Shown here: in pieces, positions 1 to 64,000 of the stretch
How the letters are laid out: each line of letters opens with the position of its first letter
How positions within the stretch are numbered: position 1 is the stretch's first letter
Assembly: GCF_009914755.1 (NCBI RefSeq)
Contig: NC_060940.1
DNA: 64,000 nt
From: the human T2T-CHM13v2.0 reference genome, Homo sapiens
Direction: 5' to 3' (one strand)
Notes under the pieces: model-generated
What the model saw: only the letters and a program-made list of their open reading frames with translations
Databases searched by the model: none
What the model was told of the DNA's origin: nothing
Position numbers and translations under genes: made by a program

Positions 1-2
1 AT

Positions 3-197
<195 letters not shown>

Positions 198-756
198 TAG
201 TAGAGACGGGATTTCACCATGTTGGCCAGGCTGGTCTCAAACTCCTGACCTCAAGTGATCCCTCCACCTTGGTTTCCCAAAGTGCTGGGATTACAGGCGT
301 GAGCTACCACACCTGGCCAAGCATTCTGTATTGTGTTTCTTTTATTTTTTTATTTTTTGAGATACAGTCTTGTTCTGACACCCAGGCTGGAGTGTAGCCT
401 CGCTCTGTCACCCAGGCTGGATCTCAGCTCACTGCAACCTCCACCTCCCAGGTTCAAGGGATTCTCCTGCCTCAGCCTCCTGAGCAGCTGGGATTACAGG
501 CACATCCCATGATACCTGGCTAATTTTTGTGTTTTTAGTAGAGACGGCGTTTTGCCATGTTGGCCAGGCTGGTCTCATGAACTCCTGGGCTCAAAAGAAA
601 AAGAAAAAGATGCCCACTATTTTAAGCTACCTTTAGAAAGTAGAAATATAGTAGTTACAGAATAGGAATCTGGTATCTTTTACCATGTCAAACAAACCTT
701 TACAGGCCCAATTTCGGCCTTTAAAAAAATCCAAATATATTTAAACGGTCACTTAC

Positions 757-858
757 AATTTATGGATTCTTTGAAATAACTGTCAATTTCATCATCCAGA
801 ACATTTGTTTCTTTATTTTCTCGTATAAAATTCAGCAGAATGTTAGCTTCTGGTATAT
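757..858 (-). CDS. MEIOB: MEIOB exon 10, (D)[33 protein letters not shown](L); gene continues beyond the window start
   Basis: Acceptor ttaag and donor GTAAGT. 102 nt (c.779-880). Confidence 0.96.
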
Positions 859-1251
859 CTTAAATTGAAAATGCATAATAAGTAAAAAGCAAACTGATTA
901 TCATTTAAATCACATTTAAATCATCCAAAATCATTTTAATAGTAAAAAGTGAAGACATGTAAGAATACAATCAAATAGAATATTACGTGGCCATTAACAA
1001 TGTGATGTAGAATTCTGTAAACATAGAGAGATGTACACCACATTACATCTAAAACAGATGTTAGTGAAAAGAGCAGCTTACTAACCTATGTGGTTCAATA
1101 CCCTTTTAATTAAAAAATCTACATATATAAGGGACCGGGCGCAGTGGCTCACGCCTGTAATCCCAGCACTTTGGGAGGCTGAAGCAGGTGGATCACAAGG
1201 TCAGGAGATGGAGACCATCCTGGCTAACATGGTGACACCCCACCTCTACTA

Positions 1252-1443
<192 letters not shown>

Positions 1444-2412
1444 TTATCTGGAAGAATATATACGAAAAAATGATTCTCTCTAGACAGTGGGATTGTAGGT
1501 GATCTTTGTTTTCCTTGTTTATGTTTCTATATATTTTTTCTGAATTTTATACGTATTTCTTTACTTATCATAAAAAAAAGGTTTTCAAAAGGCAATTGAA
1601 ATATATAAAATAGGCTCTATAAAAAGCCTAGCTCCCCACATTGGCACATGAGTGTGCTCAAGGGTCAGGGGTGCTGTGCCAGAAGGCAGGAACGCGAGTT
1701 TGGAAAGAGCTCCCCCATGATGCCCTTGGACCCCAGGACCCCAGCCTCCGGCATATGATTAAGTACCCCAGGCCCCCCTGAATATTTTACAAATTGTCCT
1801 GACAATGTCTGTACTTCCTAACTCCCCTGGGAAGATCTGGGCATTTCTTCCTCCTTGCTCCCAGAATACAAGTCTCCTACCTGTTCTTTCTCAGAACTAG
1901 GTTGTCAAATCCTTGCCAGCACGCAGTGTCCCACGTGATGACTATCCTCACATCCATCTGACCAGCCACTCATCTCCTTCCTTGTTCCAGAAATGTATAT
2001 TATCTCAATTCTTGGCAAGTAAAAGGCATTCAAAAATACTGATAAGGTCATGGGCGAATGAATGAATGCAGAACTCTATTAACTTGGAGAGATATGCATC
2101 ATGAATTGCTGTGCTTCAGATGGGAACATCTGCTGGAGTGAGGCCACAGAAATCCAGCCAATGAGCTTCCTGTGATGGGGGCTGGCAGGGATGGGTGGGT
2201 ACCAGCACTGCAGGTCCTCACTGACAATAGCGTTATCCTGACTGTCAGAGAAAGGCAGGAATTGTGCCCTCCCTATCTGATAAGCACTCTCAGGGCAGAG
2301 AAAGAAACAAGGGAATCTGGACACCTGGCTAGGATGAACACAAGCCATTTAGAGCTTCTTAATTTCTATAAGGCAGGTGTAGCCCAGGAAATTAAAAGTA
2401 AAACTGATATAA

Positions 2413-2769
2413 CTATTTACAATAGCAAAGACATGGAACCAGCCCAAATGACCATCAGTGGTAGACTGGATAAAGAAAATGTGGTACATGTATACCATGG
2501 AATACAATGCAACCATAAAAAGGAATGAGATCATGTCCTTTGCAGAGACATGGATAAAGCTGAAAGCCGCCATTCTCAGCAAACTAACACAGGAACAGAA
2601 AGCCAAATACCATATGTTCTCACTCATAAGTGGGAGCTGAACAATGAGATAACATGGACACAGGGAGGGGAACAACACACACTGGGGCCTGTTGGGGAAT
2701 GGGGGGTGAGGGGAGGGAGAGCATCAGGACAAATAGCTAATGCATGTGGGGCTTAAAACCTAGATGATG
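2413..2769 (+). mobile_element. L1PA (PA7/8-like) 3' fragment, first part
   Basis: ORF2 C-terminal remnant (VDWIKKMWYMYTMEYNATIKRNEIMSFAETW...) followed by L1 3'UTR. Confidence 0.9.
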
Positions 2770-2848
2770 GGCTGGGCGTGGTGGTTCACGCCTATAATCC
2801 CAGCACTTTGGGAGGGTGAGGCGGGCGGATCACGAGGTCAGGAGATCA

Positions 2849-3385
<537 letters not shown>

Positions 3386-4673
3386 TTAGGGCCAAGCAAG
3401 GTGGCTCACACCTGTAATCCTTCAGGAGGCTGAGGCAGGAGGATTTCTTGAGGTCAGGAGTTTGAGACCCCCCAAAAAAAAGAAGAAAAGAGAAGAGGGG
3501 AGGGGAGGGGAGGGGAGAAAGAAAAAACAGAGAAAGAAAGAGAGAGAAAGAAGGAACTACTTTGTGATTACTTTAATATGACCTACTGATCAGAAAACAA
3601 AGTTCCCATATAAATCGGGCTGCCCTTGAGTAGCCTAAAAACGGCTGTAGACACTATCATTCCTGTCCCCGTTTTAGGGTTGTGTGGCAGGGCAGGGACT
3701 GAAATACACTCTATCAAGTTTACCTCACAGCTCGCTGAATGCCTGTGTGCTCTCTCAAGTTTCCTGAAATGGCATTATCTACAAATGATAATGCCAACAT
3801 TTTAAAAAATGTTTCCAAAGTAACAATCATGGCTTTATTTTATTATTATTATTATTTTTTGAGACAGGGTCTTGCTCTGTCACCGAGGCTGCAGTGCAGT
3901 GGCATGAACACAGCTCACTGCAGTCTCTACCTCCAGGGTTCAAGCGGTCCTCCTATCTCAGCCTCCTGAGTAGCTGAGATCACAGGCACGTGCCACCATG
4001 CCCAGCTATTTTTTTTTAATTTTTTGTAGAGATGGAGTCTCACTTATGGCTTGTCCCTTCTTGTAGGCAAAAAGATGATAAATTTTGATCCAGTAGTATC
4101 TTTTTCTATCAGTGACTGCTACTGATATTAAACACATTAAATATCCTCCACAAAAGCAATAGCAAAATTCCTCTTCCACACAATGTAATGTGGCTTGCAG
4201 AATACATTATTTCATGCTAAATTCCATTGTTACTCTCTTCATCTCTTCAGGTGAATTAAGCATCATCTATGATAACTAGGTAACTCATCTCCTAGAACTA
4301 TGTTACAGAACATGCCTTCAGGGAGTGATCTAAAACTTCCCTCTTTTCCTCCTGGTCCCTCCCGCATGTCTGGCATAAGCCAGCAATAGCAATAAGGAGA
4401 ATCCTATCATCTTATCCCTTCTCCTTTTTTTTTTTTTCCTTTTTTTTTTTTTTTGGAGACAGAGTCTCACTCTGTTGCCCAGGCTGGGATGCAGTGGCAT
4501 GATCTCGACTCACTACAACATCCACCTCCCCAGCTGAAGCGATCCTCCTGCCTTAGCCTCCCTAGTAGCTGGGACTATAGGCACCATACCACCACGCCCG
4601 GCTAATTTTTGTATTTTTAGTAGAGATGATATTTCACCATGTTGACCGGGCTGGTCTTGAACTCCTAACCTCA

Positions 4674-4769
<96 letters not shown>

Positions 4770-5183
4770 CTAGGCTTCATGGATTTCGGGTCCAGGAATA
4801 TGACAGTTTATGCAAATTCTACACATGGGAATAGCACTTCTCAGGGGAGAGGGTCATAAGCTCCCATCAGATAGGCAAAAGGTATATAAGATGCTCAGGT
4901 GGGGCATGGTGGCTCAGGCCTGTAATCCCAGCACTTTGGGAGGCCAAGACCAGTGGATCACTTGAGCCCAGCAGTTTGAGACCAGCCTGAGAAACACTGC
5001 AAACCCCATCTCTACGAAAAGTACAAAAATTAGGCTGGGCACAGTGGCTCACACCTGTAATCCCAACACTTTGGGAGGCCAAGGTGGGTGGATCACGAGG
5101 TCAAGAAATCAAGACCATCCTGGCCAACATGGTGAAACCCCATGTCTACTAAAAATACAAAAAAGGCTGGGCGCGGTGGCTCA

Positions 5184-5580
<397 letters not shown>

Positions 5581-5654
5581 GTAAAGCTGATATAAACAAG
5601 CACAAAAATTTGTGCATTCTCGCGAGTATTCTCCTTTAAATCTGTTTCCTTGAC

Positions 5655-5900
5655 AGAATAAATCCAAGAAATCTAGATCTGCTGTACAACGTAGTAGCTA
5701 TGATCAGTAACAACGTATGACATTCTTGAAAAGTACTGAGAACAGATTTTACGTGTTCTCACCACAAAAAAAATGATAAGTATGTGAAGTAGCACATATG
5801 TTAATTAGCTTGATTTAGCCATTCTGTAATGTATACATATTTCAAAACAACATATTGTATAAAATGTATTCAATTTTTTGTCAATTAAAAAGTTAAGCAA
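5655..5900 (+). mobile_element. Old L1M (L1MA-like) 3' end
   Basis: Characteristic ttctcaccacaaaaaaaatgataagtatgtga...ttaattagcttgatttagccatt motif. Confidence 0.75.
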
Positions 5901-6153
5901 TAAATAATAAATTTTAAAAATGTGTCTCCTTGAGAAAGAAGGCATTTTTTCTAATGATGTTGGTTATTGCTCAAAATACTTTGACATTTTTTTCTTTGAA
6001 TCTGTCATCAGAGCCAAATGCACAACATCCTATAATATCTGTCTCATTAATTAGATCTTGAGTTTTTTATACCATTGTACAGTCAAGCTTGATCATCTTT
6101 TCCATCAGACAAATCTGTCTTTTAGAAACTTTTCCAGCTCAAATTTGCCCTTA

Positions 6154-6477
<324 letters not shown>

Positions 6478-6607
6478 TTAAAAAAAAAAAAGAATAATAA
6501 ACTATTTTTATTAATAAGTTATTTCTAATAATAAACCATACATAGGCCAGGTGCAGTGGCTCACACCTGTAATCCCAGCACTTTGGGAGGCTGAGGCAGG
6601 CAGCTCA

Positions 6608-6922
<315 letters not shown>

Positions 6923-6949
6923 CTAAGTGTTGATAATAGACTATCGTGT

Positions 6950-7480
6950 GTCACCATCAATTTCCAACAGAGCAGTCAGAGCAAACCTCTCAGAGCCGAG
7001 TCAGATGCTGTCACCGCTCTGCTCCAAACCCCAGCCTGCTACCCCATCCAGAGCAGAAGCCAGTGCACTCTAACAGCCTCCGAGGCCTTCTTCCTGGGTG
7101 CCCCATCTCTTCTCAGAACAGCTCCTGCTGGCCTTGAACTCCTGGGCTCCAGCCACACCAGCCCCTGGGTGTTCCTCCCACACATAGGCACAGGGCTTTC
7201 CCTTGGTTATCCCTTTAGCCTCCTCATCAAGTCTTTGCTCAAACGTCACTCTCCCATGCAGCGTGCCCGACCACCTTGTGGCTCTCTAGGTCCTCCTGAC
7301 TCTGTTCCACCTGTTCTCCTTAAATATTTCATAATTCACGGACATATTATCTTCATTATTTATTCTCTGTCTCTCCCTGCTGAAGGGTAAACTCCATGAG
7401 GGTGGAAATATTTATCCATTTTGTCGTTGCACCCCAGAACAGCACCCAGCATACAGCACATGCTCAGTAAATTAGTTCAG
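6950..7480 (+). mobile_element. L2 fragment
   Basis: L2-type 3' end: aactccatgagggtgg...cagcacccagcatacagcacatgctcagtaaat. Confidence 0.65.
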
Positions 7481-8404
7481 TGAAGAGCAATTCGGGGCAT
7501 GCACATCTCCTCCCATGGTGCTGCCTTCAAGGAGACAACATCCATGTGTTGGATGTGCAAGATTCAGAGTACTCATATAAAAACCAGAGTCTCAGTATTT
7601 TACACCATTCCTCATAGTAATTCTACCTTTTAAAAATGCTGATAATGGTTTGGTCAAAAGCACACATTGCTTTATAATTCTGTCACTGCTGATGCTTTGT
7701 TACAGACCAGCAGTGTGAGCGTATGTTTTAAATGATACACTACATACTATACTCATAGCTTCATGAGATGGCAAAGGATTGATTACTCCATTTCTTTGGC
7801 AGTACTGGCTTGACGGTTATGTCTGCACTATAAAGCACCCTGGGAATGCTCACAGGCACTAATCCCTCATCTCCCCAATCTGGCTTCCTTGATTTCATGC
7901 TGTAATAAACTGTAACTCCTTCAACAACCACTCCAGGGGATCATCTGGGCATTTAATGTGCAGTTATGAGCTAATGATACTACACAGAGAGTACTGTGTG
8001 CACGCATGCATGTGTTATCAATGTCCTAGCAGTAAAAGTTATTTGAATGTAGCAAAACTGAATTTACCTATTAGTCAATAATTTAGCATCCAAGCAATAA
8101 AATCGATCTCTCAAAAATTATCACAATGAATTATACTTTAAAATTAATCTGGTTTTTCACTTTTTTTTTTTTTTTTTTTTTTTTTGAGACGGAGTCTCGC
8201 TCTGTCGCCAAGCTGGAGTGCAGTGGTGCAATCTCGGCTCACTGCAACCTCCACCTCCTGGGTTGAAGTGATTCTCCTGCCTTAGCTTCCCGAGTAGCTG
8301 GTACTACAGGCGCACACTTTTACGCTCGGCTAATTTTTCTATTTTTAGTAGAAACAGGGTTTCACCATGTTGGCCAGGATGGTCTCAATCTCTTGACCTC
8401 GTGA

Positions 8405-8838
<434 letters not shown>

Positions 8839-8942
8839 TGAATTAAATCCAGGCTGAATTTTCATTCTTAAATATACTGTATAAATATTGAAATGTGTTC
8901 AGTCATTTCCAAAGGGATAAAAGGTTTCACAAAGTTTTTTAC

Positions 8943-9038
8943 CTGGATTAGTTGTAATAATGGTTTTTGAGATTACAGTTGCTGTCATGCAGTTCCGAAA
9001 TTTGTCAAAATTTATTCTTACATCTGAGGCAAATATTA
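8943..9038 (-). CDS. MEIOB: MEIOB exon 9, (V)[31 protein letters not shown]
   Basis: Acceptor aaacag and donor GTAAAA. 96 nt. Confidence 0.96.
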
Positions 9039-9122
9039 CTGTTTGGGAAAAAAGCCATTTAAAATTATTACATGGGAGGATATAAATGACAAATATTGGA
9101 CACAATCATTGAATGATAATAC

Positions 9123-9175
9123 CTGTTTCTCGTGGCATCCAGCTCTGTGCAAGTAGAATGGATTCATTATCCCAA
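9123..9175 (-). CDS. MEIOB: MEIOB exon 8, WDNESILLAQSWMPRET
   Basis: Acceptor tgcag and donor GTATTA. 53 nt, followed by an 84-nt intron. Confidence 0.96.
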
Positions 9176-10003
9176 CTGCATTTGTTTAAAAAGAAGTAAT
9201 ACAAATTGAATACACTAGAAAAAACTGATAGTGACATATTATTTACAACAATAAAAGAAAGCTTCAGTGGCTGGGGTCAGCCATCCCCAAGGTGGTCAAA
9301 GACCTCCTAGTCTTAAGCATGCCAGCTTCCTCCTAGGGAGAATTTAACAACTCCATGAGAGAACATTCCTTCAACACACACTCTCCTCTAGTAATACTCT
9401 GCTCTGCCAATTCTTAATTTATTTTTCCAACACTTAATCACTCCAGGCTAGTTAGAACTAAAGCCTGAAGACTTTAAACTCACACTTTCAGACCATGAAG
9501 GTGAGTGTCCCCCAGTGGATAAACTGCTCAGGGGCCTTGATGGGTTGAAGACACTTTTGAAATCAGTTCCTTTGGTACCCAGGCATCAGAGGTCTAGACA
9601 ATGCCTTGTTGTACCTGGCAGTGCTTCAGGGTGCAGTCCCCACCCTGGCCCACGTGCCCCTGTGTCCTGCCCTGCTCCAGGATACTTCCCAGGAAGCACA
9701 GAGGGAAACTCTGGCTTGTTCCATGGGACCTAATAAAACATCATTTGTTACACGACAGAATTCAATAATAAAACTGGGCACGGTGGAGTCCCCCTAAGCA
9801 ATTCCATGCCATCTAAAGACCTCATTTTAAGGTGGTGTCCGTAACAACTCAACATTCAAGAGTGAGATTTATTTTTTAAAATATCATTCATCTCCTATCA
9901 TTATCCTCTCTTGATATGAAGTCCATCATATTTTTGATAAAATGAAAATGTCCTGGTGATAACTACAGGGATTTCACAGTTTGGAACAGACATCGGTGTT
10001 TAC

Positions 10004-10104
10004 CATGTCATCGCAAAAGACGACTCTGTTTCATCATAGAGTCTAACTTCACACCTCTGGCCTTTTCTCCGGTCTGAAGTTGTAAAGTATTTTGGCTCTC
10101 CAAC
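10004..10104 (-). CDS. MEIOB: MEIOB exon 7, [33 protein letters not shown](C)
   Basis: Acceptor tctaag and donor GTAAAC. 101 nt. Confidence 0.96.
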
Positions 10105-11118
10105 CTTAGAAATGGAAATAAATCATTACTCTTCACCTATATGTAGAAGTTCTTAAGTATTTGTTGATGAAAATACTCAAATGTTCACCTTTTAAACACC
10201 AAATTAGAAATATTAAACTAGCAACAACCAGTAATATATAGTTGATTATTTTAAAGCATCTATCTCTAAACTACATGTACGTAGCTGAAGTTGTAAGTCA
10301 CACAACACTTTGAAGAGACACAGGGAGACAGGTGCTTGAAGTAGAGACTGAAAGTCTTTTTAACATGTCACAACAAAGCTCCATGACAGGCCCCTCTGGG
10401 GCATCTACGTGGACTCCTCGAGGGCAAGGACTGTGTTTCCAGCACCTGTGTATCCCCACGGCTCAGCGTGGAACTCATGTGACTGAATGGACTCAGGCTC
10501 TCTGGGGCTCAGCACCTCCGTCTTCTTAGTGAACATCAAATATAGCATATCTGTGGTATAAAAAGTGTCCACAGGAAACAAACAAATATAGGATATGTCC
10601 TTTGCCTTCTCCACAGGGCTACCATGGTGAGAGCCACATGCGAGATACACAGGAAACTTTGACACTGTCCAATTCTGTCCATTGTGGGGTAAGATGATCA
10701 AAGAAGTGGAAATGCTCTTGCCCATTAAAGCAAGTTAAAAAAAAAAAAAAAGAAGAGTTGAAACTAGGACCCTTCTCTCCACCCAGTGGCTTCTCATGTG
10801 GGAACGGCAGGCACCTCTGAGAGATGCACAGCAGCAGGCCCAGCATGGACAGTCACTGGCCGCCCCCACCTCTGCCACCACTGCATCTGTGGTGCCCAGA
10901 GAAAGGGATCTAGAAAGGACAGCCAGAGGCTGAGAGGTCAGCCTAACATCTGGGGTTGGGGAGGTGGAGAACACTGTATTAAAAAGGAGTTTTAACATGA
11001 AACGCCAGTGGGGGTGAGAGGAAGAAACAACAGGTTAAATGAAAGTGTGAAGAGTGGCCGGGCGCGGTGGCTCACGCCTGTAATCCCAGCACTTTGGGAG
11101 GCCGAGGTGGGTGAATCA

Positions 11119-11449
<331 letters not shown>

Positions 11450-12024
11450 TCACTGAGGGGGTGGGAAAGCTGCCGCAGTTTCCTGCTTATACTACTATAT
11501 TCATTCAGGGTTGTAGACAATTCTTACTTCATTATAAACGTAATAGCACTGTCTAGAATTTGGGGAAATCGCAAACAATTGAGCACTCCTTTGAACAACT
11601 GAATAGGATTGAACATAAACTGCCTACAAAGTGACTTCTCCTGTTTTTCAAGATGATCATATAGCAGGCTTATTCCTTCTCCCTAAAGTATACAGATGCT
11701 CCCCAGGTGGCAGGCATGTCCTCCACAGCCAGGGCCCTGCCATCTGAAAGGGTCACGTTCTCTCAGTCACCATTTACTATAACAAGCAATTCACATTTAC
11801 TTACATGAACTATCATAAGCATGTGTGTTTTTTCCTTTTTTTTTTTTTTGTCTCTTGACTATCATCCCTCTCTATATTAAGAAATTACTCTTGCCTCTTT
11901 ATTTATTTATTTATCAACACAGAATCTCGCTCTGTCGCCCAGGCTGGAGTGCAGTGGCGCCATCTCAGCTCATTGCAACCTCTGTCTCCTGGGTTCAAGT
12001 AATTCTCCTGCCTCAGCCTCCTGA

Positions 12025-12402
<378 letters not shown>

Positions 12403-12632
12403 TAGTAGAGACGGGGTTTCACCGTGTTAGCCAGGATGGTCTCGATCTCCTGACCTCGTGATCCTCCCGCCTCAGCCACCCAAAGTGCTGGGATTACAGG
12501 CGTGAGCCACCGCACCAGGCCACCCAGCTAATTTTTGTATTTTTAGTGGCGATGGTGTTTCACCATACTGGCCAGGCTGGTCTCGAACTCCTGACCTTGT
12601 GATCCACCCGCCTCAGCCTCCCAAAGTGCTAG

Positions 12633-13001
<369 letters not shown>

Positions 13002-13637
13002 TGAGGTCTACATCTCAATCTCCGCCTTGTGGCTCTGGTCTGTCCAACTACAGAGCTCAGAACTTGCTACAGTAATTCAGACAGACGCTGATGCACCAGA
13101 AGGGAACACCCCCCTGGTGCCCCATGGAGGGCCATCCTCCCGTGCACCTCACCAGCATGGTCCCACTGCACCTATTAGACCATGGAGCCCTACAGCAGGG
13201 CAGTGTGTATTCCCACTCCCTCCCTGGTTGCTGGGCAGCTCTGAGCACAAAGGCACAGAACTGATCCCTTAACTTATTCAACTACGCCCCTTCAAGGAAG
13301 GTCATGGAGATTTTCGAGTCAATAAGCTTACCCTTTCCATTTACATCTTTGTTTAAGCAATGTATAAAAAGTTCTCCTATAGTTAGCAGATCATTTACGA
13401 GCAGAGTGGAACACTGCATTTAGCATTCAAATACAATTTTATTTTACTACTCATCCACAAATAAAAAGCTAGTTTCCCTTTAATGAGAAGTGTTACTGTT
13501 TTCTTAATTCAGCATACTACCAAGATAGAGAAGAAAAGTTACCCCAGCTGATCATGACCACTCCATCCCAAACACAGATCAAGTGACTGCACCTCCCCTG
13601 CCCAATTGCACTTGGCTTTGTCGGGGTTTTAACTTAC

Positions 13638-13833
13638 CGATTTCACAGCTGCAAGCACGTTAATAATCCTCCCATTAAGACTGTGTCCATTTGCAACAAT
13701 GTCACCCAGTGAATAATAATCATGAGACTCTTTAACAGGTAAATGTATCAAAGAAAGTAACTTTGTGTCCACTTCATAACTGGAACAAACTTTTACTGTT
13801 GAGTGATTCTCACTGAGCAACAGTTTACAGTTG
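13638..13833 (-). CDS. MEIOB: MEIOB exon 6, [16 protein letters not shown]...[11 protein letters not shown]
   Basis: Acceptor atttag and donor GTAAGT. 196 nt. Lies within ORF 13629..13904. Confidence 0.97.
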
Positions 13834-14789
13834 CTAAATTGCAAAAATACAAGAAAGTTATTTGAAAGTGATCTTTGGAAAGAAAAATATTTCCAGGTCC
13901 ACATTTAAACTACATTTTTCATTGAAATTTAGACAATACTAATATATACTTTTTACTCTTAGAAACATTGAATAATACAGCAAAACATTTTTTGTTTACA
14001 GTGCACTTTCATTAAGGAAATGTTTTGAGAATTGATTCGTGTCGGGGTTCTAAACATACCATTTGTCTGATCTTGCCCAAGACTCTGCGCTTGTTTCCTT
14101 CTCCAAAAAAATAGGAGCATAAAAGCGCTCTGAAACTTTCAGGGGTTATACAAACCCGAGGACTGGTTGTTTCTCTCTCTTATGGACCTGGCTGTTCTGC
14201 CTTAGTGCCTCAGGTCAGGGACTGTGTTTTTCCTACCCCTGCTGAGCTCTGCATGGAGCAGACGCAGAACACTGGCACAGTGAGCCCGAACTGAGGAGCT
14301 CTCCCTCCTGCACCGAGTCCCTCCCGGCCCTTGCACTCTGTGCCCCAGCAGTCCTCTAACCCAGCCCCACCTCCTCCCCACTGCTCGGCCTCACTTACCT
14401 ATCTCATCACTTCTCTCCCAAGCCACTGCCTTGCTATCCTAACTAAGCTTCATTCCCCTACAGTCCATCCTCCATAAGCAAAGTGATCTTCCTAAACCAC
14501 AAATATGAAAATATTATTTCCCAGCTCAAAGACCATCATTGTGGCTACCAGTCACAAAGGAAATAACTCGGTATGAAAGCAAAGCTGTCTGTAAAATATC
14601 TCTGCTTCCACCTTAAGCTTCTCCTCCTGCCCATGCCCTGCATTCCAGCCATATCAGACTATTACATTATGAAATTGGTATTTCTAGATGAAAAATAGTA
14701 AAACATCAGCAGTTTCATATGGCTCAAACTAATATTAACTGTTCTGGAAAAGACAGGAGGTTTCCTGTTTCTTCCCTCTACCAAGAATG

Positions 14790-15600
14790 TTCTCTCCATC
14801 TAACCATCCATCCATCACTTCCATGAATACTGAGAATCTGTTATATACCAGACCCTATGCTAGGCACAAGGGATATGGTGGTGAAGAAGGCAGACAAGAC
14901 CTTTGATCTCATGAGGCTCACATATGTGAGGGGGAGACCCAAGAACAATGAATCAAACAATCTCAGACGGTGACTTGGGTTATGGTGACAAAAGCCAGGG
15001 CAAAATCCAAGTAATTGACCATTAGCGCTACCACAAACAGAGTAGATGGGGAAGGTTGAAGAAGATGACATTTAAGCTGTGAGTCAATAACCCAAAGAAG
15101 CAAATAGTCAAACAGATGGGAGAAAGTTCTATGCAGAGAGAGAATAGAAAATACAAAAGTTTGGCCAGGCGCGGTGGCTCACGCCTGTAATCCCAGCCCT
15201 TTGGGAGGCCGAGGCGGGCGGATCACTTGAGGTCAGGAGTTCGACACCAGCCTGGCCAACATAGCGAAACCCCGCCTCTACTAAAAATACAAAAATTAGC
15301 TGGGTGTGGGGCGTGTGCCTGTAATCACAGCTACTTGGGAGGCTGAGGTGGGAGAATGGTTTGAACCCAGGAGTTAGAGGTTACAGTGAGCCGAGATCGT
15401 GCCACTGCACTCCAGCCTGGGCAACAGAGTGGGACTCTGTCTCAGTAAAAAATAAAAAATAAAAATAAAAGGAAATACAAACGTTCTTAGTGCAGAATGA
15501 GTTCACGGTGTTCATGAAATATAAAGAAATTCACTGTGGCTACAGAGAAATGAGGCTTGAGAGTCTGGCATAAGATGAGGTCAGAAAAGAAGGTGGGAAC
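14790..15600 (-). mobile_element. L2 fragment interrupted by an Alu (15163-15470)
   Basis: ccatccatccatc...tactgagaatctgttatataccagaccctatgctaggcac, typical of the L2 3' end on the opposite strand. Confidence 0.6.
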
Positions 15601-15624
15601 GGGTCACAGTTGATGCGAGTGTAA

Positions 15625-15968
15625 ATGCCGTAGACTGCCGTGCCCACCAAGAGCCCTTTACAGGCTGGTACAGGGCACAGCTACACCCTTCTCTCCAGAA
15701 CTGCCAGACCCGCCTTTGAGCTGATGCCCCGCCCCATCCTGGGGGTTTGGGGAGTGGATGGACTACAGCCAGGGCACTGCTCTAAGGGGCCACTCCCACT
15801 CCAGAGCTCCCTCCCGGCTCCTGCTGAGGCTCCAGGTGAACCCACTTCTCTGCTCAGCTGCTTCCTGGTCTACCCTCGCAGGGTTCCCCTGAGAGCTCAC
15901 CCTCAACCAACCACTCGCACAAGAGTCCTCCTCTCAAGCTCTGCTTCTAAGGAATCTGCCCTAAGATG
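15625..15968 (+). mobile_element. ERVL-type solo LTR (LTR16/LTR33-like)
   Basis: Ends in ctcaagctctgcttctaaggaatctgccctaaga, resembling the LTR16-family 3' end. Confidence 0.55.
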
Positions 15969-16305
15969 GTAAGCCTGTGAGTAGAAGGATACCTTGACAT
16001 GAAAAAAGACAGATGTAATTTCCAAAGTTTATCTTTTCTCCTCATTCAGTTTTAACATGACAAAGTCAAATTTTTGTAAATCTAAGAATGAGAATCAAAG
16101 TACTAAAACCAAAGCCATTTTTCATGTGACTCTGTATCAAAGTAAATTATGTCATAATCAAAGATGAATTTTGTAAGAGAAAATTAAACTCCTCATTTTT
16201 ATTGAAATAGAAACAGAACACTTTTAGTAAGATCTCTGCTAATCTGATACAACATTATTAGTAATGATCATTCTGGCACAATCTCTGTGCTAGACAGATG
16301 CTTAC

Positions 16306-16378
16306 CTAGGAGTTGCAGGGCTGAATTTTTCTTCTCTTTCTATTTCCTTTCTTTGGATCAGAGGATTTTCAATTATCA
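16306..16378 (-). CDS. MEIOB: MEIOB exon 5, (V)[23 protein letters not shown](S)
   Basis: Acceptor ttttag and donor GTAAGC. 73 nt, phases consistent with neighbours. Confidence 0.96.
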
Positions 16379-17386
16379 CTAAAACAGAGGGCAAAGTATG
16401 ATGATATTACAAAACAGTAACAAGATAAACACTAACATCCTAAATAACATCCTGTTTAATTTATGATCATCATCGACTCTAGGCTTTAAAAATTCCTCAC
16501 CTCATTCATCTTCTCCATCATCAACATATAACATATTTTGATACTGAGATGTCAAAATTGAAATCTTTATCTCCATATGTAACTAATATTCCAGCATTTA
16601 TTCAAGGGATGTCTATAGCTATACTGGGCCCTATGAAGTTTGTGAAGCTTTCTGCCTTCATAGTCCATATGTTCAATGACCCTATTATTCAACTAGAGAG
16701 ATACCACACATTGTCCTGAAAGTTAACAATACAAGGCAATATATGATTAGGTTCTAAATAACCGGTATGGGGAGTCAGCTGCTTGAGACCACAGTATTAA
16801 AGAGGAGTGTTTTCATTACCTGCATTACTCTTTTCTCTTTTTCTATCGTGAAGAACTAGTATACATGCTTTCTTGTTCCTTTTATGAGGCTAGGGCTCAT
16901 AAAAGTTATCTGTTGAGTGACTAAGTTCCACACGTTATACTAGGTACACCATCTCATTTAATATTTACAAGAACCTAATGAGGTATTATTTCATAGTTGA
17001 GACCCAACAAGATTAAGAAATTTTCTCAAAGCCATAATGTAAGTAAATGTTGGAACTGGGATTTGAATCTAGACCTCTGTGTTTTCAAAGTCTCCTGTTC
17101 TTTCTACTATATGAGGCTGTTCTGTCAAAGAGATACTGGGGTGAGTAGATGTAAAAGATTTGGTATTTCAACTAAAAGTAAAGTTCCTTAAAATCCCATT
17201 AACAATTTAAATATCAGTTTTTATCAAAATCTATTCAGTGGTCAAATGTCAACTTTTATCAAAATCTATTCAGTGGCTGTATTATATGTCTATAGAAAGA
17301 TAACCAATTATAACAATACAATGGGTTGATGCAAACTGAAATATGTAATAAACCAAAGACAGTAAGGTTATTTAGTAAAAACATAA

Positions 17387-17757
<371 letters not shown>

Positions 17758-17888
17758 TGACTTTTTCTGATAAAGTTCTTGAGAATTACGAACTGTGTCT
17801 CATTTCAACTCCTTCAGTATAGTTACCATAAACATACCACAGGAATAACACTATGATGGAAAAAGTTTAAGAATCAATGCCAACTTAC

Positions 17889-18020
17889 CACAGTCACCAA
17901 CCCTAAAGCTGTCAGAAAGAGACGTGATGTAATCTTCATTGCCCCAGGAAGCTGCATTTACAAAATGTGCTGGTGAATCCCGAATGGTGAAGCTGAAAGT
18001 GTACCTTTCTGATCCAATAT
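17889..18020 (-). CDS. MEIOB: MEIOB exon 4, (N)[45 protein letters not shown]-fold
   Basis: Acceptor cccttag and donor GTAAGT. 132 nt. Lies within ORF 17851..18051. Confidence 0.97.
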
Positions 18021-19046
18021 CTAAGGGAAAACCAATGCTTTCATTTTTCAAATGAAGAGTTTCAATCGCTTCTCTGCCTTTTGATAAGTGTTACATGAAA
18101 AGTTTCACTTCAATTATAAACAAATGATTATTTGTTTAATCAAATAACTATTGATTATGATAATAAAAATACTCAAATACATAGTACAAAATGTTCTTTC
18201 AGATGTATATTCTATAACATGCTTCTATGAATTTCAAACTGAAGTGGTAACAGGTTGCCCCCTTGCTCCCTTCCCTGGTGATCTGTGTATTTGGAGGGAA
18301 AAACATGTAAACTTGAGCCATCCAGGTATTACCTTAGGTTCTCCTTTTCTCTCTTACTGTTGTTTCAACCTAAGTCATAATTCAGATCTAAATAGTTATT
18401 TCAGTCCCAGCTACTTAGGAGGATGAAGCAGAATGACTGCTTAAGCCCAAAAGTTCAAGGCTTCAGCGAACTGTGATTGCCCCACTGCTCTCCAGCCTGG
18501 GCAACAGAGCAAGACCCCATCCCAAAAATAAAAGTAAAAATAGGCCGGGCGCAATGGCTCACGCCTGTAATCCTAACACTTTGGGAGGCCGAGGCGGATG
18601 GATCACCTGAGGTTAGTTCAAGACCAGCCTGGCCAACATGGTGAAACCCTGTCTCTGCTAAAAATACAAAACTTAGCCAGGCGTGGTGGTGGCCGCCTGT
18701 AATCCCAGCTACTTGGGAGGCTGAGGCAGGAGAATCGCTTGAACCCAGGAGGCGGAGGTTGCAGTGAGCCAAGATCCAGCCTGGGTGACAAGAGAAAAAC
18801 TCTTGTCTCAAAAATAAATAAATAAATAATAATAAAATAAAAATAAAAATTGGCCAGGCACAACAGCTTACCCCTGTGATCCCAGGACTTTGGGAGGCGA
18901 GGTAGGAGAATCACTTGAGGCCTGGAGTTCAAAACCAGCCTGGGCAACATAGAAGGACACCATCTCTACATAAAATTTTAAAATTAGTGGTGGCACTCAT
19001 CTTTAGTCTCAGCTACTTGGGAGGCTGAGGAGGAAAGGTTGCTTGA

Positions 19047-19526
<480 letters not shown>

Positions 19527-20375
19527 TGATCTGCCTGCCTCAGCCTCCCAAAGTGCTGGCATGAGCCACCGTGCCTGATGAGACAAGGTTTTTTAGTAGA
19601 GGTGGGGAAGAACAGAGTGAGACCCTGTCTCAAAAAAAAAATAATAAATTTTAAAAAAATTAAAATAAGTTATTTCAAAACAAATTATGTGCTACTTAAT
19701 GAGGACCACTAGGGGTCAGCAAATACTTTTTTTCCAAAATAGAAATTTCATATTGGTTTTGCTAATTAAAAATTACAACCTGGCTGGGCGCAGTTGCTCC
19801 TGCCTATAATCCCGGCACCTTGGGAGGCCAAGGGGGTAAGATTGCTTCAGCCAAGGAGTTCGAGACTGGGCAACAAAGTGAGACCCTCTGTCTCTACAAA
19901 AACTCCAAAAATTATTCAGGCATAGTAGCATGGACCTGTCTGGGCTACATGCGAGGCTGAGGCAGGAAGACCACTTGAGCCCAGGGTTGAGGCTGCAGTG
20001 AGCTGTATTCACATTGCTGCACTCCAGGCTGAGTGACAGAGCAAGACCCTATCTCAAATTTTTAAAAAAAGTAATATAACTCAACATACATGTAAATTAT
20101 AGACATATTCTGAACTGTCTATTAGTGTCTACCTCTGAGGAGAGGACTAGGATGGCAAGAGTGAGGAGCTGAAAGGGGAATTTCACTTTTCAAATCTGTG
20201 ACCTTTGGTACTGCTGGAATTTTTGATACAAATATAATGTTATATGTACAATGTTTTAAGTCAGTAAGCATACTTCTTCCAAAAAAGGAATACCACAGAT
20301 GTCATCATAAAAAGAAGTCAAACAACACAGAAGTTTTTCTCCTTCCCTCACAGTCTGATAGGTGAAAAACTGTGA

Positions 20376-20597
<222 letters not shown>

Positions 20598-20966
20598 TAG
20601 GCTGGTCCCAAACTCCTGACCTCAGGTGATCCGCCCACCTCAGCCTCCCAAACTGCTGGGATTATAGGCGTGACCACTGTGCCTGGTGAAAAACCGTGTA
20701 TTTCATTTTTATAATTTTAGCAAGTATTTTAATAACTACTTTTTTCTAATTCACACATTTTAAGTGATGCCTTCTGAAATTTGGTAAAAAGAGATATAGA
20801 CTTCCTCAAACTATTTATTTAGTATTTCTGATCTAATTAGTTAAGATGAAATAAAGTGCAGGCACAAATGATATGGGTACCAGATGACAGCTTGGTTATT
20901 TACCTTAAAGATAAAAGCATCATGCCTGTAATCTCATCACTCTAGGAGGATGAGGCGGGATGATCA

Positions 20967-21552
<586 letters not shown>

Positions 21553-21659
21553 TTAAGGAGTTAAACAGGCATAGAAAAATTAATCACTTCAATATACTTT
21601 GTTGTAGTCATAAGCCAAAGTTGATGAAAAATGAAACCAAGAGTTAAACAGAACTCAGC

Positions 21660-21717
21660 TTTTTCTGTCTGGAAAGCCTTTGACATCTGTTTTCCCAATA
21701 ACTATACCGATAACTTT
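21660..21717 (-). CDS. MEIOB: MEIOB exon 3, KVIGIVIGKTDVKGFPDRK(N)
   Basis: Acceptor ttttcag. 58 nt (c.70-127). The phase-1 end fits exon 4. The donor is non-canonical GCTGAG (see findings). Confidence 0.95.
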
Positions 21718-23973
21718 CTGAAAAACAAAAAGGTCACAGAAGACCAATATTAAACACAGATGTACTAGATAAATTTAATTTCATGGGCTTGTTATACTTT
21801 ACTGGCTCTAACAAACATTTCTGACTAGGAACCATTTAAATGTATTTATTCCAGGCAAACATCTAAAAGAAGTTCATAAATGTTCAATTCCACAAGGAAT
21901 AGTATAAAGTAATCCAAAAGTTAACTACTATTACAAATATAATCATTTAATACTTAGCATATTTCTACTTTATTTTCAATCACTAGATGGAGCATAATAA
22001 CTGCCCTATGCTATCAATCCTTACTGAATTCATCCAAAGCACATGTATAATGCAATTTAATTTGCCACAGTCTTCAAAGCTTTCCTTTATATAGGGTTTT
22101 CTAACAATCCACATAAAATCACTTAGCTTCTTAATCCAAACATGCTGGACAGTAATATAAATTAGACTGTAACAAAACTTATATTTTGCTGCTAATAAAT
22201 CTAAATTCTAAAGTCCCAGATCTTAAACCTTAGAGATATTAACATCTCCTCAAAATGTTTAATGTTCTCTTTAGTGACTACTGAAGAAAAATTTTAAATG
22301 TGTTTTAAGAAATAAAAATGGGCCGGGTGTGGTGGCTCACACGTGTAATCCCAGCACTCTGGGAGGCTGAGGCGGGTGGGTCACCTGAGGTCATGAGTTT
22401 GAGACCAGTCTGACCAACATGGTGAAACTCCATCTCTACTAAAAATACAAAAAATTAGCCGGATGTGGTGGTGGGTGCCTGTAATCCCAGCTACTCGCGA
22501 GCCTGAGGCAGGAGAATCGCTTGAACCCAGAGGCAGAGGTTGCAGTGAGCTTAGATCCCACTATTGCACTTCAGCCTGGGCAACAGAGCAGGACTCCATC
22601 TCAAAAAATAAAAATAAAAAATAAAAATGAATACCTTTTCTGAAAGGAAAAAAACTAAACTTATTTTGCTAATTGCAGCAACTGATTTTAACCTTACAAT
22701 AATCTTGACATTTAAATTACAATCAGGCTTTTAAGACTCCTACATTCTAGCTGAGCTATTAGCTAGCTTTATTGCTTATTTAGACACATTGATATTATTT
22801 CTTCAATTCCTTATACTTGCAGATCTCACTGAATTTTGTTGGAAAATCCAATTAATGGAAATGTTGAGTAAAACTTTCTATCTGAAGAGACCATTATTAG
22901 CAAATAGTTTACCTTTCAAGAAAAACTATAACAACAATTGTTATTTTTTAATATTTTTAAATTTTAAATTATTAAAGTTATATGTAAATGTATCCCATTG
23001 TAAGAAATCTAGTTTGCAAAAGCAAAATATAAATAGCAGACTGCTCAGGGGCAGGGAAGGTAAGGGTGTGTGGTAGCTGCTTTACAATAAGTTCTTTAAC
23101 TTATAAGATGATTCCACTTAGTTTTCTTTTAAGTAAGTAACAGTCGAGGTATGTTCAAAATCATTGAATTCCCCTATAACTCCTACTCAAAGAGTCAATT
23201 TTCACATCATCATTGTAGAAAACACACATGTTATAAACCTATATCATAAAAGCAGCATAATGTCAAGTACTTAGACCATAAATTGGATAATTTGGTCAGA
23301 AAATTGCTACTGCTGAACAAAATGGTTTAATTTTTTTTTTTTTTTTTTTTTTTTTCCAGAAGAGTTTCACTCTTGTTGCCCAGGCTGGAGTGCAATGGTG
23401 CAATCTCGGCTCACTGAGACCGCCTTCTGGCTTCAAGCGATTCTCCTGCCTCAGCCTCCTGAGTACCTGGGATTACAGGCATGAGCCACCACACCCAGCT
23501 AATTTTGTATTTTTAGTAGAGATGGGGTTTCTCCATGTTGATCAGGCTGGTCTCAAACTCCCAACCTCAGGTGATCCAGCTGCCTCAGCCTCCCAAAGTG
23601 CTGGGATTACAGACATGAACCACTGTGCCTGGCCTGGTTTAATTTTACAATGCTAAATTTGAGCATTTATTAAATTTTTCACTTTATAAAATATTAAGTA
23701 AAATAATACATCTATTGATCATTTTGAACAATTACTAGTCAAATCTACAATCATATCTTCTACTCTACACACAAATAAAGATTAATTTTCATCTAGGTGG
23801 CATAAATACAAAGAAATTTAGGTATACTTAATATCTAACAATTATACCAATGCAATGAGTATCCATATACTTGCCAATTATAAAAGCATGTGTTGAATGA
23901 ATCAATAACATTGATGTAATGTTATCACATAAAATGTCATCAGTAAGCAAATCACCACAGTATTGAAACCTAC

Positions 23974-24042
23974 CAGATTAGCCATATTTGGCTGCAGATC
24001 TGAAAGGGTAGTGAAAATCCTCGCTGCAAAGGAGTTTGCCAT
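23974..24042 (-). CDS. MEIOB: MEIOB exon 2 coding part, MANSFAARIFTTLSDLQPNMANL (exon begins at 24051, 9 nt of 5'UTR)
   Basis: Translation matches the MEIOB N-terminus. Acceptor tgcag and donor GTAGGT. 69 nt, phase 0. Confidence 0.97.
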
Positions 24043-24524
24043 TTTTTTAATCTGCATTTTAGAAAATATAATTTAGATATATAAATTGAATAAATGAAAT
24101 AAATCATTTAAAAAATTCCAAGAGTTTAAAATCTTATTTAGGGCCGGACATGGTGGCTCATACCTGTAATCCCAGCACTTTGGGAGGCTGAAGTGGATGG
24201 ATCACCTGAGGTCAGGAGTTCAAGACCAGCCTGGCCATCATGGCGAAACCTCACATGGTAGCGGGCACCAGTAATCCCAGCTACTCAGGAGGCTGAGGCA
24301 GGAAGAAGTGCTTGAACCTGGGAGGCAGAGGTTGCACTGAGCCGAGATCGCACTACTGCACTCCAGCCTGGGCAACAGAGCGAGACTCTGTCTCAAAAAT
24401 AAATAAAACAAAATAAAATAAAATATTATTGGCCAGGTGCGGTGGCTCATGCCTATTATCCCAGCACTTTTGGAGGCCGAGGAGGGCGGATCACAGCGTC
24501 AGGAGATCGAGACCATCCCGGCTA

Positions 24525-24852
<328 letters not shown>

Positions 24853-25000
24853 TTATAATTTTGAATGATATAGCTATTATAGGTTTCAATTTTTAACTTT
24901 CATTTCTAAAACCATGTAAAATTTAGTAGTTTTTGAGCACCATGTAAATTTAGTTTTGTTTTATTTTTTAATTTTGTTTTAACTTTTTTTCTTTTTTTGA

Positions 25001-25544
<544 letters not shown>

Positions 25545-25705
25545 TGATCCGCCCACCTCGGCCTCCCAAAGTGCTGGGATTACAGGCATGAGCCACCACG
25601 CCCGGCCTCAATGGGACATTTAAAGATTTAAATATATATTAGCATCAAGCTTACCTCAAAAAATACAGCAAAAATCTACGTAAACACCTCATATTGAGCA
25701 TTTGA

Positions 25706-25969
<264 letters not shown>

Positions 25970-27016
25970 TGATGATCCACCCGCCTCAGCCTCCCAAAGT
26001 GCTGGGATTACAGGCGTGAGCCACTGAGCCCAGCCCGGGAAAAGTATTGATTTTAAACACACCTCTACATAGTAAAACTCCATGAGGGCAGAGGTGGCAT
26101 CTTACGTATTTTTATGTATGTATTTCATAACTGAAAACCATAAATATCAGATGAACGAAATGGTGGTTTGTCCCTCAATATCATCACTCTAAAAGGTTCT
26201 ATTGTAGAAAAATTGTAAGCTACACCAAACAGATTGACTTCACTTTATAATCCAGGGCCTCTTTAACTCTGGGAATGCCCACACCCACCCGCTGCAGTTC
26301 AAGGACGTGTCTCATGACACCTGAATTTCAGGCAGCCTGTGGAGTTAGTCAAATATGATTTTGAATTGCAACACCACTAGTTTGTAGTCGTGTGTTTTAA
26401 CATTACTAAACATTAATTTCCTCATCCTTAAATTGTGGATACCATCCACCTGGCAGTGAAAAGTAGAAACAGTGTATACAAGATGCCTCGACGTTCACAG
26501 GCTCACAGTCAATGATGGCCCTGCTTGTCAATATTATCCAGTGTACCAGTTTTTGTATTCAAGGCCTTTCAGTGCCAGAAGAAACATTTGGGAATTAAGC
26601 TGCGTCAAGTTTTTCATTCATTCTTTGGCCTGGTCTGATGTGGCTCACAATGCAATGTCACTATCTAAAACACTTGCCGAACTGTGACAAATTCATTCGC
26701 TCATTCAACCATTCAACTAATATTTATTTACAGCCCAAAGTGCCAGACATGTGAGTCGAGAGGATGAGTCAGACATTTGACTCAGTGGCTGAATATTCTG
26801 TACAAACACAACTACCTACACACCAAGCGATTTCTCCACATTTTTACCCCTCAGCATCTCTTGGTGGGACATGGTATCCTATTATCTCTCTGAATTCCCT
26901 TATTTGTCTGCTACCGTTAGAGGTATATGGTAATAGACGTTAGTGTCTGCCCACAAAAAATATGACTTGCTTCTCTACCTGGCCACTTTAACAGATACAA
27001 AATTAACATGAACTAA

Positions 27017-27415
<399 letters not shown>

Positions 27416-27417
27416 GA

Positions 27418-27648
<231 letters not shown>

Positions 27649-28423
27649 TGAAACCCCGTCTATACTAAAAATACAAAAAAATTAGCCAGGTATGGTGGCG
27701 CACGCCTCTAATCCCTGCTACTCGGGAGGCTGAGGCAGGGGAATCCTTGAACCAGGGAGGAGGAGGTTGCAGTGAGCAAAGACTGCACCACTGCACTCCA
27801 GCCTGGGCAAAAGGGCGAGACTCTGTCTCAAAAAACAAACAAACGAACAAACAAAAAACCCTTCCCACTGCACCTTGACTCAAATCCAGACTCCTTGCGG
27901 CAGCGTGCCATGCCCAGCTGACCTGGCCTCTGCCCTGAGAACCGCTCTCCGGTACCCTGGCTGCATTTCCTCAGCCTGGGCCTCGGGCCTTTGCAGATGC
28001 AGAGCCTCTTTCTCGAGCATCCCCGTCTTCCCAGGACAGGCTCTCCTCAGGTCTCCAGTAGAGGCCTTTCCTGCCACCCTGCCTCACGCAGTCGTGCCTC
28101 TGAACTCCCCTGGGGACACTGCTAGTTGCCTGCTGTGTTGTCTTTCTCCTTCATGACATGGTAGTTCGTCAGGACAGAGCCACGCCCTCACTGCACCCCA
28201 CAGTGACCACGCAGTTCAGGGCCTCACAGGCAGCAGCTGCCGGGTATGTGCTCAGTAAATGAATACATGAGCCCTTTTAAAAGCGATCTAATTTGTAAAC
28301 TGAGGATAATATTGCTACAATTAGCCTTTGGGAGACACAGAATTTTAGTTAACAGCTAATTTTACATTTATAACATGCACTGAAATTATGGGAACAAGTG
28401 TGATTTCTATCTTGCTATTGTAG

Positions 28424-29221
<798 letters not shown>

Positions 29222-29827
29222 TAAGTAGCTGGGATTACAGGCGCGCGCCACCACGCCCGGCTAATTTTGTATTTTTAGGAGCGACGGGGTTTCTCCACGT
29301 TGGTCAGGCTGGTCTCGAACTTCTGACCTCAGGTGATCCGCCCACCTCGGCCTCCCAAAGTGCTGGGAAAACAGGCGTGAGCCACCACTGCACTTTTTAA
29401 CTGACAGGTCGGGGCTTGGAAAACTCAAAGTAGGACCCACGTGTCAGCCGCTCTCAGCTCCGGGAGGAGCTTTCCCGCGTGTCCTCCTCCGGCACCGGCC
29501 GCGAGAAGCCCCGGGAGGGGCAAAGCTCGGGGGCCGCGGGAGGCGCTGGGAGGGCGGGCGGCGCCACAAGACAACCTGCCCCCGCCAACCCCGCGGTGAG
29601 CCGAGGATGCGACCAGGACCGGACTCCGCGTGGGGCGCAGGCACGTACCCCACACGCTGCGCGGCTCCGCCCGCTCCCCTCCCGTCACGCGCGCGCCCGC
29701 CGCTCCCTCAGGGCCTCCGCCAGCCGAACGCCGGGCCCTGACCCGCGCGGGCTCCCTTCCTCGGACGCCGCCCCACAGCTGGAGGCCTGGCCCGCGTCGC
29801 CACCTGGCCGTCCACGCCGCTGCTTAC

Positions 29828-30000
29828 CCGAGGCTCGCCCGGCCGGCTGCTCCCCGGGCCTGCACAGCTGCCGCCGCGGCCTCGCGGACCTGGCCCGCCC
29901 GACCCCCGGGTCGCCCGCGCTTCGCGGCTTCTCCACAGGACGCTCGGGCCACAGCCTCGTGCAGGTGCGACGGCCGCGCGACCGTTAGCGCGAGGCCCCG
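29828..30000 (-). other. MEIOB: MEIOB non-coding exon 1 (5' end approximate)
   Basis: Strong minus-strand donor CGG|GTAAGC (cttac at 29823-29827) inside the CpG island, upstream of the ATG exon. The TSS position is inferred. Confidence 0.7.
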
Positions 30001-30013
30001 CCCCGTCCTCAGC

Positions 30014-30101
30014 GACTCCGCCCCCACCGCTCACTGACTCCGCCCCCACCGCTCACTGGCTCCGCCCCCACCGCTCACTGGCTCCGCCCCCAACGCGCTC
30101 A
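30014..30101. repeat. 22-bp minisatellite, about 4 copies of G(A/G)CTCCGCCCCCACCGCTCACT
   Basis: Units start at 30014, 30036, 30058 and 30080. Each contains a CCGCCC GC box. Confidence 0.95.
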
Positions 30102-30297
30102 GACTCAGCCCTCGGGGGAGGGGAGGGGGAGCCCGGTTCCCGTTTCTTCCTTCTTGGGAGTTAGAGGGACAAGACAGCCGCAGGCGCGGGGAGGGGTCTC
30201 CGTGCGCTCTCACAGCCGCGTGTGTCTCTGTGGTCGCTGGATTCCAAAAGACGGTGCGCCGGAAAAAAATAAACATATCTCTCTATCTATAATATTA

Positions 30298-30504
<207 letters not shown>

Positions 30505-30598
30505 CTACTCAGGAGGCTGAGGTATGAAAATCGCTTGAACCCGGGAGAGGTCGCTTGAACCCAGGAGAGGAAGGTTGCAGTGAGCCGAGACTGTACTA

Positions 30599-30811
<213 letters not shown>

Positions 30812-30889
30812 TTAATTAATTAATTAATTAATATATCTACATCTAATGATAGATTTGGTATGTAGTACATCAAGAAAATACCCATAGAT

Positions 30890-31206
<317 letters not shown>

Positions 31207-31700
31207 CTAGATGTGTATATCTATGTATGAAAAAAATATATATAATTAGATGTGCTAAGGATTGGACTTAGGTGAATCTGACAAAAATTTTCTCAGCTCT
31301 TCATGTTTTTAATTACTTCCATTTAGAAATCTTTTTAGTTTAATGACTTATACTAATTTTTGTTAACAGAGTACCAACCCAGGGCAAGTAAGATCCAAAA
31401 ACTAAGTCCATTAAATTTGTCACCTACTACTGTCCACATGTAGCATTATTTAAGTTTCTCTTTAAAAAGAGAAGAACAACTTTGGTGCATATAACACACA
31501 CATATTATAAAAGAAAAATACCACTGTAGAACCAAGTTTTATGTTATTATTAAAATACAGTTTTTCTTTTCCTCATTTTTTTTTAATTTCCCAAATAATA
31601 CTGGGAAGCAAAATAAAGTACCTGCATTTCACCATTTCAAATATAATGGGAAGAGTTGGGTTTTTAAATTGTCCCTATTCCTTTCCACTCTCTGCCTTTA

Positions 31701-32389
<689 letters not shown>

Positions 32390-33165
32390 TTAAAGGAGAG
32401 GAAAAAATATAAAAATAGTTTTCATGCATTTTTCATTTGAGCCTCAGTGAAGCAATAATATTCTAAAATTTTTTAAATTTTGTCACGTTTTAGTAAATTA
32501 ATTTTTGCAGAAAGCTACATAAGGTTAAGCAAACAGTGTCAGCCTTGCCAGGACACAACAGGCTTCTCATAAGCCACGATGCTTCAAAATACAAGCCTAA
32601 AAGAGTGGAATTGCTTCACGCTCGTGAAATTAAGTCTCCCTTGTTGTGTACGGAATTTGTTTCTTCCATTTTTTATAGCAGTTCTGTGAAATTGGCTTGC
32701 TCTTAACAATAGGATTGACTTGTCAATATATTTTGGATGTACACGAACAGAAATAAGGACTAGAAATGCTAGCTTGCCCTTGCCGCTTGATGCAGAAGTC
32801 AAGGGTGAGCGAACAAGGGTCAGAGCTGAAATAGCTCACATGTCTGGCTAAAGAAACGGTAGTTGGCTACATGGTCAGCTCCCCAGAGCATGCCAGCTGT
32901 CAAAACATCTAGGAGCTGTCACAAAGGAGTGACAGGCAAAATATATAGTCATAAACTTTACACGTTCTAATCAGTAGAAACGTTGACAGTTATTTTAATG
33001 AATTACAAGATAGAAATTCATTAAAAATTGACAGTTATTTTAATGAATTACAAGATAAGCTTTTATTTATTTAACAAAACTATAACTTTTCCAACATTGA
33101 TCCCGTGACTATGGTCTTCCTCCCAGGAGCTGAAATACTAATAGATCAGTTACTGGCATAATTAG

Positions 33166-33339
<174 letters not shown>

Positions 33340-33658
33340 TAGGTGCACACCACCACGCCGGCTAAGTTTTGTATTTTTTGTAGAGATGGGGTCTCGCTAT
33401 ATTGCCCAAGCTGGTCTTGAACTCCTGGACTCAAGCAATCTTCCTGCCTCAGCCTCCCAAAGCACTGGGATTATAGGCATGAACCACTGTGCCTGGCCTA
33501 ATCATGTTTTAAATAGATTGTAGGCCAGGCGTGGTGGCTCACCCCTGTAATCCTAGCATTTTGACAGACTGAGGCGGGTGGATCACCTGAGGTCAGGAGT
33601 TCGAGACCAGCCTGGCCAAGATGGTGAAACCCCATCTCTACTAAAAATACAAAAATTA

Positions 33659-33802
<144 letters not shown>

Positions 33803-33941
33803 TCAGAAAAAATAATAATAATAAATAAATAAATAAATAGGTTGTAGATACACTAACATTTACAGATTTTTTGTAAACTTTTGCAGAAGTTTATGTAGAG
33901 AAGAGGAGTGAGGTAACCTGCAAAAGGGACTGGAAGAACTA

Positions 33942-34280
<339 letters not shown>

Positions 34281-34526
34281 CTAAGCTCTTTTAAGACTCC
34301 GTCTCAAAAAAATAAATAAATAAATAAAAATTTTAAAAAAGGTTGAACGGTGAATTGAAACTGGAACTGAAAGCCTCAGGACAAGGTGAGAGGTGCTGAG
34401 CTGAAGTGAGTAACGTGCTGGGCTTGAAATAACTCAGCATCCGTAGTCCGTGCCCAGGGACCTGGAGTGGTTCCTGCGTGCTGCATGTCTGGCACCCCGT
34501 ACTAGAGGGAGCAGAAGAGGGCATGA

Positions 34527-35004
<478 letters not shown>

Positions 35005-35502
35005 TAAACACATATAATTTTTTAAACCCTCCTAAATCATTGCAGCGTACCTTTGCCAGCTATGTGGCCATTAACAACATCTCTGACCGAGCTGTTCCAG
35101 CCCCACCTTGCCAGCCGTCTGCAGCATTGCCAAGTATCTAAAGTTCAGCTCCTAGGCTCACCCCAAGCCAGCTCAGAACCTTCCAATTCTATGGAAAACA
35201 CCTGGTAACTGAAGCTCAGCGTCTCAAAGGCAGCCTTGAATCCTCCCTTCTCCTCCACTGTCATCATCAGGAGCCAGGTTCTGTTTTTCCTTAGCACCTG
35301 CCCTTGTCTCTCCACGTCTGTTGCTGCCACCCTCCTGCGGCTCTGGCAGTGTTGTCAGGGGATGGAGCAGCACGCTGCAGGGGCTCTCATCTCCCCTGCC
35401 CCAGCCCATCTCATGCCCTCAGAGGGATGAATCTTACCACATGACGCTTCTCAGGGCTGCACCACAGCTTTCCCTAGGTGGAAACCTCCAATGCTATCTA
35501 TC

Positions 35503-35811
<309 letters not shown>

Positions 35812-36109
35812 TAGAGACAGGATCTCCCTAGGTTCCCCAGGCTGGTCTCGAACTCCTGGGCTGAAGCGATCCTCCCACCTCTGCCTCCCAAAGTGCTGGT
35901 GTTATAGGCGTGAGCCACCGCACCCGGCCAGGCTTTGTTCTTTATGGGGCTTATTTACATGGTTAAGGGTTTGCTCAGAGCTTGAGAACCTATTTATATT
36001 GTTCTCATATTTCGCAAATGTTTAAGGAAGCAAGAGAAAACTGCGAGTGCAAAAGACCAATTTCAGTTTTTAAAATTATCACTCTGAGAAAAGGACAATA
36101 GATATTTCT

Positions 36110-42060
<5,951 letters not shown>

Positions 42061-42528
42061 AGTGGCTGAAAGCCTTTGAAACAACCTGATGGGCGGTTGG
42101 TATTGTGTAAGACGGTGACCTAAAAACAGCCTGTCAGTTCCCTGCCATCCCATTTTTCAACAGCAGGGTGTGATCATAATGGGCTTTATTGACATCATAA
42201 ATCTGAGAGCATGGATGGTATCCATTTCCAGTTGTTTAATTGAAGAAATGAAAGATCTTGTAATGTGGAGTTGATATGGAGAGTTTGTCGAGCTACAGTA
42301 AAATTTTGCAAGAGCTGTGACCTTGGGTCAGAAAATGACTGATCAAGACGGAACCTTTTGTCATACTGTGGAAGCGACTGTATTGACTTATTTTATTCTT
42401 AGCGCTAATGCCAACAGAGAGCACGAATTGCTTCTGACTGCTTTCTGTCTCAACCCAGAGTGACTCTGTGGGCAAATCAATACAAGTATCGTCTAAATAA
42501 GCTATGACTAAATAATAAAATATGATAA

Positions 42529-42794
<266 letters not shown>

Positions 42795-42910
42795 TAGGAT
42801 TACAGGCATGAGCCACTGCACCCGGCCTGTTTTCCATCTTCTTAATGTGATGGGTTCTCATAAGGGTGAACAGGTGGGCGTGAGCAACCTGGACCCATAC
42901 AGGTGAAGCC

Positions 42911-42994
42911 ACAGCAAATCATAGACGGTCCCTGGGTTTCATGGGTTTGGGAACAGCAAATCGCAGACAGTCCCTGGCTTTCCTGGGTTTGGGA
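42911..42994. repeat. 42-bp tandem duplication
   Basis: acagcaaatcatagacggtccctgggtttcatgggtttggga followed by acagcaaatcgcagacagtccctggctttcctgggtttggga. Confidence 0.85.
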
Positions 42995-44254
42995 ACTTTA
43001 TTTAGGATGTTTGACACAGTTGAGTGTAAAAGAATGATACATTTTCTCACAACTTGTAAGATTTGAGAAGTGCTGAAAGCCCTAGAGAGGAGAAAGAGAA
43101 TGGTGGTGTCTATTAAAATGCAGTGTGAGATCATCTATGATTCATTTACATAAGATTTAAAAATAAGCAGAACAAATACATAGCTTTACAAGGTCCAGTC
43201 GTGGTTACTCTTGCTGAGGAGGGGTAGGCAGAGGAAGGGGAGTGAGGGGGGTTCTGGGGTGCTGGTTACCTTCTGTTCCTTGGTCTGAGCAATGGTAAAT
43301 GGTCACCTTTGTGAAAATTCATTGAGTTGTACACTGATGGCTTGGGCACTTCTATGTGTATAATATTCAATACATTTTTTGAAAATGTAAAAATGGGCCA
43401 GACACAGTGGTTCACACCTGTAATCCCAGCACTTTGGGAGGTGGAAGCGGATGGATTGCTTGAGCTCAGGAGTTTGAGACTAGCCTGGGCAACATGGTGA
43501 AATCCCATCTCTACAAAAAATAGCCAGGGGTGGTGGCTCACCTGTAGTCCCAGCTACTTGGGAGCCTGAGGTGGGACAATCACCTGAGCCCAGGGAAGTT
43601 GAGGCTGCAGTGAGCTGTGATTGTGCCGCTGCACTCCAGCCTGGGTGACAGAGCGAGACCTTGTCTCAAAAAAAAAAAAAAAAAAAAAAGGGCTGGGCAC
43701 GGTGGCGGCTCGTGCCTGTCATCGCAGCACTTTGGGAGGCTGAGCCGGGTGGATCACCTGAGATCAGGAGTTTGAGACCAGCCTGGCCAACATGGAGAAA
43801 CCCCGTCTCTACTAAAAATACAATATTAGCCAGGAGTTGTGGTGCATGGTGCTCACACCTGTAATCCCAGCTACCCGGAGGCTGAGGCAGGAGAATTGCT
43901 TGAACCCAGGAGGCAGAGGTTGTGGTGAGCCGAGATCGTGCCATTGCACTCCACTGGGCAACAAGAGCAAAACTCCGTCCCAAAAAAAAAAAAAAAAAAG
44001 GAAAAATGTAGTATAGAAGAATCTTTGTCAGTCCTTTACAGAAAGTTGATATGAGAATTGTCTAATAGAATTTTAAAAATAGATGTTATTTTTTAGAAGA
44101 GTTTTAGATTTATAGAAAAATTGAGAAGCTAGTTCAGGGAGTTTCTATATGCCCTATGCCCAGTTTCCCCTATTATTAACATATTAGTGTGGGCCAGGCA
44201 CAGTGGCTCACGCCTGTCGTCCCACCACTTTGGGAGGCTGAGGCGGGGGGATCA

Positions 44255-44548
<294 letters not shown>

Positions 44549-45291
44549 CTACATTAGTACTAACCAAAGTCGGTAGTTGATTCAGGTTTGCTTACTCTTC
44601 CCCTAATTTTCTTTTCTGCTCCAGGCCCCCACATCGCCTTTGGTCACCATGTCTCACTGGGCTCCTCTGGGCTGTGACAGTGTTTCTGGTGACCTGGACG
44701 GTTTTGAGGAATGCTGGTGTGGGATCGTATAGGAGTTCGAGACCAGCCTGGCCAACATGGTGAGATCCTGTCTCCACTAAAAATACAAAAATTAACTGGG
44801 CCTGGTGGTGTGTGCCTGTAATCCCAGTTCAGGCGATTCTCCTGCCTCAGTCTCCCAAGTAGCTGGGATTACAGGCACCCGCCACCACGCCCGGCTAATT
44901 TTTGTATTTTTAGTAAAGACAGGGTTTCACCATGTTGTTCAGGCTGGTCTCAAACTCCCGACCTCAGGTGATCCACCCGGCCTTGGCCTTTAAAGTGCTG
45001 GGATTACAGGCGTGAGCCACCCCGCCCAGTTTGTAATTAAATTTTTTTCAGTCCACGTAGAAGACGGTGGTGCTGTCAGATGAAGCTGTCCTATGCAGGG
45101 GTGCTGTTTTTTGTTTTTTGTGTTTTGTTTTGTTTTGAGATGGAGTCTTGCTCTTGTTGCCTAGGCTGGCTGGAGTGCAGTGAGCCAAGATGGCACCACT
45201 GCTTTCCAGCCTGGGTGACAGAGTGAGACCCTGTCTCAAAAGAAAAAAAAAAACTTCTAAAAGAACATCATGGGGGAATAACTACGTTTTA

Positions 45292-45652
<361 letters not shown>

Positions 45653-45863
45653 CTACATTTTATCCGACAACCTGGGCTCAGGACCTCCCCCAGCAAGGCC
45701 TGGGACGCCCTGCCTCTGTGACTTCCTCACCAAAGCTCAGCAAGCCCAGCATTCTGGATTTCTTCCAGTGCTGGCAACAATTCAAGTTCTTTCCCGGCCC
45801 GGGGCCTTTGGGCAGCATGTTCTGTATTGCTGGAACCCTCTTCACATGCCTGGCTGCTTCTCA

Positions 45864-46055
<192 letters not shown>

Positions 46056-46231
46056 CTAAAAATAAAAAATAATAATTAATTAACTAAAAATTAAAAAGGG
46101 CCGGGCAAGGTGGCTCACGCCTATAATCCTAGCACTTTGGAAGGCCGAGGTGGGGGAGAACACTTAAGCCCAGGAGTTTGAGACCAACCTAGGCAACATA
46201 GCGAGACCCCATCTCTACAAAATAAGATGTG

Positions 46232-46416
46232 AAGTTTTCATTTAACATCATCAGTGGATCTTTGGAAACTGACTTTAAGCAAAACAAAGTAAAACAGGTC
46301 TTCAGATTAGGTTGTTTGTTGTTTCATTATAATGTTAACAAGGAAAAAAAATAGTTTTTGTTACATGTCGTTTTCCTTAAAGTTGCAGTTTCCAAAAGCC
46401 TATAGTGAGGACTGGC
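46232..46416. mobile_element. MER6B/C-like Tigger MITE
   Basis: Inverted arms ttggaaactgactttaagcaaaac ... gttttccttaaagttgcagtttccaa...agtgaggact. Confidence 0.65.
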
Positions 46417-46482
46417 TGTAATTAGTGAAGAAGAGGACGTGCTGGATTCGAGCGGGCTCTGCCGCCAACGGCTGATGCTTTA

Positions 46483-46814
<332 letters not shown>

Positions 46815-46906
46815 CTAGGCACAGTGGCTTACGCCTGTAATCCCAGCACTCTGGGAGGCCGAGGCGGGTGGATCACAAGGTCAGGAGATCGAGACCCTCC
46901 TGGCTA

Positions 46907-47197
<291 letters not shown>

Positions 47198-47465
47198 CTA
47201 GGAGTTCCAGACCAACCTGGGCAACTTAGTGAGACCCTGTCTCTAAAAACACAAAAATAAATGAAATTAGCCAGGCATACTGGTGAGCACTTGTAGTCCA
47301 AACTACGCGAGGGACCGAGGCAGGAGGATCAACTGAGCCCAGGAATTTGAGGTTGCAGTGAGCCATAATGTACCACTGCACTTCAGCCTGGGTGACGGAG
47401 CAAGACCCCGTCTCAAAAACAAAATAAAATTTAATGTAATTTCTTTTTTTTTTTTTTTTTTTTGA

Positions 47466-47672
<207 letters not shown>

Positions 47673-48446
47673 TGATCCGCCAGCCTTGGCCTCCCAAAGT
47701 GCTGGGATTACAGGCACGAGCCACCACACCCGGCCTCTATTACATTCTTTAAATTAAGTTATGTCAGCCAGGCGCGGTGGCTCACACCTGTAATCCCAGC
47801 ACTTTGAGAGGCCAAGGCGGGCGGATCACAAGGTCAGGAGATCGAGACCAGCCTGACCAACATGGTGAAACCCCGTCTCTACTAAAAATACCAAAATTAA
47901 CCAGGTGTGGTGGCGGGTGCCTGTAATCCCAGCTACTCAGGAGGCTAAGGCAGAAAATCGCTTGAACCTGGGAGGCGGAGGTTGCAGTAAGCTGAGATTG
48001 CACCATTGCACTCCAGCCTGGGTGACAGAGCAAGACTCCATCTCAAAAACAAACAAAAAAATTAAGTTATGTCGAATTATATTTTCCTAGGCATCCAGAA
48101 CCTTCCAACATGAATTCATGGTAAAGGAAACACCTAAATATTGTTTCTGGCAATCTCCTGTTTTGTAAAGTCTGTGTTAAACTTTTATTCCCCGACTAGC
48201 ATTGGAATCACTGTAGAACACATAGATTTGGCGTGAGATGGCTTCATTGTGAACGAGTTCCCGTTTATTGTGTCAAAGTCAAGCCATTGAGCAGCCAGGT
48301 ACGGATGGGCCAACTGCCGAGCCACGGTGGAGAAGGTGGAGAAGAGCGATGGAGTTCTCAGCGAAATCAGAGCTGCCTCGGTGGGTTTCGAATCAGAAAT
48401 TCCTAAGGGTAACCCTACAGTGAGTGCATAAAGCCACTCAGTGTAA

Positions 48447-48840
<394 letters not shown>

Positions 48841-49076
48841 TAAATAACGTGTGTATTATTTCCTCTAAATAGCTTGATTGTTTTTCTTTCCTTTTTTTTT
48901 TTTTTTTTTGAGACAGAGTCTCACTTTGTCACCCAGGCTGGAGTGCAGTGGCGCGATCTTGGCTCACTGCAGCCTCAACCCCACAAGCTCAAGCAATCCT
49001 CCTGCCTCAGCCACCTGAGTAGCTGAGACTACAGGCATGCGCCATCACACCCGGCTAAGTTTTATATTTTTAGTAG

Positions 49077-49193
<117 letters not shown>

Positions 49194-50304
49194 TAAATTG
49201 GGTTTTTTGTTACAGGTGGATGGAGCTGAATTCCTGAGGAAAAGCTCAACTCAGTTATGGACGGATCTTGTTCCTCCCTATCAGGGGATCCCCAAGGAGA
49301 ACGCTTGGCGTGTCCTCCTTTGGTCCAGCCTGGGTTGCAGCTTCGATGCTCCCTCTGTGCAGGGCGGAAGGTACCTGCAGATTGCCCATCTGTACCCCAG
49401 GATTTAGGGGACACCTGATGAGGTATTTGTGTTTAATCATCATCTTGATGCGGACGCTTTTAGGAACAAGGACTGAGACTGGGAGGGATTATAAATAAAC
49501 ACTCAAATGACAGGAAATCTTCAGCTGTCTTCCACCATCACTCTTCTAAAACATTAGTGCTTCATCTCGATAACGAAACAATGTCAGTGCATCCTGAGAG
49601 CATGTGGCTCACGTCTGCATTCGAGGCTGTGCACATTTAACCAGGCTGTTTTGAATATTAGACTCTTTTATCAGATCTTCCGACCATCCGCTTTCTGCTG
49701 CTCACAGACCTTAGGTTTCAGAGAAAAGGCTCCTGGATTTCAACGCAATCCATTATCTTCTGTGGACACATGAGGCAAGCAACCTATGGGAGACTTTTTT
49801 CTCTTTTTTCTTTTTTCTTTGCCTTAAAAAAAATCTTTTGTTGGAGCTTGCTTCACTAGTAGGAAAGCTGACACCTGTGTAGACAGGTTGTCTGCACCCA
49901 CTCACAAATTCATTCATGCGTCATGTGCTTTTTGGAGCCGGCATTGCCCTCATCTTTGAGGAGCTCACAATTGGAAGGGAGGGGAGTATCCACACGGTGG
50001 AGGTCCCCAGTGGCTTAGTTACATTTGGTTGGGGGTTAGGAAGTAGAGCAAACACAGGGCTTGGCTTAGCACTGCTCCCAAGTTGCTGACATTTATTTTT
50101 ACTAATCATCCCTTAAAAAAAGAATCAGGAGGCTGGGTGCAGTGGCTCATGCCTGTAATCCCAGCACTTTGGGAGGCTGAGGCGGGCAGATCACCTGAGG
50201 TCAGGAGTTCAAGACTAGCCTGGCCAACATGGTGAAACCCCGTCTCTACTAAAATATAAAATTAGCCAGTCGTGGTGGTGCACACCTGTAATCCCAGTTA
50301 CTCA

Positions 50305-50548
<244 letters not shown>

Positions 50549-50635
50549 TTAAAAAAAGTTAAACTTTAGCCAGGCATGGTGGTGCACACTTGTAGTCCCA
50601 GCTACTTGGGAGGGTGAAGTGAGAGAATCGTTTGA

Positions 50636-50908
<273 letters not shown>

Positions 50909-51252
50909 TGATCCGCCTCCCTCGGCTTCCCAAAGGGCTGGGATTACAGGCGTGAGCCACTGCGCCCGGCCACTGATTTGTTGTTGATGTTGTTGTTGTT
51001 ATCAGTGTTTTCTTTTTTTTCATTATTATTATTATTTATTTTATTTTATTTTATCATGCTTTAAGTTTTAGGGTACTGTACTGATTTTATACCCAACTCA
51101 TTCCAGGATTCTTGCAACACACTATGCTGATGTACAAAGATGAATAAGACATGGTCTCGGCCGGGCACGGTGGCTCACGCCTGTCATCCCAGCACTTTGG
51201 GAGGCTGAGATGGGCAGATCAGGAGGTCAGGAGATCGAGACCATCCTGGCTA

Positions 51253-51474
<222 letters not shown>

Positions 51475-51759
51475 TCAGAGGGTAAAGTAGGGAAAATTTG
51501 GGTTGCCCCATCATCGAGCATCAAGTAGCATTCCTGGGACTTGTATGCAAAGACGAGAAAGCCTGGGAGATGTGATGTGCAGATACAGTATGGGCTGTGC
51601 TGGCTTGTGGAAAAAGACAGAATAGCTGGGTGCAGTGGCTCACATCTGTAATCCCAGCACTTTGGGAGGCCGAGGTGGGCAGATCACCTGAGGCCAGGAG
51701 TTTGAGACCAGCCTGGCCAACATGGCAAAACCCCATCTCTACTAAAAATACAAAAATTA

Positions 51760-51930
<171 letters not shown>

Positions 51931-51962
51931 TTAAATTTTAGCTTCCATTTCTCATCTTCTAA

Positions 51963-52100
51963 AGCCGTGCTTCTCAAACATGAGTGAGCAGACCCAGGAA
52001 TCTTGTTAAAATGCGGATTCCGATTCAAGGGGCCTGGGAGGAGCCTGAGGTCCTGCCTTTCAAACCAGCTCCCAGATGGGGCTGATGCTGACACCAGTAA
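51963..52100 (+). mobile_element. MER5A-like hAT fragment (a second one at ~52405-52560)
   Basis: ttctcaaac...cttgttaaaatgcggattcc...gctcccag...gctgatgctg. Confidence 0.65.
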
Positions 52101-52547
52101 ACTCCCTTTGCACACAAGCCTGTTTAGGCTGGGTCTTCTCCAATTTGCACACACAGTATCCCAGCTATGACATTCAGAAACATCAAGCTTGTTCTTTCCT
52201 GCCCCTTGATGCTGCTTTTTGTTCTGTGTCTTCTCTTGAGCCCCTTGGTGGTGCTTTTTGTTCTGTGCCTTCTCTTAAGCCCTGCCCTCTGCTTGGAATG
52301 CTCTCTGCCACCTCTTCACTCCTCCTCCAGGAAACCTTCCTTGACTGCCTGCTCTCTGCCCTGCGAGGACTCTCGGGAGCAGACTTTGAGGAGCAGGCTC
52401 CAGGGCAGAGGTTCTTGGCCTTGGCTACAAATTAGAATCACCTGGGAGCTTTAAACCACCCACTGTCACACCCCAGACCAATAGAACCAGAATTTCTAGG
52501 GGTGGGACCCAGCACCGGTGTGAGAAGTAGGTCACAGGTGTCTCTCA

Positions 52548-53078
<531 letters not shown>

Positions 53079-53182
53079 TTAGGCAGGCGGCTGGGCGTGG
53101 TGGCTTATGCCTGTAGTCCCAGCACTTTGGGAGGCCAAGGCAGGCGGATCAGGAGGTCAGGAAATCGAGACCATCCTGTCTA

Positions 53183-53545
<363 letters not shown>

Positions 53546-53583
53546 TTGATCTTGAAACAAGGAATTGTTTAAGGAAGGAATTA

Positions 53584-54063
<480 letters not shown>

Positions 54064-54534
54064 TAGCCAGGATGGTCTCGATCTCCTGACCTCGTGGTCC
54101 GCCTGCCTCGGCCTCCCAAAGCGCTGGGATTACAGGCGTGAGCCACTGTGCCCAGCCAGAAAGAGCCAATCTTAAAAAAAAAAAAAAAAAAAAAGTAATT
54201 TCCTATCTTTATAAAGGCCATAAAGGTAGGCCTTTATCAGTAGGAAGGAGGCAGAAGAGCCAAGGTCCAAGGGGAGCTGAAGACAGAAGTGCCCCTTTAC
54301 TCTGATGGTCCTGAAATTAGCCCAGGAGCTCTGGCCAGCAACATGCTTTGGTTCAGGTGCAGACGACTGGGCCCAGCCTGGCGAAAGGGAACTCCCAATG
54401 CAGTGAGTAGACTCTGGTGGTGGCCTGCTACCACAGTGGCCTAGCTGGGTTCTAGGCCTGCTCTACCGTGAGCCTCTCCAGTCCACGGAAGGGAGGGGCA
54501 CAGCTCTCCCTCCACACCCGTCCCAGGAACATCA

Positions 54535-54966
<432 letters not shown>

Positions 54967-55551
54967 CTAGTCCCTGGAATAACCGCTGTTAAGAGTTCCC
55001 TTTGACATTTGCAAGGGAAGAATCCACACCCACATGTTCAGCCCGACCTGCTCTCAATGGTTTCCCTCCCGTGGGGCCTGTGTCTGGCCTGTCCTGGCCC
55101 CACAGGTAATGCCCCCGACCCGGAAGGCATTGTGGACCCAGATGTGCAACTGACCTGGAACACAGCTGAGTGATATCAGACTCAACATCAGGTGCAGAGC
55201 TGTTTGTTCTGTTGGAGAACATTCCAGAGGTTCCAGAAGCTGGCAGGGCTTGGGGCTCACCCGTGTTTCTGTGCCAGGAGCTCTCCCCAAGCACCTGCTG
55301 TGACTCAACAAAGCTGCACTGAGCACAAGCTTGGGTCAGGCCCCGCAAGGGGATCCAGGGAGGAAACACACAGACAGGGGGTCGCTGCCGTGGGGCAGAG
55401 AACAAACTGGTGCTGCCTGTGCCTGGTGGGCAGAGCCCGGGTTGTCGGAGGCACGTTCAGAAGCTGGGTTCACTCAGTCTGTTCCGTCATGGGATCAATG
55501 GGCCCCCTTGGAAAGTTCTGGAGTGAGGGAACCATCACTGAGGGTGTGCTA

Positions 55552-55673
55552 GTGGCAGTCCCGCTCTGTCCCCCAGGCTGGGTGCGTGGCGGTGGCAGTC
55601 CCGCTCTGTCCCCCAGGCTGGGTGCGTGGCGGTGGCAGTCCCGCTCTGTCCCCCAGGCTGTGAGTGCAGTGGC
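55552..55673. repeat. 40-bp minisatellite, about 3 copies, derived from an antisense Alu end
   Basis: gtggcagtcccgctctgtcccccaggctgggtgcgtggcg at 55552, 55592 and 55632, running into an Alu arm. Confidence 0.9.
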
Positions 55674-56712
55674 ACGATCTCGGTTCACTGCACCCTCCTC
55701 CTCGCAGGTTCAAGCGATTCTCCGGCCTCAGCCTCCTGAGCGGCTGGGATGACAGGCGTGCGCCGCTGCACCTGGCCTACACGGCTTTTAAATCTTACAT
55801 TGTGCACCAGAGAAGAGTCAAACAAAGCAAAATTAGCGGCAGAAAGCACCCCCTTGCTTCTCTGTACACACGACCCAGGTGTATCGCAGAGCAAACACAG
55901 TGAAAGTGTGCACGCTCGGGAAAGGCGCAGGAACTGACATTTTACCAAGGTCTCTGAAGGGGCAGAAAACAGGCCCCGAGAGGCACAGATGCCAACAATG
56001 ATTGTCAGGAATCAATGGGAAAGCGTGTTTGTGCAGCGCTATTGGCATCTGATGTGTTTGTTATAATTGGCTCCCGCCAGCCCTGTCTCCTTTATTAATT
56101 GCACATATTCCTCTTGACGAAAGTGACATGCCGATGGCAGCGTTGTGGGCTTGAAGACGAGGGTGCCTTTCGATCTAAGCCTAAAGTCACATTTGTGACC
56201 CGAACCTAAGACAGAGAGGAGCCCAAAGGTCACTTCTCCTCCAGGAATGTCTGGATGGGTGACTTATTGGAGCCGCTCGCTTAATTGTACCACCTTGAGG
56301 TAGCCACATAGTGACAGTTTTCCTGGGTCCCTTAAACCATGATGTTCCATAGGATGACTCTGCCTGAAGCCCTCTGGCAGCTGGAGTTTCATTCTGCAGA
56401 CGAGGAAAACAAGGCCATTCCGAGAACTTCCAGAATTCAACCACTCAATCCACCAATGAATGCTAAGATCGTGGGCTCAAGTTCAAGGAGAAACACGATG
56501 TGCACCTGATGCCAAAGTATCAAAACAGAAACAGTGATCTGGCCGGGGGCGGTGGCTCACACCTGTAATCCCAGCACTTTGGGAGGCTGAGGTGGGCGGA
56601 TCACCTGAGGCCAGGAGTTCGAGACCAGCTTGGCCAACAAGGCAAAACCCTGTCTCTACTAAAAATACAAAAATTAGCTGGGCGTGGTGGCGCATGCCTG
56701 TAATTTCAGCTA

Positions 56713-56820
<108 letters not shown>

Positions 56821-57258
56821 TCAAAACAAAAACAAACAAAAAAGACATTGATCTTCTTTGAGGCTGGGCACAGTTGCTCATGCCTATAATCCCAACACTT
56901 TGGGAAGCCAAGGCAGGAAGATTGCTTGAAGCCAGGAGTTCAGGACCAGCCTGGACAATGTAGCAAGACCCTGTCACCACAAAAAATACAAAAGTGAGCT
57001 GGGTGTAGTGGCAGGTGCCTATAGTCCCAGCTACTTGGGAGGCTGAGGTGGGAGGATTGCCTGAGCCCAGGGAAGTCGAGGCTGCAGTGAGCTGAGATTG
57101 CACCACTGCACTCTAGCCTGGGGCACAAGGAGAGCTTGTCTCAAAAAAAAAAAAAAAGAAGAAGAAGAAAAGAAAAGAAAAAGTGTGACTGGGCACAGTG
57201 ACTCACGCCTGTAATCCCAGCACTTTGGAGGCCACAGCAGGCAGATCATCCGAGGTCA

Positions 57259-57855
<597 letters not shown>

Positions 57856-58429
57856 TGAGCCTCTGCGCCTGGCCAGAAAAAGGTTTTAAAATGTTTACAA
57901 AAGAGAAAGAAAAACAGCTAGGCTTTCCCATCACCTTCTGGAGAAAGCAGGCCACCTGATGTCAGTGCCTTCCTGCACTTCATCCTCATAACTGCTCAAT
58001 CGATACTACGTCTTTATAGTAAATAATTGTGTCCATGGGGCTTTATTGGTCTCCGGCACAGGAGTTGTCCGGACCACTTTCATCAGCAGAGCAAAACCAT
58101 TGATTTTTCTGCCCACCCGTCCAGGGCACAAACTGACCAGTTGCCGGTGGCCAGGATCAGAACTGGAGGGACCAGCCCCAGAACCCAGAACCCCTCCCAG
58201 CACTGGTCCCAGCCAGGGTGGATGAAACGTTCTCTCCCCAGTGAATCGCATTCCGGTGCAGTGTAACTTCCAAGAAAGAGGCCAGGCAAGGCCAGGCGTG
58301 GTGGCTCACGCCTGTAATCCCAGCACTTTACGAGGCTGAGGCGGGCGGATCACTTGAGGTCAGGAGTTCAAGACCAGCCTGTCCAACCAACATGGTGAAA
58401 CCCCGTCTCCACTAAAAATACAAAAATTA

Positions 58430-58630
<201 letters not shown>

Positions 58631-59036
58631 TTATGAGACCAAGGCAGGTGGATCACTTGAGGTCAGGAGTTCAAGACCAGCCTGGCCAACATGATGAAAC
58701 CCTGTCTCTACTAAAAATACAAAAAAAAATTATCCGGCGTGGTGGCAGGCGCCTGTAATCCCAGCTACTTGGGAGGCTGAGGCAGAGAATTGCTTGAATC
58801 CAGGGGGCGGAAGTTGCAGTCAGCTGAGATTGCGCCACTGCACTCCAGCCTGGCAACAGACGAAGACTCCATCTCAAAAAAAGAAAAAAAGAAAGAGGCC
58901 AGGCACAGTAGCTCATGTCTGTAATCCCAGCAGTTTGGGAGCCTGAGGCAGGTGAACTGCTTGAGCCCAGGAGTTTGAGGCTAGCCTAGGCAACACAGTG
59001 AGACCCTATCTCTACCAAAAATGTAAAAATTAGTCA

Positions 59037-59234
<198 letters not shown>

Positions 59235-60164
59235 TCAGGGAATCACAGGAGGGTTGTTTTGCCATTTTGGGGGGGCCTGAGCCCTGGAGGCCAGTGAGCA
59301 CCAGAACACCGGGCGGGGCAGCAGCCGGCTGTGCTGCTGGCTGGAAGCACCAGGTGAGGCTGCAACCCACGTGTGCACTGAAAGCTCCTGGCTGGCAAAC
59401 GCACACTCTCATGACTGACTGTGAACCATTCCTGACAGTTGTGATGTGTTCCTGATTGCACTGTGTTGTTCTTAGTCGCTTTGTAAATAGAACCTGTGTG
59501 TGCGTGCTGTGCAGGTGAACATAGATGGTGCCTGTCCCTGCGGAGAGCAAAAGAATTAAACCTCGGAGTTTGAGAGACATGCTCTTCTCCAGAACGCAGC
59601 CCCGGCGGCAACCCCAGGCGGCCGAAGGGACATGGCAGCAGCAGGCTGGGCTGACCACAAATATTTGCACAGGTGAACACTTTAGAAAAGGAAGTCAAAT
59701 GTAGCATGCGGGTGGCTGGGGAGGAGAGGATGAGCCTCATGGAGCCCCACACCCTGAGCTTTTGCAGGGAGCAGCCACAGCCTGTGTTCACACACAGACC
59801 CAGCAGCCAGCCCCTGTTCACCCCACAAACCAGCCACAGACAGGCCAAGGTCACCCGTGGCCTTGTGGCGTGGAGCCCGGGGTTAATTCAGACCCAATGG
59901 CCAGGCACAGTGGCTCACGCCTGTAAATCCAGCCCTTTGGAAGGGCAAGGCAGGAGGATCACTTAAACCAAGGGGTTCCAGACCAGCCTGGGCAACATAG
60001 TGAGACCCCATCTCTATAAAAATTAAAATTAAAAAGTAGCCAGGCTGGGGTGCAGTGGCTCACACCTGTAATCCTGGCACTTTGGGAAGCTGAGGTGGGC
60101 AGATCACCTGAGGTCAGGAGTTCAAGACCAGCCTGCCCAACAACATGGTGAAACCCCATCTCTA

Positions 60165-60656
<492 letters not shown>

Positions 60657-60659
60657 TTA

Positions 60660-61160
<501 letters not shown>

Positions 61161-61338
61161 TTATTTTTCTTTACTTAGAATGACATTAAGTAGCAAACAG
61201 AACCACCATGACAAGCTGAGAGAGGAAGGAGAGAAGGAAAAAGGGATCATGGAAAAAGGGCAAAGCTTTCTGTTAGCACCTTTCACAGCAGTTTTTTTTC
61301 TTTCATTTTGTGCTAGGCCCTGAAGATTATTTATGTAG

Positions 61339-61759
<421 letters not shown>

Positions 61760-62495
61760 TGAATATGCGTCCTTTGGCTCGTCCAAGGCTTGCCAGCAAT
61801 TCTGGGCCCTTTGCCGTGCTCTCCCCAGGCCTGCATGCGTCCCCCAACTGTGCACCCCAACAGGGCCAGCCAGTGATGGACGCCCTAGAACCTCTGATCA
61901 CTCCCACAAAAGGGGGCTGCCCCCCTTCCCAACCAGAGTCCAGACTGTGAAACCAGGGGCCAGTCTCCAGATGCTTCTCCCCAAAAACTCCGCGTGCTTG
62001 ACAGGAGTCCCCTCCCCTGCTGCACAGCTGCGCATCCATCCTCAGCAGGAGACTGGCTTTCCATCAGATAGGCCGTCGTCCTCCCTTGTGGGAGACAGAA
62101 AAGATGATAGTATCTGACCGTGTGAGGCTGTCAGGTCTGGCCAGCAATCCCCCTGCACGCGGGGCCCGCTCACGGAGTGCTGGGAGCAGAGACCAGGAGA
62201 ACAAGATCCACAATTGTTCTCTGCGGCCCCACGGTGGAGCTTGCCTCCCGTCATCAGAACACTTGAGTATGGCATCCTTCTGGCAATAGTTTTGTGTTAA
62301 CTGTTTTGGTTGACCGACTGTTTTCGGGGGCTTCTCCAGTGAAAACCATACACAATGTGGCTGAGATTAGGCAGCATGAAAGGAATTCCTCTGCCTCCGA
62401 GCCAGAGCCTGGCTTTGAGAGGGAGGATCTTGTCCTGTATGTCCCTGGAAGCCTCAGCAGCGCTCGTTGTTGGCGACTGCATCAGAAGAGTCTCA

Positions 62496-62954
<459 letters not shown>

Positions 62955-63792
62955 CTACCCCCAGCCCAGGTGGAGATGCAGGGCTTGGCACCCTGGTCCA
63001 GAGGGTGGAGCCCTGCCTGTGAACCCCAGCAGACAGGCAGCCTCCAGGGACCACCGTGGGCCCTGCCTGGCATATCCATCCTCACCCACCCAGGGTTTTG
63101 ACCAAACCTCTTTTACCCAGGCCAGCGTGCTCGGCACAAGCCATGCCCCCAACTCACCCACGGTCTTCCCTGGACTCCCTGCCCCCGCCCTGGGAGACCA
63201 CCAGTGGGATGGGGTATGGCAGGACCAGCCCTGCTCAGGGAGGGGCCGCCCCCTACCAACATGGGCCCAGCCCTGGGACCAGAATGAACCTGAGCACAGT
63301 TCACATCTGAGACGCGTCCCCGGGACGGGGGCTGCGGTCCATGGTTTGGCAAGGGGCCGGGGCTACAGAGGGAATGGCTTCCGGTACAGAGCCTTGGACA
63401 CAAGCCTGGTGTTGTGTGTTTTCTCAGATGCGGCATTTGTCCATTTGGCATCCATTAATCACAGGGCCGAACTAACAGCTACATTGTTTCTATCTTCCCT
63501 GCCCTCCAGAACCTGCCTCTGAACCACCTCCTTATCTAACTCTCACACCACAAGCTCATGTCCCCTGCCCTCAGTCACCAAGGGCCAAGCACCAAACAAG
63601 TAGGGAGAGCCGAGGTCCCAGAGCCCACCGGAATTACTCAGACTGACCAGGCCCAAGCTATTTCCCCGCCCTGCCCTGCCTTTCCCCTGGAAACCCCTGG
63701 AAAGGCTCTGACCTTGGCTTGCCTGGCTCGTGTCTGCTCCTGACCAGCCCTGGAGCTCCCTGCACTGGCCCCGGGCAGCCCAGCCCAGCATG

Positions 63793-63878
63793 CACCCTCC
63801 TCCAATTAAGTGCCTCACACCTCACACACCCTCCTCCAATTAAGTGCCTCACACACCCTCCTCCAATTAAGTGCCTCA
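63793..63878. repeat. About 27-bp minisatellite, 3 copies (caccctcctccaattaagtgcctca)
   Basis: Direct reading. Also visible as repeated RHLIGGGC in ORF 63658..63879. Confidence 0.9.
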
Positions 63879-63970
63879 CTTAACGACAGGTTATGGTCTG
63901 AAAAATGCATCATGAGGTGACTTTGTGTCATGAAAACATCACAGAGTTCACTGGCATGAATTTAGATGGC
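63875..63970 (+). mobile_element. Tigger3-like terminal fragment
   Basis: cttaacgacagg...tctgaaaaatgcatc...aacatcacagagt...tagatgg. Confidence 0.55.
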
Positions 63971-64000
63971 CAGGCACAGCGGCTCACGCCTGCAATCCCA

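What the first reader, a model, noticed from the sequence alone, without database searches (positions are those of the whole stretch)
21651..21665. MEIOB exon-3 donor is A|GCTGAGT: a canonical GTGAGT donor with one extra C, a possible splice-null allele
Seen: exon 3 must end at 21660 so that A|AT makes Asn43 with exon 4. The intron then begins GCTGAGTTC on the minus strand, and removing one C (the + strand g at 21658) gives a perfect GTGAGT. All other MEIOB donors here are GT. Established: functional GC-AG donors nearly always have AG|GCAAGT-like context, which AAA|GCTGAG lacks. Inference: the next GT (+6) gives AAA AGC TGA, an immediate stop, and skipping the 58-nt exon frameshifts. Biallelic MEIOB loss causes meiotic arrest (azoospermia, premature ovarian insufficiency). 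The site is therefore a loss-of-function allele, an assembly error or an unusual non-canonical intron.
Basis: partly seen in the sequence, partly recalled or inferred. Interest (0 to 1): 0.8.

Follow-up and report, generated by a model that had tools for sequence, protein, structure and literature searches.

The report
MEIOB intron 3 GC-AG donor
The third MEIOB intron really starts with GC instead of GT, and it most likely is a working but unusual splice site that the U1 RNA reads one base out of step, not a broken copy of this fertility gene.

Summary
On the minus strand, exon 3 (21717..21660) ends ...GACAGAAAAA and the intron starts GCTGAGTTC. It is the only non-GT donor among 10 MEIOB donors in the window, and the only non-GT-AG intron among 12 complete annotated introns. 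It is also the only junction between -55 and +60 that keeps the full reading frame.

In the normal register the site pairs poorly with U1. Shifted by one base (G+1 on C9) it makes 7 pairs, 5 of them contiguous, and this is the predicted minimum-energy duplex at -4.0 kcal/mol. Shifted and bulged U1 registers are a published class. One published human GC donor, in RAB34, has the same intronic heptamer GCTGAGT.

The extra C does not duplicate a neighbouring base and the region is unique, so slippage or assembly error is unlikely.

My best reading (0.7) is a functional GC-AG donor read by U1 out of register. I could not compare other human haplotypes, other species or RNA-seq, so a rare hypomorphic or null allele in this assembly remains possible (about 0.15). 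Interest is low to moderate.

The parts
21660..21717 (-). MEIOB exon 3 (58 nt, coding, ends in phase 1). It is purine-rich: 64 % purine, the highest of the 10 exons in the window.
   Evidence: Hub RefSeq table; boundaries and frame checked; composition
21658..21659 (-). Intron 3 positions +1 G (21659) and +2 C (21658): the GC donor dinucleotide
21653..21657 (-). Intron positions +3..+7 (TGAGT), predicted to pair with U1 A7, psi6, psi5, C4 and A3 when the register is shifted by one base
   Evidence: minimum-energy duplex -4.0 kcal/mol, shifted register
21651..21663 (-). The whole donor motif, AAAA|GCTGAGTTC
21620..21653 (-). T-rich stretch at intron +7..+40 (53 % T, the highest of the 10 MEIOB donors in the window; window minus strand 27.4 % T). 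A possible intronic enhancer region; this is inference only.
18021..21659 (-). MEIOB intron 3, 3639 nt, GC-AG, with no U12-type donor or branch-site motif
18021..18040 (-). Acceptor of intron 3 (...ggttttcccttag)
17889..18020 (-). MEIOB exon 4. It starts AT, which completes the Asn codon A|AT.

Best explanation
MEIOB intron 3 is a genuine U2-type GC-AG intron, and its donor A|GCTGAGTTC is functional. In the usual register it pairs poorly with U1 snRNA. It is most likely recognised by U1 with the helix shifted by one base: A-1 on U10 and G+1 on C9, C+2 mismatched against C8, and +3..+7 UGAGU on A7-A3. Less likely, C+2 is bulged out. Because +2 is unpaired in that register, U1 cannot tell GC from GT here. 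Later spliceosome steps, which tolerate GC, cut at A|G. A purine-rich short exon, a strong upstream acceptor and a T-rich stretch just downstream probably help. What is shown: the sequence, the frame requirement and the in-silico duplex. What is inferred: that U1 actually uses this register, that the auxiliary elements act, and that the GC is the normal human state.
For: (1) The GC junction is the one in the RefSeq-selected transcript (hub table). Of the 8 junctions scored from -55 to +60 (all 7 GT sites plus the annotated GC; other GC dinucleotides were not scored), it is the only one that keeps the full frame. The only other open option leaves a 10-nt exon. (2) In the canonical register there are 4 scattered pairs with positive energy. 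In the +1 shifted register there are 7 pairs, 5 contiguous, and this is the RNAduplex optimum at -4.0 kcal/mol. The bulged-C+2 register gives -1.9. This is the weakest of the 10 MEIOB donors, but it is near exon 7's -5.3. (3) An in-silico +2 C-to-U change leaves the predicted duplex unchanged at -4.0. (4) Shifted and bulged (+2/+3) U1 registers are published and experimentally supported classes (Tan et al. 2016, PMC4856993; introduction and passages read). That paper's supplementary list has a RefGene GC donor in RAB34, AAG|GCTGAGTAC, with the same heptamer. It is the single 'bulge 1 (+2)' case among 201,541 human donors. The list also has 54-68 GTTAAGT/GTTGAGT donors. (5) The C is flanked by G and T, so it is not a duplication of a neighbour or a homopolymer change. 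The exon-3 region occurs once in the 3.1-Gb assembly. (6) Context: exon 3 has the highest purine content, its donor has the most T-rich +7..+40 stretch, and its acceptor has the second most pyrimidine-rich tract of the 10 exons. The abstract of Kralovicova et al. 2011 says weak GC donors depend on GAA/CAA enhancers and strong neighbouring sites. (7) Prior, from my own rough estimate: about 0.9 % of human donors are GC (Tan 2016 passage), whereas a private non-slippage 1-base insertion exactly between +1 and +2 of a donor is expected far less than once per haploid genome.
Against: I could not examine any other human haplotype, any orthologue or any RNA-seq junction data, so fixation and usage of the GC in this haplotype are not shown. 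The predicted U1 duplex is the weakest of the 10 MEIOB donors. The energies ignore pseudouridines and U1 proteins, and the U1 5'-end motif was typed from recall. MEIOB, C16orf73 and gene id 254528 are absent from the Tan 2016 list. That list holds bulge and asymmetric-loop registers only, so their absence is uninformative, but it gives no support either. The exon ends AAA, without the -1 G that anchors the RAB34 site. Positions +4..+6 (GAG) also miss the usual AGU that faces the U6 ACAGA box (recalled), so it is unexplained how the cut is fixed at A|G. The context statistics rest on only 10 exons. GAA+CAA density in exon 3 (5.2 per 100 nt) ranks only 4th of 10. The assembly derives from a hydatidiform mole (recalled), which needs no meiosis, so a null allele would not be selected against in it.
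Confidence: 0.7

Rival explanations
1. The GC is a rare or private allele of this assembly's haplotype. It arose either by a 1-base C insertion into GTGAGT or by a +2 T-to-C change in GTTGAGT, and it abolishes or strongly reduces exon 3-exon 4 splicing. That would make it a null or hypomorphic MEIOB allele.
For: Canonical-register complementarity is very poor. Removing the C in silico gives a normal donor with a better duplex, -5.7 against -4.0. Failure would give an immediate stop or a frameshift. The abstract start of PMC13129441 in the listing says only about 15-18 % of GT>GC changes keep some wild-type splicing. The source cell line does not need meiosis (recalled).
Against: A C between G and T is not a slippage product. 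Such an insertion exactly at +1/+2 is much rarer than the roughly 0.9 % of donors that are constitutively GC. A published reference-genome donor, in RAB34, has the same heptamer. In the shifted register a +2 T-to-C change costs U1 nothing. No paper in the held library links MEIOB with such a variant.
Confidence: 0.15
2. The donor is functional and normal, but U1 does not use the shifted helix. Recognition would rest mainly on exonic and intronic enhancers, on exon definition from the strong upstream acceptor, or on a bulged-C+2 helix. The out-of-register match would then be a relic of an ancestral GT site.
For: The predicted duplex is weak, at -4.0 kcal/mol. Passages of Erkelenz et al. 2018 stress that noncanonical donors depend more on enhancers and that the U1 binding place need not be the cleavage place. 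Exon 3 is purine-rich and followed by a T-rich stretch.
Against: Five contiguous pairs placed exactly one base out of register have an arithmetic chance of about 2 in 1024. The shifted helix is the computed optimum and is 2.1 kcal/mol better than the bulged one.
Confidence: 0.12
3. Assembly or consensus error: the real sequence lacks the C.
For: Only that deleting one base gives a perfect consensus.
Against: The C is not in a homopolymer. The region is unique in the assembly and lies outside the masked repeats listed by the hub (nearest 20916-21507). This assembly's reported base accuracy is very high (recalled).
Confidence: 0.01
4. U12-type (minor spliceosome) intron.
For: The donor is non-canonical.
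Against: There is no TATCCT donor box and no TCCTTRAY branch site in the last 40 nt. The motif definitions are recalled.
Confidence: 0.01

Closest known systems
Shifted-register 5' splice sites (Roca & Krainer 2009; not held here, known to me only through citing papers, and recall)
   Same: Poor canonical U1 complementarity. Good pairing when every pair moves by one base so that G+1 faces C9. The cut stays at the true +1 (description in Tan 2016 introduction).
   Different: As I recall them, the described members are GT sites (GTTAAGT-like). This one has C at +2, the mismatched position. Usage of the register is not tested for MEIOB.
RAB34 GC donor AAG|GCTGAGTAC, 'bulge 1 (+2)' in the supplementary list of Tan et al. 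2016
   Same: GC donor with the identical intronic heptamer GCTGAGT. Non-canonical U1 register predicted to be far better than the canonical one.
   Different: RAB34 has AAG before the junction and A at +8, giving a stronger helix (-7.3 in that list) with C+2 bulged. MEIOB has AAA and T at +8, and its best predicted form is the shifted helix with a C-C mismatch at -4.0; the bulged form gives -1.9. The passages I read mention no experiment on the RAB34 site itself.
Bulge +2/+3 GT donors (GTTGAGT / GTTAAGT; 68 predicted and 54 retained of 201,541 human donors; Tan 2016 Table 3 and list)
   Same: The same TGAGT block one base downstream of its usual place. The MEIOB site differs from GTTGAGT only at +2.
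   Different: Those sites keep the GT dinucleotide, and all the listed examples I saw have G at -1.
Ordinary human GC-AG introns (about 0.9 % of donors; about 1 %, abstract)
   Same: GC...AG, U2-type, with a normal acceptor and pyrimidine tract.
   Different: This one has almost no canonical-register complementarity.

Membership tests
U2-type GC-AG intron | GC at intron +1/+2 and AG at the 3' end | tested here: met
U2-type GC-AG intron | The junction is the one used in the mature mRNA | tested here: inconclusive
   The hub's RefSeq table places the exon end at 21660, and it is the only full-length open junction nearby. No transcript reads were available to me.
U2-type GC-AG intron | Near-consensus canonical context (AG|GCAAGT-like), typical but not obligatory | tested here: not met
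   Canonical register: 4 scattered pairs, positive energy
U2-type GC-AG intron | Pyrimidine tract and AG acceptor | tested here: met
   ggttttcccttag|
Shifted-register 5' splice site | Pairing to U1 is better with G+1 on C9 than in the canonical register | tested here: met
   7 pairs against 4; -4.0 against +3.6 or more kcal/mol; it is the RNAduplex optimum. In silico only.
Shifted-register 5' splice site | Register proven by mutation and suppressor U1 snRNA | not testable with these tools
   Needs a minigene experiment
Shifted-register 5' splice site | GT at +1/+2 in the described members (recalled) | tested here: not met
   GC. I therefore file it as working like this class, not as a described member.
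Bulge +2 GC donor (RAB34 type) | GC followed by TGAGT, with C+2 bulged and G+1 on C8 anchored by exon pairs | tested here: inconclusive
   The heptamer is identical, but the exon ends AAA and the bulged form is predicted 2.1 kcal/mol worse than the shifted form
U12-type intron | Donor box RTATCCTT and branch site TCCTTRAY near the 3' end (recalled motifs) | tested here: not met
Splice-null allele by 1-base insertion | Differs from the common human sequence at this site | not testable with these tools
   No other human assembly, variant database or orthologue is held. The exon-only 28-mer found 0 matches in genome contigs and 0 in viral contigs, and the assembly has no relatives here.
Splice-null allele by 1-base insertion | Insertion context typical of slippage (copy of a neighbouring base or a homopolymer) | tested here: not met
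   The C lies between G and T

The most novel reading that the evidence does not exclude
MEIOB intron 3 is a fixed, efficiently spliced GC-AG intron in which the whole donor consensus sits one base out of register. This applies both to the block that pairs with U1 (+3..+7) and to the AGU that normally faces the U6 ACAGA box (here at +5..+7). It would be a natural case where the cleavage position and the +2 base are read independently of both snRNA helices, and the first GC member of the shifted-register class, in a gene needed for fertility.
Probability: 0.3. Interest if true: 0.5.

Novelty: new member of a known kind. Interest (0 to 1): 0.3.

Why it matters
Standard scoring tools assume the canonical register and would call this donor dead. 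If it is the normal human state, variant interpretation in MEIOB (azoospermia, ovarian insufficiency) must treat c.127+2C as the reference. It must also treat +3..+7 as the sensitive bases, one position further downstream than usual. The site would add a second human GC donor of the GCTGAGT type to the single one in the published list, and would be a handy natural substrate for testing how U1 register, the +2 base and cleavage position are uncoupled. If it is instead a rare allele, the T2T reference would carry a defective copy of a fertility gene, which matters for anyone calling variants against it.

Tried and rejected
(1) Independent copies of the locus. An unchanged 28-base exon-only stretch found 0 matches in genome contigs and 0 in viral contigs. 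The hope was contaminating human or mammalian contigs that would show the donor in other individuals.

(2) Retrocopies or duplicates in the same assembly. The exon 3 region and exon 4 each match once, so there is no processed pseudogene to fossilise the junction.

(3) Literature.
- MEIOB + GC-AG gave 1 paper, on meiobenthos.
- MEIOB + c.127 gave 4 papers. In the 2 whose passages I read, the c.127 variants belong to other genes; the other 2 I saw only in the listing.
- MEIOB or C16orf73 with noncanonical-splice terms gave 131 papers holding at least 2 of the 5 terms. Of the 30 listed, only one holds MEIOB (with C16orf73, a melanoma TWAS), and none pairs it with a splice term.
- MEIOB + CHM13 gave 0.
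- Supplement searches for MEIOB/C16orf73 gave 0 hits in Tan 2016 (file 1 not searched), Erkelenz 2018 (file 1 not searched), Abou Alezz 2020 (one small file) and Kralovicova 2011 (0 characters held).

(4) Roca & Krainer 2009, Roca et al. 2012 and Wong et al. 2018 are not held. The original list of shifted-register sites and the measured activity of the 9-mer AAAGCTGAG could therefore not be checked.

(5) Paper reading closed, before the supplement of Churbanov et al. 2008 could be searched. The search of earlier findings was not open.

(6) The U12-type reading was rejected.

(7) I did not look up the RAB34 donor in this assembly, because that would have needed typing a sequence taken from a paper.

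Full report
**What is there**

Read on the minus strand, MEIOB exon 3 runs from 21717 to 21660. It is preceded by ...ttttgtttttcag and followed by gctgagttctgtttaac. Position 21659 is G (+1) and 21658 is C (+2).

Joining the coding parts of the hub's RefSeq table in a script gives an open frame of 293 residues within the window. Exon 3 ends at c.127 in phase 1, and the junction codon A|AT is completed by exon 4, which starts ATATTG after ...cccttag.

Of the 10 MEIOB donors in the window, 9 are GT and only this one is GC. Of the 12 annotated introns that lie wholly in the window, 11 are GT-AG and MEIOB intron 3 (3639 nt) is GC-AG.

**Consequences if the site failed**

I scored 8 junctions from -55 to +60: all 7 GT sites plus the annotated GC.
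- The only other junction that stays open cuts the exon to 10 nt.
- Read-through or use of the GT at +6 gives AAA AGC TGA.
- Skipping the 58-nt exon shifts the frame into stops.

**How the donor looks to U1**

I used the 11-base 5' end of U1, typed from recall with pseudouridines written as U.
- The canonical register gives 4 scattered pairs and a positive energy.
- The register shifted by one base (A-1 on U10, G+1 on C9, C+2 opposite C8, then +3..+7 UGAGU on A7..A3) gives 7 pairs, 5 of them contiguous. It is the RNAduplex optimum at -4.0 kcal/mol.
- A helix with C+2 bulged out and G+1 on C8 is worth -1.9 kcal/mol.
- The duplex is the weakest of the 10 MEIOB donors (range -4.0 to -10.3), but it is close to exon 7's -5.3.
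- Changing +2 C to U in silico leaves the optimum unchanged at -4.0. Removing the C gives -5.7.

In the shifted register, therefore, U1 cannot see whether +2 is C or U.

The heptamer GCTGAGT is not rare in itself: there are 8 in the window against about 10 expected. What is unlikely by chance is a U1-complementary pentamer exactly one base out of register at a boundary fixed independently by the frame. The arithmetic chance is about 2 in 1024.

**What is known about such sites**

From Tan et al. 2016 (PMC4856993) I read the abstract, the introduction and part of the methods, passages including Table 3, and part 1 of 55 of supplementary file 3. The paper describes:
- registers with a bulge at +2 or +3;
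- a curated list drawn from 201,541 human donors.

In that list one donor is 'bulge 1 (+2)': a RefGene GC site in RAB34, AAG|GCTGAGTAC. It has the same intronic heptamer as MEIOB and energies of -7.3 against -2.4 for the canonical register. The list retains 54 GT donors (68 before curation) as 'bulge +2/+3' of the GTTAAGT/GTTGAGT type.

MEIOB, C16orf73 and gene id 254528 are not in the supplementary files that could be searched (file 1 was not searched). That list holds bulge and asymmetric-loop registers only, while the MEIOB optimum is a shifted helix with a 1x1 mismatch. The absence therefore says nothing either way.

The same paper gives GC-AG donors as 0.9 % of the total. It also notes that U1 only marks the site and that cleavage is set later by U6.

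Passages of Erkelenz et al. 2018 (PMC6280755) add that noncanonical donors depend more on enhancers and that the U1 binding place need not be the cleavage place. The abstract of Kralovicova et al. 2011 (PMC3167603) says weak GC donors are helped by GAA/CAA enhancers and by strong adjacent sites.

The original papers on the shifted and bulged registers, and the all-donor activity screen of Wong et al. 2018, are not held.

**Context of the exon**

Exon 3 compares with the other exons in the window as follows:
- It has the highest purine content of the 10 exons (64 %).
- Its intron +7..+40 is the most T-rich (53 %, against 27.4 % for the window's minus strand).
- Its upstream acceptor tract is the second most pyrimidine-rich (78 %).
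- Its GAA+CAA density (5.2 per 100 nt) is only 4th of 10.

This fits a weak donor that leans on auxiliary signals, but ten exons are too few for a test.

There is no U12-type donor box or branch site.

**Normal state, rare allele or error?**

This could not be decided directly. The assembly has no relatives in the held genomes. An exon-only 28-mer found nothing in the bacterial/archaeal or the viral contig collections. The exon 3 region and exon 4 each occur once in the 3.1-Gb assembly, so there is no retrocopy. No paper in the held library connects MEIOB with a GC donor, a c.127 variant or CHM13.

The indirect arguments favour a normal donor:
- The C lies between G and T, so it is not a slippage or homopolymer product. 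This holds for a biological insertion and for a consensus error alike.
- The region is unique and lies outside the masked repeats.
- The site is one transition away from GTTGAGT, a published class of working donors, and that transition is invisible to U1 in the shifted register.
- A reference-genome donor with the same heptamer exists in RAB34.
- Constitutive GC donors (about 0.9 % of donors) greatly outnumber the expected private insertions at exactly this position. This last point is my own rough estimate, not a computed result.

The arguments against are these:
- The duplex is weak.
- The exon lacks the -1 G.
- +4..+6 (GAG) misses the usual AGU facing U6 (recalled), so it is unexplained how the cut is fixed at A|G.
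- Only about 15-18 % of GT>GC changes keep some normal splicing (abstract start of PMC13129441 in the listing).
- The source cell line needs no meiosis (recalled).

**Verdict**

The most likely reading (0.7) is a functional GC-AG donor recognised by U1 one base out of register. That makes it a new member of a known kind, closest to the shifted-register sites and to the RAB34 GC donor.
- A rare hypomorphic or null allele of this haplotype keeps about 0.15.
- A functional donor that does not use the shifted helix keeps about 0.12.
- Assembly error and a U12-type intron keep about 0.01 each.

A look at GRCh38, HPRC, gnomAD, ape orthologues and testis junction reads would settle the first question within minutes. 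A minigene with suppressor U1 snRNAs would settle the register question.

**Limits**

Paper reading closed and the search of earlier findings was never open. Several supplementary files could not be searched. They may hold gene-level lists of GC-AG or shifted-register introns that bear on this claim.

Noticed in passing
window 9039-9122 (-): MEIOB intron 8, between exons 9123-9175 and 8943-9038, is only 84 nt long, close to the lower size range of human introns. Its donor is CAG|GTATTA and it ends in AG.
   Followed up: no
window 10001-10003 and 10004-10104 (-): The donor of MEIOB exon 7 (ATG|GTAAAC) has the second weakest predicted U1 duplex of the gene's donors in the window, at -5.3 kcal/mol. 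The exon 3 donor is therefore not far outside the gene's own range.
   Followed up: partly
window 21707-21710 (-), inside exon 3: A GT at exon position 11 (TCG|GTATAG) has a better predicted U1 duplex (-5.5) than the annotated GC donor and would stay in frame, but it would leave a 10-nt exon. It is a conceivable cryptic donor if the GC site were weakened.
   Followed up: partly
window 41009-41018 (-): The acceptor of LINC00254 intron 1 (gacaacccag|TAA) has a poor pyrimidine tract compared with the other acceptors in the window.
   Followed up: no
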